From Candidatus Ryanbacteria bacterium RIFCSPLOWO2_12_FULL_44_26 (lineage in GTDB: Bacteria; Patescibacteriota; Minisyncoccia; Ryanbacterales; HO2-45-13): a stretch of 64,000 nt of DNA. The DNA lies in NCBI GenBank assembly GCA_001821765.1, contig MHOA01000006.1, forward strand, positions 4,389-68,388, in the 5' to 3' direction. The notes beneath the pieces are model-generated. The model worked only from the letters and a program-made list of their open reading frames with translations, was not told where the DNA came from and did not search any database. The position numbers were made by a program, and so were the translations under genes. This document shows, piece by piece, positions 1 through 64,000 of the stretch. Each line of letters opens with the position of its first letter. The first letter of the stretch is position 1.

Positions 1-798
1 GGACGCGTGGCCCAAAAGCGCTTGTACCGACCGCAGATCCGCGCCGTTTATGAGCAGATCCGTTGCAAAAAGATGACGAAGCGTGTGAGGAGTCACTTTT
101 TTCGCGATGCCAGCTTTTACCGCGTAACGACCAATCAGCCGCTGTATCTGGCGGACTGTCAAGCGGCCGGGTTTTTTTTGCGTTCCCGCAAATAATGCTT
201 CCTCGGTGTCAGTCCTATGTTTTAGATATTCTTTAAGCGCTTCAGCGGCCCGCGGCGAAAGAAAAACCACCCGCACCCGGCCCCCTTTTCCTCGAATGGA
301 AAACTCCCCGCGCTTGAAGTTGATGGAATCACGATTCAGCGCGACGAGTTCCGATATCCGAAGTCCCGTTGAAAAAAGCAGTTCCAAAATGGTGCGGTTC
401 CGAAGCGATCCCAAGGACTGTCCTTGGGGAGCGGTAAGCAATCTTTCTACGTCCTCAATATCCGGAAGGTCAATGTCACGAGAAGGGAGTTTTGCAAGCT
501 CGATTTTCTCCGGCGCGAGCGTTTCAATATCGCGTCTCGCACAATACTTCAGAAAAGTCCTTAGGGCTATAAGATGATAACTTTGCGTCTTTCTTGAAAG
601 CGATTGTCCTTTATCATTAGTTGTACGATTCAGCCAAAGCCGAAACTTCCGCACACGTTCTTCCGTTATGTCTCTTGGCCGTTTGATTTTTGCCTGGTTT
701 AAAAAACGCTCCAAGTAATGCCTGTAGTTCGCAAGAGTGCGCGGCGAGCGACCGCGCTCAATTTCTAAGTATTCTAAAAATACTTTCAGTAACTTCAT
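1..798 (-). CDS. xerC: Site-specific tyrosine recombinase, XerC/XerD family (partial; C-terminus runs off the window start)
   Basis: Minus-strand translation starting at ATG 798: MKLLKVFLEYLEIERGRSPRTLANYRHYLERFL...RNRTILELLFSTGLRISELVALNRDSINF...TPHTLRHLFATDLLINGADLRSVQALLGHAS. Core-binding and catalytic-domain motifs (R...HxLRH) are typical of XerC/D integrases. The ORF stays open to position 1, which is why it is absent from the ORF track. Confidence 0.8.
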   Translation of the reverse strand, partial: MKLLKVFLEYLEIERGRSPRTLANYRHYLERFLNQAKIKRPRDITEERVRKFRLWLNRTTNDKGQSLSRKTQSYHLIALRTFLKYCARRDIETLAPEKIELAKLPSRDIDLPDIEDVERLLTAPQGQSLGSLRNRTILELLFSTGLRISELVALNRDSINFKRGEFSIRGKGGRVRVVFLSPRAAEALKEYLKHRTDTEEALFAGTQKKPGRLTVRQIQRLIGRYAVKAGIAKKVTPHTLRHLFATDLLINGADLRSVQALLGHAS

Positions 799-948
799 AG
801 GGCACGAATACATATGCAAATAACGATAATATGCGAATGATTCCCGGCGGTCCGCAAACTCTCATGCTTGTTTGTATAGTTGTGCTGATTCGTATATTTG
901 CGCATACTTCATCAAGTCGCACAATATTATACTTTCATTGTAGGGCTG

Positions 949-977
949 TTGTAATATGCGTCAAATTATGTTATAGT
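949..977 (+). promoter_or_regulatory. Candidate sigma70-type promoter for rpsO (TTGTAA, 17-nt spacer, TATAGT)
   Basis: Hexamers read directly about 14 nt upstream of the rpsO ATG at 991. Approximate coordinates. Confidence 0.4.
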
Positions 978-990
978 CTAGCTATCGCTT

Positions 991-1257
991 ATGATTCCAA
1001 CAAAAGATAAGCAAAAAATCATCCAGTCCCACCGAAGACACGAGACTGACACCGGCTCTGCCGAAGTGCAGATAGCGGTTCTTTCGGAGGAAATAGACAG
1101 GCTGGCAAAACATCTTAAAAAACACCGCAAAGACAACCATTCCAGGCGTGGCCTTCTTGGCATGGTCGCCAAACGAAGGTCACTCCTTCGGTATTTATTA
1201 AGAGAAGACCCTAAAAAGTACGAATCAACGATAAAGAAACTGGGGCTGAAAAAATAA
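991..1257 (+). CDS. rpsO: 30S ribosomal protein S15
   Basis: 88 aa. HSRRGLLGMVAKRRSLLRYL and an LGL(K/R)K C-terminus are diagnostic of S15. Confidence 0.95.
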   Translation: MIPTKDKQKIIQSHRRHETDTGSAEVQIAVLSEEIDRLAKHLKKHRKDNHSRRGLLGMVAKRRSLLRYLLREDPKKYESTIKKLGLKK

Positions 1258-1772
1258 TGACAACTGTAAAACACAAGGACCAGCGAGTTGCCTTTTTTAT
1301 TGATGCACAGAATATGTATCACTCAGCCCGCAGCCTCTATAACGCCAGGGTCAACTTTAAAGAAGTTTTAAAAAGCGCCGTTGCCGGAAGGAAACTCATC
1401 CGCGCGTTCGGGTACGTGGTTAGAACAAAAACGGGAGAAGAGCGCGCTTTTTTTGACGCGCTGGTCAAGCTTGGCATTGAAACAAGAGTTCGGGACCTTC
1501 AAGAATTCTTGGGGGGCGTGAAAAAAGCAGACTGGGACGTCGGCATTGCAGTGGACGCCATACGCACAGCGGAAATCGTTGATACGATCATTCTTGCTTC
1601 GGGAGACGGGGATTTCATCCCTCTTTTAGAATATATTAAAAATCAGGGACGGCGCGTTGAAGTTATCGCTTTTGGGCGCAGCGCGTCCGGGAAATTAAAA
1701 GAAATGGCCGATGAATTTATTGATCTGGACTCGGCGCCGGAAAAATATCTGCTGAGAAAAGAAAAAAAATAA
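1257..1772 (+). CDS. NYN-domain (LabA-like, PIN-related) predicted RNase
   Basis: 171 aa. FIDAQNMYH ... ILASGDGDFIPLL ... EVIAFG is the NYN/LabA signature. Sits between rpsO and pnp with a 1-nt overlap to rpsO. Confidence 0.7.
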   Translation: MTTVKHKDQRVAFFIDAQNMYHSARSLYNARVNFKEVLKSAVAGRKLIRAFGYVVRTKTGEERAFFDALVKLGIETRVRDLQEFLGGVKKADWDVGIAVDAIRTAEIVDTIILASGDGDFIPLLEYIKNQGRRVEVIAFGRSASGKLKEMADEFIDLDSAPEKYLLRKEKK

Positions 1773-1788
1773 CAACGCGCAACAATGC

Positions 1789-3969
1789 ATGAAAAAAAAA
1801 GTATTTGAAACAATCATTGGGGGTGAAAAGCTGATCGCTGAATTCTCTCCGCTCGCCACGCAAACAAACGGATCGGTGCTTGTACGACACGGCGAAACAG
1901 TGGTGCTCGCAAACACGGTGATGTCAAAAAAACCAAACGAGGACGCGACGTATTTCCCGCTTAAGGTAGATTACGAGGAACGAATGTATGCGGCGGGACG
2001 CATACCGGGATCTCGCTTTTTAAGAAGAGAGGCGCGCCCTTCGGAGGAGGCAATACTTGTTTCTCGGTTTATCGACCGTTCCATAAGACCGTTGTTTGAT
2101 CAACGGATGCGTTATGATATTCAAGTGGTGGTGATGACGCTCTCGGTGGACAAAAAAAATGATCCCGATATGGCCGCAATGTTTGGAGCGACTCTTGCGC
2201 TTGCTGCTTCAGATATTCCGTGGGGGGGGCCGGTGGGAACGGTGCGCGTCGCTAAAAACGGACAAGGGTTTATCATAAACCCCACATATGAAGAGCGCGA
2301 AACCGCTGACTATGAACTTATTGTGTCCGGGAAAGAAAACAAGATCAACATGATAGAAGGAAAATCCAAGGGCGCAACGGAAAGAACAATGCTTGACGGA
2401 ATTGAGCACGCCAGCAGGGAAATCGGCAAACTCGTGGAGTTTCAAAAACACATCGTTTCAGAGATCGGGAAGGAAAAACAGATCCCGCAAATCCATAAAA
2501 TACCAAAAGAACTGGAAAGTCTTTTTACAAAAACGATCACACCGCGCGTTGAAGAAATATTTGCCGAGCCGCGCGATAAAAAAATATTCTACGAGCTTGT
2601 TGAAGATATACGAAGCGAATGGGAAAAGGGGGCTTTAACGGCGTTTCCTGACACACCCAACGATGTCATCTCCGATATGTTTGAAAGTGCGCTGGATAAA
2701 ACAACACACAACACCATACTGCAAAAGCGCAAACGCCCAGATGGACGAGCAACTGATGAAATACGTACGATCTACGCCGAGGCGGGAATACTGCCGCGCA
2801 CGCACGGATCGGGGCTTTTCTTCCGCGGAGATACGCACATCCTCTCTGTGGCAACGCTCGGTTCGCCCTCAGACGAACAGCTGATAGACACTATTGGGGT
2901 GAAAACCAGTAAGCGTTTTATGCATCATTATAACTTTCCACCCTTCTCGGTCGGAGAAATTAAAGCAATGCATGGCCCGGGAAGACGCGAAATAGGCCAC
3001 GGAGTGCTGGCGGAAAAAGCGCTTGAAACCGTTATTCCCTCAAAGGAAAGTTTCCCCTATGCCATTCGTATCGTTTCTGAAACGCTTTCTTCCAACGGCT
3101 CCTCGTCTATGGGTTCGGTTTGCGCCGGATCATTGGCGCTTATGGACGCCGGCATCCCGATATCAGAACCGGTGGCCGGCGTTGCAATGGGGCTTGTAAT
3201 GAACACAAAAGGAGAACATTGTGTTTTAACTGACATCCAAGGGCCGGAAGACCACTATGGAGACATGGATTGTAAAATTGCCGGAACCCGCAATCATGTA
3301 ACAGCGATGCAAATGGACGTAAAGATAGAAGGTGTTGCGATTGAGATTCTTGAAGAAACGTTTATTCAAGCAAAACATGCCCGTGAAACCATTCTCGATG
3401 ATATGCTAAAAGCCCTGCCGGCTCCAAGAGAAACGCTCTCACCGCATGCTCCGCGAATACTCAAGGTGGTTATTAATGTTGATAAGATTGGAGACGTCAT
3501 CGGCCCGGGAGGAAAAACAATCAACAGGATCGTTGAGGAAACCGGGGCGAAAATTGATATTGAGCAAGACGGAACAATATATGTTTTTTCAGAAAAAAAA
3601 GAATCGGCGGAGAAAGCGGCAGAAAAAATACGACAACTGACGCGGGAGTTTTCTGCGGGAGAAGTCTGCGAAGGCAAAGTAACACGCATCTTTCAGTTCG
3701 GAGCAATGGTTGAAATCGGACCCAATAGAGAAGGGCTTGTACATATTTCGGAGCTCGCCCCGTACAGGGTAGAAAAAGTAACCGATATTGTAAACATTGG
3801 CGATGCCGTTACGGTAAAAGTGATCGGGATTGATGAGTTGGGAAGGATCAACCTTTCCATAAAAGCGTTAAACAGCCCGGCCAATAAAAACGAAAACCGT
3901 TTTCACAAGGATAATAAAACTCATGTTGCGGGATCCAGAGAAAAATCAAGACGAGAGTTCTCAAAATAA
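1789..3969 (+). CDS. pnp: Polyribonucleotide nucleotidyltransferase (PNPase)
   Basis: 726 aa with two RNase PH-like domains, a FSVGE motif, and KH (VIGPGGKTINRI) and S1 (GKVTRIFQFGAMVEI) C-terminal domains. Confidence 0.95.
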   Translation: MKKKVFETIIGGEKLIAEFSPLATQTNGSVLVRHGETVVLANTVMSKKPNEDATYFPLKVDYEERMYAAGRIPGSRFLRREARPSEEAILVSRFIDRSIRPLFDQRMRYDIQVVVMTLSVDKKNDPDMAAMFGATLALAASDIPWGGPVGTVRVAKNGQGFIINPTYEERETADYELIVSGKENKINMIEGKSKGATERTMLDGIEHASREIGKLVEFQKHIVSEIGKEKQIPQIHKIPKELESLFTKTITPRVEEIFAEPRDKKIFYELVEDIRSEWEKGALTAFPDTPNDVISDMFESALDKTTHNTILQKRKRPDGRATDEIRTIYAEAGILPRTHGSGLFFRGDTHILSVATLGSPSDEQLIDTIGVKTSKRFMHHYNFPPFSVGEIKAMHGPGRREIGHGVLAEKALETVIPSKESFPYAIRIVSETLSSNGSSSMGSVCAGSLALMDAGIPISEPVAGVAMGLVMNTKGEHCVLTDIQGPEDHYGDMDCKIAGTRNHVTAMQMDVKIEGVAIEILEETFIQAKHARETILDDMLKALPAPRETLSPHAPRILKVVINVDKIGDVIGPGGKTINRIVEETGAKIDIEQDGTIYVFSEKKESAEKAAEKIRQLTREFSAGEVCEGKVTRIFQFGAMVEIGPNREGLVHISELAPYRVEKVTDIVNIGDAVTVKVIGIDELGRINLSIKALNSPANKNENRFHKDNKTHVAGSREKSRREFSK

Positions 3970-4828
3970 ACCAAAAGGTAAAAAAAGACCTCTATCAGTC
4001 CATACATTGAGAACGGACGCAGCGGAACTCCTGCAGAAAAAAGACGTTTCCCTTATAGACATGATTGCGAGGGAGCAAGAGCGCCGGAGCGAAAAAGCCG
4101 AGTTTGCCAAGCCTTATCAACAGGCAAGGGCGGTTTCCAAAACGGTCATCATATATTCGGCAGTTGCGGTGTTGATCATTATTGGTGCGATTGTGTTAAC
4201 GGTTTCCCTCAAACGAGACGACGGAGCGCTGACAGAACCGGACATCCCAAAACCGTTCCTTGTAGTAAATACGCAAACCGTGCTCTCTGCCAGGCAAAAC
4301 GATCCGACAGAAGTAACAGAAAAAATAAATACCCTCAAGAGAGACCGCCTGCCGGTTGGGGAAGTGAGGTATATACCGATAAAAATTGAACAGTTTGGGC
4401 TGGGATCAAGATTTGCAACGGCAGAAGAATTTTTTGAACTGGCCGGACTAAGTCCGCCGCAGCGCTTTATTGAAAGCGCAAGAGGCAGGTGGAATCTTTA
4501 CCTTTATTATGGGCGCAACGATGAAGACGTTGTATTTGTTTTTGAGACCAACGAGCATGCCGGGGCGCTTGCGGGATTGCTTGCATGGGAGCCGCGACTT
4601 CCTTTTGATTTTATCCGTTTTAGCTCGGCAGCGACTTCGCCAACATCATTCTTCTTTCAAGATAAAGTAATAAAGAACATTGATGCCCGCGTTGTATTTT
4701 CGCAGAAAGAAGGGGAAACACATCCCGCGTATGCTATCTTCGCTAATAAATTTGTCATACTGGCCGGCTCCGAAAATGCGCTTGAAAATATATTAAAACG
4801 GTTTATAGCTGGCCCAATCCGCGCCTAG
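3923..4828 (+). CDS. Hypothetical membrane-anchored protein (start uncertain; overlaps pnp 3' end)
   Basis: 301 aa ORF with a single predicted TM (VIIYSAVAVLIIIGAIVLTV). No recognisable domain. Confidence 0.4.
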   Translation: MLRDPEKNQDESSQNKPKGKKRPLSVHTLRTDAAELLQKKDVSLIDMIAREQERRSEKAEFAKPYQQARAVSKTVIIYSAVAVLIIIGAIVLTVSLKRDDGALTEPDIPKPFLVVNTQTVLSARQNDPTEVTEKINTLKRDRLPVGEVRYIPIKIEQFGLGSRFATAEEFFELAGLSPPQRFIESARGRWNLYLYYGRNDEDVVFVFETNEHAGALAGLLAWEPRLPFDFIRFSSAATSPTSFFFQDKVIKNIDARVVFSQKEGETHPAYAIFANKFVILAGSENALENILKRFIAGPIRA

Positions 4829-4913
4829 TATTGACCGAAAAGAACCAAAGCTGCCTTCAAAAAACACATGTTATACAAACACAATACATCACAAGCATGT
4901 CTTGGGGAACTGA

Positions 4914-5288
4914 TTGAGATATAATAATACTATGAAAAACGTTGAGGAATTTAAAAAACAACTCGAAAACGAAAAGCGCGAACTGGAGAAAACGCTGGGT
5001 TCAATAGGACACAAAACGAAGGTCGGCGGAAAAGAAGATTGGGTTCCCTCATACCCCGATCTTAACCCGATGCAATCGGATAAAAGCGAGATGGCGGATG
5101 AAGTTGAGGAATTTGAAAACCGCATCGGCATTGAGGGCAAGCTCGAGGAGCGCTTAGACGACATACATGCGGCCTTAAAACGCATTGAAGACGGAACGTA
5201 CGGGATATGCGAGGAAGGAGGAGAACAAATAGAACCCGAACGGCTCCGAGCAAATCCCGCTGCCCGCACCTGCATTCAGCACGCATAA
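4914..5288 (+). CDS. DksA/TraR-family protein with degenerate zinc finger
   Basis: 124 aa. C-terminus YGICEEGGEQIEPERLRANPAARTCIQHA aligns to the DksA/TraR CxxC-x17-CxxC region but keeps only 2 of 4 Cys. N-terminal coiled-coil-like region. Confidence 0.55.
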   Translation: MRYNNTMKNVEEFKKQLENEKRELEKTLGSIGHKTKVGGKEDWVPSYPDLNPMQSDKSEMADEVEEFENRIGIEGKLEERLDDIHAALKRIEDGTYGICEEGGEQIEPERLRANPAARTCIQHA

Positions 5289-5385
5289 AATTGCTGGTTT
5301 ATCTTTTGTTATGGAGACTTTGCCTTCTACGATCTTGCAAACTACAGATTTTTGACTTTAGACGTTAGATTATTACACTGATGCT

Positions 5386-6927
5386 ATGGCCGTAAGCATA
5401 AAATCAGGGCAGGTGGTTGGCCTTGAAGGGGTGCCTATAGATGTAGAGGTTGATTTATCCCAAGGACTGCACCGATACTCACTGGTGGGGCTTCCGGACA
5501 AAGCTGTTGACGAAGCGCGGGAACGTATTTCTGCAGCTATAAAAAACTCCGGGCTTAGGCCGCCACACAAAAAGAACCAGCGCGTAACGATTAACCTTGC
5601 CCCTGCGGATTTAAGAAAAGAGGGTCCGCTTTTTGATCTTCCCATCGCCTTAGCGTATGTCCTTGCCTCCAAACAAGCTGCTTTTGTTGCGGACAAAAAA
5701 ATGTTTATAGGGGAACTGGCGCTCGACGGAACACTAAGAAGAGCGCGCGGCGTACTCCCCCTTGCCATAGCGGCGGAACGAATGGGAGTAGAGGAGCTTT
5801 TTGTTCCGAAAGGAAACGGAAAAGAAGCGGCGTTTGTATCCAATATACAGGTGGTGGAAGCGACGTGTTTAAGCGACGTGCTAGATCATCTCGAGGGGCG
5901 TGTTGTCATACCACCGCTCCCCCAAACTCGCTTTCAACCGGAATCAAAAATACTGGAATACGGATTTGAAGACATTAAAGGACAGGAGAGCGCCAAACGA
6001 GCGGCAGAAATAGCTGCTGCAGGCGCACACCATATAGCGCTGTCAGGTCCTCCGGGAACCGGGAAAACCTTGCTGGCAAGGGCAATGCCATCAATCCTTC
6101 CTCCCATTTCATTTACAGAAGCGTTAGAGGTAACCGCAATCTATAGCGTTGCCGGCAAAGAGGAAAAGGCGTTGTCATCTGGGGGACTTGTCAACATTCG
6201 CCCCTTTCGCGCGCCGCACCACACCGCTTCCTACGCCGCGCTTGTGGGCGGGGGACACGTTCCGCGGCCGGGAGAGATAACGCTCGCGCACCGCGGCGTG
6301 CTTTTCTTAGATGAATTTCCCGAGTTTGAAAACAGAAGTATTGAGGCGCTTCGCGAGCCGCTGGAAGAGGGGGTTATTTCAATATCGCGCGTCAAAAGCT
6401 CAACCGCGTTTCCCGCAAGAATTCTGCTTGTTGCGGCAATGAACCTGTGTCCCTGCGGAAACAGAGGAACCGGAAAGGACTGTGTTTGCAGTGCCCGACA
6501 TTTAGCGCGGTATGCGAAACGCATCTCCGGCCCCATCATTGACCGCATTGATCTTTGGGCACAGGTGCCGCACCTAGACCACAAAAAACTGGAAAGCGCT
6601 GAAAAAACCGAAACATCCCAAACGGTCCAAAAACGAGTACATAGCGCCCGTATGATCCAGTCAGAACGATTCAGCAAAACCGTCCCAAACACCAATAGCG
6701 AGATCGGGGTGAGAGAAATAAAAACATATTGTCCGCTGTCTTTGCCTTGTAAAACACTGCTTCAAAACGCGGCCAGCAACCTCCAACTCTCCGCGCGTTC
6801 ATACCACCGCATGATAAAGGTCGCTCGCACCATCGCCGATCTTGAAAACTCCGGTGAAATAAAAGAAGCGCATCTTCTTGAAGCGCTCCAATATAGACCC
6901 CGATTGGATGAGTTGGCCTACGGTTAA
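5386..6927 (+). CDS. comM: YifB/ComM-family Mg-chelatase-like AAA+ ATPase
   Basis: 513 aa. N-terminal Lon-like domain (GLEGVPIDVEVDLSQGLHRYSLVGLPD), Walker A GPPGTGKT, C-terminal ChlI-like region. Confidence 0.9.
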   Translation: MAVSIKSGQVVGLEGVPIDVEVDLSQGLHRYSLVGLPDKAVDEARERISAAIKNSGLRPPHKKNQRVTINLAPADLRKEGPLFDLPIALAYVLASKQAAFVADKKMFIGELALDGTLRRARGVLPLAIAAERMGVEELFVPKGNGKEAAFVSNIQVVEATCLSDVLDHLEGRVVIPPLPQTRFQPESKILEYGFEDIKGQESAKRAAEIAAAGAHHIALSGPPGTGKTLLARAMPSILPPISFTEALEVTAIYSVAGKEEKALSSGGLVNIRPFRAPHHTASYAALVGGGHVPRPGEITLAHRGVLFLDEFPEFENRSIEALREPLEEGVISISRVKSSTAFPARILLVAAMNLCPCGNRGTGKDCVCSARHLARYAKRISGPIIDRIDLWAQVPHLDHKKLESAEKTETSQTVQKRVHSARMIQSERFSKTVPNTNSEIGVREIKTYCPLSLPCKTLLQNAASNLQLSARSYHRMIKVARTIADLENSGEIKEAHLLEALQYRPRLDELAYG

Positions 6928-6966
6928 TGCTCCACGCATCCCAACAACAGAATGTTTGACGTTAGA

Positions 6967-8070
6967 CTAAAACGGATTTCTTGCCCCGCGGACCTCAAAA
7001 TGTACATGGCAGCCGGTTGACCTCCCTGATGTCCCAACAGTCCCTATCTGCTGACCTTTCAGCACAAACCATCCGGGCGCCGCATAGACGGACTGCATAT
7101 GGCTATAGACCGTTTGCGTTCCGTTGGGGTGAGCGATCGCCACATATCTTCCGTATCCTCCGTTCCACCCAGAACTCCGTGCGGTAATAACGTTTCCGGA
7201 CGCAGAAGCGTACAGCGGCGCGCCGCACGAGGTTGCAAGGTCAACAGCGTTAAATCCGTGAAGCCCGTATGTCTTTCTGCCCCCGCTAATGGGGCGCATA
7301 AAGTAACCATCAATAAGTGATCCTTCGCTTTCAACCACGTAGTGCGCGCCGGATGCCTGTGGAATCCTTAAATCAACATTCGGGATAATAATATCCTGTC
7401 CTGCTTTAATATCCTCAGCGGAAACAAGCTCGTTAAAAATTAAAATCTCGCTTTCGTCCGCTTCATACTTATTCGCAATTGACCCAATGGTCTCTCCCTC
7501 CTTCACTGTATGCTTGACGCCGGTCACGGGGAGAATGACCAAAACATCTCCCGGACGGATCAAGTCCGCACGTTTTAAGTTGTTTGCCCAAAATATCGTT
7601 CCAATGCTTACATCAAAGGTGTCCGCGATAACAGACAGGTTATCGCCTTCGCGCACCGTATAGGTTGTAATATTAGATGACCGTATCCCGTCCGCATCGG
7701 CAACATTCCCGAGCGGCCCGACAACAGGCAACAGGGCGTTACCCCCGGCATACTGAAGCAACGCTCCCCCGACTCCGGTTGCCAGCTTTTCATTGTTTGC
7801 CGGATCTAAAAAGGGCCCTTGCCCTATATCAGAAAAGGCTGCGGCATAAGAAGCGGTCTTCACCAACGCATCAGAGCGGGAAAAGATGTTTTTTACAAAA
7901 TCACCAAAGCTAAAGGCGCTTGCGAGCGACGGCAACATCAAAAAAAGGACAAACAGCCCCGTAGCACCCACCTTTGTTCTTCCCAGCATCGGACGATCGG
8001 CTCCGTTATTCAGTTTTCGGTTTGTACCAATAGGTAAAATTTCCTCTTTAGTAACCTTTCCTTCGACCAA
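6967..8070 (-). CDS. Secreted LysM-domain M23 family metallopeptidase
   Basis: 367 aa. Two LysM repeats (YTVREGDNLSVIA..., HTVKEGETIGSIA...) and an M23 catalytic region (GYGRYVAIAHPNGTQTVYSHM...GTSGRSTGCHVHFEVR). Confidence 0.85.
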   Translation of the reverse strand: MVEGKVTKEEILPIGTNRKLNNGADRPMLGRTKVGATGLFVLFLMLPSLASAFSFGDFVKNIFSRSDALVKTASYAAAFSDIGQGPFLDPANNEKLATGVGGALLQYAGGNALLPVVGPLGNVADADGIRSSNITTYTVREGDNLSVIADTFDVSIGTIFWANNLKRADLIRPGDVLVILPVTGVKHTVKEGETIGSIANKYEADESEILIFNELVSAEDIKAGQDIIIPNVDLRIPQASGAHYVVESEGSLIDGYFMRPISGGRKTYGLHGFNAVDLATSCGAPLYASASGNVITARSSGWNGGYGRYVAIAHPNGTQTVYSHMQSVYAAPGWFVLKGQQIGTVGTSGRSTGCHVHFEVRGARNPF

Positions 8071-8193
8071 ACCGTCCCTTATAAAGGTATATATGGAACG
8101 GTGGTGTTATCTTTTCAATTCCGGCTACGTCATATATGGTAGCAGAAAACAGGCCGATGTTCAACAAACCTGTGGAGAGTAAAAATCGTTACT

Positions 8194-10164
8194 ATGCAAC
8201 ACTTTTCAGACATCCTTTCTGGCTTAAATGAGCGCCAAAAAGAAGCGGTTCTTACAACCGAGGGCCCGCTGTTGGTGCTGGCTGGCGCCGGATCGGGCAA
8301 AACAAAGGTTATCGCCCACCGCATTGCCCAAATCATTCAAAGGGGCGCCAGCCCTAAGCGCATTCTTGCGATCACCTTCACAAACAAAGCGGCGGAGGAG
8401 ATGAAAATCCGAATTGCCCAACTGCTCCTGGCGGACGGCAAAAGCGGGAGCGCCGCGAGCCGCAAATCTCCATCTCCAGACTCCATGCCGTTTGTGGGAA
8501 CGTTCCACGCGCTCGGGGTTCAAATTCTAAAAAGGCACGGCTCGCGGATGCTTATTCCGCAAAACTTCACCATTCTTGACGAGAGCGACACAAAGCAGGT
8601 ATGCAAAGAACTGGGGGAGGAGCTTGCACTTGACACAGACACATACGATACAGAACGCCTCCGCGCTTCTATATCAAGATTAAAAAACGAACTGATCAGT
8701 GCCGCTGATTTTGCACGCGAAAGCGCTCAAGAAGATGAACGTGCGTATGAAGCTATCCTGTCAAAAATGTACAGCGCCTACGAAGCTCGACTTTTTAAAA
8801 CAGGAAGCCTTGATTTTGATGACCTTTTAATAAAAACGGTGTTTCTTTTAGAAACGCAAAAAGACGTTCTGGGATATTGGCAAAAACAGTGGGACTATAT
8901 TCATATTGACGAATACCAAGACACCAACAAGGCGCAGTATGCTGTATCACTGCTGCTTGCGCGGGAACATAAAAACATTGCGGTTGTCGGGGACATCGAT
9001 CAGGCCATTTATTCGTGGCGCGGGGGAGACACCAGAAACATTTCCTATTTTGAGCGCGACTTTCCCAACGCCCGCGTCATTGCGCTTGAAGACAACTACC
9101 GCTCAACAAAAATAATTCTTGAAGCGGCACATAATGTTATCGTACATAATGCGCAAAGAAAAAACATCACACTTAGAACCAAAAACCCAGACGGCGAACG
9201 CATAACGATAAGAGTCTTGGAAAACGAAAAGAAAGAAGCGGAAACGATTGTACAAGACATCGGCGCTTTACAACAAAGCGGCGTTCCTTTCAGCGACATC
9301 GCTGTGCTTTTTAGAACAAACGCTCAATCGCGCGCGATTGAGGAAGCATTCGTTCAATCAGCCGTCCCGTACAAACTGGTGGCGGGGGTTCGTTTTTATG
9401 AACGAAAAGAAATAAAGGATGTTCTTTCTTATATAAGATATATCGCAAACAAAAAAGATACACTCGCCCTCAAAAGGATCATCAATACGCCCCTAAGAGG
9501 AATAGGGGCGGTGCTTGCGGCAAAGTATGTTGCCCAAAAACCCTTAAAAGACAATGAAAAAGCAAGGATTGGGCAATTTGAGAACATGATAAAAGACATC
9601 AGCGACGTCGCTAAAACAAAAAAAATCCGCGAACTCCTAAAATATGTTATTTTAAGGGCCGGTTTTAAAAAGCACCACTCCAAAACAGACGACGGGAAAG
9701 ACCGCATTAAAAACATTGAAGAACTCATCACTGTTGCAGATAAGTTTGAGGGTCTTACGCCAAAAGAAAGCATGGAAAAATTTTTAGAAGAAGCCGCGCT
9801 TATGAGCGAACAAGACCTCATCGCACAAGGGAGCGAAAAGGTGCACCTCCTCACCGCACACGCGGCGAAGGGGCTTGAATTTAGAGTTGTGATCATTGCC
9901 GGCATGGAAGAAGGTCTTTTCCCTCATGTGCTTTCCCAAGAAGAAGGAAGAACAGAAGAAGAGCGAAGACTTTTTTATGTGGCTCTTACCAGAGCAAAAG
10001 AAAAAGTGGTCATTACCCTTACCACAAGAAGAATGTTGTGGGGAGAGCTGCTGTTTAACGACCCTTCACGATTCTTAAGAGAAATCCCCCAACATCTCAC
10101 CACTATCAACGAATACAAGGAAGCGTTAGAAGAGGAGTCCGGGGAAACGATACATTATTCATGA
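8194..10164 (+). CDS. pcrA: ATP-dependent DNA helicase, UvrD/PcrA/Rep family
   Basis: 656 aa. Walker A GAGSGKTKVIAHR plus UvrD motifs (TFTNKAAEEM, VDEYQDTN, GDIDQAIYSWRGG, LEDNYRST). Confidence 0.9.
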   Translation: MQHFSDILSGLNERQKEAVLTTEGPLLVLAGAGSGKTKVIAHRIAQIIQRGASPKRILAITFTNKAAEEMKIRIAQLLLADGKSGSAASRKSPSPDSMPFVGTFHALGVQILKRHGSRMLIPQNFTILDESDTKQVCKELGEELALDTDTYDTERLRASISRLKNELISAADFARESAQEDERAYEAILSKMYSAYEARLFKTGSLDFDDLLIKTVFLLETQKDVLGYWQKQWDYIHIDEYQDTNKAQYAVSLLLAREHKNIAVVGDIDQAIYSWRGGDTRNISYFERDFPNARVIALEDNYRSTKIILEAAHNVIVHNAQRKNITLRTKNPDGERITIRVLENEKKEAETIVQDIGALQQSGVPFSDIAVLFRTNAQSRAIEEAFVQSAVPYKLVAGVRFYERKEIKDVLSYIRYIANKKDTLALKRIINTPLRGIGAVLAAKYVAQKPLKDNEKARIGQFENMIKDISDVAKTKKIRELLKYVILRAGFKKHHSKTDDGKDRIKNIEELITVADKFEGLTPKESMEKFLEEAALMSEQDLIAQGSEKVHLLTAHAAKGLEFRVVIIAGMEEGLFPHVLSQEEGRTEEERRLFYVALTRAKEKVVITLTTRRMLWGELLFNDPSRFLREIPQHLTTINEYKEALEEESGETIHYS

Positions 10165-10254
10165 CGAAACATTTTCACTTTAATTGCCTATGTTTGTTTG
10201 GTTATTGTTTCTCACTGTTGATTATTTTTTCAGTTTCATGACCAGTCGCCGCTT

Positions 10255-11112
10255 ATGCAATATATGTCCGTAAAAAAACACAAACACTCCGCTCATCGGC
10301 TCAATCCAAACATTTTCATGGGGCAGCATTTTTTAACCGCACCAGCCGTTCTTCGCAACATCATCGCTGCGGCGAAATTGACAAAAAAAGATACGGTCAT
10401 TGAGATAGGGCCGGGCAAAGGCATTTTAACAGAGGCGCTTATGGGGAGGGTAAAAAAAGTTATTGCGATAGAAAAAGACAAGCGCCTTGTTGCATATCTA
10501 AAAGATGCATTTAAAAACGAAAAAAATGTTGACATTATTGAGGGAGACATTTTAGAAATCGCCTCTCATCCGCATTCCGTCATACACCCCGCACTACAAG
10601 AAACATATAAAATAGTCGCGAATCTGCCCTACTACATCACCTCGCGGTTTTTGCGGGTTTTTCTTTCTCCAAAAACCTTCGCTCCCCCAATCTCCATGAC
10701 GCTTCTGGTCCAAAAAGAGGTGGCCGAACGCATTGTTTTAAGGCACCGAGGCAAGGAAAAAATGAGCCTTTTGGGGCTTTCTGTCGGGGCATACGGCAGT
10801 CCGAACATCATCGCTTCGGTAAAGCCGTCCGCCTTCAAGCCCGCTCCAAAGGTTCACTCGGCTATTTTGTCCATTGAACACATATCCGATGCATTTTTTA
10901 AAAAACACCGCATAGACCCGCAAATATTTTTCTTCATCGCAAAGCAGGCCTTTTCCAAAAAAAGAAAGATGCTCAAATCTTCTCTTGGCATAAAAAATCC
11001 TGCGTACTGCAAAAAGCGGCCGGAGGAGCTTTCTTTGGACGAGTGGGCGATTTTAACGCGAGAGATACTGCACAATGAACAAAAAACAAACAATACGCCG
11101 GATTTTTCTTAA
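10255..11112 (+). CDS. ksgA: 16S rRNA (adenine1518/1519-N6)-dimethyltransferase
   Basis: GQHFL...IEIGPGKGILTE ... ANLPYYITS motifs of the RsmA/KsgA family. Confidence 0.85.
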   Translation: MQYMSVKKHKHSAHRLNPNIFMGQHFLTAPAVLRNIIAAAKLTKKDTVIEIGPGKGILTEALMGRVKKVIAIEKDKRLVAYLKDAFKNEKNVDIIEGDILEIASHPHSVIHPALQETYKIVANLPYYITSRFLRVFLSPKTFAPPISMTLLVQKEVAERIVLRHRGKEKMSLLGLSVGAYGSPNIIASVKPSAFKPAPKVHSAILSIEHISDAFFKKHRIDPQIFFFIAKQAFSKKRKMLKSSLGIKNPAYCKKRPEELSLDEWAILTREILHNEQKTNNTPDFS

Positions 11113-11151
11113 AAAAACTATCCAGTGGTTGTATACAATTTAATCCGCGCG

Positions 11152-11160
11152 TTATCCACA
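11152..11160 (+). promoter_or_regulatory. Perfect DnaA-box consensus TTATCCACA in the ksgA-downstream intergenic region
   Basis: Exact 9-mer read in the sequence. An extended -10-like TGaTATAAT lies about 35 nt downstream (11192-11200). A single box, so functional significance is uncertain. Confidence 0.3.
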
Positions 11161-11257
11161 TACATTCAAACGCTCTGAATGCGAATTTTGCTGATATAAT
11201 AAGGAAAGCGGAGCACTCCGGGTTATTATCAACAGACAACCGGGAGACCGCGGTGTT

Positions 11258-12214
11258 TTGGGTTACCTATCAATTAAAAAAGCCTTCGCAATTGTTCTTA
11301 GTCTCGCTTTGGCGGGGGGAATTTCCTTTTTTTATTTTGACCTGAAGGAAAAATTCCCCAAAAGTGCAAAAGAAGGCGGCATATCAAAACCAAAGATCAC
11401 CGCGCGCACAGGAAACGGTTTGCCCGTATCTTTGGAGAACGGGAGGGGCTGGCGGGAACTGCTTGAAGAGATCCGGTTAAATATTCCGCTTGGAGATCAA
11501 AAAAAACCACCGGATACACCAGTCCTCTTATACGACGAAAACACATTGACAGGAAAGCTGGCCCAGGCAACGGCGGAGCGCTATTTTGAGTTAAAAAAAC
11601 TCTCTCCAAACCTCCCCACATCGGTCATAAACCAAAAAGGGTTTTCCAAAGAAATCGCGGAAGAAATCACGGCGCTCTATCTTGCCAATGGAGCAAACCC
11701 CTATGCCCCAAACAGCATAGCGGTCATAAAAAATGCCGATGTGAACGATCGTCGCCGGTATCTAAACGCGCTCGCGTACGTGCTCAAAACAAACTTCCCC
11801 GCCGGCAATAAGAACAACAGCAATGCCGCAGAAGAGGTGCCGAAAGAAATATTAATCATTCTTTCTACGCTCAAGACAAAACAGTATGAAACTCTTTCCG
11901 ACTTAGATCCGTATATCGCCCATTATGTAAACGCCGCTAAAGGATTTATATCAATACCGGTGCCCGGGGACTACGTTCAGTTTCACCTGCGCCTTAGCAA
12001 TTCTTTCGCAAACGTTGCCTACGCGCTTCAGTCCATGCAGAAATCCGGAAGCGATCCGGTCACGGCCGTTATGGGAAGAAATCTGTATTCAACAGAGATT
12101 AACGCTTCTCGTATTCTTATGACGTACTTAAAGCTGCAAATAGAAAAAAACGAGTTTGTTTTTTCTGCAGAAGAAGACGGGCATTATTTTTACCAATATA
12201 TTAACAAGATTTAA
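11258..12214 (+). CDS. Hypothetical N-terminally membrane-anchored protein
   Basis: 318 aa. N-terminal TM (FAIVLSLALAGGISFFYF). No recognisable domain. Confidence 0.4.
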   Translation: MGYLSIKKAFAIVLSLALAGGISFFYFDLKEKFPKSAKEGGISKPKITARTGNGLPVSLENGRGWRELLEEIRLNIPLGDQKKPPDTPVLLYDENTLTGKLAQATAERYFELKKLSPNLPTSVINQKGFSKEIAEEITALYLANGANPYAPNSIAVIKNADVNDRRRYLNALAYVLKTNFPAGNKNNSNAAEEVPKEILIILSTLKTKQYETLSDLDPYIAHYVNAAKGFISIPVPGDYVQFHLRLSNSFANVAYALQSMQKSGSDPVTAVMGRNLYSTEINASRILMTYLKLQIEKNEFVFSAEEDGHYFYQYINKI

Positions 12215-12222
12215 TTGCGGCC

Positions 12223-13443
12223 ATGACAGTCTTTAAAAACAATGTTATGCAACGACACCATAGAGGCGCTTTGGCGATGCTGCTTTTGCCCGGATGTATG
12301 TTATTTATCCCAAGCTACGCCTTCGCGCAACTGCAGGTGCCGGTATGGGATGAAGCGTTAAGCGGCACATTTGACGGTGATTTTGCATGGTTTAAAAGAA
12401 GTTTTGGCAGAGATCCTTATAGTCCAAATAGCTTTCGGGAAGATTTCAATGAAACGTTTGACCAAGGAGGCCTCCTAGAGGCTCCCATTTCCCTCATAGA
12501 AACAGGGCTCGCTGACTTTGGTGGCGGGTGGTTTTATGACGCCTGGATGGCGACGTTCGGGCCGTATGGGTGGTTTACGCAAAAAGAAGTGGGGACCAAG
12601 GGCTACTATGAAATACTCGGCAGCGGACAGACACTTATAGATTCATGGGATTCAATAGGGTTCTATCAGGAAAAGGACTTATTGAGCGAGGTGTCCAGAA
12701 CAATAACGGCGTTTCTTCTGGAAAGCCGCTACTCGCTGGAAGGCGGCGGCGGAGTGGCAGAGCCGCTCTTTGTCACCTTCACGCCGGACTATATGGACGC
12801 CGAAACGGACAACACCGCGGGTGTGTTTCTCGGAGATCAGTCGCTTACAAACGTATGCGAACCGTTTACGGAAAGTGTGCGAATCGCATTGGCATATCAA
12901 AAAAATAAAGAACAGATTACCTTTAACGAAAAGGCGGACTGCACAAACTTTAATCTGGAAACCTATTACGACAGTTTTCTTGGCGGCGGAGGATGGGATA
13001 CGTGGACGGATTCTTTTGATCCGCAAAACAACTTTTATGGATCGCTGATCATTGCGGAAAGCGAATTTATAGAAAGGGAAAACATCACCAATGCGGAACT
13101 AACCACAGAGCTTATCGGCGGGCAAGGAGTGCTTGACCTTCAGGTGTGTGTGGAAGCGATTACAGAAGACGGTTTTCCGTGTAGCGCCTACCCGGACGAC
13201 GGGTGTTTCTGCAAGACATTTGTCACCCGTACACACGCAAAGTCGGTTCAACAGCTCTTTACGCCTGTTCAGGATGCAAATCTTGAAGTCCGTGGGGATT
13301 CAGACGAACTGACAGAAGACGCGGTGGACGCAATCCTTAGCGCAATTGTCCCGTACGAGAGATATGACAATTTCTATGAGGGTTTCTACCAAGAAACAAT
13401 AAATGGCCTGTGGAGAGACGGCGCACAATGGTATCTTCCTTAA
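12223..13443 (+). CDS. Hypothetical secreted protein
   Basis: 406 aa. Signal-peptide-like N-terminus (ALAMLLLPGCMLFIPSYAFAQ). Acidic, with Trp/Gly-rich GGGG motifs. No recognisable domain. Confidence 0.4.
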   Translation: MTVFKNNVMQRHHRGALAMLLLPGCMLFIPSYAFAQLQVPVWDEALSGTFDGDFAWFKRSFGRDPYSPNSFREDFNETFDQGGLLEAPISLIETGLADFGGGWFYDAWMATFGPYGWFTQKEVGTKGYYEILGSGQTLIDSWDSIGFYQEKDLLSEVSRTITAFLLESRYSLEGGGGVAEPLFVTFTPDYMDAETDNTAGVFLGDQSLTNVCEPFTESVRIALAYQKNKEQITFNEKADCTNFNLETYYDSFLGGGGWDTWTDSFDPQNNFYGSLIIAESEFIERENITNAELTTELIGGQGVLDLQVCVEAITEDGFPCSAYPDDGCFCKTFVTRTHAKSVQQLFTPVQDANLEVRGDSDELTEDAVDAILSAIVPYERYDNFYEGFYQETINGLWRDGAQWYLP

Positions 13444-15853
13444 ACGCCGCAACATTCCAAAAGCACCACGGCATGATCTTACACGCAAGCAACACATGGC
13501 GAAGAGCATAAAACACATCGCCTATCACAGAGTGACGGTGAAACACGTTGTATTTTTTCTGGCAACAGGAACGATTTTGGCGGCGCTGACCGTTCCGCAC
13601 ATCGCCTCTGCCGCCAGCGCTCCGTGCGACGCGTGGGGATTTATTAACATTAAATTCACTGCGGACTGCTTCTCGTGGATCATCTTAAACATATTATATT
13701 TGCCGCTCTACTTGGCGGGATGGCTGCTGCGGTTTGTTGCGGGATTTTTTGACATCGCCGTAAACATTTCCATCCAAAACGGCGCGTACGATCCCGGAGC
13801 CATCCCTGTTATCGGCCTTGGGTGGGGCATCACCAGAGATGTCGCGACCATGTTTCTTATTTTTATACTCCTTATCATTGCCATCGGCATTATCCTCCGG
13901 CTCGAGCGATTCGGATCAAAACAAATTCTCACCTATTTAATCATTGTGGGCCTCCTCATCAACTTCAGCCTGCCTATTTCACAGCTTGTTATTGACGCGT
14001 CAAACGTTCTTGCCCTTACGTTCTATAACGGCTTAGCGGCCAATGCCGGAGCGAGTCCCGCGCCCGCCGCCGTTGGAGGGCTTTTTCCGGCTCCGGCCGG
14101 TATTGCGGGCGTATTTGTTGAAGGACTGGCTCCTCAAAAAACACTGGAAACAGGAAGAACAGCTCCCGGCACCGAAATACTATCGGCGGACGGGGGGGCG
14201 CTGGTTTTAAAGGTGCTCTTGAACGGTATTATTTCGATGCTCATGGGAATTGCTATTATTCTTACTGCCGCGTTCGTCCTCGGCGCGCTTGGAATTCTTT
14301 TTATCATACGGATGGTCGTCCTTTGGATAATCATGATTCTCGCTCCCCTTGCATTTATCGCCATGATACTTCCCGTCACCCGCAGCTACGCGACAAGATG
14401 GTGGCGGAAACTTTTTGAACAGTCCTTCTTTGCTCCTTTTGCGCTTTTTTTCTTCTATCTGGTTGGGAAAGTCATTGAGAGCGGATTTTTAAAAAACGTA
14501 TTTGGAGTTACCGGAAACACGATGGTTACTGATGCCGCGGCGATGTCCGTACTTGTCTCAAATGTCAGAATTATCGCGCAGTATATTGCGCTTATTGTGC
14601 TGCTTATTGCGTCACTCATCGTTTCAAAAGAGCTGAGCGCTTATGGGGCCACTACAGCATTGGCGACGGGGCGCAAAGCCGGAAAGAGCGCGCAAGGCGC
14701 GGCTGGGCGAGCCGCCAGAAGAACGGCGCTTCGGGCCGCCGGCGCTGTTGCCGGAGGGGTCGCGGCGACGAGAGCCGGCAGAGCTGTTATGAACATTGTT
14801 CCCGGGGGGCGGGCGGGCGTACAGCGCGCGATGAGCGAGGGCGCCGAAGCAAGGGACTACAGAGCCAAACAAGAAGCCGAGCGGGTAAAGAATCTCTCTC
14901 CATATGACCTTGCAAGAGCCGCTCCAACGCTGACGCCCGAGGCGCGAGCAAGACTCTTTAAAGGGTGGAGACCGGAACAGCGGGAAAAATATGTAGCAGA
15001 GCTGGAAAAACGCGGGGAGTTGAGTAGTTTTGTAAAAAGCGTTACTGGGGTGGCCAAGGGCGGGGGCGGGGAGCGTTACGCTGGAATTGAAAAAGATCTG
15101 GCAAAATCGGTCGCGCCGCACAACGCAGAAGAGGCACTTAAAATTTCAAACCCCGACGTATTCATCACCACTTCGGGAGGCGAAGAAAGGCTTCCCGAAT
15201 TTGAAAAAGGAGAAGCGGCAAGCGAACGGGCGCAACGGGCGGCAAACGACCTTTTTGCATCTCTTACTCCGGAACAGCGCGCAAAGATCACGCGCGGCAT
15301 CGGCGCCGCCGACACCAATATCGGGAAACGCTACCGCGAGTACATAACACAACAAGGAAAACTGAATGAATTTACGGCTGATCGCGAAACCATAAAACAC
15401 ACCAATCGGATGCTTAACCAAATAGCGGCCGACTACGACGTGGACGTAACAGTGCACATGGAAGAGGCGAGAAAGGAGGCGGAATTTTCCAAAATGAAAG
15501 CCGCCGCGGAATCAAAGGGTATTTCCACAAAAGTACAGGTGGAAAGCCCCGGACGGAAGATAGGAGAGGACAAAACGCACGAGGAGTTAAAACGCGAACT
15601 TGAGTTCGCCGGAGCAAAGGTTGAAGTAACCAATGAGGAGGTTGAGGAAATCGCCAAGCAGAAAACTCTCGCTAAAGTGCAGGAGCGGCTCCGACGGGAA
15701 GGAAAGGGGCAGTTTGCAGACCAACTCTCATCCAATATGGGGACACAGCTATTCTTCAGCCCCAAGCGAGTAGAGATTCGCGGGGGGGAAGAAAAGAAAG
15801 AGAGCGTCACGCGCGAAGATGTTGAGGAAATGATGGAAAGTAAAAAAACATAA
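13403..15853 (+). CDS. Polytopic membrane protein with charged coiled-coil C-terminal tail; candidate TrbL/VirB6-like T4SS component (likely true start ATG 13496)
   Basis: At least 6 predicted TM helices in the first 400 aa, then an Ala/Gly/Arg-rich linker and a long E/K-rich tail. Lies immediately upstream of PrgI-like and VirB4 genes. Assignment is by architecture and context, not by a sequence motif. Confidence 0.5.
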   Translation: MACGETAHNGIFLKRRNIPKAPRHDLTRKQHMAKSIKHIAYHRVTVKHVVFFLATGTILAALTVPHIASAASAPCDAWGFINIKFTADCFSWIILNILYLPLYLAGWLLRFVAGFFDIAVNISIQNGAYDPGAIPVIGLGWGITRDVATMFLIFILLIIAIGIILRLERFGSKQILTYLIIVGLLINFSLPISQLVIDASNVLALTFYNGLAANAGASPAPAAVGGLFPAPAGIAGVFVEGLAPQKTLETGRTAPGTEILSADGGALVLKVLLNGIISMLMGIAIILTAAFVLGALGILFIIRMVVLWIIMILAPLAFIAMILPVTRSYATRWWRKLFEQSFFAPFALFFFYLVGKVIESGFLKNVFGVTGNTMVTDAAAMSVLVSNVRIIAQYIALIVLLIASLIVSKELSAYGATTALATGRKAGKSAQGAAGRAARRTALRAAGAVAGGVAATRAGRAVMNIVPGGRAGVQRAMSEGAEARDYRAKQEAERVKNLSPYDLARAAPTLTPEARARLFKGWRPEQREKYVAELEKRGELSSFVKSVTGVAKGGGGERYAGIEKDLAKSVAPHNAEEALKISNPDVFITTSGGEERLPEFEKGEAASERAQRAANDLFASLTPEQRAKITRGIGAADTNIGKRYREYITQQGKLNEFTADRETIKHTNRMLNQIAADYDVDVTVHMEEARKEAEFSKMKAAAESKGISTKVQVESPGRKIGEDKTHEELKRELEFAGAKVEVTNEEVEEIAKQKTLAKVQERLRREGKGQFADQLSSNMGTQLFFSPKRVEIRGGEEKKESVTREDVEEMMESKKT

Positions 15854-15864
15854 ATATACATTAT

Positions 15865-16785
15865 ATGAAATATTATTCTAAGGAAACGCTCCTCGACCGG
15901 TATGAAAAACTCCCCCAAGAGCTGAAGGGCGCGATATTTGCGCAAGTGAATACCGACAATTTGTTAAAAATAGGAAGGAACAACAATCTTACATTTGACC
16001 AGATAGGCGCGATGGCCAGGGAAACCGGCTATGTCATTCTCGGCATTACACATCCCGCACGCTTTGTATACAAACTGAAAGAAAGTCTCAATATTGACAC
16101 CGCGAGGGCCAATGCCGTGGCGCGCGACATAAACAGGGAAATATTCCGTTCAATCTGGACAAATCTTCGCGAGGTCCACAACATCAAAGATGCCGCGACA
16201 TCTGATGAGGTGGTTGCGGGGAAAAAAGAGGGCGCGAGAACGCCAGCCCCCCAAAAAACGGAAACACCAACCGCTGAACGGGCTATAAACGCTCAACCAG
16301 AAACGGCAACACAAAAAGTGGCGCCCATGGTATTGCCCCAAAAGCCGCCCGCTACAAAAAAAGAACAAACAACACAAGAACAGATCCCCCCTCAAACCGA
16401 TGAACTATTTATCCCGATATTAAGAAAGGTTGCGCCTCCAGCGCGGGAGACGCCCGACGCCGAATACAAAAAAGAAGACGCGGAAGACGGACGAAGCGAA
16501 AAAGTTCAATTAGAACAGAGCGTCGTCATGCCGGAAAAAAAATTACAAGAAACAGTCGGGGCAGAAACACAACAAACGACATTCGCCCCTCTCCCCGAAA
16601 AATCCGAGACAGGCGAAAAAAGCGTTCCACAAGAACGCGCAACCCCGGAGCAACAAACACAAAAAGATATCAAAATGGTCTTCCCGGAAAAGTTTGCCGC
16701 AAAAAGCCCACCGGAGCAAAAAGACCAATCCAAAGAGTCTCCGCCTCCGCCCAAAATAGACCCTTACCGTGAATCGATAGAATAG
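15865..16785 (+). CDS. Hypothetical protein with Pro/Glu/Lys/Thr/Gln-rich low-complexity C-terminal half
   Basis: 306 aa. Globular N-terminal 100 aa followed by disordered repeats (PEQQTQKD..., PPEQKDQSKESPPPPK). Confidence 0.4.
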   Translation: MKYYSKETLLDRYEKLPQELKGAIFAQVNTDNLLKIGRNNNLTFDQIGAMARETGYVILGITHPARFVYKLKESLNIDTARANAVARDINREIFRSIWTNLREVHNIKDAATSDEVVAGKKEGARTPAPQKTETPTAERAINAQPETATQKVAPMVLPQKPPATKKEQTTQEQIPPQTDELFIPILRKVAPPARETPDAEYKKEDAEDGRSEKVQLEQSVVMPEKKLQETVGAETQQTTFAPLPEKSETGEKSVPQERATPEQQTQKDIKMVFPEKFAAKSPPEQKDQSKESPPPPKIDPYRESIE

Positions 16786-16851
16786 AACAAATTACTCATT
16801 AACCTATGTACAGCTACATATTATTCGCAAAGCTCTAAAATTCAGGTACAT

Positions 16852-17271
16852 ATGCAACAATTTCAGGTTCCACAATTCATTGACGTTGAGGATAAGATTA
16901 TAGGGCCGCTTACGCTAAAACAGTTTATATTTCTTGTTGTTGGCGGCGTGCTCGCTTACTTTATCAAGCGGGTGTTTCCGGACATTATATTCTGGGCGGT
17001 TGTCATTCCTATGGGGGGCGCGGTTGCCGCTTTGGCATTCTTAAAAGTAAACGGGCGGCCGCTTTCCCACACCGTCATCAGCGCCTTTAAGTTCTATGCC
17101 ACCTCTCGTCTGTACCTGTGGAGAAAAGGACAGAAAAAGAAACCATTGAAAGAAAAAACAAAACAGGAAGTGCGGCCCCTTGGGCAAATCGTCGGGCCGA
17201 AATTAACAAAAAGAAGACTGGAAGACCTGGCATGGAGTCTGGACGTTCATGAAAAGTTTAAACGCCAATAA
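16852..17271 (+). CDS. PrgI-like / VirB3-like small membrane protein (T4SS)
   Basis: 139 aa. N-terminus IDVEDKIIGPLTLKQFIFLVVGGVLAYFI plus a second TM, typical of PrgI-family proteins that precede VirB4 in Gram-positive-type conjugation loci. Confidence 0.5.
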   Translation: MQQFQVPQFIDVEDKIIGPLTLKQFIFLVVGGVLAYFIKRVFPDIIFWAVVIPMGGAVAALAFLKVNGRPLSHTVISAFKFYATSRLYLWRKGQKKKPLKEKTKQEVRPLGQIVGPKLTKRRLEDLAWSLDVHEKFKRQ

Positions 17272-17288
17272 TATGGTACAAATATAAT

Positions 17289-18008
17289 ATGTGGGAAGGG
17301 GCGCTAAAAAGCGCAAAACCAACTCAAGAAATCGTGCCGATAGAGGAGGTGCGGGATGGGATTGTGGTGTTAAAAAACAAAGGGCTTCGTTCCATTCTTA
17401 TGGCGTCCAGCATCAATTTTGCGCTGAAGTCTGCAGAAGAACAGGATGCCATTATTGTGCAGTTTCAAAATCTTCTAAACACCCTTGACTTCTCGCTCCA
17501 GTTTTTTATTCAATCCCGGCGGCTAAGAATTGAGCCGTATCTGGACCTGCTTCGGGAGAGACTGAAAGAACAGGCCAATGAACTGCTCCGCATCCAAACA
17601 ACAGAGTACATTGAATTTATTAAAAGTCTCGTTGAGAATTCTGACATCGTATCAAAAACATTTTATGTTGTGGTCCCTATAGACCCTGTTATTGTCGATA
17701 TAAAAGTCGGCTTTATTGATAAACTGTTCGGGAAACAAAAACAGCAAGATGGGGGCGGCAGGGGCCTTCCGCAAGAAAAATTTGAAGAATACCGCTATCA
17801 GCTTATCCAACGGGTAGATATTGTACATCAGAGCCTGCTTCGCTTTGGGGTAAGGGCCGTTCCTTTAAACACGGAGGAGATCATTGAGCTGTTTTACAAT
17901 TTATACAATCCCGGAGAAAGCAAAGAAGGAACAATGCCGGAAATAGGCGTGAAGACCGATATAGCGCCCGTAAAAGAAAGTATCAATGATGCGTATGGCT
18001 TTATTTAG
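17289..18008 (+). CDS. VirB4/TrbE N-terminal domain (appears separated from the ATPase domain by a frame change)
   Basis: 239 aa. IVPIEEVRDGIVVLKNKGLRSILMASSINFALKSAEEQDAIIVQFQNLLNTLDFSLQFFIQSRRL matches the characteristic N-terminus of Gram-positive VirB4 homologues. Ends 23 nt inside the next ORF in a different frame. Confidence 0.6.
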   Translation: MWEGALKSAKPTQEIVPIEEVRDGIVVLKNKGLRSILMASSINFALKSAEEQDAIIVQFQNLLNTLDFSLQFFIQSRRLRIEPYLDLLRERLKEQANELLRIQTTEYIEFIKSLVENSDIVSKTFYVVVPIDPVIVDIKVGFIDKLFGKQKQQDGGGRGLPQEKFEEYRYQLIQRVDIVHQSLLRFGVRAVPLNTEEIIELFYNLYNPGESKEGTMPEIGVKTDIAPVKESINDAYGFI

Positions 18009-19815
18009 ACGAGCAAAAAAAGCAGAAGCAGAACAGATGCTTCCCATCTATCCGCAGGAAATATTTGAAGCGGGACTCCTGGACTTAAAGGACGTCTTGG
18101 CTCCTTCCGCGTTTGAGGTCAGCCCGAGCGATATGCGGCTTGGGCAGAAATTCGTACAAACAATATTTGTTTTCTCGTATCCGAGATTTCTTGCAACCAA
18201 CTGGTTTTCCGGCGTTCTGAACCTAGACAAAGAGTTTGATGTTTCCCTTTTTGTGCATCCTGTTGATACCGCGATGATGCTAAGGAGGCTTAGAAAAAAA
18301 GTCGCGGAGGTTCAATCCCAGATTACAGAACGCGAAGAAAAAGGGCTGGTAAGAGACCCTATGCTGGACACCGCCTACCGTGATCTGGAAGACCTTAGAG
18401 ACAAACTCATGCAGGCGCGTGAGCACCTTTTCTCTTTTGGTCTTTACATCACCATCTATGCGGATTCAAAAAGAGATTTGGAGAAGACGGCATCACTGGT
18501 CCGCTCAATGCTTGACGCCAGACTCGTGCTTACGAAGCCGGCATTGTTTCAGCAAAAAGAGGGACTCAATTCCGTTTTCCCGCTGGCAATGGATCAGCTG
18601 AACGTGAACAATTATATGAACTCCGCTCCGCTCTCAAGCGTGTTCCCGTTCACCTCTTTTGACCTTACCTCAAACAAAGGAATACTCTTTGGCATAAACC
18701 GCCACAACAGCTCTCTGGTCCTTTTTGATCGATTCAGTTTTGAAAACTATAACTCCGTTGTCTTTGCAAAGTCTGGGTCGGGAAAATCCTATACGGCAAA
18801 GTTAGAGATTTTGCGTTCGCTTATGCTGGACACCGATGTCATTGTTATAGATCCGGAACGAGAATATGAATATCTCGCTGAAACGGTGGGCGGGAGGTAT
18901 TTCAATATTGCTTTGACTTCAAAACACCACATCAACCCCTTTGATCTTCCTCCTCCACGCGAAGACGAATCTCCGACCGACATTCTTCGTTCACATGTGA
19001 TAAGTCTTGTGGGACTATTTAGAATCATGCTCGGCGGGCTCACTCCTGAAGAGGACGCGATCCTTGACCGTTCAATTAACGAAACCTATGCATCAAAAGA
19101 CATAACGCCGGAAACTGACTTTTCAAAAAAACCCCCTCCGCTGCTTTCCGACCTGGAACTGGTGCTTGCCAGCATGGTCGGCGCCGAATCGCTGGCAATA
19201 CGCCTTAGGAAATTCACCACCGGCACGTGGGGCGGGTTTATCAATCAACACACCAACGTTGACGTTCACAACCAGCTCGTCGTGTTTTCGGTGAGGGACA
19301 TGGAAGACGAACTGCGACCGGTCGCGATGTATTTGATTGTTCAATTCGTTTGGGGGGCAATTCGAAGAGAAATGAAAAAACGGCTTCTCGTGGTAGATGA
19401 GGCGTGGTGGATTATGAAAACTGAAGATGGCGCCTCGTTCCTGTACGGACTTGCGAAGCGGGCACGTAAATATTATCTCGGACTTGCAACGATAACGCAG
19501 GATGTCGCTGACTTTATGGGCTCTCCTTACGGGAAACCCATCATCACAAACTCCTCTATTCAGATGTTGCTCAAACAGTCCCCGGGCACCATTGATGTCG
19601 TGCAAAAAACTTTTAATCTCACCGAGGAGGAAAAATTTTTGCTCCTTGAATCCGACGTGGGGGAGGGAATATTCTTCGCCGGATTAAAACATGTCGCAAT
19701 AAAGATCATTGCCTCATATACCGAGCACCAAATTATCACCTCCGATCCGTCGGAACTTTTGGCCATTAAAAAAGCAAAAGAGGAATATATGGCAAATAAA
19801 GGGGGCAATGTTTAA
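17986..19815 (+). CDS. virB4: VirB4/TrbE/CagE-family type IV secretion ATPase (C-terminal portion incl. Walker A)
   Basis: 609 aa. VVFAKSGSGKSYTAKLEILRS (Walker A), VVDEAWWIM (Walker B) and ITQDVADF motifs typical of VirB4/TraC. Confidence 0.85.
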   Translation: MMRMALFRRAKKAEAEQMLPIYPQEIFEAGLLDLKDVLAPSAFEVSPSDMRLGQKFVQTIFVFSYPRFLATNWFSGVLNLDKEFDVSLFVHPVDTAMMLRRLRKKVAEVQSQITEREEKGLVRDPMLDTAYRDLEDLRDKLMQAREHLFSFGLYITIYADSKRDLEKTASLVRSMLDARLVLTKPALFQQKEGLNSVFPLAMDQLNVNNYMNSAPLSSVFPFTSFDLTSNKGILFGINRHNSSLVLFDRFSFENYNSVVFAKSGSGKSYTAKLEILRSLMLDTDVIVIDPEREYEYLAETVGGRYFNIALTSKHHINPFDLPPPREDESPTDILRSHVISLVGLFRIMLGGLTPEEDAILDRSINETYASKDITPETDFSKKPPPLLSDLELVLASMVGAESLAIRLRKFTTGTWGGFINQHTNVDVHNQLVVFSVRDMEDELRPVAMYLIVQFVWGAIRREMKKRLLVVDEAWWIMKTEDGASFLYGLAKRARKYYLGLATITQDVADFMGSPYGKPIITNSSIQMLLKQSPGTIDVVQKTFNLTEEEKFLLLESDVGEGIFFAGLKHVAIKIIASYTEHQIITSDPSELLAIKKAKEEYMANKGGNV

Positions 19816-19821
19816 AGACGC

Positions 19822-20607
19822 TTGCTCGCATTGATCAATATGGACGAACAACGCACAACGGGACAACAGAGCGAAGAACAGCGACCAGAGCGCGCAATGG
19901 AAAATCGTCGGCTCTCAGGGCTTAACCGCGCTCGGCGCGGGGGCTTAAGAGAATCACTCAGCTTGGTTAAAGAAGCGGCGCACACCACAAAAGCGATTGC
20001 GGAATCGACTGTTGCTATCGGGGCTGTCATCGCCGCAATTCCCACAGGAGGAAGGTCTCTGAATGTTGCGCGCGTGGCAGCGCGTGCGGCGATCAAAGAC
20101 GTCACGCGCGCCGTGCGTGAGCATCGCCGCCGCACGAAAATGAGAGAAAAAAGAAACCGCGAGGATGGTGGAATGCGAGAAAAAAAACAAGACATTCCAC
20201 TTGTAGAAGGAGCGCTATTCGCCGGGTTTCTGTTTTTTCTTTTTGACGTGCCGCAGATGATACTTGCTCTTTTTATTATCGGCATTTTTCTAAACTGGAT
20301 TATAAGCCTCTTCGGCTGGCTCGCTGTTTATATATGGCTAAAAAGAAAAGGGTATTCATTGCTTGATATAAATGATATAAAAAAAGGGTATGGCTCATTG
20401 CTCTTTTTGTTCTCTGGGATGGCCGGAGCGGACGTTGCCACTTTGATTGCGCCGTGCCTCGCCCTTTTTGTTATTATATTTGTTTTGAAAATAAAAGCGG
20501 AAAGGCTCCTTGCAAGGGTGATCGGCAACAAGTCAGCGCAAAAAGCATTATATCCAACATCAAGTCTGGCTGGGCCGCTGATGCTAAATCAAAACACTAA
20601 AAAATAA
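19822..20607 (+). CDS. Hypothetical membrane protein (Arg-rich N-terminus, 3-4 TM C-terminal half)
   Basis: 261 aa. TM helices (LFAGFLFFLFDVPQMILALFIIGIFLNWIISLFGWLAVYIW; LIAPCLALFVIIFVL). Lies inside the T4SS-like cluster. Confidence 0.4.
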   Translation: MLALINMDEQRTTGQQSEEQRPERAMENRRLSGLNRARRGGLRESLSLVKEAAHTTKAIAESTVAIGAVIAAIPTGGRSLNVARVAARAAIKDVTRAVREHRRRTKMREKRNREDGGMREKKQDIPLVEGALFAGFLFFLFDVPQMILALFIIGIFLNWIISLFGWLAVYIWLKRKGYSLLDINDIKKGYGSLLFLFSGMAGADVATLIAPCLALFVIIFVLKIKAERLLARVIGNKSAQKALYPTSSLAGPLMLNQNTKK

Positions 20608-20614
20608 AAGCGCC

Positions 20615-21688
20615 ATGACCGCAAGACTAACAATAAAAACCGTGCCACTTCTGTTTATGCTGTTCGTGTTTTCTGTTGCGCCCTCTACGACAAGCTCCCA
20701 GCCTCTGCCCGAAGCGGGCGGCACGGAAGACGGTGTCAGCGACGCCGTTTCTGATTTTCTAAAAAAACAAGAAAGCCGCTACCGCGCTTTCACGATATCC
20801 ATTCTTATAAAGCCGCAAACACCCGGACCGGGGGGGGTGGTTCGGGCAGTTGCGCAAGGTTTTGGTCGCAACCTCTCGGAAGAAATCATTGTGTGGTACA
20901 AAAACGGGAAGGAAGTGTTCCGCGGACGAGGAGAAACAACGTATGATCTTACAGCCGGCGCGCTAGGATCGGAAACCACAATCACCGCGTCTGTCATATT
21001 TCCCGACGGCGTAGTGAGGTCTGCAACCGAAACGGTTCGTCCGTCAGTGGTGCACCTTATATGGGAAGCAAAAACGCAAGTCCCGCCATGGTATAAAGGA
21101 AAGGCCGTCCCGTCTCCCGGGTCAAATATTGTTGTGGAGGCGATCCCCAAACTCTTTTTCAACGGTTCACCGCTTGATCCCGATAACTTAAACTACACAT
21201 GGAAAATAAATAATCAAACTCAGATACATGCATCAGGCAAAGGCAAACACGCAATACGGTTTCGTGCGGATAACATTGTTGGAGCGGTAAAAAACATTTC
21301 CCTCACCGTCTCAAGCGCAACGGGTGTGGTCAGCGCCAACGGCTCTATTTCCATTCCGGTCTACCGTCCCAAGGTGCTCCTATACAAAGAAGAGCCCCTC
21401 ATTGGAGCAAAAAATGAAAATGCTCTTAACACAATAACAGTGGTTTCGGGCGAAGACGCCTTGCTTCGCGCAGAACCGTTTTTCTTTAACAAAGGCGCCG
21501 CCAACAACCTTGAATACACATGGCGAGTGAACAATGATATTGTGACGGGATCCCAACGAAGCTCGCCGGTGCTGACATTAAAAACGGAATCCGGCGTGAG
21601 CGGAGAACAAGGCATTAATGTTTCCGTGAAGAACCCGGAAAATACTTTTCAAACAACAAACACATTAATTAACGCCTATGTGGAATAA
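20615..21688 (+). CDS. Secreted protein with three tandem ~100-aa repeats (beta-sandwich-like)
   Basis: 357 aa. Signal peptide (LLFMLFVFSVAPSTTSS). The repeat motif recurs three times (IVWYKNGKEV..., NYTWKINNQ..., EYTWRVNND...). Confidence 0.5.
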   Translation: MTARLTIKTVPLLFMLFVFSVAPSTTSSQPLPEAGGTEDGVSDAVSDFLKKQESRYRAFTISILIKPQTPGPGGVVRAVAQGFGRNLSEEIIVWYKNGKEVFRGRGETTYDLTAGALGSETTITASVIFPDGVVRSATETVRPSVVHLIWEAKTQVPPWYKGKAVPSPGSNIVVEAIPKLFFNGSPLDPDNLNYTWKINNQTQIHASGKGKHAIRFRADNIVGAVKNISLTVSSATGVVSANGSISIPVYRPKVLLYKEEPLIGAKNENALNTITVVSGEDALLRAEPFFFNKGAANNLEYTWRVNNDIVTGSQRSSPVLTLKTESGVSGEQGINVSVKNPENTFQTTNTLINAYVE

Positions 21689-22100
21689 TTGGAAAAGGCT
21701 TGTTTGGCTGTTTGCTCTCACTGCTCTATTTCTACTCGGCGCGGTCGGGGTTTCTTTGGCACAAACGTATCGGCTTAGTGCGCCGCTCCCCGGGGGCTCA
21801 ACAGAGGTCGGGACCTTCGCCGACTACACAAACAGCTTGTTTCCGTTTATGCTATCGCTCGCCGCCGGCCTTGCGTTTATCATGCTTATCATCGGCGGGT
21901 TGCAGTATATAGCGGCCGCCGGAAACCCCTCGCGCATCAGCGAAGCAAAAAGCCGCATCATCCACGCGGTCTTGGGCTTGTTGCTTGCCGCTCTTTCCGT
22001 TGTCATACTAAGAGCAATTAATCCGGATCTGGTAAACCTCAAGATAGATGTCGAGCCGGTAGGAAGATTTGAGGACCAAGGAGGCGGAGGGGGAATGTAA
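21678..22100 (+). CDS. VirB2/TrbC-like pilin candidate
   Basis: 140 aa. Signal peptide plus two hydrophobic helices separated by a short loop (LFPFMLSLAAGLAFIMLIIGGLQYIAAAGNP...IIHAVLGLLLAALSVVIL), and a Gly-rich C-terminus. This is the T4SS pilin architecture. Assignment is by architecture only. Confidence 0.5.
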   Translation: MWNNWKRLVWLFALTALFLLGAVGVSLAQTYRLSAPLPGGSTEVGTFADYTNSLFPFMLSLAAGLAFIMLIIGGLQYIAAAGNPSRISEAKSRIIHAVLGLLLAALSVVILRAINPDLVNLKIDVEPVGRFEDQGGGGGM

Positions 22101-22106
22101 TTAGCT

Positions 22107-23285
22107 TTGCTTTCTATGTCAAGAAAAAAGAAAATTATTATCATAGCGTCAATGGGGGCGGTCTTGCTGATTATTGCCCTTGCGGCGCTTTTGCTTTTGG
22201 GAAGAGAAAACAAAGACGGGTTCCTCGACAACCTGTTTAGCGGGGGGTTTTCGCTCCCGGGCGGCAAAGACATAGATTTGGAGGACGATGACGGCGCGGT
22301 AACTGGTGGCGCAGAGAGCCGGTCGGCGCTCTTCATGGTTTCCGACGGTCCCGTTGCGGCGGCAACCATAAGCGGGGACGGAGACGGGGTGCTTTTCTAT
22401 CGAAGTGACGTCGGGCATCTCTATAAGACGGCTCTCACGGGAGGGGCAGCGGAACGGGTTTCAAATCTTACCATTCCTTCAACAATAAATGCCGAATGGT
22501 CTACAGAAAAAGAAACGGCAATGGTTACATTTATAGAAGAAAATAGAGCGCTTAGGTATTTTGTGCTTCACTATGTCGGAACAACCACGGAAGGAGTCGT
22601 CCTCCCCAAAGAAACGTATGCGGCAACGCTGTCACCAAACGGCGAGAACATCGCGTACGCTGTCGCGGTTGGCGACGGCGCCTCGGTGGTAATCGCCAGC
22701 TCTTCAGGAAAAGAACAAAAAAACGTCCTTTTCAGCGAGTTGGCAGATATTGAGCTTTCTTGGATAACTGACGATCTTCTTTTCCTAAAGACGAGGTCTT
22801 CGGCTTTTGCTCCAAGCATACTTTGGTCTCTCTCCGTTTCCGGAAAGACACAAACCCTTCTTACGCCTAAAGAAGGGTTGGGTGTTCTTTTCTCGCCGGA
22901 TGGTGGCCGGTTTCTCTACTCCGAAACGCTCCGCGGCGGCAGAGATTTGGCGTTGTATGTTGCCAATAACAACGATGAGTATTTAAAGCTTCCCGCAACC
23001 ACATTAAGTGAAAAATGTGTTTGGTCAAACAAACAAACCGGTGTTGTGTTTTGTGCGGTCCCGCAAAAACTTTCGGGTTTGCCGCTTCCCGATTCGTGGT
23101 GGAGCGGTGAGGTGTCGTTCATAGACGACTTATGGAGAATTGACACGGAAACCGGCGAGGCAACAATGGTTTGGGATCAAAACGACTTCGACATGGTAAA
23201 AATGTTCCTGTCCCCAGAAGAAGACTATCTTTTCTTTGTGAATAAAAAAGATTCTACGTTGTGGGCAGTTCGGTTGGCTTCTTAG
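22107..23285 (+). CDS. TolB-like WD40/beta-propeller repeat protein, N-terminally anchored
   Basis: 392 aa. N-terminal TM, then repeated LSPNGENIAYAV / FSPDGGRFLYSE-type TolB propeller blades. Confidence 0.55.
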   Translation: MLSMSRKKKIIIIASMGAVLLIIALAALLLLGRENKDGFLDNLFSGGFSLPGGKDIDLEDDDGAVTGGAESRSALFMVSDGPVAAATISGDGDGVLFYRSDVGHLYKTALTGGAAERVSNLTIPSTINAEWSTEKETAMVTFIEENRALRYFVLHYVGTTTEGVVLPKETYAATLSPNGENIAYAVAVGDGASVVIASSSGKEQKNVLFSELADIELSWITDDLLFLKTRSSAFAPSILWSLSVSGKTQTLLTPKEGLGVLFSPDGGRFLYSETLRGGRDLALYVANNNDEYLKLPATTLSEKCVWSNKQTGVVFCAVPQKLSGLPLPDSWWSGEVSFIDDLWRIDTETGEATMVWDQNDFDMVKMFLSPEEDYLFFVNKKDSTLWAVRLAS

Positions 23286-23364
23286 TTGGCGTTGCTTGTT
23301 TGTTTGTCGGCAGAACCATTCACGCGCCATTGTTTCGGAAACCAACGACGCCGGTCAAACCACA

Positions 23365-23859
23365 CTAGGGATATGGTTTGATGACAACTTTTCTTTCCGG
23401 GCCGGTTCCTGTTGATTCGGTTGTGATATCCGGATACTCCTGTAGTGTTAAATGCACAAGCCGTCTCTCAAATGCCGTCATCGGGTCAAGCATAACCTCT
23501 TTTTTAAAATATCTGACTCGCTGGGCTCCCATGCGCGCTTGGTCGCGCAACTCTTCAAAGCGCCTCCGTTGGTAATCGTTTACATCAACAATAAAATGCG
23601 GCGCCTCCGGAAGCTGTCTTTCCACAATTTTTTTTAATAAGTAGTTAAATGCGAACAAATGTTGTCCTTCATCCCCGATCAACAGCCCCGCTTCCGGCGT
23701 TCTAACGGTAAGGGTAACAGTATCTCCAATAAGACCTTCTTCAACTGTTGCGTCGATTTGCATTTTTTTAAGCAGCTGTGTTATACACTCGGCAATTGTT
23801 GCGGTGTGATTTTGTGCTCTGTCATTCATATCCGAGAGCGCTTGCGCGACGACGCACAA
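23365..23859 (-). CDS. jag: Jag-family RNA-binding protein (KH + R3H domains)
   Basis: LIGDEGQHLFAFNYLL (KH-like) and a C-terminal R3H-like segment. Immediately downstream of yidC, the conserved yidC-jag arrangement. True start probably the internal MNDRAQ. Confidence 0.8.
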   Translation of the reverse strand: MCVVAQALSDMNDRAQNHTATIAECITQLLKKMQIDATVEEGLIGDTVTLTVRTPEAGLLIGDEGQHLFAFNYLLKKIVERQLPEAPHFIVDVNDYQRRRFEELRDQARMGAQRVRYFKKEVMLDPMTAFERRLVHLTLQEYPDITTESTGTGPERKVVIKPYP

Positions 23860-24565
23860 CGCTCTCGTGCACTATAGCAAAAATATTCATCACTGTCCAA
23901 TAAAGCGTCAGTGCTGCTGAAAATCTAATGCCAATGAAAAATATTATAAAAGGAAACACATACTGCATCTGTGTTCGCATGGCATGTTGGAAGTCTTTTC
24001 CGAATGACTCTTTCTTTTCGCTTTTATCTATTTGTTTGTTTTTTTCTTCGGCTGGGTAAGCCAACTTTATCTGAAAGTACTGTGACAAGCCCGCCAGCGC
24101 CGCCAAGACAACGCTGCTTTTTACAAGATCGATGCCGAGAAAAATGGAATTGACCCCGTCAGGGACGGACACAAAAGAGTATAACACAGCCGAGATGTCG
24201 CCCTGCAGCCCTCCTTCAAAAATTCTAAGGAGCGCTATGAGAACCGGGAGCTGAATTAAAAGCATAAATATTCCGGAGAACGGGCTTACGCCGTGTTTCT
24301 TATACAACCCCATTGTTGCACGCGCCTGTTCTTCTTTTTTGTTTTTATATCGCTCTTTTATCTTTTGCAGTTCTGGTTCCAGTTTTTTCATTGCTGTCTG
24401 TGTTTTTGCCATTTTGTGCTGAAACGGAAACAAAACGAGCCGAACAAGAATCGTTACCATAATAATTGCCAATCCCAAACTATGGCTCGGTGAAATGTTT
24501 GTGAAAAACACAAGGGCATTAAAAAGGGGTTTATAAAAAAATTCAGTGTAAACAAATGTAAACAT
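23822..24565 (-). CDS. yidC: Membrane protein insertase YidC/Oxa1 (short form)
   Basis: 247 aa. Multi-TM with the conserved core of short YidC (LFNALVFF..., PFQHKMAKTQTAMKKLEPELQKIKERYKNKKEEQARATMGLYKKHGVSPFSG). Confidence 0.85.
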   Translation of the reverse strand: MFTFVYTEFFYKPLFNALVFFTNISPSHSLGLAIIMVTILVRLVLFPFQHKMAKTQTAMKKLEPELQKIKERYKNKKEEQARATMGLYKKHGVSPFSGIFMLLIQLPVLIALLRIFEGGLQGDISAVLYSFVSVPDGVNSIFLGIDLVKSSVVLAALAGLSQYFQIKLAYPAEEKNKQIDKSEKKESFGKDFQHAMRTQMQYVFPFIIFFIGIRFSAALTLYWTVMNIFAIVHESVVRRRASALGYE

Positions 24566-24566
24566 G

Positions 24567-24935
24567 TTATGGTAAGAGTTGTAATTTTCTTATAAGAAAA
24601 ATGACGTCTTTTTTTATTTGAGCAAATGACGCGCCATTAGACAGAGGGAGCGCGCGTATAACAACATCATAACCGGGCCCCATAAAAGGAACAACAAAAA
24701 GTCTCAACACTTCCCGCGTCTTGCGTTTAACGGCGTTTCTCTCAATGGTTTTTCTCGAAACCGTTTTTGACACCACAACGCCGATTTGAGGTTCCCCAGC
24801 CCTTTTAGTTGGGAGCGCTTGCGCAACAAAAAAGAACGTTTGAGCTTTTCTGCCTTTTTTCAGAACAAGTTTATATTGTTTTGGGTTTTTTAGACGACTC
24901 GCGGCCGGGAGCATTGAGTTTCGCCTAAACCACAA
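24567..24935 (-). CDS. rnpA: Ribonuclease P protein component
   Basis: [12 protein letters not shown]...[21 protein letters not shown]...[14 protein letters not shown] is typical of RnpA. TTG start in the track; a shorter form from MLPAAS is likely. Overlaps the rpmH stop. Confidence 0.85.
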
Positions 24936-25059
24936 GTCTTTTTCTTCCTTTTCTCCTTCTTCTGGAAAGAATCCGCCTGCCTGTTTTGCTTCTTTTTCTT
25001 ATACGGAACCCGTGAGTTCTTTTGCGTTTTCTAGTTTTTGGTTGATATGTGATAGACAT
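24925..25059 (-). CDS. rpmH: 50S ribosomal protein L34
   Basis: Not in the ORF track (44 aa). Hand translation of the minus strand gives [44 protein letters not shown], a clear L34 sequence directly upstream of rnpA. Confidence 0.85.
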
Positions 25060-25214
25060 AATGTGCGACTCTATTATACACATTTAATCAACAATTTGTA
25101 AACAATCAGACCATAAATGTTTGATTTCCGCAATATTGAAAACTTCATGTAGAATATACTAATAATATTAATATGCACAACAACATTCCATATGTTTTTT
25201 GTACTTGAGTTATT
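25060..25214. promoter_or_regulatory. Candidate oriC segment / divergent promoter region between rpmH and dnaA
   Basis: AT-rich 155 bp. Contains DnaA-box-like TTATACACA (25074-25082) and a 1-mismatch box ATATGCACA (25181-25189). It has the classic rpmH|dnaA position. Confidence 0.4.
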
Positions 25215-26576
25215 ATGAACCACAAAGATCTCTGGAAACAAGTATTAAACCAGATAGAGCTGGATACATCCAAGGCAAACTTTGCAACGTGGTTTCAGAA
25301 CACAAACCTGGAAAGCATTGACGACGGGAGAGCTGTTGTCTCGGTGCCAAACGCCTTTGCCAAAGAGTGGTTGGAAAAGAAATACCACAAATCAATCGTG
25401 AGGGCGCTGCGCGGTCAAGCAAATTCCATCCGGTCTGTTGGGTATTTAATTTCTTCACAAAAAGACTTTGAAAAACAACACGTCAAACCGAACAGCAAGG
25501 CCGCTTTAAACGAGGAACAACTGGAGTTTAAGGAATTCTCGGTAGATCGGGAGACAAATCTCAACCCCAAGTACACATTCGACACATTCATCGTCGGCTC
25601 GTTTAACGAGCTGGCCCATGCCGCAGCCCTATCAATAACAAAAAACCTTGGTGCGTTGTATAACCCGTATTTCATTTACGGCGGCGTCGGGTTGGGGAAA
25701 ACACACCTTCTACAGGCAATCGGCAACGAGGTAAAAAAAAGAAACCCAATCTTAAAAATCTTATATCTGACGTCTGAGAAGTTTATGAACGAGCTTATTT
25801 CGCTTATTCAAAACAGAGAGCCACTCAATTCATTTAAAGAAAAATACCGGAACGTCGATCTACTTATTATAGACGACGTTCAATTTATAGCCGGTAAAGC
25901 TAAAACGGAGGAAGAATTCTTTCACACTTTTAATGTGTTATACGAAAACGGAAAACAGATTGTGTTTTCGTCCGATCGTCCGCCGCAAGCGATCCCAAAC
26001 CTGGAAGAGCGGCTTCGTTCAAGATTTGAGGCTGGGCTTATTGCCGATATTGGTGAACCAGAATATGAAGCGCGTCTCGCAATACTAAAGTCAAAGATTT
26101 CCGGGAGTGCGCGTCCATTATCTGATGAGGTGTTAGAATACATCGCTTCTGTAATACAAAAAAACATCAGAGAGCTTGAGGGGGCGCTTAATTTATTAAA
26201 TGCAAAAGAAAAGGTTAAAGAGGCGCCTCTAACGCTCGATGAAGTAAAAAATACCCTCAATCAACTCAGCGCGCGCTCTCAACGGGTTGTTTCTACTCAA
26301 CAGATACTAAAAGTGGTTTCGGTGTTTTATAATATTGACGAAAGAGACCTGCTGGCGCGAAGCAGGAAGCGTGAGATTGTAAAGCCGAGACAGGTGGCCA
26401 TGTACCTTATTCGTGAAGACTTTAACGGATCTTACCCATATATAGGACAAAAACTTGGCGGCAGAGACCACACAACCGCACTGCATGGTTATGATAAAAT
26501 TTCTAAGGCGCTAAAAAAAGACGCAAAACTTGTGGAAGAGTTGAGGTTAATCCGTGAAAAATTGTACAAATCATAA
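25215..26576 (+). CDS. dnaA: Chromosomal replication initiator protein DnaA
   Basis: 453 aa. AAA+ Walker A GGVGLGKTHLLQAIGNE, Walker B LLIIDDVQF, and the C-terminal DNA-binding domain (VAMYLIREDFNGSYPYIGQKLGGRDHTT). Confidence 0.95.
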   Translation: MNHKDLWKQVLNQIELDTSKANFATWFQNTNLESIDDGRAVVSVPNAFAKEWLEKKYHKSIVRALRGQANSIRSVGYLISSQKDFEKQHVKPNSKAALNEEQLEFKEFSVDRETNLNPKYTFDTFIVGSFNELAHAAALSITKNLGALYNPYFIYGGVGLGKTHLLQAIGNEVKKRNPILKILYLTSEKFMNELISLIQNREPLNSFKEKYRNVDLLIIDDVQFIAGKAKTEEEFFHTFNVLYENGKQIVFSSDRPPQAIPNLEERLRSRFEAGLIADIGEPEYEARLAILKSKISGSARPLSDEVLEYIASVIQKNIRELEGALNLLNAKEKVKEAPLTLDEVKNTLNQLSARSQRVVSTQQILKVVSVFYNIDERDLLARSRKREIVKPRQVAMYLIREDFNGSYPYIGQKLGGRDHTTALHGYDKISKALKKDAKLVEELRLIREKLYKS

Positions 26577-26751
26577 ACCCAGACATCCTAATTGCTCCGC
26601 TTATAAAACACACATACACAGGTTATACAATAAAAGTTAGATTTTGTTTGATTAATAAAGCTGTTGTGTGTCTCTTTTTTTGGTATTGTTCACATATACC
26701 TCCCTACAGTAATAACAACTGTTTATATATATAGATTTTATTATTATCTCC

Positions 26752-27861
26752 ATGCAGTTTGAGTGTCTTGTTGAAAACATTAAAAACGCTGTAAATATTG
26801 TTGAAAAAATCACCGGTAAAAATACAACAATACCCATTCTTAATTCTTTTTACATAGAGAGTTTAAGTAAAAACATCAATATCTCAACGACAAACCTAGA
26901 ACTAGGAATTCAAACTCCAATAAACGGTATCGTGAAAAAAACAGGAGTGGTTGTTGTTCCTTCAAAGGTGTTTAGTTCTTTTATTTCCTCGCTTCCAATC
27001 AGAGAGAGAGTAATAGTCACTTCGGAAGGTAATAATATTGTTTTGGAAACAGAAAAACACCGAACAGTTATCAAAGGGTTTGACGTTGATGAATTTCCTC
27101 CGTTCCCTGTTATAGAAGAAATTTACAATATTCAAATAACAAAAACACATTTACTGGATGCCTTGAGACGGAGCATAATTGCTGCTTCTTATTTTAATAC
27201 CAAACAGGAGCTTTCAAGTGTTTTTATTTCACGAAATAACGAGTTAACGTTTGCTTCCACGGATAGTTTTCGGCTGGCGGAAGAAAGAATAGAGAAAAAA
27301 TACTTTGAGGCATCAAAAAACAATTTTTCCTTTCTCGTTCCGGTTCGAACAATAGATGAACTGGTGCGCCTGCTTGAGTTGGATAAAAGCGGCGTTGTTG
27401 CATTCAACGTGTCAGGCAACGGTATTGTTGTGTCAACAGAGTTGTTTACACTCTTTTCGCGATTGATCGAAGGAAAATTTCCTGAATATAAAGATATTGT
27501 TCCCGTTAGATTTAAAACAACGGCAGTTGCAAAAAAACACGACCTCGCAGATCATATTAAACAAGCCCGTGTTTTTTCTGGAAAACTCAACGAACTTAAA
27601 TTAACAGTGGACCCGGAGGGTTTGATATGTTTTACAGCACAAGACAACAACATTGGCGAACATCAATCAAACATAAAAGCCAAAGTAACTGGAGAGAAGA
27701 CAATTCTCTCTGTTAATTGGAAATACCTTTTAGATGGGGTGTCTGGTTTTAAGGAAGGGGAAATTTATATGGGTTTTAACGATCCTTTGGATCCGATTCT
27801 TTTAAAGCCAAACACACAAGGATCTTTTTTTCACATTATTATGCCCATGAGAGGAGTGTGA
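26752..27861 (+). CDS. dnaN: DNA polymerase III beta sliding clamp
   Basis: 369 aa in the conserved position after dnaA. Three-domain clamp length and motifs (STDSFRLAE). Confidence 0.9.
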   Translation: MQFECLVENIKNAVNIVEKITGKNTTIPILNSFYIESLSKNINISTTNLELGIQTPINGIVKKTGVVVVPSKVFSSFISSLPIRERVIVTSEGNNIVLETEKHRTVIKGFDVDEFPPFPVIEEIYNIQITKTHLLDALRRSIIAASYFNTKQELSSVFISRNNELTFASTDSFRLAEERIEKKYFEASKNNFSFLVPVRTIDELVRLLELDKSGVVAFNVSGNGIVVSTELFTLFSRLIEGKFPEYKDIVPVRFKTTAVAKKHDLADHIKQARVFSGKLNELKLTVDPEGLICFTAQDNNIGEHQSNIKAKVTGEKTILSVNWKYLLDGVSGFKEGEIYMGFNDPLDPILLKPNTQGSFFHIIMPMRGV

Positions 27862-27862
27862 C

Positions 27863-28156
27863 ATGGCCCTTTTAAAACTTTCAAACCTTCTCAATAAAAG
27901 AGCGAAACAACTCTTGTGTAAAGAGGTTCGTGACAGCAAAGACATAGCCGAAATTGTACAACTTTTTTTAAACGAAAGAAGCGTAAAAACAGACATTTCC
28001 ATAAAAAACATCAAATACACCGGAAACACTTTAACCTTAACGCTTGGTTCCAGTGTGTTAAAGTATCAACTCTACGCACTCGAGGAAGAATTGTTAGATC
28101 GTCTTAACAAAACATTTCCTTTCCGGGAACCATTTTCTAAAATTCGATTTCGATAG
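27863..28156 (+). CDS. DUF721 / DciA-like small protein downstream of dnaN
   Basis: 97 aa. C-terminal NTLTLTLGSSVLKYQLYALEEELLDRLNK resembles the DUF721 pattern (L.V.v.ss.w.qeL...ll.kLN), in the conserved dnaN-adjacent position. Confidence 0.5.
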   Translation: MALLKLSNLLNKRAKQLLCKEVRDSKDIAEIVQLFLNERSVKTDISIKNIKYTGNTLTLTLGSSVLKYQLYALEEELLDRLNKTFPFREPFSKIRFR

Positions 28157-30704
28157 GAATCCGAAGCTCTCCCCGATTTCCTACATCGTCATACAATCTC
28201 AATGTTAGAATATTTTTGTTTCCTATCACACTGACCGTTTTAAGGTCAAGCAGTATCTTATTATATGTGTCTTTTTGCGATCGAACAAAATCCTCATTAA
28301 AGAAGACGTCAAGTTGCCCCAAAGCTCGCTTTGACGAAGCATTAATAAAAACCTCAACGGTATCGTTTGGACCAAACAATCCTTCTATAGGATGCCGGAG
28401 CGTTATAGTTGGCTCAAGCTCAGGCGAGTGAACGTTGTCAAAATCAGCTGGGACTACAGAGCGCTCATCTTCTTCGATGTTATTTTCTTCAACCCACTTT
28501 CGTACGGGTCCCTCCCAGTTTGTGTATTGAGAGTCTTGTTGGGGGTTTTGGGGTATGGGTCCTTGTGGGTTGTCTTTGTCTATCCAATGAAGTATTGTAT
28601 GAACCGATCTAATAATCTTTTCTTCTCGAAAAACAGGGGGGGTAAAATCGGTTGCCAGTTTTCCAGACACTTTGTCTATCACATAGGTCTCCGACCCTCT
28701 CCACTCCGCATTTAGAACCGGCTTCCCGTTGTTTTCATATATTGGCGGATCCACAAACCCAACCTCCTCGGCGCGAACCCTGATAAGGGCATAATCCATA
28801 AACTCCCTCCAAAAAGGAGCAACGATAAAACCCGCGATTTTCTTCTCCATAGAAGAGTTGTCGTTGTTCCCAGCCCACGCGCCGACAGCAATTTTTGGGT
28901 TGTATCCAATAATCCAAGCGTCTCTAGAGTCGTTTGTCGTGCCTGTTTTCGCGGCAACGGCATACTGTTCGAAATAGAGCGGGGATTGTTGACCGAACGC
29001 AGGAGCTCTTGCTTCGTTGTCGCTGAGTATGTTTGTTACGGTGCGGCTGATTTCCGGCGTGAGCGCGCGCACAGGCATCGCCTCGTGTTTGAACAGCTCC
29101 GACCCATCGTTATTTTCAATCTTTAATATTGATGAGTATGGGACGCGCATGCCGTCAGCCGCAAACACCCCATATGCCGAGGTTAGTTCAAGTAGTGAAA
29201 CCTCTCCGCCGCCGAGAACCAGCGTGAGACCGTAGCGATCCGGTTCGTTGAGTGTTGTTATGCCGAGGTCTTTGGCGGTTGCCAAAGCGTTCCCAAGCCC
29301 GGCAAGATAGAGTGTTTTTACAGAAGGAATATTGAGCGACTGGGCAAGAGCCTCTCTGAGCGTTACCGGCCCGCGGTATTTTTCGTCATAGTTTTGTGGT
29401 ATATATGAGCCCGCTCCTTGTACAGCGAACTCTGTTTCCAAGTCAAACACGGTGGTGTTTGGGGTATATCCTTTTTTGAATGCCGTCGCATACACTATTG
29501 GTTTGAATGCAGACCCGGGTTGTCGGCGGGCGAGAGTAACATTGAAATTTCCTTCCCGTTCCGTATCAAAGTAATTTCTGGAACCAACCATTGCAAGCAC
29601 CTCCCCTGTTCGCGGGTTGATGGCCACCAACCCCGCATTCGTCGCGCCAAACTGTTGCTCGTTGATTTCTCCGTAACGGGCCACAATCTCTTCCGCTCGT
29701 TGTTGTAACTGAAGGTCAAGAGTTGTTGTGACTCGAAGTCCTTTCCCTTTGATAAAGTTTTCATCGAAAAGACTTTCCAGTTGTTCGCGCACATATATCA
29801 CAAAGTGCGGCGCCTTGATGCCGCGATCAGAAGGAGGCCTGAACGAAACACGCTCATTCTTTGCCTCTTCAAGCTCCTCTGTTGTTATAAACCCAAGCTC
29901 AAACATTCTTCTGATGGCAATATTTTTACGTTTCTCGAGCTCGTCTCGGTGATTCCCGTACGGCGAATAATACGAGGGAGCTTGTGGAAGGGACGCGAGA
30001 TAAGAAGCCTCCGCCAATGTTACATCTGCGCTGGACTTTCCAAAGAATGTTTGTGCGGCCGCCTCCACGCCGTACGCGTTTGAGCCATACGGTATTTCAT
30101 TAAGATAGAGCCCTAATATTTCGTCTTTGGAGTACACCCCGTCGAGCTTTGCGGCTATGACGATTTCTTTTGCCTTTCTTGTAATTGTTTGTTTCGGAAC
30201 GAGCAGCGTGTTTTTTACCAACTGTTGCGTTATTGTTGATCCGCCTTGCTCGATTTTGCCGCTCAACACATCAACAATGAAAGCTCTCAGCATTGAGAGA
30301 GGACTGATTCCTTTGTGCGAGTAAAAGGAACTATCCTCGAGCGCAACAGTAGCGTTTTTCATATGCCGGCTGATTTGGTTGAATGGAACAACCGTGCGTC
30401 GTTCTTCCCCATAGATTTCCCAAAGCAGTTCCTCTCCGCTCCTGTCGAATATTTTGGTGGATTGCACAACTTCTCTCTCCTGAAAGTTATTGATGCTTGG
30501 CACATCAACAAGCCAGAAAAAAAGAAAACCCGCCGCAGCAGTAAGGGTTGTCAAAATAGCGGCGGCGTATATAAGCGGCAACAACAGCCGCCCGCCGCGC
30601 TTTCGTTTCATTATTTTTTGTTTTGCGGTTTTTGCCACTCTGTCTATAAGACTACATAAAGCCCGCCAGTTACAAGGAAGGCCGGCGGTGCCCGCCCCCA
30701 TCAT
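28137..30704 (-). CDS. Class A penicillin-binding protein (PBP1A; transglycosylase + transpeptidase)
   Basis: 855 aa. N-terminal TM; GT51 motifs (EDSSFYSHKGISP, GGSTITQQLVKN); transpeptidase SxxK/SxN/KTG (PGSAFKP, KTGTTND). Confidence 0.9.
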   Translation of the reverse strand: MMGAGTAGLPCNWRALCSLIDRVAKTAKQKIMKRKRGGRLLLPLIYAAAILTTLTAAAGFLFFWLVDVPSINNFQEREVVQSTKIFDRSGEELLWEIYGEERRTVVPFNQISRHMKNATVALEDSSFYSHKGISPLSMLRAFIVDVLSGKIEQGGSTITQQLVKNTLLVPKQTITRKAKEIVIAAKLDGVYSKDEILGLYLNEIPYGSNAYGVEAAAQTFFGKSSADVTLAEASYLASLPQAPSYYSPYGNHRDELEKRKNIAIRRMFELGFITTEELEEAKNERVSFRPPSDRGIKAPHFVIYVREQLESLFDENFIKGKGLRVTTTLDLQLQQRAEEIVARYGEINEQQFGATNAGLVAINPRTGEVLAMVGSRNYFDTEREGNFNVTLARRQPGSAFKPIVYATAFKKGYTPNTTVFDLETEFAVQGAGSYIPQNYDEKYRGPVTLREALAQSLNIPSVKTLYLAGLGNALATAKDLGITTLNEPDRYGLTLVLGGGEVSLLELTSAYGVFAADGMRVPYSSILKIENNDGSELFKHEAMPVRALTPEISRTVTNILSDNEARAPAFGQQSPLYFEQYAVAAKTGTTNDSRDAWIIGYNPKIAVGAWAGNNDNSSMEKKIAGFIVAPFWREFMDYALIRVRAEEVGFVDPPIYENNGKPVLNAEWRGSETYVIDKVSGKLATDFTPPVFREEKIIRSVHTILHWIDKDNPQGPIPQNPQQDSQYTNWEGPVRKWVEENNIEEDERSVVPADFDNVHSPELEPTITLRHPIEGLFGPNDTVEVFINASSKRALGQLDVFFNEDFVRSQKDTYNKILLDLKTVSVIGNKNILTLRLYDDVGNRGELRIPIEIEF

Positions 30705-30752
30705 TGGGGCTCAAAAACATTCGCCTGTTTCCTGGACAGGCGAATGTTTTAC

Positions 30753-30947
30753 TTATACAAAATCCTCATCAAGCGCGTCCAAATCCTCATCAACTTCATG
30801 GGTGGCATCTTCTATCTCGCTGTTTTCTTGTGGGAAACCCTCTTCTTCAAACCATTCTTCTTCCTCCAGAGCGGTAAGAACATCGTATTGGCGCATTTTT
30901 GCGAATAGATTGTGTTTAATCGGATTATGTAGGAGACCTTTTTGCAA
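30753..30947 (-). CDS. Hypothetical small acidic protein
   Basis: 64 aa ORF with an extremely acidic C-terminal half (EEEEWFEEEGFPQENSEIEDATHEVDEDLDALDEDFV), between PBP1A and ruvC on the same strand. No homology recognised. Confidence 0.25.
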   Translation of the reverse strand: MQKGLLHNPIKHNLFAKMRQYDVLTALEEEEWFEEEGFPQENSEIEDATHEVDEDLDALDEDFV

Positions 30948-31032
30948 CTATTTCTTTCTTAACAGGAAAGCAAATCTGTGTAAAGGCGTTGGTTATGCTG
31001 TGGATAATTTGTATATTGCGTTTGGAAAACAC

Positions 31033-31518
31033 TCAACGCATAGCAGCAGACATGTTCAGCGCAGCTGATGCCAAAGCTATTGCAACAGCATCATACACAT
31101 CGTCAGGCCCGAGATCTTCTTTGAAACGCAATATCTTTTTTACCATACCGCTCACCTGCGTTTTATCCGCCTTTCCATAACCAGTGAGCGCCACTTTTAC
31201 CTGCAGCGGCGTTGGTTCTATGGTGGGTATGTGTTTTTGCGCCAAAAGCACCAATATGACGCCTCTGGCCTCGGCGACTGACATCGCTGACTTGCTATTG
31301 ACGGTAAAGTACAACGTTTCAACTCCGGCCAAGGAAGGGGTGGCTCGTTCCAACACCTCCAAGAGTTGTCTGTAGATCAAATCAAGCCGCTCCCCCTTCG
31401 TTTTAAGAGGAGATGTCTTGATGAGTCCGCTTTCCACCAACTTGTCTTGGGTGTTTGTGTGGTCGATCACCGCGTACCCCACACGCTCGAGCCCGGGATC
31501 AATTCCAACAACCTTCAT
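31033..31518 (-). CDS. ruvC: Crossover junction endodeoxyribonuclease RuvC
   Basis: 161 aa. MKVVGIDPGLERVGYAVI plus a conserved acidic catalytic pattern. Confidence 0.9.
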   Translation of the reverse strand: MKVVGIDPGLERVGYAVIDHTNTQDKLVESGLIKTSPLKTKGERLDLIYRQLLEVLERATPSLAGVETLYFTVNSKSAMSVAEARGVILVLLAQKHIPTIEPTPLQVKVALTGYGKADKTQVSGMVKKILRFKEDLGPDDVYDAVAIALASAALNMSAAMR

Positions 31519-32069
31519 GTTTTTTTCTCGTTTGTGAAGACGTTTTGGACGTCGTCATGGTTGTTTAACGCGTCAAGTAATTGCATAAAATAATCCTTGT
31601 CTTTTGGACCGAGGTCTACCAGCAAATGCTTTTTCGGAGCCCATATACCTCTTACGTGGTCAAACGCCCAAAGCACGCTTCCCGGAGACGCTAGCTTTCC
31701 ATGATGGGAGTTCAGTATATGTTTTATTTCTCCTAAAGATCTATTTGTGTTGTCTGTAATTCCCAACACAAGCATAGCAACCCCTCCCGGTCCATAGGCT
31801 TCGTACAGGAATTCTTCCAGCTTTGTTTCGCCTTCCCCAGTCCCGCGGCGCATTGCCCGCGCAATATTTTCTGACGGCATGTTTAACGATTTGGCTTTTT
31901 CAATGGCCTCTCGGAGTTTTGTATTCCCGGACGGGTCCGTTCCCCCTTCTCGAGCCGCCACAGCAATCAGTCGCGACAGCTTTGAGAACAGCTGTCCACG
32001 GCGCTCATCCGCCGCCGCTTTTTTGTGTTTGATTTGAGACCACTTGGAATGTCCTGACATTATTTGCAC
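31515..32069 (-). CDS. yebC: YebC/PmpR-family DNA-binding regulator (short form)
   Basis: MSGHSKWSQIKHKKAAADERRGQLFSKLSRLI is the family N-terminus. 184 aa, shorter than the usual ~240. 4-nt overlap with ruvC. Confidence 0.85.
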   Translation of the reverse strand: MQIMSGHSKWSQIKHKKAAADERRGQLFSKLSRLIAVAAREGGTDPSGNTKLREAIEKAKSLNMPSENIARAMRRGTGEGETKLEEFLYEAYGPGGVAMLVLGITDNTNRSLGEIKHILNSHHGKLASPGSVLWAFDHVRGIWAPKKHLLVDLGPKDKDYFMQLLDALNNHDDVQNVFTNEKKT

Positions 32070-32138
32070 ATCTCCAGTTAAAAAAACTCCTTAAAGTGTG
32101 TAATAAGATAATGGATAGCGGATCTATCGTCTTAAGGC

Positions 32139-32645
32139 TTAGGAATCTTTCCGTAACTTCTCGCTTTGCGATAATATTATACTTTTTGCTTGGTTGCAAT
32201 GCGACACGTCTCGTATTGAGAAACTTGTCTCGCCTGCAGTTTGCACAGTAATATTTCCAAAACCAAGGAAAGTCGCAAGTATGTTTGGGATAGAAACCGT
32301 CACATCTTGCACGCGTGTCAGTGAAAACTCGGAGATTCTTCTATGAAACAGCGCCACCTGATCAATATCAATGACCCGCTCTGTGGTAATAACCCAAACG
32401 TCCAGCCAGTATTTTATCCAGACCACAAATAACCAACCCACAACAACCATCCAATAAAGAGTGATTATGAAAAACAAAAAAGGCCCAACCCCGCCGCCAG
32501 GCAGTTTTTGAAACAAACCCCCAAACAGAACGAGTATTATGGGAATCAAAAAAAGCAGCACCGTGGCAACAACCTGTCCCGCTATAACAATCCAGTGCCT
32601 GTGGAGCACCAACAACACCTTTTCGTTTTTTTTAAGTTCAATCAC
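32139..32645 (-). CDS. Bacterial PH-domain (bPH_2, YdbS/YdbT-like) membrane protein
   Basis: 168 aa. Two TM helices, then ITTERVIDIDQVALFHRRISEFSLTRVQDVTV...GNITVQTAG, typical of bPH_2. Confidence 0.5.
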   Translation of the reverse strand: MIELKKNEKVLLVLHRHWIVIAGQVVATVLLFLIPIILVLFGGLFQKLPGGGVGPFLFFIITLYWMVVVGWLFVVWIKYWLDVWVITTERVIDIDQVALFHRRISEFSLTRVQDVTVSIPNILATFLGFGNITVQTAGETSFSIRDVSHCNQAKSIILSQSEKLRKDS

Positions 32646-32863
32646 AGTTGCACATTGAAACCAAGGTCATTCCACGGCACCTTCAGAAATGCCATAAAAG
32701 AAAGAAACGCCAACGCCACCGTCATCGCGACAAACATTCTTGTGTACACTCGCCCCTCTTTGCCGGGTGCGCTGTATTTTCTTACGTGGTGTAGAATTGC
32801 CGCGGTAAAGGCCGCATAACCTACAAGGAACAGAACATACAATAGCAGCGCTAGCCGAAACAT
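32642..32863 (-). CDS. Small two-TM membrane protein (translationally coupled to the downstream PH-domain gene)
   Basis: 73 aa with two hydrophobic helices and a 4-nt overlap with the next gene. Confidence 0.35.
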   Translation of the reverse strand: MFRLALLLYVLFLVGYAAFTAAILHHVRKYSAPGKEGRVYTRMFVAMTVALAFLSFMAFLKVPWNDLGFNVQL

Positions 32864-32869
32864 GTTTTT

Positions 32870-33907
32870 TTAGAAGAATCTTGATTGTTTATCATTTGAT
32901 ACATCTATCCCAAGATGTTTAAACGCATGGATGGTAGCCACCCTTCCCTTGGGAGTGCGCTCAATAAACCCAAGACGGATAAGGTATGGCTCGTAAACCT
33001 CTTCTATGGTGCCGACATCTTCCGATATGGAAGCCGCAAGGGTATTTAAACCAACAGGCCCTCCTCTATGCTTGATGATCAAAGATTTAAGAAGTCTTCG
33101 GTCCTCTCCATTCAGTCCTTTTTCATCAATATCCAACAACTCCAGCGCCTCCATGGCTATTGCGCGGGTGATTTCCTTGCTTCCAACGACGTCGGCGACA
33201 TCACGGCAACGCTTCAACAGCTGGTTCGCTATCCTCGGGGTGCGACGGCTCCGAAGAGCAATCTCCCGGACGGCATCTTTTTCGGTTAAGATGCCCAATA
33301 TATTGCTCGAGCGCTCCACTATGTTTCTGATGTCGCTTTCATCATAAAACTCAAGTCGAAACACGCCCCCGGAAAAACGTGATCTTAAAGGCGAGGAAAG
33401 AAGAGAGATACGTGTTGTCGCGGCAATCAATGTAAAAGACGGGAGGTCTAACTGGATTGTTCTGGCCGACGGTCCTTTCCCGATAATAATGTCAAGCGCC
33501 CCGGATTCCATCGCTGAATATAACATTTCTTCGGCAAGCTTGTTTATGCGGTGAGCCTCGTCAATAAATAATATATCCCCCTCGGAGAGATTTGTAAGAA
33601 GCGCGGCAAGATCTCCGACACGCTCTATCACCGGGCCGGATGTGACTTTTATCTGCGCATTCATTTCTTTTGCCACAAGGTGCGCTAAAGTGGTTTTGCC
33701 GAGCCCAGCAGGCCCATACAAAAGCAGGTGCTCAACAGGTTCTTTGCGCTTTTGCGCCGCCTCGATGAGAACCGACAATGCTTTTTTGACTTGCTCCTGC
33801 CCCACATACTCTTTCCACCGCCTCGGACGCAATGCAGCGTCCAGGCGTCCAGGCTCAGGTCTTTCTCCGACTTTCTCTTTTTTGTTTTTATTGGGGGGGG
33901 TTGACAC
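32870..33907 (-). CDS. ruvB: Holliday junction branch migration helicase RuvB
   Basis: 345 aa. LLLYGPAGLGKTTLAHLVAKEM (Walker A), DEAHRIN, sensor and C-terminal winged-helix. Confidence 0.95.
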   Translation of the reverse strand: MSTPPNKNKKEKVGERPEPGRLDAALRPRRWKEYVGQEQVKKALSVLIEAAQKRKEPVEHLLLYGPAGLGKTTLAHLVAKEMNAQIKVTSGPVIERVGDLAALLTNLSEGDILFIDEAHRINKLAEEMLYSAMESGALDIIIGKGPSARTIQLDLPSFTLIAATTRISLLSSPLRSRFSGGVFRLEFYDESDIRNIVERSSNILGILTEKDAVREIALRSRRTPRIANQLLKRCRDVADVVGSKEITRAIAMEALELLDIDEKGLNGEDRRLLKSLIIKHRGGPVGLNTLAASISEDVGTIEEVYEPYLIRLGFIERTPKGRVATIHAFKHLGIDVSNDKQSRFF

Positions 33908-34150
33908 GCGCAGGTTTTTTTGTTAGACTAAAGTGTTATTGATTTTTACCTAAAAATGGCTTTTTGCCAGAACACTCTGGGCAATTGAGGTTATCCTTAT
34001 CTGGGCCGTCTTCCAGCCTAGGACAGCTTGGCCTCTCGCTTTTGCGAGAACAGCTCCGCTGCTCCTCGAAGAAGGCTCCCTAGCTCCGCGCATCATTGCT
34101 TGCCGGAGCGGTTGCCCGGAGCGTTCTGGCCGTAAAGGCGTCAAAATGTC

Positions 34151-35824
34151 TTAAAACTCGCCGGCAACGCGAATAAGCTCGGCAACGCTGGTAATTCCTT
34201 CGGCTGCTTTTAGTATACCGTCTTGGTGCAACGTTAGCATCCCTTGTGCTCTTGCGGCATCCAACACCTCTGCCTCCGAGGGATTTTTAAAAATCAGTTT
34301 TTCGATTTTTTCGTCAATCGCAAAAACCTCAAATATGCCGATGCGGCCCTTAAATCCAACCATATTGCAGGCCTCACAACCGTCCGCCTCCCAGAATTTT
34401 ATATGTTGTAAGTCCGGCCTCTTGTATGGTTTTGGAAGCCCTTTTAGTATTCGTTCCGCATAGTCAAGGTCTCTTGCGGAAGGCGCGTACTGGTGTTTAC
34501 ATTGTTGACACAGGTGCCTGATCAATCTTTGAGCAATGGCCACGTTTATGGCCGGAGCTATGATGTTTGGTTTGGCGCCGATGTCAATGAGTCTTGGGAT
34601 TGTTGCCGGAGCATTGTTGGTGTGGAGAGTGGAAAATACAAGGTGTCCGGTGAGTGCGGCATGTAAAGCGGTGCGCGCGGTTTCGAGGTTGCGGATTTCT
34701 CCAACGAGTATGACATCAGGATCTTGTCTGAGAATTGACTGGAGGCCGGTTTCGAACGTATATTTTCCGTTGGTATCCACTTGTGTTTGGGTGATGCCCT
34801 TGATATGGTATTCAACCGGATTTTCAATAGTTACAATGTTGATTTGGGGCGAGTTTATCTTTTTTATGAACGCGTACAGCGTTGTGGTCTTTCCAGACCC
34901 TGTCGGTCCCGTCGTTAAAATCATGCCGTTAGGTTTTCGAATTTCCTTGGAAAGCAGTTCGTAAACCGGTTGCTGCATGCCGAGCTCTTCAAGCGAAAGA
35001 CTGATGGTTTTGGGATTAAGTAAACGCAGCACCGTAGTTTCCCCAAAAGGACCCGGAAGTGTTGAGGCTCGTATCTCAATATCCTCGTCCGCGGCGCGTA
35101 TGGTAAAGCGCCCATCCTGCGCACTGTCGCGGACGTTCAGCTTTAACCCCGACAGCAGTTTAATACGAGAAAGGAGCAACTTATACAACTCATGCTTAAA
35201 CGATGTTATGTTGTGGAGCATGCCGTCAAGGCGGAGGCGCATGGTCACCGTTTCTTCCGAGGGTTCAATATGGACATCTGATGCGCCAAGTTTAAGGCCG
35301 CTTGCCAGAATAAGTTGCAGCAGTTCCGTTGTGTTCATTCGCGGCCCTTTTGCAATGAGGTCTCGGAGCAATTCAGCTACATTGTCAAAAATTTTTAAAC
35401 GTTCTCCAAGCTCAGCCATCTGCGATTTTCCGATGACAATCATTCCCTCAAAAGTTTCCGTCCCTTTTGTGATTTCCCTATATCTTTCCCACGTGTGTTG
35501 TAGCCCTGCAGGCGAAGACAAATAAAGGTTAAAACTGTAACCGTTTTTCCTCAACTCTGTAAGGAAGGATTTGGTGTGCGGAAGCGTCGGGTTTTTAACA
35601 GCAATGTCAAGGATTCTCCCTTTTCTTCTTATGATAGCGACGCCATTTTCTTTGGCTATTTGTTCGGATATCGTGTTCAGCGCCTCAAGATCAATTGAGG
35701 CGCGAAACAAGTTCACGTATGGGATTTTATACTTTTCGGAGAGAATGCGGGCAAGATCTTCTTGTTCTCTTTTTTTAATTACTTCAAGCTGTTCTTCCTG
35801 TTTTTTTTCATCGAATGTCACCAC
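34151..35824 (-). CDS. pilB: Type IV pilus / type II secretion assembly ATPase (PilB/GspE family)
   Basis: 557 aa. GPTGSGKTTTLYAFI (Walker A), VGEIRNLETA, a tetracysteine-like CQQC...CEAC motif, N-terminal GspE_N-like region. Confidence 0.9.
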   Translation of the reverse strand: MVTFDEKKQEEQLEVIKKREQEDLARILSEKYKIPYVNLFRASIDLEALNTISEQIAKENGVAIIRRKGRILDIAVKNPTLPHTKSFLTELRKNGYSFNLYLSSPAGLQHTWERYREITKGTETFEGMIVIGKSQMAELGERLKIFDNVAELLRDLIAKGPRMNTTELLQLILASGLKLGASDVHIEPSEETVTMRLRLDGMLHNITSFKHELYKLLLSRIKLLSGLKLNVRDSAQDGRFTIRAADEDIEIRASTLPGPFGETTVLRLLNPKTISLSLEELGMQQPVYELLSKEIRKPNGMILTTGPTGSGKTTTLYAFIKKINSPQINIVTIENPVEYHIKGITQTQVDTNGKYTFETGLQSILRQDPDVILVGEIRNLETARTALHAALTGHLVFSTLHTNNAPATIPRLIDIGAKPNIIAPAINVAIAQRLIRHLCQQCKHQYAPSARDLDYAERILKGLPKPYKRPDLQHIKFWEADGCEACNMVGFKGRIGIFEVFAIDEKIEKLIFKNPSEAEVLDAARAQGMLTLHQDGILKAAEGITSVAELIRVAGEF

Positions 35825-35838
35825 TCTGTCATTGTATC

Positions 35839-36690
35839 CTATAGGGTTGTCTTGAGCAATTTCCTTGCCTCGAGTTCTGCTTCTGTGAAGCTGTTAAAAT
35901 CAGGAATAAGGAAATAGTCGCTTTTCGGAACGACTCCCAACTTAGATGAGAGCACGGAAAGAGCCCGGGCATCTTTTGAGTAAATGAGCCCTCCAACCGA
36001 TTCCTTCGGCGATCCCTGCCAGAGCACCACTACAAAACGAGGAAGTCCCGCAAGCGCCGCGATAACGCTCGTCATCGGAAAAATAGCCGTTGGAGCAGTG
36101 TTCGTCTTTGTGAAATCTGATGGAGCAAGAAAAGACCAAAAAGTGTTCAGCTCCTTTTCCGTACGAGCACGGGCAAGTAACCTGGAAAGGAGCGGCAAAG
36201 AACTGACACCAGCCGGTTGTGGCGGCGTGCCCCCTTTTTTAAGAAAGAAGAATTCTTGTCCGTTTGTATTTCTGAGGCGCGAGGCAAGAGTTTTTTTTGC
36301 CTCATCCTCATTTAAAAATCCTATAGCAACAACCAAATCACTTTCCGGCAGCATTTGTTCAAATGCGAAACTGCTTTTTGTGATGGGATTATAACTTGTA
36401 AAAAATACCACCAGCTTCTCGCCCTGTTTCTCATATCGGAGCTCCTCAATCGGGAAGCGGCTGGTGTCAATAGAGACCGCGAAGTCCTTGGGGGCCAGCG
36501 CTTCGTCTTCAAAAAGCGCATGCCAACTGCTCCGCACTGATTCTTCTCCACCGACGATAAACACTTTTTCGCCGCCGGCCTTCCTTATGGCGAATGCGGC
36601 GAGCAGTATCTCGTCTGAAGTATCATCGGGCACAAGAACAGCAACACTGTTCGCGTTGTCTATTTTTTCCTTTAAATCGCGCATGCTCAC
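35839..36690 (-). CDS. Hypothetical protein, possibly catalytically degenerate DHH-family (NrnA-like) fold
   Basis: 283 aa. VAVLVPDDTSDEILLAAFAIRKAGGEKV resembles DHH motif I/II spacing, but the DHH triad position reads GFLNED. Weak inference. Confidence 0.3.
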   Translation of the reverse strand: MSMRDLKEKIDNANSVAVLVPDDTSDEILLAAFAIRKAGGEKVFIVGGEESVRSSWHALFEDEALAPKDFAVSIDTSRFPIEELRYEKQGEKLVVFFTSYNPITKSSFAFEQMLPESDLVVAIGFLNEDEAKKTLASRLRNTNGQEFFFLKKGGTPPQPAGVSSLPLLSRLLARARTEKELNTFWSFLAPSDFTKTNTAPTAIFPMTSVIAALAGLPRFVVVLWQGSPKESVGGLIYSKDARALSVLSSKLGVVPKSDYFLIPDFNSFTEAELEARKLLKTTL

Positions 36691-36780
36691 GGATTATTCT
36701 TATCATATAAAGGCGGTTGTCGCAATACTTTCTTATGGGGCTTGGTTTGGTTTGGGGCGTTGTCAGCCGGCGTTGGTGTG

Positions 36781-36809
36781 TTGACACATCGGGCTTTAAG
36801 GTGTATAAT
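36781..36809 (+). promoter_or_regulatory. Perfect sigma70 consensus promoter (TTGACA, 17-nt spacer, TATAAT)
   Basis: TTGACAcatcgggctttaaggtgTATAAT read directly. Followed by a short hairpin (ctctttc...gaaagag), an AGGAAGGA RBS and an ATG at 36873. Confidence 0.5.
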
Positions 36810-36872
36810 TACCGCAAATCAACAACCGCTCTTTCTTTGCAAAAAAGAAAGAGCCAGAAGGAAGGAAATGCA

Positions 36873-37328
36873 ATGAAAGCTCTTTTGATGTTTTTGGTCG
36901 CGGCATGCGTGCTTGCTTTGCCGGCGGCTGTCTACGCCGGCGGTTGTCACTATCACGGCAGCCGGCTGTGCTGTTTCGAGCACGGCCGTAGCGCCTATGG
37001 CGGCTACGACGATGGCTACAGGAACTACGGTGACTCCGGCAATCTTCTCGAGTATCGGCTTGAGTCGGCAGCTGCTGATGGAGCAGCGGGACTCATCCGA
37101 ACAGTAAGTGGCGCCGTAATTACCGGCGCACAGCAAAGAATGTTTCAGGCCACCGAGCCGTCCGGAAAAACCGGTTGCCAGCCGCACGACGTAGAATGTC
37201 GGCGGCAAGCGGGAGCAGAAGCAGGTCGGCTGGCCGGTCTTTCCAGATCGGCTGCCGTTGCAGAGCAGGAGGCATATCTGCAGGCGCTGTGTGATGCACA
37301 CCCAGCATCTGCAGAGTGTCGAAGGTGA
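36873..37328 (+). CDS. Small secreted Cys/His-rich protein in a GC-rich cassette
   Basis: 151 aa. Signal peptide MKALLMFLVAACVLALPAAVYA. Mature part has a CHYH...CC motif and an internal repeat (GCQPHDVECRR / LCDAHPASAECRR). The ORF-track entry 36717..37328 extends upstream of the promoter; ATG 36873 has the RBS. Local GC is clearly higher than the flanks. The opposite-strand ORF 36819..37301 is regarded as spurious. Confidence 0.5.
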   Translation: MKALLMFLVAACVLALPAAVYAGGCHYHGSRLCCFEHGRSAYGGYDDGYRNYGDSGNLLEYRLESAAADGAAGLIRTVSGAVITGAQQRMFQATEPSGKTGCQPHDVECRRQAGAEAGRLAGLSRSAAVAEQEAYLQALCDAHPASAECRR

Positions 37329-37353
37329 GCAGTCGCGTGTCGCACGCGATAGG

Positions 37354-37394
37354 GAGCGGCAGTGCTTTTAAGCAGTGCCGCTCTTTTTGTTTTC
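37354..37394 (+). terminator. Rho-independent terminator after the Cys-rich gene
   Basis: GAGCGGCA...TGCCGCTC 8-bp GC stem followed by TTTTTGTTTT, directly after the stop codon. Confidence 0.6.
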
Positions 37395-37424
37395 ATGTTC
37401 TGGGCGGCGTGCTAACCTAAAACC

Positions 37425-37883
37425 ATGCTTGTTGAGATTAACACAACATCTGAACGGGAGACGAAAAAAGTGGCAGCATTGCTGGCGGAGGAAATAATGA
37501 AAGAAAAGCTTCGCCGCCGACACGCACTCATCATTGCCCTTATCGGAGAGCTGGGCGCCGGAAAGACCACATTTGTTAAGGGGTTTGCACGCGGTCTTCA
37601 TATTGCGGGGCGTATATTGTCTCCAACGTTTACCCTGCTTAAGGTTCACCCCTTGGAGGCAAAATACTACAGTTTTTTGTATCATGTCGATTGTTACCGA
37701 ATTACCGCAAGGGACGTAAAACGGGCACTTGGATGGGAAAAACTTTTAAAAGACCGAAGGAGTATCGTTGTTGTTGAGTGGGCTGACCGCATAAAAAAAC
37801 TTTTGCCAAAAAGGCGCATTGACGTGTTTTTCTCTTGCAGCAACAAAACCTCTAGAACGCTAAAGATGGTGTTTCATGAGTAA
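37425..37883 (+). CDS. tsaE: tRNA threonylcarbamoyladenosine biosynthesis protein TsaE (YjeE)
   Basis: 152 aa. P-loop LIGELGAGKTTFVKG and SPTFTL motifs of TsaE. Confidence 0.85.
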   Translation: MLVEINTTSERETKKVAALLAEEIMKEKLRRRHALIIALIGELGAGKTTFVKGFARGLHIAGRILSPTFTLLKVHPLEAKYYSFLYHVDCYRITARDVKRALGWEKLLKDRRSIVVVEWADRIKKLLPKRRIDVFFSCSNKTSRTLKMVFHE

Positions 37884-40500
37884 AGAAAAAAATACAATTG
37901 TTCTTTTGGATATGCACGCGCTCATACACCGCTCTTATCACGCGTTGCCGGAACTTACAAATGCGGAGGGAGAACCGATTGGAGCGGTGTACGGAGTATC
38001 ATCCGTTCTCCTAAAACTTATAAGAGAACTGAAGCCAACACACCTAGCGGCGGCATTTGATCTGCCGGAACCCACCTTTAGGCATATTGCATATGAGCAG
38101 TATAAGGCCCATCGTGAAAAAGCACCCGACGAGCTCATAAAGCAATTTGAAAAAGCGCGTGATATTGTACGCGCTTTCAACATACCAATCTACGAAGCGC
38201 CCGGATTTGAGGCCGACGACATTATTGGCACACTGGCCGATCTCCTTAAAAAAGAGAAAGGCACGCGTGTCATCATAGCGTCAGGGGATCTTGATACTCT
38301 CCAGCTTGTTGAAGGGGAAAAGGTGACTGTGTACACGCTTCGCAAAGGCATTCAAGACACGATTATATATGATGAGCAGGCTGTCATGGACCGTTTTGGT
38401 TTTTCCCCATCCTTCCTCGCTGACTTTAAGGGGTTGAAAGGGGATCCATCGGACAACATCATCGGCATAAAAGGGATTGGCGAAAAAACGGCGGCACGTT
38501 TGGTTGGCGAATACGGATCTTTGGAGAATTTTTATACAAAGACAAAAGACCAAAAACCGGAGTGGCTTTCAGAGCGACTGTATCAAAAACTCTGCTTAGG
38601 CAGGGAGGACGCGTTTTTTTCAAAGGAACTCGCGCTTATCAGAAAAGACGCGCCGATTCGGGCAACGTTGAGCGGTCTTACGTGGTCCTTCCCAAAAGAA
38701 AGCGTGAAGAGCGTTTTTATGAAATTGAACTTTAAAAGTTTACTTTCCCGCTTGCCAGACACTTCCACAGCCGGTGGCGAACTTCTCGCGGACAGCAATG
38801 ATCCCAAAACTGAAACCGCAGTCAAGGCGTTCAGCGCCGACAAAAGAAACTTTCAGCTGGACATAGCGTCCGCGGGCGCCGTGTCTGTGTATATGGCTGA
38901 AGACGGAGCAGCGTTTTTTTTGTGTGATGAAAGGACGCTGTGGAGAGCAGAAACATCCGAAAAAGTGATTTTTTTTAGGACAGCGTTGGAGCATATAAGA
39001 AAGAACCCGATATTCATCGGTCACGATCTAAAAGGTTTTTTTAGATTTCTCCTGCGCAACAACATACCCCTCCCGGAAACGTATTTTGATACCATGGTCG
39101 CTTTTTGGGTGCTTTATCCGGATGTCCAACATCCAAAGTTGTTCGATTTGTCTGACCGCTTTCTTTTTCAGCGCCCGGACACGGATGCCCGGCACGCAAT
39201 ATTACTCCCTGTGATTGAACGAAAACTGCGCCAAGAACTTGAAAAAGCAGAGATCCATAACGTCTACTTTGACATGGAGCTGCCGCTTATTCCTGTCCTT
39301 GCAATGATGGAGGAACACGGAGTTGAGTTTAAAGCGGAAGTGTTACACGCGATTTCCAAAGATGTACGGCAGCGTCTGTATGCGCTTGAAAGGGAAATAT
39401 TTAAACTTGCCGGGGTCAGTTTCAATATCCAATCTCCCAAGCAACTTTCCGAGCTGTTATTTTCTAAGCTCAGGCTTGAATCAAAAGGGATCCGAAAAAC
39501 AGCCGAAACCAAGGCCCCTTCTACCAGGAACTCGGAACTCGCAAAGCTAAAAGAAGCGCATCCGATAGTCTCAAAAATAATCAGTTTTCGTGAGCTTTCC
39601 AAGCTCCTTTCAACCTATATTGAAACGCTTCCAAAGCTTGTTGGAAGCGATGGGAGAATCCACACGCAATTTAACCAGACGGGAACTGTCACTGGCAGGC
39701 TTTCCTCCAAAGATCCAAACCTTCAAAACATTCCTATAAGAACCAATGAAGGGGAGGCGATTCGAAGAGCTTTTGTTGCAAAGAAAGGTTACGAGTTTGT
39801 TGCATTTGATTATTCCCAAATTGAGCTTAGAATTGCAGCCTCCTTCGCTGGGGATGAGGTTATGATGAATGCCTTCAAGGAAGGGAAGGATATCCACCGC
39901 CTTACGGCGGCAGCCATAAACCACATTATGCCCGAGGAGGTAACGCCACTTATGCGGCGACGCGCTAAAACGATCAATTTCGGCATTCTCTATGGAATGG
40001 GAGAAAATGCTTTATCTGAACTTATTGGCGTCACAAGGGCCGATGCGCGGGCGTATTTGGATGCTTATTTCCGAAACTTTAAAGGAATTGCTCAATATAT
40101 AAAGAAGACGAAAGAGCGCGCTCGTGAAAAAGGATATGTTGAAACCCTTTATGGAAGGCGCCGGTATCTTCCGGGGATTCGTAGCAAAGAGTTCCGAGTC
40201 GTGCGCGAAGCCGAACGCATGGCGGTAAATGCGCCGGTGCAAGGAACCGGGGCCGATATTATAAAGCATGCCATGCTCGCCATTGAGAAAGAGTTTCGTT
40301 TGCTGGGCGGCAGTCGTGATGTGAGGATGCTGCTTCAAATACACGACGACCTGCTTTTTGAAATCAGAAAGGGCGTAGTTGTCCAGTCCGCCAGAAAAAT
40401 AAAGGACATTATGGAAACAGCCGCCGCTCTCGCCGTTCCACTGGTGGTAGAAGTAAAAAGAGGCGTGAATTGGACAGACATGAAGGAGTTGCGCCTATGA
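37876..40500 (+). CDS. polA: DNA polymerase I
   Basis: 874 aa. N-terminal 5'-3' exonuclease (FEADDIIGTLA, GDLDTLQL), C-terminal family A polymerase motifs (DYSQIELR, RRRAKTINFGILYG, QIHDDLLFE). Confidence 0.95.
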   Translation: MSKEKNTIVLLDMHALIHRSYHALPELTNAEGEPIGAVYGVSSVLLKLIRELKPTHLAAAFDLPEPTFRHIAYEQYKAHREKAPDELIKQFEKARDIVRAFNIPIYEAPGFEADDIIGTLADLLKKEKGTRVIIASGDLDTLQLVEGEKVTVYTLRKGIQDTIIYDEQAVMDRFGFSPSFLADFKGLKGDPSDNIIGIKGIGEKTAARLVGEYGSLENFYTKTKDQKPEWLSERLYQKLCLGREDAFFSKELALIRKDAPIRATLSGLTWSFPKESVKSVFMKLNFKSLLSRLPDTSTAGGELLADSNDPKTETAVKAFSADKRNFQLDIASAGAVSVYMAEDGAAFFLCDERTLWRAETSEKVIFFRTALEHIRKNPIFIGHDLKGFFRFLLRNNIPLPETYFDTMVAFWVLYPDVQHPKLFDLSDRFLFQRPDTDARHAILLPVIERKLRQELEKAEIHNVYFDMELPLIPVLAMMEEHGVEFKAEVLHAISKDVRQRLYALEREIFKLAGVSFNIQSPKQLSELLFSKLRLESKGIRKTAETKAPSTRNSELAKLKEAHPIVSKIISFRELSKLLSTYIETLPKLVGSDGRIHTQFNQTGTVTGRLSSKDPNLQNIPIRTNEGEAIRRAFVAKKGYEFVAFDYSQIELRIAASFAGDEVMMNAFKEGKDIHRLTAAAINHIMPEEVTPLMRRRAKTINFGILYGMGENALSELIGVTRADARAYLDAYFRNFKGIAQYIKKTKERAREKGYVETLYGRRRYLPGIRSKEFRVVREAERMAVNAPVQGTGADIIKHAMLAIEKEFRLLGGSRDVRMLLQIHDDLLFEIRKGVVVQSARKIKDIMETAAALAVPLVVEVKRGVNWTDMKELRL

Positions 40501-40513
40501 TATAATAGAAGGA

Positions 40514-41725
40514 ATGTATCTGGATGAACGAACGCGTGGCCAGGGGCAGCTCAGCGCAAAAGCGGGCGAGAGGACGCCTCGCTGGACGAAGTCATTGTTT
40601 GTAAAGTTTTTTCTGGCGCTTATTTCTCTTTCTTTAATACCGGCCGCGCTTGTGGCGGTGTTCACAGCCGCGGCGTATCAGGTGGTTCTTCGGGGTTATG
40701 TTGCGCCGGAAGTCGTCAACGAGCTTACGCAAAACCTTATCACACAGGCCATTCTCGTATTTTTGTTTATCACCGTTATCGCCCTTTTTGTGGCGTTTTT
40801 GCTTTCACAAAGCATTACTCGCCCCTTAAGAACTCTCGCGACTGCAGTTGAACGAATTGTGAAAGGCGATCTTGATCTTTCTTTTAAGATCACGCGTGAA
40901 GACGAGATCGGCGCTCTCGGACATTTTTTTAATGACATGGTCGTACAGTTGAAGGAAGTTGCTGAACGGCAAAAGGCCATCAACCGTGTAAAATCTGAAT
41001 TTATCTCTATCACCGCGCATCAGCTGCGAACGCCTTTGTCCGCTATGAAGTGGTCGTTGGGAATGTTTCTTGACGGCGACTTGGGGCCTGTAACCAAAAA
41101 GGAGCGCGAAATGCTTGAGCGGGCTTATAAAGAAAATGAACGCATGATCCGTCTTGTAAATGATTTGCTCAACGTCGCTCGAATTGAAGAGGGCAAGTTT
41201 GGTTATTCATTTGCGCCGCTCAATGTAAATTCTTTCCTCAATAGGCTGGTAAGCAACTATGCTTTAACGGCAGAGCATAGGCATTTAACAGTGTCGCTGA
41301 ATCTCCCAAAGACAAGCTATACGATATACGCAGACGAGGAAAAACTCTCCATCGCCATAGGAAATGTCATTGAGAACGCGCTCAAGTATACTCCCGAGGG
41401 CAAACATATCGACGTCACGTTATCAGCGCAAAAAAGAGACTTTCTTCTGCTGAAGGTGAAGGATGAAGGCGTTGGAATTTCCAAGGAGAATTTGAAACGC
41501 ATTTTTACCAAGTTTTTTCGATCACAAAAGGTGATCCAGATGGAAACACAAGGAACAGGTTTGGGTTTGTTTATAACAAAGAATATCATTCGCAGGCACG
41601 GCGGAAAAGCCTGGCTTACATCCGAAGAGGAAAAAGGAACAACGTTTTTTATCACATTACCGCTTCGCTCGGAACTTGTTCCCGATAAGGAGCTTTCGTA
41701 TGAAGAGTTCATTGAGGCCTTTTAA
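40514..41725 (+). CDS. Sensor histidine kinase (TM-HAMP-HisKA-HATPase_c)
   Basis: 403 aa. Two TM, HAMP-like segment, H-box SITAHQLRTPLSAM, N/G boxes (NVIENALKYT; GTGLGLFITKNII). Confidence 0.85.
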   Translation: MYLDERTRGQGQLSAKAGERTPRWTKSLFVKFFLALISLSLIPAALVAVFTAAAYQVVLRGYVAPEVVNELTQNLITQAILVFLFITVIALFVAFLLSQSITRPLRTLATAVERIVKGDLDLSFKITREDEIGALGHFFNDMVVQLKEVAERQKAINRVKSEFISITAHQLRTPLSAMKWSLGMFLDGDLGPVTKKEREMLERAYKENERMIRLVNDLLNVARIEEGKFGYSFAPLNVNSFLNRLVSNYALTAEHRHLTVSLNLPKTSYTIYADEEKLSIAIGNVIENALKYTPEGKHIDVTLSAQKRDFLLLKVKDEGVGISKENLKRIFTKFFRSQKVIQMETQGTGLGLFITKNIIRRHGGKAWLTSEEEKGTTFFITLPLRSELVPDKELSYEEFIEAF

Positions 41726-41850
41726 CATCACGGTTTTCTATAACCATATGCTGTAAAGCCGCTTAGGATATGGGGCGTTTTATCTGACGTGTTGTGCGTG
41801 TTGGTTGTTCCAATCAACGCTAGACTGATGATTTTTCCTGTGATACGCTT

Positions 41851-42318
41851 ATGTATATGATGGACGAGGACAAAGGGGGTGATAAGAAAACAGATTCAAA
41901 ACGATATGCAATGCCTATCTCGTCGCTTCAAAAAGCAGGCGAAACGTCGGTGCTTATTATTGAGGATGATAAATTTCTTCGCGATCTTATGATGGAGAAA
42001 CTGGCCAAAGAGGGATACACGGTCTACGGCGCGATTACCGGCGAAGAAGGCCTTAAACAGATAAAGGACAAAAAACCAACACTGACGCTTTTGGATCTGG
42101 TGCTGCCCGGAATGGACGGTTTTGAATTGTTAAAAACTTTAAAAGAAGACGGCACCATAGGAAATGCCCCCGTTATTGTGCTTTCAAATCTTGGAACAAA
42201 AGAGGACATTGATCGGGCAATGGAGCTGGGCGCCAAGGATTTTCTGATAAAGGCGCATTTTACACCCGCGGAAATTGTAGAAACGGTAAAGAAAACAATT
42301 CAGGAATCATATCTCTAG
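41851..42318 (+). CDS. Single-domain response regulator (CheY-like receiver)
   Basis: VLIIEDDKFLRDLM...LLDLVLPGMDGFELLKTLK...VIVLSNLG...AKDFLIKA is a receiver domain with conserved Asp pocket and Lys. No output domain. Confidence 0.8.
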   Translation: MYMMDEDKGGDKKTDSKRYAMPISSLQKAGETSVLIIEDDKFLRDLMMEKLAKEGYTVYGAITGEEGLKQIKDKKPTLTLLDLVLPGMDGFELLKTLKEDGTIGNAPVIVLSNLGTKEDIDRAMELGAKDFLIKAHFTPAEIVETVKKTIQESYL

Positions 42319-42431
42319 AGTCTGCGGCGTTTTCGAGAGCAAAGCACTGTCCAATATATACTGTCGAGGTTTAAGTGCCAACGCGCTCATTTGATTTTTG
42401 GGTGTAAGGTTTCGAGTACAAATTTTGTCCT

Positions 42432-43196
42432 ATGCTGTATTTTTTTTATGGCGACGACTGGAGAGCGTCTCTCAATGAAGTAAATAAGACAATCGGCCAG
42501 TTTGGAAAAGAAACTATACAAAGCGGTCATATAGTTTTTGATTTAGAGGAGGCGCCCGTTGAGGTATTGGAAAATGTTCTTGTTTCCAATTCTCTCTTTT
42601 CTAACAGACAATTGCTTGTGTTGAAGCATCTTTTTGGGGCGCCGCATGCGCACGACTTTTTTGTAAATAACATAAAGCGTTTTCGAGACTCGGACGACGT
42701 GTTTATAGTTTGGGAACGCGGCAGACTTGACGGTGCCGTTGTTAAAACTGAAGCGATGAAAACGCTTTTAGCGAATAGCCACTCAAAGGAATTCCGTCTG
42801 AAGCTTCGGGATAAAGCGCCCCTGCCTCCCCGCCGCATGATATATGAATTTGTGGACGCGTGGGTTGGAAAAGATAGGCCGCGGGCCATTTATTTGTTTC
42901 ATGTCCTTATTGCCAACGGCGTTGGCCCGGAGGAACTTTTTTGGGCGCTGGTTTGGCAGATTCGAAATATCTTGGCAGTAGCATCGTTGCTTAAGGAGCA
43001 CATGAACGCAGAGGACATAAAACGCACGACCGGCCTTCATCCATTTGTTGTAAAAAAGAGCATTGCGCAGAACAGGACAACGCCGCACGGATTTCCAGCA
43101 ACCTCTCTTGCAAAACTTCGTGTGATCGATGAAAGGGTAAAAAGAGAGTCCGCAAAGTTAGAAGAACTTCTTTTGCACTTCCTGCTTACAACGTAG
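42432..43196 (+). CDS. holA: DNA polymerase III delta subunit-like (HolA-like, short)
   Basis: 254 aa. N-terminal MLYFFYGDD...FDLEE pattern resembles HolA (iyllyGed). C-terminal helical region. Shorter than canonical HolA. Confidence 0.45.
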   Translation: MLYFFYGDDWRASLNEVNKTIGQFGKETIQSGHIVFDLEEAPVEVLENVLVSNSLFSNRQLLVLKHLFGAPHAHDFFVNNIKRFRDSDDVFIVWERGRLDGAVVKTEAMKTLLANSHSKEFRLKLRDKAPLPPRRMIYEFVDAWVGKDRPRAIYLFHVLIANGVGPEELFWALVWQIRNILAVASLLKEHMNAEDIKRTTGLHPFVVKKSIAQNRTTPHGFPATSLAKLRVIDERVKRESAKLEELLLHFLLTT

Positions 43197-43207
43197 GCGG
43201 ATGAGAT

Positions 43208-43471
43208 TTACAATTCCTTATTCACTGCCCGCGACAGGCGCGCTTTTTTTCTGCTCGCTGTGTTTTTTTTAATGATCCCTGTCTTTGCTGCTTTATCCAG
43301 CGTCTTATAGACTTGCGGCAAGAGCGCTGACGCCTCTTCTTTTTTCTTGTTTGTGATTGCCTTTTTGAGACGCTTTATTGCTTCTTTCAGTCGGCGGCTT
43401 TGCTGAAGATTTCTTGTGTGTCTTCGTTCAGCTTGCCGGAGCGCCTTTTTTGCAGATCGTGTATTTGGCAT
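43208..43471 (-). CDS. rpsT: 30S ribosomal protein S20
   Basis: 87 aa. MPNTRSAKKALRQAERRHTRN is a typical S20 N-terminus. Confidence 0.9.
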   Translation of the reverse strand: MPNTRSAKKALRQAERRHTRNLQQSRRLKEAIKRLKKAITNKKKEEASALLPQVYKTLDKAAKTGIIKKNTASRKKARLSRAVNKEL

Positions 43472-43634
43472 GAAATAACAACGGAATCAAACATTAAAAT
43501 CGAATATCGTGTAAGGTGATACGCGTATTATATCAGCGGCACGGGCCATCGTCAAGCAGTCTTGGAGGGTCCGCCGAAATAATCAACTCCCTCTATAAGT
43601 ATAGATATGAAACACCAGGTGTCTCATTTTGAGA

Positions 43635-45617
43635 TTATAAGGTCCGCAACAAGTCACGAAGTTCTTTTGCCTTTTCAAACTCAAGGTTGGCGGCGGCTTC
43701 CAACATTTCAGCCTCGATCTCTTTTTTGAGCGCTACGAGCGATCTTTTTTGATTGCCTTTCTTTGTTTTGGCAAACAATTCCTGCAGTTGGGCATCCAGA
43801 GTTTTTTTCTTAAAGCGTTTTCTTTCGCCAAACAAGGCCGGACGCATCGCCTTTTTTAACGCCTTTGGTATGATGCCGTGTTTTTTATTATAATCCTGCT
43901 GGTGAGCTCGTCGTCTTGCTGTTTCTTCCATTGCTTCCTTCATAGCATCGGTTATCGTATCAGCAAAGAAAATGGTTCGCCCTTGGGGATGGCGCGACGC
44001 TCTTCCCATAGTTTGAATAAGCGTTGTTTTATTTCTTAGAAACCCTTCTTTGTCGGCGTCCAATATGCATACCAACGAAACCTCTGGAAGATCCAGGCCC
44101 TCTCTTAGGAGATTTACTCCAACCAACACATCGTATGTTCCTTTTCTTAAATCTCGAAGGATTTCGGGGCGCTCCAGCGTTTCAATGTCCGAATGGAGCC
44201 ACGCGACGCGAATTCCTTTTTGCTTCATATAGTCGGCGATATCTTCTGCGTTACGTTTGGTCAGCGCTATGAGAAGCGCCCGTTCGTTTTTGTGTATGAG
44301 TTTCTGAGTTTCCTCTATGGCATCGCGGATTTGGTGTTTGGTTGGTAAAATTTCAACGGTCGGATCAAGCAACCCTGTTGGACGAACAAGCTGTTCTATG
44401 ACAGGCCCCCTTGCCAGCTCGTATTGAGCGGGCGTTGCGCTGATGTATATAGTTTGTCCGATTTTTTTCTCAAACTCTTCAAATGTAAGCGGCCGATTAT
44501 CAAGCGCTGACTTAAGCCTAAAACCATTTTCCACCAGCACGAGCTTTCGCGCTCTATCGCCGTTATACATTCCCCTGATTTGCGGAATGGTGATGTGCGA
44601 TTCATCTATACAGGTAAGGAAGTCGTCCCCGAGATAATCCAGAAGAGTAAATGGGGGTTCGCCGGCGGCTCTAAACGAGAGGTGTCTGGAATAATTCTCA
44701 ATGCCCGCGCTGTAGCCCGTTTCGCTCAGCATCGCCATGTCAAAACGTGTGCGTTTATGTAGGCGCTCGGCTTCAAACGCTTTTCCCTCTTTTTTAAGCT
44801 CTGCGATGCGGCTCTCCAATTCCTTTTCAATGTTTTTTATCGCCACCTTGAGGGCGGCGTTTGGTGTGACAAAATGTTTGTTGGGGAAAAAGAGCGCCCG
44901 TTGCTGTCGTGTCGCTGCACTATAAGATGTGGCGTTTTTTCTTTCCGTAATGCGCTCAATGGTGTTTCCGTGGAATTCAATTCTTGTTCGTGTTTGTCCG
45001 TCGGGAGACATTACTTCTATAACATCTCCTTTTACACTAAATGTACCAGCGGCTCCTTCAATGTCGTTGCGTGTATATTGCAGATCCGCAAGTGCGCCAA
45101 GAAACTCTTTTCTTATAACTGTATTCCCGACAGTTACTTCGTGTGCCATATTTTTATATTCAGCCGGGTTGCCCAGCCCATAAATGGCTGACACGGAGGC
45201 GACAACAATGCAGTTTTTCGCGCTTAAGAGCGACGCCGTGGTCGCATGCCGCAACTGGTCGATGAAGTCATTGATACTGGCGCTTTTTTCAATAAAGGTG
45301 TCGGTTGAAGGAATATATGCCTCCGGTTGGTAATAATCATAGTAGGACACGAAATAATGGACGGGGTTTTGAGGGAAAAACTCCTTCAGCTCCTCATAGA
45401 GTTGTGCGGCAAGCGTTTTATTGTGTGAGAGCACCAGTGTTGTTTTGTTTGTTTGAGCAATGACATTTGCTATGGTAAATGTTTTTCCGGATCCGGTAAC
45501 TCCGAGCAGTGTTTGGTTTTTTATTCCGCTGCGAATCCCCTCGGCAAGTTGTTTTATTGCCTTTGGCTGATCCCCGGCTGGTTTAAATGGCGAGTGCAGC
45601 GCAAAAAGTTTATTCAT
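43635..45617 (-). CDS. uvrB: Excinuclease ABC subunit B
   Basis: 660 aa. GVTGSGKTFT Walker A, helicase motifs, and the C-terminal UVR domain (EFEKAKELRDLL). Confidence 0.95.
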   Translation of the reverse strand: MNKLFALHSPFKPAGDQPKAIKQLAEGIRSGIKNQTLLGVTGSGKTFTIANVIAQTNKTTLVLSHNKTLAAQLYEELKEFFPQNPVHYFVSYYDYYQPEAYIPSTDTFIEKSASINDFIDQLRHATTASLLSAKNCIVVASVSAIYGLGNPAEYKNMAHEVTVGNTVIRKEFLGALADLQYTRNDIEGAAGTFSVKGDVIEVMSPDGQTRTRIEFHGNTIERITERKNATSYSAATRQQRALFFPNKHFVTPNAALKVAIKNIEKELESRIAELKKEGKAFEAERLHKRTRFDMAMLSETGYSAGIENYSRHLSFRAAGEPPFTLLDYLGDDFLTCIDESHITIPQIRGMYNGDRARKLVLVENGFRLKSALDNRPLTFEEFEKKIGQTIYISATPAQYELARGPVIEQLVRPTGLLDPTVEILPTKHQIRDAIEETQKLIHKNERALLIALTKRNAEDIADYMKQKGIRVAWLHSDIETLERPEILRDLRKGTYDVLVGVNLLREGLDLPEVSLVCILDADKEGFLRNKTTLIQTMGRASRHPQGRTIFFADTITDAMKEAMEETARRRAHQQDYNKKHGIIPKALKKAMRPALFGERKRFKKKTLDAQLQELFAKTKKGNQKRSLVALKKEIEAEMLEAAANLEFEKAKELRDLLRTL

Positions 45618-45666
45618 AAATTATATTTTGTAGCATATTATTTTTAACGGTATATTATATCTATAT

Positions 45667-46254
45667 ATGATAGCGCACATTGAGGGCAATATTGTTTTTC
45701 GGGGAAGCCGTTTTGTTATTGTCGAAGCGGGCGGCATTGGCTATCGCGTCTTTATTTCAAAAGAGGCAATGAAAAGCATTCCTGAGAAAGGTTCGAGCGT
45801 GAAATTTTTTACACATCTTCATACAAGAGAAGACACCATGGAGCTTTACGGATTTTTGACGTTTGCTGAGCTTGAATTTTTTGAGCTGCTCATTTCTATT
45901 TCCGGCATTGGGCCAAAACTGGCGTTGGGTGTTCTTGGTGTCGCTCCCCTTGACAGCATTAAAAGAGCAGTCGCCTTTGGGGAAGTCGAGCATCTTGTGA
46001 AAGTTTCGGGCATTGGCAGGAAAATAGCGGAGAAGATTGTGCTAGAACTCCGGGATGTTTTGAAGGGGAGCACTGAAACGGCGCCGGAGTTTTTTGAGGC
46101 GGAATCGGATGCGCTTGATGCCCTCGTTGTGCTTGGATATAAAAAACAAGAAGCGCGCGAGGCGTTAAAGAAAGTGCCCAACAGTGTCACGAACGTCGAA
46201 CAACGCATCACTTTGGCTTTAAAAGCAATGGGAAAGAAAACGCGGCGTTCTTAA
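45667..46254 (+). CDS. ruvA: Holliday junction DNA helicase RuvA
   Basis: 195 aa. N-terminal OB (MIAHIEGNIVFRGSRFVIVEAGGIGYRV), HhH motifs (ISGIGPKLAL; VSGIGRKIAEKI). Confidence 0.9.
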   Translation: MIAHIEGNIVFRGSRFVIVEAGGIGYRVFISKEAMKSIPEKGSSVKFFTHLHTREDTMELYGFLTFAELEFFELLISISGIGPKLALGVLGVAPLDSIKRAVAFGEVEHLVKVSGIGRKIAEKIVLELRDVLKGSTETAPEFFEAESDALDALVVLGYKKQEAREALKKVPNSVTNVEQRITLALKAMGKKTRRS

Positions 46255-46351
46255 GGGTTGAGCTTGCTTAGGGGTTTCCGTCGGGATATACTATGGAAGC
46301 CACGCTTATAAGGCGGAAAAGCGCGGCCTTTATTTTTTTACCAGGCAGTTT

Positions 46352-46513
46352 ATGGCAAAAAGCGGGCTTCCTAAAAGCATCCGAAAGCATGTTCGAACGA
46401 AAAAAGCCGAAATCCGACGGCGCCTTATTAGTGATGACGAAAAGAAGCGCGCTATAAAGGATTTATACGATGAAGTATTAAAACAGGTAAAGCCGAAAAA
46501 AAATGACACGTAG
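46352..46513 (+). CDS. Possible small basic protein (53 aa), not in the ORF track
   Basis: Hand-translated ORF MAKSGLPKSIRKHVRTKKAEIRRRLISDDEKKRAIKDLYDEVLKQVKPKKNDT between ruvA and rarA. Overlaps the rarA start by 11 nt in another frame. Weak RBS; speculative. Confidence 0.25.
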   Translation: MAKSGLPKSIRKHVRTKKAEIRRRLISDDEKKRAIKDLYDEVLKQVKPKKNDT

Positions 46514-47771
46514 TCTTTTTGACACACGCCAAAGGTCATTTTCGCCGCTTGCAGACCGCTTGCGTCCAAAGAACCTTGATGAATTTATCGGACAAGAAGA
46601 GGTAATGGAGAAAGGGAAACCGCTGCGCACAGCTATTGAGCGCGATGAATTGCAAAGCGCCATACTGTGGGGGCCGCCCGGTTCGGGAAAAACCACGCTC
46701 GCGCGCATTATCGCAGAGAGCACTAAGTCATATTTTCAACCCTTTTCAGCCGCTGTTTCCGGTGTGGGGGAATTGAGGGGTTTTATAAAGGATGCAAGTG
46801 AACGGCTGAAACTGTACAAAAAACGGACGATTTTATTTGTTGATGAAATCCATCGGTTTAACAAAACCCAGCAGGACGCTTTTTTACCATACGTTGAGGA
46901 CGGAACGATTATTCTCATCGGCGCGACGACCGAAAACCCCTCGTTTGAGCTGAATGGTCCTCTCCTTTCACGCTCTTTGATCTTTGTGCTGAAGCCCCTT
47001 TCTCATCAACACATTAAACGCATTCTTGGCCGGGCCATTTCAGATAAAGAGCGAGGACTCGGTAACGAAAAGATACATGTTTTGGAAGAAGCGCTTGAAA
47101 AACTGGCGGCGTTCGCAGATGGGGACGCGCGCGCAGCGTTAAACGCACTTGAATTCGTTGCGGCAAGCACACAGCACACACAAGGCAATAATATTATTGA
47201 TGGGAGGCGCGTTGAGGAAGCGTTTCAGAAAAAAGCTATTTTGTATGACAAGTCCAGCGAGGAGCATTATAATCTCATCTCTGCTTTTATTAAATCTTTA
47301 CGAGATTCTGATCCGGACGCCGCGCTTTACTGGATGACGCGCATGTTGGAAGGCGGTGAGGATCCACGTTTTATTGCGAGGCGAATGCTTGTTTTTGCTT
47401 CCGAAGACGTGGGTAATGCCGATCCATTGGGAATTGTCGTGGCGTCGGCCGTTGCGGATGCTGTTGAATACGTCGGCATGCCGGAATCAGCAATTAACCT
47501 CGCACAAGGGGTGACGTATTTGGCGAGCGCGCCAAAAGACAACGCTTCTTATAAGGCGTTGATGGAAGCGTGGGACGACACCAAAAAATACGGCGCTCTC
47601 CCGGCCCCGTTGCATTTAAGGAACGCCGTTACTAACCTTATGAAAGAATTAGGATACGGAAAGGGATACAAATACGCCCACGACTTTAAGGACGCCAAAA
47701 CAGATCAGGAACATTTTCCCCAAAAACTGAAAAAGAAAAAGTACTACCACCCCCGGAAGCGCCGTTCATGA
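46503..47771 (+). CDS. rarA: Replication-associated recombination protein A (RarA/MgsA AAA+ ATPase)
   Basis: 422 aa. ILWGPPGSGKTTLARIIA, LFVDEIHRFNK, and a C-terminal MgsA helical domain. Confidence 0.9.
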   Translation: MTRSLFDTRQRSFSPLADRLRPKNLDEFIGQEEVMEKGKPLRTAIERDELQSAILWGPPGSGKTTLARIIAESTKSYFQPFSAAVSGVGELRGFIKDASERLKLYKKRTILFVDEIHRFNKTQQDAFLPYVEDGTIILIGATTENPSFELNGPLLSRSLIFVLKPLSHQHIKRILGRAISDKERGLGNEKIHVLEEALEKLAAFADGDARAALNALEFVAASTQHTQGNNIIDGRRVEEAFQKKAILYDKSSEEHYNLISAFIKSLRDSDPDAALYWMTRMLEGGEDPRFIARRMLVFASEDVGNADPLGIVVASAVADAVEYVGMPESAINLAQGVTYLASAPKDNASYKALMEAWDDTKKYGALPAPLHLRNAVTNLMKELGYGKGYKYAHDFKDAKTDQEHFPQKLKKKKYYHPRKRRS

Positions 47772-48244
47772 AACGGACAAAGAGACTCTTTGTTGTGGCG
47801 CACAACGTAAGAAGCGTGGCCAACGTAGGGTCTCTGTTTAGAACCTGTGACGGGGTAGGAGCGGCAAAGGTTTTTCTTACCGGTTATACCCCGTCTCCCG
47901 TTGATGAAATGGGAAGAGCAAGAAATGATTTTCAAAAAACCGCCCTCGGCGCGGATAAAAATGTTGTTTGGGAAAAACAAAGCAGTATAGCGCGTCTTAT
48001 AGAGCGTTTAAGGAATGAAGGAATAAGCATTGTTATGCTTGAGCAATCAAAATCAGCGATTGATTACAGAGCATTTCGTCCCCAGTTCCCTTTGGCGCTT
48101 GTGGTGGGGAACGAAGTGCGCGGGCTTTCAGAGAAACTGCTCAAGAAAGCTGATTGGTTTATTCAAATTCCGATGTTTGGAAAAAAGGAATCCTTAAACG
48201 TTGCTGTCGCTTTCGGCATCGCAGCGTATAAACTACTGGAGTAA
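47768..48244 (+). CDS. SpoU/TrmH-family RNA 2'-O-methyltransferase
   Basis: 158 aa. LVVGNEVRGLSEKLL...IQIPMFGKKESLNVAVAFGIAAY SPOUT knot motifs. 4-nt overlap with rarA. Confidence 0.8.
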   Translation: MKRTKRLFVVAHNVRSVANVGSLFRTCDGVGAAKVFLTGYTPSPVDEMGRARNDFQKTALGADKNVVWEKQSSIARLIERLRNEGISIVMLEQSKSAIDYRAFRPQFPLALVVGNEVRGLSEKLLKKADWFIQIPMFGKKESLNVAVAFGIAAYKLLE

Positions 48245-48431
48245 GGCGTGGATTATATGCCGGTAGACGAAAAGGCCTCCGTGCCGCCTCGCAAAACGAT
48301 AGCGTCGGTGTTTCCTGCCATCCTTATTTTTATGTTATATAATGTAAGTGTGGTGTTTGTAGGTTTATTTCCTGCATCGCCAAATCCCCCGGCAATCCGG
48401 GGGATTTCAGCATAGTAGTTTTTAGCACACA

Positions 48432-49118
48432 TTGATTTCTCAACTGACGGTGAAACAAGAAAGCGTACGGTCCATTAAACTGAAAACGGCTGATGGCGTT
48501 GAGATTGTTGGCGATTATTTCTCTGGCGTTACGGATCGCGGCGTCCTGCTTTTGCACATGATGCCCGAAACAAGAGAATCATGGGACGAATTTGCTCTTA
48601 TGCTTCAGGAACATGGTTACCACGTTCTTACAATTGACCTAAGAGGGCATGGAGAAAGCGAAAAAGGTCCCGACGGTTATAAACGTTTTTCTGATCAGGA
48701 CCATCAGTCATCGCGTTTAGACGTTGATGCGGCGGTTGATTTTTTAACGGCGTCGGGAGCAAAACACGTTTTCCTCATCGGGGCTTCTATTGGGGCGAAT
48801 CTCGCGCTGCAGCATCTCTGCTCCCACACGGAAATCCCCGCAGCGGTGCTTTTTTCTCCCGGTCTTGATTATAAAGGGATTGAAACCCTTCCGCTTGTAA
48901 AAAAACTCAATCCCCGACAGGCGGCGTTTTTTGTCGGATCACGAGATGACATTCGTAAAGACGGTTGGTCAAATGCGGAAATGGTTGAAGAACTTTATAA
49001 AAATTGCTCGGGCGAGTGTGACATCAAAATATTTGATGACGCCGGTCACGGAATCACGATCTTAAAACGATACCCGTCGTTTGCCGAGGAGATTATGGAG
49101 TGGCTTGAAGGGCGCTAA
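48432..49118 (+). CDS. Alpha/beta hydrolase fold protein
   Basis: 228 aa. Nucleophile elbow GASIGAN, catalytic Asp/His near the C-terminus (DDAGHG). Confidence 0.7.
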   Translation: MISQLTVKQESVRSIKLKTADGVEIVGDYFSGVTDRGVLLLHMMPETRESWDEFALMLQEHGYHVLTIDLRGHGESEKGPDGYKRFSDQDHQSSRLDVDAAVDFLTASGAKHVFLIGASIGANLALQHLCSHTEIPAAVLFSPGLDYKGIETLPLVKKLNPRQAAFFVGSRDDIRKDGWSNAEMVEELYKNCSGECDIKIFDDAGHGITILKRYPSFAEEIMEWLEGR

Positions 49119-49173
49119 GCTGTTGGTTCTGCATCTGGCGTCAATTACGAAAAGGTGTATAATATAGCAAGGT

Positions 49174-49977
49174 ATGAGTAAAGAAGTGGTTTTTGATTTG
49201 GAAACCGAAAAATCATTTGATGAAGTTGGCGGGCGCGGCAACGTGCATCTTTTGGGGGTTACGGTGGTCGGCGTCTATGATTACAACTCCGATACATATC
49301 GCGTTTTTGAGAAGGAAGATTTTAAGGCGCTTGCCGATTTTTTTAAGGGAGCAAGCAGAATTATAGGGTTTAATGTTCGGGCGTTTGATGTGCCTGTGCT
49401 TGCTCCGCATGTGGATTTTAATGTTTTTACGCTTCCCTTGCTTGATCTTATGGATGACGTTGAAAAATCCGCTGGGTTTAGGGTTTCTCTTGATAATCTT
49501 TCCAAAGCAACAATCGGGTCCTGCAAAAGCGGCCACGGGCTGGATGCTATTCAGTGGTGGAGAGAGGGCAGAAAAGATGAGGTGAAGAAATATTGCTTAC
49601 AGGATGTTCGATTAACGCGCGATTTATATGAGTTTGGCAAAAAAGAAGGATATGTGTTTTTTGAGTCCCGAACGACAGGCGCTAGGTCCAAACTGCCCGT
49701 TTCTTGGAAGCCAGCGGCGGCGGAGGATGTTTTAAGCGTTTTGCAAAACGGATTTCTGAAACGAAAAACTGTTGCTATAAGCTACCTATCCGCAGCCGGC
49801 GCTTCTTCAACCGAGCGGCTCGTTGATATTTATGCTATAAATCAAAGAACGTTTGAAGGGTATTGCCACTTACGTTCAGCGCGGAGAATCTTTACTATAG
49901 ACGGCGTAACAAGCGCCAAGATTACTGATAATACGTATAAAATTCAGGAAGATGTCCAACAACGACTCATCTCATAA
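49174..49977 (+). CDS. DEDDy-type 3'-5' exonuclease (PolB-exo/YprB-like RNase H fold) fused to a C-terminal WYL-like domain
   Basis: 267 aa. Exo I VVFDLETE, Exo II IIGFNVRAFDVPVL, Exo III YCLQDVRLTRDLY. C-terminal 90 aa (KTVAISYLSAAGASSTERLVDIYAINQRTFEGYCHLRSARRIFTIDGV) follows the WYL-domain pattern (v.i.Y...R.v.P..l...wyL.ayC.lR...R.Frl.RI) with EGY in place of WYL. Overlaps the next gene by 26 nt. Confidence 0.6.
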   Translation: MSKEVVFDLETEKSFDEVGGRGNVHLLGVTVVGVYDYNSDTYRVFEKEDFKALADFFKGASRIIGFNVRAFDVPVLAPHVDFNVFTLPLLDLMDDVEKSAGFRVSLDNLSKATIGSCKSGHGLDAIQWWREGRKDEVKKYCLQDVRLTRDLYEFGKKEGYVFFESRTTGARSKLPVSWKPAAAEDVLSVLQNGFLKRKTVAISYLSAAGASSTERLVDIYAINQRTFEGYCHLRSARRIFTIDGVTSAKITDNTYKIQEDVQQRLIS

Positions 49978-50470
49978 TGCTGTTTTTTACAACTCTAAAG
50001 GAACAGTGTTCACTCTTGATAATCTTTGTTCTGCGGTAAGGGACTACATTGTGCTCCATCCAAACGATTCGTACGAGATTGTCGTTGGCACCGATTCGCG
50101 CACTTCCGCCAATCACGCGCTGTTTGTAACTTCGCTTGTCGTAAGAAGGGTCGGCAATGGAGGGATATTTTTTTACACGCGCTTTAAAGAAAAGAAGGAA
50201 TATACCATTCGCGAGCGCATCTGGAAAGAAACCATGGTTTCCATTACACTGGCGCAGGAGATACGAAGCCGCATGAAAGAATCTCTCGGAGAGGAAATAT
50301 TCTGGAATAAGCAAATTCAGTTTCATCATATTCATCTTGATGTCGGCGTGAAAGGACCCACACGCGAGCTGGTGGACGGTGTAACCGGCGTGGTGAAAGG
50401 GTTTGGCTTTGTGCCGGTTATTAAGCCGGACTCCTACGGCGCGTTTGTGGTTGCTGATTTGTATACATGA
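49952..50470 (+). CDS. DUF458 / YkuK-family RNase H-like protein
   Basis: 172 aa. IVVGTDSRTSANHALFVTSLVVRRVGNGGIFFYTRF...RERIW...HIHLDVGVKGPTRELVDGVTGVVKGFGFVPVIKPDSYGAFVVAD closely follows the conserved blocks of B. subtilis YkuK (IVGTDSQ...HRVGKGG.YFY...RERLY...EIHLDVG..G.T.EL......GMV.G.GF....KPE.YAA..VAD), as recalled from memory. Confidence 0.7.
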   Translation: MSNNDSSHNAVFYNSKGTVFTLDNLCSAVRDYIVLHPNDSYEIVVGTDSRTSANHALFVTSLVVRRVGNGGIFFYTRFKEKKEYTIRERIWKETMVSITLAQEIRSRMKESLGEEIFWNKQIQFHHIHLDVGVKGPTRELVDGVTGVVKGFGFVPVIKPDSYGAFVVADLYT

Positions 50471-50627
50471 ATGTTTTTTATTCTTTCTTTGCAATCCTGA
50501 CGTTTCTTTCATAATTTAAAATAAGAAAGTCGGGATCCCAATCTTGCGTCGGGATGTAATAGTCCCGGCACCACACAGGACGCAGGGCAAACAAAACGCT
50601 GGCTCTTTTGCCCCGCACCAGCCCTGT

Positions 50628-50699
50628 GCCCCCATAGCTCAACGGATAGAGTACGGGTTTCCGGAACCCGGGATCGAGGTTCAATTCCTCGTGGGGGTA
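50628..50699 (+). tRNA. tRNA-Arg (anticodon CCG), CCA not encoded
   Basis: Manual cloverleaf: acceptor GCCCCCA/TGGGGGT, D-arm GCTC-AACGGATA-GAGT, anticodon arm CGGGT-TTCCGGA-ACCCG (U33, CCG, G37), T-arm CGAGG-TTCAATT-CCTCG, discriminator A. Coordinates approximate. Confidence 0.8.
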
Positions 50700-50764
50700 T
50701 AGGCATGGTGCGGGGCGGCACTTAAGAGATATGAATCGAGCTCTCTTAAGGCGTTTACTATAAT

Positions 50765-51277
50765 TTGCCCATACAAACAACAATGAAAATAACCCCGATC
50801 AAACAAAAAGATGATTCCGCTTGCGGCCCAACCAGTATCCAGATGGTGCTGGCATACTTTGGATTTTCTTATACATTTGAAATGATCGCAAAAATTTCAC
50901 AGTACAAGAAAAAGGATGGTCTTTCCAATAAAGATCTTGTTAAAACGCTGCGAGTATTACATTTTACCGTTCAAGAAAAAGCAAACGCGACATGGGCTGA
51001 TCTTACGCGATACAATACGGCTGATAAGGCTATCATCGTGTCATGGATGATGTTCGGATATATTGGACACTTTAGTGTTGTTGAAAAAGTTGATAAAAAA
51101 TATATCACCTTGGCAAATCCACACGATGGCAAGCATGCCAAGATGGAGAAAATGGCATTCATGCGCCTCTGGATGGATTATGACGACATGTGGTACCCGA
51201 TAAAAAATACTGACATTCAGCTGCGTTGGATGTGTATTATCTCAAAGAAAGGTAAGAAAAAAGCCCGAGGCAGGTGA
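50765..51277 (+). CDS. Standalone C39-like (papain-fold) cysteine peptidase domain protein
   Basis: 170 aa, TTG start. DDSACGPTSIQMVLAYFG (catalytic Cys context of peptidase C39 / C39_2) and a downstream HFSVV His. No ABC transporter adjacent. Confidence 0.5.
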   Translation: MPIQTTMKITPIKQKDDSACGPTSIQMVLAYFGFSYTFEMIAKISQYKKKDGLSNKDLVKTLRVLHFTVQEKANATWADLTRYNTADKAIIVSWMMFGYIGHFSVVEKVDKKYITLANPHDGKHAKMEKMAFMRLWMDYDDMWYPIKNTDIQLRWMCIISKKGKKKARGR

Positions 51278-51289
51278 ACCGCCTCGGGC
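51263..51289 (+). terminator. GC hairpin at the 3' end of the C39 peptidase gene (terminator-like, weak U-tract)
   Basis: GCCCGAGGC-aggtgaacc-GCCTCGGGC, 9-bp perfect stem overlapping the stop codon. Confidence 0.35.
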
Positions 51290-51357
51290 AAGTCGTCTTA
51301 CTGTGATTCATATACCCAACCGAGAGGGCACATCAGAGATTTTTGCTAAAATATGTT

Positions 51358-51427
51358 CAAGCTTGGTCGTATAAATACACCAGAACAAAACTTTTCGGCT
51401 TTTTGGTGTATTTATACGACCAAGCTT
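51358..51427. repeat. 24-bp perfect inverted repeat (hairpin, 21-nt loop)
   Basis: CAAGCTTGGTCGTATAAATACACCA ... TGGTGTATTTATACGACCAAGCTT read directly. Lies between the C39 gene and the tRNA-Phe promoter. The + strand ORFs through it (51343..51564, 51353..51595) look spurious. Confidence 0.6.
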
Positions 51428-51517
51428 TTAAGCAATCGCAGACACACCCCCATAGTGTCCGCTTCAGGAGCACTACTGCCGGGGTTCGGTTACCCCCCAC
51501 TTTTTACCTATATGTTT

Positions 51518-51545
51518 TTGCAAATCTGCGCGGAATTGGTATACT
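51518..51545 (+). promoter_or_regulatory. Candidate promoter for the tRNA-Phe/tRNA-Val operon (TTGCAA, 16-nt spacer, TATACT)
   Basis: Hexamers about 55 nt upstream of the tRNA 5' end. Approximate. Confidence 0.35.
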
Positions 51546-51601
51546 TTTTTTGTTGCCGAGGTAGCTGTGTTTTTAACGACGGCTTTTCCCGGTAACATCC
51601 T

Positions 51602-51914
51602 GCTTGGGTAGCTCAGTGGTAGAGCGCTTGCCTGAATCTTCGGGCCATCCCGCAGTAATGCGGGATTGCAAATCGGGTGAAATCGGAGAAACTTCCGCCA
51701 TAAACGGAACAACCCCGAGCCAAGCCGAAGCACATAACGTCTTATGTGCTCGGAAGGTGTAGAGACTATCCCTTTAAGGGAGTACTCCATTAGATGAATG
51801 CAGATTTATTAAATGGGGGAAGCGCCCGACATCCGCCCTAGGCGGATGATGATATAGTCCAAGTTGCTCAGGAAGAGCAAGGCGTCGGGAGTTCGATTCT
51901 CCCCCCAAGCACCA
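51602..51914 (+). tRNA. tRNA-Phe (anticodon GAA) interrupted by a group I intron in the anticodon loop; CCA encoded
   Basis: Exon 1 GCTTGGGTAGCTCAGTGGTAGAGCGCTTGCCT (acceptor, D-arm, 5' anticodon stem, C32 U33). Exon 2 GAAGAGCAAGGCGTCGGGAGTTCGATTCTCCCCCCAAGCACCA (anticodon GAA, 3' anticodon stem GCAAG pairs with CTTGC, 5-nt variable loop, T-arm GGGAG-TTCGATT-CTCCC, acceptor CCCAAGC, A73, CCA). The 5' exon ends in U and the intron ends in G, as required for group I splicing. The exact splice junction is ambiguous by the shared G/GAA. Confidence 0.7.
51634..51871 (+). ncRNA. Group I self-splicing intron (about 238 nt) within tRNA-Phe
   Basis: Contains the conserved group I core P7 strands: an R-like element AGAGACTATCC (GACTA) and an S element GATGATATAGTCC (matches consensus AAGATATAGTCC). 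GACTA/TAGTC are complementary as in P7. No ORF (too short for a homing endonuclease). Confidence 0.7.
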
Positions 51915-51927
51915 GTATTAAACTTAT

Positions 51928-52001
51928 GGGCGGCTAGCTCAGTTGGTTAGAGCGTCTCGTTTACACCGAGAAGGCCTCAGGTTCGAATCCTGAGCCGCCC
52001 A
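51928..52001 (+). tRNA. tRNA-Val (anticodon TAC), CCA not encoded
   Basis: GGGCGGC-TA-GCTC-AGTTGGTTA-GAGC-G-TCTCG-TTTACAC-CGAGA-AGGCC-TCAGG-TTCGAAT-CCTGA-GCCGCCC-A. U33, TAC, A37. Confidence 0.85.
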
Positions 52002-52297
52002 TTAAAATTTTCATTACAGCTTCTTTCCAATCCTTATCGTTATCTGCACAGAGCATTTCATCTGTGGCACATTTGTGTTTATTGGCAACTTGCTTGTATA
52101 TTTCTTTTTCATTCTCAAAACGCATTTCGATTTATTTTGAGCCCCAATTTCTAACTACGGCGGGCGTTTAGCGCAAGCCGTCGCTTTTCCATACGAGCTC
52201 TTTTTAAGAATGGAGTACTATAACAACATAACGTGGCCCTATCGCGCGGCATTATGTTATTGTGGTGAAGGTTGGCCATCCGGCACAAAATCAAACA

Positions 52298-52320
52298 CCA
52301 CGCTAGTGTTGCTAGCGTGG
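52298..52320 (-). terminator. Rho-independent terminator of hsp20 (minus strand)
   Basis: CCACGCTAG-tgttg-CTAGCGTGG 9-bp perfect stem immediately 3' of the hsp20 stop. On the minus strand it is followed by TGTTTGATTTTGT. Confidence 0.5.
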
Positions 52321-52327
52321 TTGGTTG

Positions 52328-52849
52328 TTACTCGTGCTTCACTCGCAGTTTCTGGATTCGTTTTTTGTCCCGTTTTTTAAGACGTATGGTAAGCATGCCG
52401 TTTTTGAGCGTTGCCTGCGCGTCGTCAGCGTCTACTTCCTGCGGAAGGAGGATCGATCGCGCAAAAGACCCCCAATACAGTTCCTGATAGTAATAATCTT
52501 CGTCGGTTGTTTCGTTTAGTCGCTGGCGTCTTCCGCGAATAGTGAGCATGTCTTGAGTGATGGAAACGTCCAAATCATCAAGCCGGACACCCGCCACAAA
52601 TCCCTGTATGACGATCTCATCGGGAGTTTGAAAAACATCAATGGTAAGCTGTCCTTCCTCTTCCTCCGCCCAGTCGTTATTTTTTTCATTTGCCTCTTTT
52701 GCGGTTCTCGCATTCGGGCGAAGCTGTGCGGTTTCTCCTCCCGCTTCGCTATTGCTTTCCACGTTCATACTGCCAGTGAGCCGCTCAAAAAAAGATCTTC
52801 TTTCTTTTGGCATGCATGTATTATAGCGTGTAGCGGGCGTATGCAACAA
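52328..52849 (-). CDS. Small heat shock protein, Hsp20/alpha-crystallin family
   Basis: Alpha-crystallin domain motifs (DVFQTPDEIVIQGFVAGVRLDDLDVSITQDMLTIRGRR...GSFARSILLPQEVDADDAQATLKNGMLTIRLKK). Likely true start at the internal MPKERRS. Confidence 0.85.
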   Translation of the reverse strand: MLHTPATRYNTCMPKERRSFFERLTGSMNVESNSEAGGETAQLRPNARTAKEANEKNNDWAEEEEGQLTIDVFQTPDEIVIQGFVAGVRLDDLDVSITQDMLTIRGRRQRLNETTDEDYYYQELYWGSFARSILLPQEVDADDAQATLKNGMLTIRLKKRDKKRIQKLRVKHE

Positions 52850-52853
52850 GCAA

Positions 52854-53651
52854 TTAATGAACTATGTGGATAGATCTTTCCGTCCCCAGCGTTTGTGTTT
52901 CGGGCGGGCAGTAGCGTCCGCCGCATCTTTTGGCGGGATGACATGTTTGATGCACCTTTTTTATATGTTCAAATGCAAAAATAACAAAAATCCCTACAAT
53001 TCCAACAAGCACAAGCGCTGGCTTTATGTCCTGACTGCCGGTATTGAGAATAATGATGTTAAATGTCGTATGTATAAGGGTTGCCGCCAAAAGGCCGGTT
53101 ACAAGACTAATACGTTGTCTTGTTTTGCTGTTACAAAACTGGTGTGCGATAAAAAAACCAAGCGTGCCGGAGGCAAGAGTATGAAGCAATGTTGCCCCAA
53201 GAAAACGCAAATTACCCATATCAATTCCCACATATATGCTGGCAGCGAATTCAGGAATGAGATACATGATGTTCTCCGCCGAAGCAAAGCCAAGCGCCGC
53301 TGTCATAAGATATACCATTGCATCTACCGGCTCGTTAAAGTCTTTTCTCCAGAAGATAATTCTTTTTGTAAGCGCATATTTTGACGTTTCCTCAATAAAT
53401 GCCAATCCTAAAAGCGTGGCGAGTCCCGCTGTGACTGGAGAGGAGAAAAGAAACCCAGCGCCACTTTTCCATATGAGCGAAAAAAGGAGCGCCGGAGGAA
53501 TGGCAAGAATTCCTCCCAGAAACGCGTAAAAGAGCAGCCGCTTTGGTTCCGGGTGGCAGTCCTCTTTAATCCAGAAAAACAGCCAAATAAGCGCCGGAAT
53601 AAGCCCCCCGATTACTGCATATGAAAACGACTGCTGTGTTATCTGGGCCAT
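52854..53651 (-). CDS. prsW: PrsW-family intramembrane glutamic protease
   Basis: 265 aa polytopic. Conserved FIEETSKY (EExxK) and GFASAENIMY motifs of PrsW. Confidence 0.7.
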   Translation of the reverse strand: MAQITQQSFSYAVIGGLIPALIWLFFWIKEDCHPEPKRLLFYAFLGGILAIPPALLFSLIWKSGAGFLFSSPVTAGLATLLGLAFIEETSKYALTKRIIFWRKDFNEPVDAMVYLMTAALGFASAENIMYLIPEFAASIYVGIDMGNLRFLGATLLHTLASGTLGFFIAHQFCNSKTRQRISLVTGLLAATLIHTTFNIIILNTGSQDIKPALVLVGIVGIFVIFAFEHIKKVHQTCHPAKRCGGRYCPPETQTLGTERSIHIVH

Positions 53652-55732
53652 GTTTCAATAATAAGGAGCTCTTTTTTTTCTTTCGGAAGATTCTCCCAGA
53701 CGCGTTCGGTAACAAAAGGGATAAAAGGATGCAGTACTTTCAGCGAGGAGGCAAGAACCCAAAGCAGCGTTTCGTTGGTCTCTTTTTTGTCCTTTAGTTC
53801 CGGATGTTTTGCGTTTTCCAGATACTGGTCGCAGAACGTATGCCAGAAGAAATCATATATATCGTGCAGCGCCTGACCGAACTCAAAATGTTCAATGTGG
53901 GCGGTGACGCGATCCCGGGACGCTTCAAACGTTTGTATAATGTTTGAGTTTGCATCAAGGGTTGTTTTCGGTTTTGCGTCCGGTATGTTGGAATTTTCTG
54001 TTTGCTGTAAAACAAACCGGCTCGCATTCCATATCTTGTTTAGAAACTTTTTCCCTGCAACCACATGCTCTTCCGCCCAGCGTATGTCCTGCCCCCCCAT
54101 TGCCTGCCAGATAATGCCAAAGCGCGTTGCGTCTGCCCCGTGCTTTTCTATAAGGCGCAAAGGATCAATGCCGGTGCCCAGAGATTTTGACATGCGTTTG
54201 CCTTCGCTGGTGAGAATCGTTGCATGGATCACGAGGTCTTTGAATGGGACCTCGTTTACGAACTCAAGTCCGGAAAAGATCATGCGCGCGTCCCATAAAT
54301 TAATGATTCCACGATCATTGGTGAGGACGTTGGTGGGGTAGTATGTTGCGAGATCTTTTGTTTTCTTCGGCCACCCAAGCGTGACGAATGGCCAAAGAGC
54401 TGAAGAAAACCATGTGTCAAGAACGTCGGTTTCGCCCTCAAGCGGGATGCGATGTCCCCACCAAATTTGACGCGAGATGCACCAGTCGCGAATGTTGTCG
54501 AGCCAGTTGAAGTAAAGTTTTTCCCATCGCTTTGGATGAAAGACCACTTTTCCCGATACCACAGCTTCTCTTGCCTTTTTTGCGAGCTCATCCATTTTCA
54601 AAAACCATTGGTCTGAAAGAAGCGGCTCAAGCACCGTTCCGCAGCGGTAACAGACGGCAACATTGTGGATATAATCTTCTATACGCGAGAGTAGTCCAAT
54701 CGCCTCAAGATCTTTGACAATTTGTTCCCGCGCTTCGCGCACGGCCATGCCCTCATACCGGATGCCGGCTTCATGTGTCATCCGCCCGTCTTCTCCTATA
54801 ACTTTTATGACGGGAACCTCATGATGTCGCTCTTTGATCTCGAAATCGGTGATGTCGTGCGCAGGCGTCACTTTAATCACGCCGCTTCCAAACTCGGGAT
54901 TTGCCGCTTCGTCGGAGATGACTTTTATGGAAATTTCTTTGAGGCGCGGCGCTTCCGTGCGGGGGACGTTGGGGTCGACCGATTGGATCAAGATTTCTTT
55001 CCCCGCATATTGTCTGTACCGCTCGTCATCCGGGTGCACCGCAAGCGCAGTGTCGCCCAGTTTTGTTTCCGGGCGCACCGTGCCGATGATAACAGGACCA
55101 TACTGTATATAATAGAACTTCGTCTTTTCCTCCCGGTATTCAATCTCAAGGTCGGAAAGACTGGTAACACAGCGCGAGCACCAGTTGATCGTGCGCTTTC
55201 CTTTATAGATCCAGCCCTTTTGGTGGTAGTGGAGAAATGCCATTTCAACCGCCTTTTGGTATGCAGTGTCCATGGTAAAGCGCGTGCGCGACCAATCAAG
55301 CGAGGCGCCGAGCTTGCGGAGTTGGTCAAGGATAATTTCGCCGTAGGTTTCTTTCCATTTCCACACGCGCAGAAGGAATTTTTCGCGGCCGAGGTCGTGC
55401 CGTGTTTTGCCTTCTTTTTTAAGTTCTTTCTCCACGACATTTTGCGTTGCAATGCCGGCGTGATCAGTGCCCGGCAGCCATAATACGCGATATCCCCGCA
55501 TCCTTTTGTATCGTATGAGAACGTCTGAAATGATATATTCAAGCGCATGTCCCATATGGAGGGAGCCGGTCACATTCGGCGGCGCCATGGTCATACAAAA
55601 AGGCTGTGTATGTCTTTCGGGGAGATTATCAGGGTTAAAAAGACCGGAATCCTCCCAGCGTTTGTATATGACTTGTTCATGTTCCTTTGGGTCGTACGCC
55701 TTTGAAAACCCCGAGTCTTTCATATGCGTCAT
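53639..55732 (-). CDS. valS: Valine--tRNA ligase (short form lacking C-terminal coiled coil)
   Basis: 697 aa. PPNVTGSLHMGHALEY (HIGH), GTDHAGIATQ, KRMSKSLG (KMSKS). ValS-type CP1 editing region. Confidence 0.9.
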   Translation of the reverse strand: MTHMKDSGFSKAYDPKEHEQVIYKRWEDSGLFNPDNLPERHTQPFCMTMAPPNVTGSLHMGHALEYIISDVLIRYKRMRGYRVLWLPGTDHAGIATQNVVEKELKKEGKTRHDLGREKFLLRVWKWKETYGEIILDQLRKLGASLDWSRTRFTMDTAYQKAVEMAFLHYHQKGWIYKGKRTINWCSRCVTSLSDLEIEYREEKTKFYYIQYGPVIIGTVRPETKLGDTALAVHPDDERYRQYAGKEILIQSVDPNVPRTEAPRLKEISIKVISDEAANPEFGSGVIKVTPAHDITDFEIKERHHEVPVIKVIGEDGRMTHEAGIRYEGMAVREAREQIVKDLEAIGLLSRIEDYIHNVAVCYRCGTVLEPLLSDQWFLKMDELAKKAREAVVSGKVVFHPKRWEKLYFNWLDNIRDWCISRQIWWGHRIPLEGETDVLDTWFSSALWPFVTLGWPKKTKDLATYYPTNVLTNDRGIINLWDARMIFSGLEFVNEVPFKDLVIHATILTSEGKRMSKSLGTGIDPLRLIEKHGADATRFGIIWQAMGGQDIRWAEEHVVAGKKFLNKIWNASRFVLQQTENSNIPDAKPKTTLDANSNIIQTFEASRDRVTAHIEHFEFGQALHDIYDFFWHTFCDQYLENAKHPELKDKKETNETLLWVLASSLKVLHPFIPFVTERVWENLPKEKKELLIIETWPR

Positions 55733-55801
55733 TATGGTTTATTTTTAAGCGTTTTCCAAGCTCATCCAGAGCTTTTTATATTCGGCCATAGCGGCGTTGT
55801 A

Positions 55802-57028
55802 TTATAAACGGAGGTTCCCTTGCGCGTGGAGTTGTTGTGGGTTTGCGAATTTTTTCTTTAGAGCATAAAAGTACGCAGCCGCTCCAATCATTGCGGCGTT
55901 ATCTGTCGTTAATTGTTTCTTTGGAAGAAAAAGTCGTAGCCCCTTATGCATAGCTTTTCGTTTATAGAAGAGCTGTTTTCTTAATTCTGCGTTTGCTGCC
56001 ACGCCCCCGCCCAGAATGAGAGACGCTGCCTTATGTGTTTTTACTGCTCTGGCTGTTTTGGCAATGAGTGTTTCTATAACAGATTCCTGAAACGATGCAG
56101 CAACATCGTTTTTGTTATATGCGGGATGATCGCGTAAGTAATAAAGAACCGCAGTTTTAAGCCCGGAGAAACTGAAGTCGAGAGATTGTGAATGTATCAT
56201 AGGGCGCGGGAACGGAATTGCGTTTTTATTTCCTTTGCGCGCGACGCGTGCTATTTCCGGTCCGCCGGGATATCCGAGCTGAAGCATTCTCGCAACTTTG
56301 TCAAAAACCTCGCCCGCGGCGTCATCTCGCGTCTCTCCAATTACTTTATAATCTAACCATTTTTTTATGAGCACCAGCTCTGTATGGCCTCCCGATACCA
56401 GAAGCGCCAGCGCAGGAAAAGTAATGTTCGTGCTTTGCGCTTTTTTGTTTTTGCCTGCGATGTTTGACTTTTTCCTCCCTCGCTTCGTCTGGCGAAGCCG
56501 GGGACTTTTGATGTTTGTATTGAGGAGTGCGGCGACGATATGCCCTTCCATGTGATTGATTCCCAATATCGGTTTATCCCAAAGCGCTCCGAGCGCTTTT
56601 GCAAAGTTGATGCCAGTCCAAAGCGCCGGCTCCAATCCAGGTCCATATGTTACAGCTATAGCATCAACGCTCGGTGGCGCAAGCGGCAGGATGGATTGTT
56701 TAAAACGCCTGAAAAGTTCCGGCTCGTGTTCCAGGAATGTCTTTATTTTTTGTATTTTCTGATTTGTGAGAGGTGCGGATGCGGGCCGTGGCTTTAAGAA
56801 CATTAATTTTCCTTTCATAAGAGCGGCCTTTAAAACAAGGGAGAGGTTTCGTTCGTGTTCGCGCCTAGCAAGGTTCGGCACTACACCACCCCACTTGGAA
56901 TGAACGCGCGCTTGAGAAGCCACGGCATTCGAAAGAATCCCAAAAGTGGGGCTGGTAAACCCTCCCCACCCTTCTATAACGGCGATCGCAGTTTCATCGC
57001 ACGATGTTTCAATGGCGAGAATTTTCAT
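55802..57028 (-). CDS. tsaD: tRNA N6-adenosine threonylcarbamoyltransferase TsaD (Kae1/YgjD family) with a Lys-rich insertion
   Basis: 408 aa. MKILAIETSCDETAIAVIEG, HMEGHI, and a GxxGxxxxA C-terminal motif. A roughly 40-aa basic insert (KRGRKKSNIAGKNKKAQSTN). Confidence 0.9.
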   Translation of the reverse strand: MKILAIETSCDETAIAVIEGWGGFTSPTFGILSNAVASQARVHSKWGGVVPNLARREHERNLSLVLKAALMKGKLMFLKPRPASAPLTNQKIQKIKTFLEHEPELFRRFKQSILPLAPPSVDAIAVTYGPGLEPALWTGINFAKALGALWDKPILGINHMEGHIVAALLNTNIKSPRLRQTKRGRKKSNIAGKNKKAQSTNITFPALALLVSGGHTELVLIKKWLDYKVIGETRDDAAGEVFDKVARMLQLGYPGGPEIARVARKGNKNAIPFPRPMIHSQSLDFSFSGLKTAVLYYLRDHPAYNKNDVAASFQESVIETLIAKTARAVKTHKAASLILGGGVAANAELRKQLFYKRKAMHKGLRLFLPKKQLTTDNAAMIGAAAYFYALKKKFANPQQLHAQGNLRL

Positions 57029-57145
57029 AGCAGGCTTTGCGTTGGCAACTTCGCGGGTACCAGCGACTGTCGCTTTCTATTATACCGTTGCGCTATCTTA
57101 TGGCGAGATGTATGATATCAATATACACGTAACGAGTATTACATT

Positions 57146-58087
57146 ATGAGTGACATACAACAAACAGGGCCGAAAGATGTGTTTTTTCGTCTTGCCGAGA
57201 CCATAGCGCTCTATGCGGTGATTGTGAGTTTCGGATCGCTTGTTTTTCAATTAATCAATTTTTATTTTCCTGATTCTCTTGCTGGTCATTTTGACAGGTT
57301 TGCGAGGGAAAATCTTCGCTGGCCCGTTTCTGTTTTGGTTGTGGTGTTTCCGCTATTCGCTTGGATTTCATGGAAGTTGCAGAAAGAGGTGATCGCAAAC
57401 CCGGCGAAGCGGGGGCTTCGAACAAGAAAATGGCTGATGTATCTCACATTGTTTCTGGCTTCCGTTGTCATAGCGGTTGACCTGATAACGCTTATATTTC
57501 GTTTTCTTGGAGGCGAACTGACCACGCGTTTTTCCTTAAAGGTGCTTACGGTGCTTGTGATGGCTGGAGCAGTGTTTACCTATTATGGCTGGAACTTAAG
57601 AAAAGACATCTTGCCCTCAAAAGATCCGAGGATGAGATTTTTCATCTGGGGTGTTGTCGCAATCGTCGTTCTCGCTCTTGTGGCCGGTTTCTTTGTTGCC
57701 GGTTCTCCCCAGTCTGAGCGTCTTAGACGTTTTGACAGTGAGCGCGTAGGAGATTTGCAGAATCTTCAGTTTCAGATTGTTGAATACTGGCAGACAAAAA
57801 GAACACTGCCAGCCAGTCTCGACGCGCTTTCCGATGATATTATCGGTTTTGTGCCTCCTGTTGACCCACAAAGCGGAGAGTTGTATGAATACAAGGTAAC
57901 CGGAGATTTGTCATTTGAATTATGCGCGGTATTCAATACGGAAAGCGAAGGCGTTATGCAAGAAAAATCGCTTGCAATACGTGACCCGTACGCAGTTGAA
58001 TCCAACTGGGAACATAAGAGCGGCAGGGTATGTTTTAACCGCACTATTGATCCGGATCGTTTTCCCCCTCGTAAAGCCGTTCTATAA
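57146..58087 (+). CDS. Hypothetical polytopic membrane protein
   Basis: 313 aa. About 5 TM helices in the N-terminal 200 aa and a C-terminal soluble segment (YEYKVTGDLSFELCAVF). No domain recognised. Confidence 0.45.
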   Translation: MSDIQQTGPKDVFFRLAETIALYAVIVSFGSLVFQLINFYFPDSLAGHFDRFARENLRWPVSVLVVVFPLFAWISWKLQKEVIANPAKRGLRTRKWLMYLTLFLASVVIAVDLITLIFRFLGGELTTRFSLKVLTVLVMAGAVFTYYGWNLRKDILPSKDPRMRFFIWGVVAIVVLALVAGFFVAGSPQSERLRRFDSERVGDLQNLQFQIVEYWQTKRTLPASLDALSDDIIGFVPPVDPQSGELYEYKVTGDLSFELCAVFNTESEGVMQEKSLAIRDPYAVESNWEHKSGRVCFNRTIDPDRFPPRKAVL

Positions 58088-58145
58088 AAAGCAAAAAATC
58101 TCTTTAAAGGTTTAGCGGACACCATTTATACATTTTTCAACGAAA

Positions 58146-58328
58146 GTGTCTATGAACAATGATCAATGCTCAACATGCGGAGGAGCGGTAAGCGGGCACG
58201 AGTGCATCTCGTGCGGCGCGGAGGCCGATAACAGGGCGCAGAGCTGTTCTTGCGGCGGTAGCGTTGCGCCTGCATGTGCCGGATGTAGCGAGCTTGAGCC
58301 GAATTGTTCCTGCGGCAGTGGTAAATAA
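58146..58328 (+). CDS. Cys-rich small protein (12 Cys in 60 aa; metallothionein-like or RiPP-precursor-like)
   Basis: MSMNNDQCSTCGGAVSGHECISCGAEADNRAQSCSCGGSVAPACAGCSELEPNCSCGSGK with repeated CxxC / CxC motifs. Probable true ATG at 58152. GC-rich; opposite-strand ORFs (58150..58356, 58170..58493) are Arg-rich and look spurious. Confidence 0.35.
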   Translation: MSMNNDQCSTCGGAVSGHECISCGAEADNRAQSCSCGGSVAPACAGCSELEPNCSCGSGK

Positions 58329-58480
58329 GGGTTTCAACGGCAAGTTCCCGGCACAATCAAACAAGCGTCCGGCTTGGCTGGGCATTTTGTGTTTAAACAC
58401 AACTAACGTCGCTTCATTTTGCTGATGGTTAAAAAAACAGATAAAATTCCATATTATAAGCCGTACTTCGTTACGCCGGT

Positions 58481-59677
58481 ATGCGCGTAGCATCTGTTAT
58501 CAGGGTAAATACGCCAAAGCGTTTGCTGCTTTTGTATCACTTTGTTTTAGCGTTGCTTGCCGGATTTTTGTATCGTTTTCCTTCCCGCGCCATGACGGTG
58601 ATCGGGGTTACCGGCACCAATGGAAAATCAACTGTTGTGGAGATGTTGCGGCACATTTTCGAGGAAGACAGCAGACGCGTTGCTTCCATTTCATCCATTC
58701 GATTCCAGATAGGAAAGCATGAATGGAGAAATGATTTAAAAATGACAATGCCGGGGAGATTTTTCCTCCAGCGTTTTCTTGCTGATGCACGGAAGGCAAA
58801 GTGCAGCTTGGTTATTTTAGAGGTAACCTCCGAAGGCATAGCGCAGTTCCGGCATCGGTTTATTGCTTTTGACGCTGCGGTTTTAACGAACCTCACGCCG
58901 GAACACATTGAGTCCCACGGTTCTTTTAAGAAATATAGGGAGGCGAAGGCACAGCTTTTCCGGCGCACCCCCGTGCATATTCTAAATGGAGACGATAAAA
59001 ACATTGATTATTTTAGTAATATTGCGGCAAAGAAGCGGGTTGTTTACCGCGAAAAAGACTTCCCATCCAACATGGCGTTGCATTTGCCGGGCCGCTTTAA
59101 CCGCCGTAATGCCGTTGCGGCAGTAAAGACAAGCGCGCTGTTTGGCGTGGATGAGAAAACCGCGTACCGTGCCCTAGGACGCATAAAAAGCATACCGGGC
59201 CGGTTGGAGCGGATAGCCAAACATCCTTTCACAGTTTATGTAGATTATGCGCATACGCCAGACGCACTTATGCAGGTTTATAAAACACTCAGACCTCCGG
59301 GCGGTTCGGGGGAAAGCCACGGTTTTATTTGTGTGCTGGGGTCGGCAGGGGGGGGAAGGGATATATGGAAACGAGAGGAGCTAGGGCGCATCGCGGATAG
59401 TTTTTGCGACGCTATTATTCTTACCAACGAAGATCCGTATGATGAAAACCCCTTAGATATACTGAAGGATATTGCAAAAGGCATTCAATCAAAGAAACCT
59501 CATACAATTCTTGATCGGCGGGCCGCCATTCGGCAAGCATTGACAGAAGCAAAAGAAAAGGATGTGGTTATTATTACCGGCAAGGGTTCAGAACCGTGGA
59601 TGATGGTTGCGCGCGGCGGGAAAATTCCGTGGGATGATCGCGCGGTTGTAAGGGAAGAAATGGGGCGCTTGTTTTAA
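58481..59677 (+). CDS. murE: Mur ligase family protein, MurE-like (short N-terminal domain)
   Basis: 398 aa. VIGVTGTNGKSTV (P-loop), DYAHTPDAL (Mur ligase C-terminal motif), ILTNEDPYDE. Confidence 0.75.
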   Translation: MRVASVIRVNTPKRLLLLYHFVLALLAGFLYRFPSRAMTVIGVTGTNGKSTVVEMLRHIFEEDSRRVASISSIRFQIGKHEWRNDLKMTMPGRFFLQRFLADARKAKCSLVILEVTSEGIAQFRHRFIAFDAAVLTNLTPEHIESHGSFKKYREAKAQLFRRTPVHILNGDDKNIDYFSNIAAKKRVVYREKDFPSNMALHLPGRFNRRNAVAAVKTSALFGVDEKTAYRALGRIKSIPGRLERIAKHPFTVYVDYAHTPDALMQVYKTLRPPGGSGESHGFICVLGSAGGGRDIWKREELGRIADSFCDAIILTNEDPYDENPLDILKDIAKGIQSKKPHTILDRRAAIRQALTEAKEKDVVIITGKGSEPWMMVARGGKIPWDDRAVVREEMGRLF

Positions 59678-59740
59678 AAAACAGGAGAAGTGTTGCGTTG
59701 GTGTCACACATTGCTTGCATAAAGCGTTGGTTTTAAAAAA

Positions 59741-59766
59741 GCTCGGGCAATTTGTGAAGCCCGAGC
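59741..59766 (-). terminator. Rho-independent terminator readable on the minus strand
   Basis: GCTCGGGC-aatttgtgaa-GCCCGAGC 8-bp perfect stem. On the minus strand it is followed by TTTTTTAAAACC. Confidence 0.5.
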
Positions 59767-59818
59767 TGCCGGTTCATTTCCGCTTGGGAGGCGGTTTCCG
59801 TTTATTAGAACCTTATTT

Positions 59819-60118
59819 TCATCTGATCGGTACGCTGTGTGTTTTAGCAATCGTTTCTTTCCATCCAACCACTCGTTTGCCGTTCCACCAGCCAATGCCA
59901 ACCGTTGCCGTCTCGCAAAAAAAGTTCTGCGCGCGCAGCGTAAAATGGAATCCGGCGTGTACAAGTCTGTCGTTTTCTTCTATTTCCCCGGCGCAAACAG
60001 CGACAAACTGGCCGGGAAAAATAAAATCATCGCACAGGATACATCTTGTTGTGAGTCCCTTCCCGATCGCCCGCTTTGCCCGTCTTTTCCAAAAAAGCCA
60101 GCGAATGTATTTGAGCAC
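59819..60118 (-). CDS. Hypothetical protein (strand/frame uncertain in this region)
   Basis: 99 aa ORF. It is the only ORF in 59.7-60.2 kb that is followed in the right orientation by the strong terminator at 59741-59766 and is co-oriented with the dCMP deaminase and kinase genes upstream. Overlapping + strand ORFs (59715..60134, 59837..60157) cannot be excluded. Confidence 0.25.
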   Translation of the reverse strand: MLKYIRWLFWKRRAKRAIGKGLTTRCILCDDFIFPGQFVAVCAGEIEENDRLVHAGFHFTLRAQNFFCETATVGIGWWNGKRVVGWKETIAKTHSVPIR

Positions 60119-60248
60119 CGATATTCTCCCTTAAAAGAAAGTCCATCCAAAGAGTAATGGAACACCGCCTTTTCGTCAACGAGGTTTATAGGCAATCCAG
60201 GACAACTCTAAGTTTCATAAAAAACATAGCAGCATATTTAGATGTGCT

Positions 60249-60794
60249 CTAGAAGCACAATGAGAGCACGTGCTCAATTTTTTTATTCAACTCATCAAGG
60301 GTGCCGTCATTGATGATGCTATGGTCCGCAATCTTTAGCAACGAGTCAATCTGCAGTTCTGTTTTCCGTGCCTCTTGCTCATTAAATTGTTCTTGAGAAA
60401 GTCCTGTATCGTCTGCTTTTTCGTTTCGCATGGTTATGCGCTGGTACCGCTTATCCGCATTCGCACTCATTGCTATGAGTTTCGCGTTCGGGAGCGTTTT
60501 AATAATGTTCCATTCGTCCTGATATCTTACGCCGTCAACAACAGCGATGTCTGGGCGTGTTGATTGTATATCTTTTGCAAGAACCTTCGCAAGAATATCA
60601 TTTCCGTAGAGTTGTCGCAGGTCAAGCGCAAGCTGTATTTGATTATCACGCGTATGCGGCAGATGGAGCCGTATAAGAATATCATCAAGAATTTTTGAAA
60701 ATCGGAACACCACTGCACCGTGCCGTATCTTTATATAGTCCGCCACCGTGCCTTTACCGCTTCCCTTTTTCCCCGTGAGCGCAATGATTATCAT
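60249..60794 (-). CDS. P-loop nucleotide/nucleoside monophosphate kinase-like protein (dNMP kinase-like)
   Basis: 181 aa. MIIIALTGKKGSGKGTVADYI Walker A. 4-nt overlap with the upstream dCMP deaminase suggests a nucleotide-salvage pair. Confidence 0.6.
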   Translation of the reverse strand: MIIIALTGKKGSGKGTVADYIKIRHGAVVFRFSKILDDILIRLHLPHTRDNQIQLALDLRQLYGNDILAKVLAKDIQSTRPDIAVVDGVRYQDEWNIIKTLPNAKLIAMSANADKRYQRITMRNEKADDTGLSQEQFNEQEARKTELQIDSLLKIADHSIINDGTLDELNKKIEHVLSLCF

Positions 60795-61273
60795 GATACC
60801 GGCGGTTCTAACTTTTCGAAGGTAACGCCGGCTTCTTGAAATAATTTTTTTGAGTCCTCATCATTAGAATATGCGCTGTTATAGACCACCCGTCTTATAC
60901 CGCCGTTAATGATTGATTTTGCGCAAAAAATACAAGGACTGTTCATTGTGTACATTGTGCCATTGCTAATACTCATGCCGTGGTACGCTGCTTGGATAAT
61001 CGCATTTTCCTCCCCATGAACGCAAAAACATTTATCAAGATGCGTTCCGCTTTCAACGTTGCTGTTACAACGAGGGCATCCTCCTTCATTACAGTTTTTG
61101 ATATTTCTTGGTGTTCCGTTATAGCCGCTTGAAAGCACCATTTTATCACGCACGATAACGGCACCGGTTTTCCGCGTTAGGCAGTTTGAGCGTTCGGCTA
61201 CTACTTTTGCAATCTGCATAAAATAATGATCCCAACTTGGACGTGCGGGGCGAGACGACGTGGATTTATTCAT
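60791..61273 (-). CDS. dCMP deaminase (ComEB-like cytidine/deoxycytidylate deaminase)
   Basis: CVHGEENAI (H-x-E) and PCIFCA (PCxxC) zinc-binding motifs. 160 aa. Confidence 0.85.
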   Translation of the reverse strand: MNKSTSSRPARPSWDHYFMQIAKVVAERSNCLTRKTGAVIVRDKMVLSSGYNGTPRNIKNCNEGGCPRCNSNVESGTHLDKCFCVHGEENAIIQAAYHGMSISNGTMYTMNSPCIFCAKSIINGGIRRVVYNSAYSNDEDSKKLFQEAGVTFEKLEPPVS

Positions 61274-61411
61274 ATTGTTTTATTTAAAATGCTTCCGTGT
61301 TAACCATGATAGCCGGTCTCACGGCAGACGCAATGGTTGTTTTCTTCCTGTAAGTTTCTTTTGCAGACGACGGTTTGTGTTTTTAAATAGACTCAATGTT
61401 TATTTATGGAT

Positions 61412-61486
61412 TGGTGCCGCCACGGGGAATCGAACCCCGATTTGCGCCTTGAAAGAGCGCTGTCCTAACCATTAGACGATGGCGGC
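61412..61486 (-). tRNA. tRNA-Glu (anticodon TTC), CCA encoded
   Basis: Minus strand reads GCCGCCA-TC-GTCT-AATGGTTA-GGAC-A-GCGCT-CTTTCAA-GGCGC-AAAT-CGGGG-TTCGATT-CCCCG-TGGCGGC-A-CCA. U33, UUC, A37. Confidence 0.85.
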
Positions 61487-61577
61487 ATATTCGGCTTCGC
61501 TCCGTTTTTGCAGAAAAAGAGCGCTGTGTCCTCCGCCGTTTCGTTGATAATATTAAATGGAGTCAAGGTGAAAGATT

Positions 61578-61982
61578 TTGGCGGGAGAGAACAAACTCTA
61601 TCGTATCACTTTTCTTTTCGCTTTTAAAGAGTATAATGGTGCCATGGATTTGGCCGGAAAGGAAGTTGCCCCCTGTGATATCGGAGTCTCTCCTTTGCCT
61701 AAAGAGGAGATTGCCAAATACGTCAGCGAGGTAGGTGGCTGGAGTCTGAAGGACGATGGCAGAAAGATTGAGAAAAAGTTTACATGTAAAGATTTTAAAG
61801 CGGCAATGGTATTTATAAATACGGTGGCAGATGTTGCGGAACAGGCGGGACACCATCCGGATATCCATGTGTTCTATAATAAGATAACCATCGAGTTGTG
61901 GACCCATGCCATTGGCGGGCTCTCTAGAAACGATTTTATTGTAGCGGCAAGAATTGATCAGTTGCCTTATATGCGCGCGTAG
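61578..61982 (+). CDS. Pterin-4-alpha-carbinolamine dehydratase (PCD/DCoH)
   Basis: EQAGHHPDIHVFYNKITIELWTHAIGGLS matches the PCD signature [EDKH]-x3-H-[HN]-P-x5-Y-x3-[LIVM]-x3-H. Probable real start at the internal MDLAGKEV (about 61644), preceded by a TATAAT box. Confidence 0.8.
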   Translation: MAGENKLYRITFLFAFKEYNGAMDLAGKEVAPCDIGVSPLPKEEIAKYVSEVGGWSLKDDGRKIEKKFTCKDFKAAMVFINTVADVAEQAGHHPDIHVFYNKITIELWTHAIGGLSRNDFIVAARIDQLPYMRA

Positions 61983-62049
61983 CTCAGTTGGTTAGAGCGC
62001 TTGCTCGACACGCAAGAGGTCAGAGGTTCGAATCCTCTCGCGCGCACCA
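61973..62049 (+). tRNA. tRNA-Val (anticodon GAC) with unusual C33; CCA encoded
   Basis: GCGCGCG-TA-GCTC-AGTTGGTTA-GAGC-G-CTTGC-TCGACAC-GCAAG-AGGTC-AGAGG-TTCGAAT-CCTCT-CGCGCGC-A-CCA. The loop reads U32 C33 GAC A37. Starts within the last codons of the PCD gene. Confidence 0.7.
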
Positions 62050-62074
62050 GTGAAGTATTATCCTAAAATAAGTT

Positions 62075-62500
62075 ATGATGAATCATTGTTTGTTTTGTAA
62101 AATTGCCTCCGGGGAGATCCCAAGCGAGAAAATATATGAGGATGAAAACGTTTTGGCGTTTCTTGATATTCAGCCGCGCAGCCCCGGTCATACAATGATC
62201 ATTCCTAAAAACCATGCGGCGAACTTGTCCGAATTGCCGGACAGCGCAATCGGCCCTTTTTTCTCTTCCGTTAAAAAAGTAACAGATATGCTCAAAAAAG
62301 CACTTACTCCCGACGGTTTTACGCTGGGCATGAATTACGGCGCTGCGGCGGGGCAGGAAGTTCAGCATATGCATTTTCATATCATGCCACGCTGGTTTAC
62401 CGATGGCGGCGGTCCTATTCAGCGCGTTGTGTCAAATACGCCAGATGAGCGTTTAGAGGAGATGGCGGAAAAAATCCGCGGCGCCGGACAGCAACAATAA
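62075..62500 (+). CDS. HIT-family (histidine triad) nucleotide hydrolase/transferase
   Basis: 141 aa. CLFCKI...ENVLAFLDIQPRSPGHTMIIPKNH ... HMHFHIMPR (H-x-H-x-H-xx). Confidence 0.85.
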   Translation: MMNHCLFCKIASGEIPSEKIYEDENVLAFLDIQPRSPGHTMIIPKNHAANLSELPDSAIGPFFSSVKKVTDMLKKALTPDGFTLGMNYGAAAGQEVQHMHFHIMPRWFTDGGGPIQRVVSNTPDERLEEMAEKIRGAGQQQ

Positions 62501-62504
62501 AGCC

Positions 62505-63167
62505 GTGCAAATTATCTATGAAGACGATGACGTGTTTGCGGCGGTAAAGCCAGCTGGTGTTGTCATGCACGCAGACAGTCACCATCCAAAAGGTTCTTTT
62601 CTTGAAATGGTGTGTACATTGCGTCCAACAGCGCAGCTGTTGCACCGCTTGGATAAAGACACTTCCGGGGTGGCGCTTTTTGCAAAGACGGATGCGGCGG
62701 CTTCCTATTATAAAAAACTTTTCAAAGACACCTTGATTCAAAAAACATATTTGGCGCTTGTTGTAGGAACATTCACAAAGAAAAAAGGAATTATTGCTCT
62801 TCCTATCGGAAGGTCGTCCTCTGACCCCAGAAAACGGAGCGTTGGCGGAAAGAAAGGAAAATTGCGGGAAGCGCGCACCGATTACAGCGTTTTGGAGCGC
62901 TTTGGAGACAGTTTTACGCTGTTGGAAGTTTTCCCGAAAACCGGGAGAACGCACCAAGTCAGATCTCACCTTGCCTCAATTGGGCACCCCGTGGCTTGTG
63001 ATGCGCTTTACGGAGGAAAAAAATATGCTTGCCCGCAAGGCCTTAAGCGCCAGTTTTTGCATGCGTTTGGTCTTTCATTTACAAGCCGAAAAGGGATTCG
63101 TGTAAAAGTGGAAGCGGATCTTCCGGAGGATTTGCGATACACACTTAAAGAATTGAAGAAAAAGTGA
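62505..63167 (+). CDS. RluA-family pseudouridine synthase (no S4 domain)
   Basis: HRLDKDTSGVALFAKT catalytic-Asp motif, plus KTYLALV and GRTHQVRSHL motifs of RluA/RluC/RluD. Confidence 0.85.
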   Translation: MQIIYEDDDVFAAVKPAGVVMHADSHHPKGSFLEMVCTLRPTAQLLHRLDKDTSGVALFAKTDAAASYYKKLFKDTLIQKTYLALVVGTFTKKKGIIALPIGRSSSDPRKRSVGGKKGKLREARTDYSVLERFGDSFTLLEVFPKTGRTHQVRSHLASIGHPVACDALYGGKKYACPQGLKRQFLHAFGLSFTSRKGIRVKVEADLPEDLRYTLKELKKK

Positions 63168-63229
63168 TATTATGGTATAAAGTGGTTTAATAATACTTTT
63201 TTGGTGTATAGCTTTATTGAAGAAACAGT

Positions 63230-63715
63230 ATGCAGAGTAAGAGAGCAACAATTGATATGCGCCCGGGGGATATCGTACGGGTGTATCAGAAGATAAAAGA
63301 AAAAGACAAAACCCGCATTCAGGTATTTGAGGGGCTTGTTATTGCCCGCAAGCATGGCGCGGAGCCGGGTGCGACGTTTACGGTACGCAAGATAAGTCAG
63401 GGTGTTGGGGTTGAGCGCATTTATCCTTTACACTCGTCAAATGTTGAAAAAATAGAAATCGTGAAGCGTTCTCCAAAAGTGCGGCGCGCAAAGCTTTATT
63501 ATATTCGCGAGAAAGCGGCGCGCGAATCCAGGAAAAGACTGCGTCATGAGTATCTGGCAAGCAAAATCACTGTCGGAAGCATTGAGGAAGAGTCAAGCGG
63601 GAAACAGTCTAGCCAAGAAACAGATGAAAACCGCAAAGAAAGCCCTTTAACCCAACAGAACAACGAGCCAAAGAGCGAAAAAAGGGAGTTGAAAGAAGAA
63701 AGGGAAACGAAATAA
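63230..63715 (+). CDS. rplS: 50S ribosomal protein L19 with Lys/Glu-rich C-terminal extension
   Basis: [31 protein letters not shown]...[30 protein letters not shown] is L19. About 45 aa of extra charged tail. Confidence 0.9.
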
Positions 63716-63773
63716 AAAGCAAAAAGCCAGTTTTGGATAAATGCCGTTTTTATAGTAACCTGTATTGGTGTCA

Positions 63774-63859
63774 GCCCAGGTGGTGGAATTGGTATACACA
63801 CATGGTTGAGGGCCATGGCTCGAAAGAGCGTGCGGGTTCAAATCCCGCCCTGGGCACCA
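63774..63859 (+). tRNA. tRNA-Leu (anticodon GAG), long variable arm, CCA encoded
   Basis: GCCCAGG-TG-GTG-GAATTGGTATA-CAC-A-CATGG-TTGAGGG-CCATG-GCTCGAAAGAGCGT (variable arm hairpin)-GCGGG-TTCAAAT-CCCGC-CCTGGGC-A-CCA. Confidence 0.8.
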
Positions 63860-64000
63860 AACAGGAAAAGTCAAAGAGCTTTGGTTCGCCTCGCGGAGTT
63901 TATCCTGAGCAAAATCGAAGGACTCGGCGACTAATTGGTATTCAATTTTGGGGGCAAAAACGAATGGCTCGACTGCGCTCACCACAAGTTGGCGGTTTCG

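Follow-up and report, generated by a model that had tools for sequence, protein, structure and literature searches.

The tRNA-Phe(GAA) gene located at 51602-51914 on the + strand of the window (the whole 64-kb stretch of DNA that was analysed) is split by an insert of 238 nt (51634-51871). We interpret this insert as an ORF-free, IA-like group I ribozyme lodged between U33 and G34 of the tRNA, from which it would be removed by ordinary two-step splicing, and we give this reading a probability of about 0.88. The initial annotation had proposed a tRNA-Phe with anticodon GAA interrupted by a group I intron of this length and had suggested a covariance-model search and a folding analysis as checks. 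The Rfam model RF00028 (Intron_gpI) matched positions 51624-51880 over its full length (model positions 1-253 of 253) with a score of 71.7 bits, compared to a gathering score of 50, and E = 3e-16. This match, far above chance level, corroborates the assignment to group I and was the sole group I match in the 64-kb window.

An interrupted tRNA-Phe gene and the fold of its intron

When introns were allowed, ARAGORN reported the gene as tRNA-Phe(gaa) i(34,238). The 75-mer obtained by splicing in silico folded into a perfect cloverleaf with anticodon GAA and was again called tRNA-Phe(gaa), both calls agreeing with the tRNA identity first proposed. Exon 1 comprises the acceptor strand GCTTGGG, the D arm, the 5' strand of the anticodon stem (CTTGC), C32 and T33 (U33, the -1 nucleotide). 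Exon 2 begins with G34 A35 A36 G37 A38, followed by GCAAG, the variable loop GCGTC, the T arm, CCAAGC, A73 and an encoded CCA. With its default settings ARAGORN missed the split gene and reported five other tRNAs in the 64-kb window, none of them a second tRNA-Phe; default tRNA finders miss a gene split in this way, which leaves the genome seemingly without tRNA-Phe. No ORF of credible length was found within 51634-51871; the longest frame (52 aa) already begins in exon 1, and the intron therefore carries no homing endonuclease.

The genes around the split tRNA-Phe are ordinary housekeeping genes. They code for an MgsA-type ATPase, an RNase H-like protein, a C39 peptidase, HSP20 and PrsW, and further for a class I aminoacyl-tRNA synthetase, TsaD and a DUF5671 protein. 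ARAGORN placed a tRNA-Arg(CCG) upstream of the tRNA-Phe and a tRNA-Val(UAC) beyond its CCA, after a spacer of 12 nt. One protein of the window was traced to NCBI contig MHNJ01000010.1 (assembly GCA_001819715.1). Taken together, the accession series, the gene for the DUF5671 protein and the taxonomic position of all close relatives of the intron make it most likely that this groundwater bacterium is a member of the Patescibacteria (CPR). A consensus scan gave one possible promoter upstream of the tRNA (Table 1), a weak candidate, as such consensus sites were no more numerous than in shuffled sequences.

Table 1. Coordinates in the window of the split tRNA-Phe gene, the elements of its intron and a possible upstream promoter.
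Feature	Position	Strand	Evidence and remarks
Possible promoter (TTTGCA, 17 nt, TG-TATACT)	51517..51545	+	Consensus scan; ~57 nt upstream of the tRNA
tRNA-Phe exon 1	51602..51633	+	Sequence; ARAGORN, intron-aware and on the spliced sequence
Group I intron, 238 nt, ORF-free, omega-G 51871	51634..51871	+	RF00028, 71.7 bits; MFE z = -5.6
P1	51630-35 / 51640-45, loop 51636-51639	+	No mismatch; 100% paired across the 101-sequence alignment
P10 guide strand UCUUC	51637..51641	+	Pairs with exon 2 G34-A38 (51872-51876); 97.2% paired
P2 (AUCCCGC / GCGGGAU, loop AGUAAU)	51647-53 / 51660-66	+	Inner 5 pairs 95.1% paired
P3 5' strand UCGGGUG	51673..51679	+	Pairs with 51823-51829; 99.9% paired; recovered by MFE fold
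P4-P5-P6 domain	51683..51758	+	Drawn; whole domain in MFE fold
P4	51683-88 / 51713-18	+	One A.C mismatch; 99.5% paired in the family
P5	51693-97 / 51705-09	+	72% paired; region poorly aligned
P6	51719-21 / 51756-58	+	98.0% paired
P6a	51725-37 / 51742-53	+	97.8% paired; 4/4 pairs covary
P7 5' strand GACUA	51764..51768	+	Pairs with 51855-51859; invariant, 100% paired in 101 sequences
P7-P3' insert, 54 nt	51769..51822	+	P7.1 51769-73/51777-81; P7.2 two-part stem within 51785-51818
P3 3' strand CGCCCGA	51823..51829	+	Drawn helix map and alignment
P8 hairpin (CAUCCGCC CUA GGCGGAUG)	51830-37 / 51841-48	+	Drawn; MFE fold; outer pairs covary
P7 3' strand UAGUC	51855..51859	+	Conserved J8/7 AUGAUA just before
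3' tail, no internal P9	51860..51880	+	UUGCUC 51864-69 complementary to exon 2 GAGCAA 51875-80
tRNA-Phe exon 2	51872..51914	+	Sequence; ARAGORN; spliced products of 9 of 58 intron-bearing G37 genes of the family equal intronless tRNA-Phe genes

All helices from P1 to P8, together with P7.1 and P7.2, could be drawn for the window copy with a single A.C mismatch, at a P4 position where 98 of the 101 homologues form a pair. P1 is built from exon G30 C31 C32 U33 and intron G-A facing UC-GGGC, with the U33.G51642 wobble at the 5' splice site. The pairing of the last U of the 5' exon with an internal guide, which the folding check was meant to look for, is present in the form of this G.U wobble. The unconstrained MFE fold of the intron alone (-89.1 kcal/mol, the z-score of Table 1 being relative to 200 shuffles) recovers P2, P3, P4, P5, P6, P6a, P7.1, P7.2 and P8. 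The two P7 strands quoted in the initial annotation were found as given, AGAGACTAT at 51761-51769 and GATATAGTCC at 51851-51860, and the guanosine-binding G-C pair sits in this helix. All invariant core positions of the intron family are present in the window copy, and its P1, P10, P3, P7 and tRNA stems show no defect. An archaeal-type, protein-spliced intron was also considered and dropped, the insert being a full group I ribozyme located at 33/34 and not at 37/38.

In the precursor, G30-U33 would be drawn out of the anticodon stem and into P1, a pairing with the guide GGGC (51642-45) that includes the U33.G wobble, and a free guanosine bound at the invariant P7 G-C pair would attack the bond after U33. 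The guide UCUUC (51637-41), whose uses in P10 and in the intron-side extension of P1 are mutually exclusive, would then switch from the intron's own GA(A) to exon 2 G34-A38, forming P10. Finally, once omega-G (51871) occupies the G site, the bond that follows omega-G would be attacked by the 3'-OH of U33. The expected products are a 75-nt tRNA-Phe with the loop CUGAAGA and a linear intron, the spliced junction reading ...GCUUGCCU|GAAGAGCAAG... (exon side GCCU|GAAGAGCAAG). Membership in the family makes catalytic activity likely, by analogy with the related Asn and Asp introns of Patescibacteria for which self-splicing in vitro was demonstrated (Nakagawa et al. 2026, PMC13011429).

The fold could nevertheless be real and the intron, devoid of P9, be inefficient alone in the cell, where a host protein or an RNA chaperone would be needed; we consider this unlikely. 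Some organellar group I introns do depend on aminoacyl-tRNA synthetases or maturases. The absence of a P9 hairpin, shared with the other members of a group of 54 among the 102 genes of the family, and the A.C mismatch in P4 could both point to such a helper, but they are set against core helices and junction nucleotides that are fully conserved. In the same way, the in vitro record given by Nakagawa et al. covers Asn and Asp introns only, yet these Patescibacteria introns, similar in size, self-splice without protein (PMC13011429); besides, the reduced genomes of CPR bacteria and the lack of any maturase-like ORF within the intron or next to it speak against such a helper. Still less probable, in our view, is that the window intron has decayed to an inactive state and that the gene is a tRNA-Phe pseudogene, with an intact tRNA-Phe gene elsewhere in the genome. 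The visible stretch represents 64 kb of that genome, and no second tRNA-Phe lies within it. The P4 mismatch and the distance to the nearest listed species representative (~73% identity) would be compatible with decay, but the window copy has kept every invariant core position and perfect P1, P10, P3, P7 and tRNA stems. Moreover, the complete Patescibacteria genomes consulted in the supplement of Nakagawa et al. carry a single tRNA-Phe, and the only Phe gene of a Doudnabacteria genome contains a 33/34 intron. If the split gene of the window were likewise the sole tRNA-Phe gene of its genome, all phenylalanine decoding would hang on RNA-catalysed splicing.

Covariation and placement of the splice sites

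The fold of the intron, its junctions and their conservation and covariation were established on an alignment of 101 homologues, taken from the matches listed and built with MAFFT; counts concerning the guide and the junctions refer to 102 unique genes. The helix map of the window, transferred to this alignment, was 92.7% paired, compared to 78.4% after shuffling (none of 500 shuffles reached the observed value) and to 36-51% when the partners were slid by 1-3 columns. Forty-six pairs were changed on both sides, a count inflated by shared ancestry; they include 5/5 inner pairs of P2 and 3 pairs of P3 in the alignment of 101. P2 and P6a, as examples, display five distinct pair types per position, and this number of pair types shows many independent compensations despite the kinship of the sequences. 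The acceptor, D and T stems were 100% paired across the family. Pairing was low in P5 (see Table 1), in the inner pairs of P8 (70%) and in the two outer, unconserved pairs of P2 (47%) because MAFFT misaligns the variable parts, so that these values do not speak against the helices concerned.

A U.G wobble marks the 5' splice site of group I introns. In 102/102 genes of the family, the four-nucleotide guide is complementary to exon positions 30-33, with a G.U33 wobble, the exon:guide types being GCCU:GGGC (38 genes), GACU:GGUC (34), CCCU:GGGG (28), GUCU:GGAC (1) and GCCU:GGGU (1). P10, formed by the five nucleotides 5' of the guide and exon 2 positions 34-38, has five contiguous pairs in 88 of the 102 genes and four in 12, and position 37 changes together with its P10 partner (G:C in 67 genes, A:U in 34, one mismatch). 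Since the guide covaries both with exon positions 30-33 and with 34-38, the splice site is placed at 33/34, and GAA occurs at both junctions because the guide alternates between the P1 extension and P10. The initial annotation had put the insertion between positions 33 and 34 and left the exact point to be confirmed, on account of the G/GAA shared by the two junctions. This ambiguity is now settled: only 33/34 gives both the U(-1).G wobble and omega-G, and in 29 of the 102 homologues the intron starts with A, which makes 33/34 the only placement that yields GAA. Splicing one nucleotide downstream, between G34 and A35, would release the same mature tRNA, the repeated G leaving the product identical and the intron still ending in G, and it corresponds to the ARAGORN placement i(34,238), but it is the least probable of the readings considered here, for it would make G34 the -1 nucleotide, in a G-C pair of the drawn P1 and not in the U.G wobble that all 102 homologues conserve, and the 29 introns starting with A permit 33/34 alone. 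We regard the 34/35 placement by ARAGORN as an artefact of equivalent products.

The 3' tail and the missing P9 hairpin

P9 usually helps to position omega-G. Within the family of 102, a normal P9 hairpin follows P7 in 48 genes, and 54, including the window copy, end in a short tail with 9-17 nt between P7 and omega-G. In these short tails the last 9-16 nucleotides of the intron repeat the anticodon-stem 5' strand and covary with it. In 39 of the 54 short-tail genes (72%), the tail could form at least four contiguous pairs with positions 39-43 in exon 2 of the same gene, compared to 13% when the tails were matched with foreign stems and to 4/48 in the P9 class. The mean energy of the tail duplex was -7.5 kcal/mol with the own exon 2 versus -4.1 kcal/mol with foreign ones; none of 2000 permutations gave an own-exon pairing as good, and 12 of the 14 stem types favoured their own exon.

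In the window copy, the duplex between UUGCUC and GAGCAA holds omega-G in its loop and has an RNAfold energy of -7.0 kcal/mol, and the last hairpin of the Rfam model aligned exactly to this element made of tail and exon 2. In these models, the 3' strand of the anticodon stem is the probable partner of the last nucleotides of the window copy, in place of P9. A 3-bp mini-P9 (AAG/CUU), as in the Williams alignment, was tried and rejected, the window having AAG/CUC. In the family, the tail-exon helix involves exon 2 positions 37/39-43 and its loop around omega-G is often a G|GAA tetraloop. The helix overlaps P10 at positions 37-38 and therefore cannot coexist with a full P10. A tentative idea, which we hold to be rather doubtful, is that the 3' splice site is presented by this helix in place of P9/P9.0 and that the helix at the same time keeps the anticodon stem open for P1; if true, the host tRNA would supply part of the peripheral architecture of the ribozyme. 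Such a role in splicing, as a substitute for P9, may be the only new point of the present case, the accessible parts of Williams 2020 and Nakagawa et al. 2026 containing no description of it.

Related introns, distribution and the tRNA product

Helices inserted between P7 and P3' are a hallmark of subgroup IA in the classification of Michel and Westhof. P7.1 and P7.2 of the window occupy the position of the same helices in the Williams consensus structure, and according to Nakagawa et al. 2026 (PMC13011429) the tRNA introns of Patescibacteria are nearly all IA and none IC. This architecture, together with that general statement, leads us to infer that the window intron belongs to subgroup IA. 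An attempt to assign the subgroup by global pairwise identity was abandoned: the window intron shares 53-59% identity with IA Asn/Asp introns and with the IC3 intron of Anabaena alike, identity is uninformative at this level and the IA call thus rests on the architecture.

Williams 2020 (bioRxiv 10.1101/2020.01.27.920355) extended the four classical classes of bacterial tRNA introns to 21. Its data set consists of GenBank assemblies of January 2017 and may include the source MAG. The list of hosts in the initial annotation (Leu, fMet, Ile and Arg) reflects knowledge before 2020. The accompanying view that tRNA-Phe 33/34 would be an unusual host or site has to be abandoned, as the class is published and common in Patescibacteria. 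The seed alignment of Williams 2020 includes Mba55.Phe.2Ug (Phe, loop position 2, U(-1), omega-G), and Nakagawa et al. 2026 (mSystems, PMC13011429) give the sequence of a Phe (GAA) 33/34 intron, entered in their Table 1, for GCA_016699995.1, which is a complete genome of Doudnabacteria and the sole such case among their 95 complete genomes. The Phe 33/34 intron class, its host tRNA and its site have therefore been known since 2020 and are ordinary for Patescibacteria. Our additions are modest and consist of the wide distribution, the finding that some close relatives have the intron and some lack it, the tail-exon helix of the copies without P9, and G37; the breadth of the Phe intron, the P9-less tail pairing and G37 are not mentioned in the accessible parts of Williams 2020 and Nakagawa et al. 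2026.

The closest counterparts of the window intron are these two published Phe introns. The Phe.2Ug seed (Williams 2020) has the same host, the same 33/34 site, U(-1), omega-G and a short tail without a real P9, and shares with the window the core strings AAA-CUGGGUG-AAUUCGGGGAAA, GCC-GAG/AAG, GGUGUAGAGACUA, AGCGCCC and AUGAGAUAGUCC. It differs by its P7-P3' insert, a single hairpin with the loop UGAGUCCCAACAAUAAU instead of the two hairpins (P7.1 and P7.2) of the window, and by its short tail, aligned there as a 3-bp P9 (AAG/CUU) that the AAG/CUC of the window cannot form. The Doudnabacteria intron of GCA_016699995.1 resembles that of the window in its junctions (GCCU|GAAUCUUCGGGCCAU ... 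CAG|GAAGAG), in G37 and in the short tail, which repeats the anticodon-stem 5' strand. Column identity over the whole gene amounts to 82%, with compensatory changes in P2, P5 and P8, and the Doudnabacteria intron is 211 nt long with a single-hairpin insert, compared to 238 nt in the window.

The IA introns found at 35/36 of Patescibacteria tRNA-Asn and tRNA-Asp share with the window intron the phylum, a similar size, a similar core and, for most of them, the absence of an ORF; one Paceibacteria Asn intron even has the insert type of the window (AGAGACUAUCCC..GGGAGUAC-hairpin-GGGGAAGCGCCC). Unlike the window intron, they occupy other host tRNAs at 35/36 instead of 33/34 and possess a P9 hairpin, and their identity to it is no higher than that of the Anabaena IC3 intron. 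[quoted passage not shown] In contrast to the window intron, they have no P7.1/P7.2, possess P9, reside in other tRNAs and occur mainly in Cyanobacteriota and Pseudomonadota.

We scanned species-representative genomes with a pattern composed of the P7 3' strand, a short gap, omega-G and the 3' half of tRNA-Phe, and retrieved at least 119 loci. ARAGORN recognised an interrupted tRNA in 112 of these at least 119 loci, 105 of them called directly as Phe(gaa) and the remaining seven apparently with shifted junction placements. Five of the seven loci that received no call are real genes cut at the locus edge, and one locus, from a Kapaibacterium (L119), is a chance match of the pattern with no intron. 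Among the matches listed, all 100 loci that could be normalised (U33|...G|G34) have U(-1) and omega-G. On the basis of these loci, the split tRNA-Phe gene occurs in more than 100 species-level genomes, nearly all of Patescibacteria, and the Phe 33/34 class is far commoner across this phylum than the 1/95 complete genomes of Nakagawa et al. suggest.

Hosts among the matches listed include Paceibacterota/Parcubacteria lineages and Saccharibacteria as well as Doudna-, Magasanik-, Falkow-, Uhr-, Moran-, Kerfeld- and Gracilibacteria and others. Eight MAGs among the matches listed bear other labels, Gammaproteobacteria in seven cases and Nitrospirota in one. Their GC content is low, and the introns of those compared are of the same type as in named CPR genomes; we doubt the labels of these eight intron-bearing MAGs. 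Intron length ranges from 195 to 336 nt in the family, among the matches listed. The window intron has a best match of ~73% identity among the listed species representatives and appears from this comparison to be a fairly distinct member of the family.

At least 119 tRNA-Phe genes of this type (G37) that have no intron are present in metagenomes. For 9 of the 58 intron-bearing G37 genes, an intronless counterpart exists whose sequence is 100% identical to the mature tRNA, and these counterparts support the spliced product predicted for the family; the mature tRNA of the window matches the intronless genes at 87.5% at best, among the matches listed. These comparisons also show that close relatives differ in whether they carry the intron.

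A37 is the usual residue of bacterial tRNA-Phe. The tRNA of the window has G37 instead (loop CUGAAGA), like about two thirds of the family and the intronless genes of the same type. G37 is a lineage trait and no argument against Phe identity. TrmD prefers G36-G37, and the window tRNA offers A36-G37. The body of the window tRNA closely resembles that of the A37 family members, in which the anticodon arm has the sequence usual in bacteria, GGACUGAAAAUCC.

The insert between P7 and P3'

In the alignment of 101 homologous intron-bearing tRNA-Phe genes (A2, columns ~317-410), the segment that separates P7 from P3' takes two mutually exclusive forms. The first is a lone hairpin with the strongly conserved loop UGAG(U)CCCAACAAUAA; the second, which the window copy has, consists of two hairpins (UCCC..GGGA, GUAC, a variable hairpin and GGGAAG). 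One of the introns (locus L008) is partly masked by a run of N in its genome record and is incomplete in columns ~322-405. Both forms are also present in the tRNA-Asn introns of Patescibacteria, which suggests exchange or common ancestry across host tRNAs.

Features in and around the tRNA-Phe gene
Feature	Positions	Remarks
Perfect inverted repeat	51354-51431	27 bp, loop 15 nt; intergenic, C39 peptidase ORF / tRNA-Phe
P7-P3' insert	51769-51822	two-hairpin form
GAAGA (34-38) of loop CUGAAGA in mature tRNA-Phe	51872-51876	position 37 is G51875
tRNA-Val(UAC)	51927-52002	12-nt spacer after tRNA-Phe CCA

G37 and the hosts of the intron

The usual residue at position 37 of bacterial tRNA-Phe is A, and an A36-G37 context is not the usual substrate of TrmD. 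The G37 found here is common to about two thirds of the intron-bearing tRNA-Phe genes among the matches listed. Since it also occurs in at least 119 intronless tRNA-Phe genes of the same body type from metagenomes, G37 is a lineage trait that is not tied to the intron.

The tRNA-Phe intron was also observed in seven MAG contigs labelled as uncultured Gammaproteobacteria (loci L010, L042, L058, L072, L076, L081 and L089) and in one labelled Nitrospirota (L087). The GC content of these eight contigs is 29-45%, and in the loci compared their introns are nearly identical to those of named CPR genomes. It looks as if these MAGs carry incorrect taxonomic labels or were wrongly binned.

Surroundings of the tRNA-Phe gene

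Because the spacer between them is so short, tRNA-Phe and tRNA-Val(UAC) are probably co-transcribed, in which case the precursor would require RNase P and 3' processing in addition to intron splicing. Relatives differ from the window in that Ile-Met or Leu-Val tRNA genes often lie 5' of their tRNA-Phe. A bidirectional terminator and a repeat element are both possible identities for the upstream inverted repeat, whose folding energy by RNAfold is -43 kcal/mol. Weak matches of this hairpin to plant miRNA models, obtained on both strands, are explained by its shape alone.
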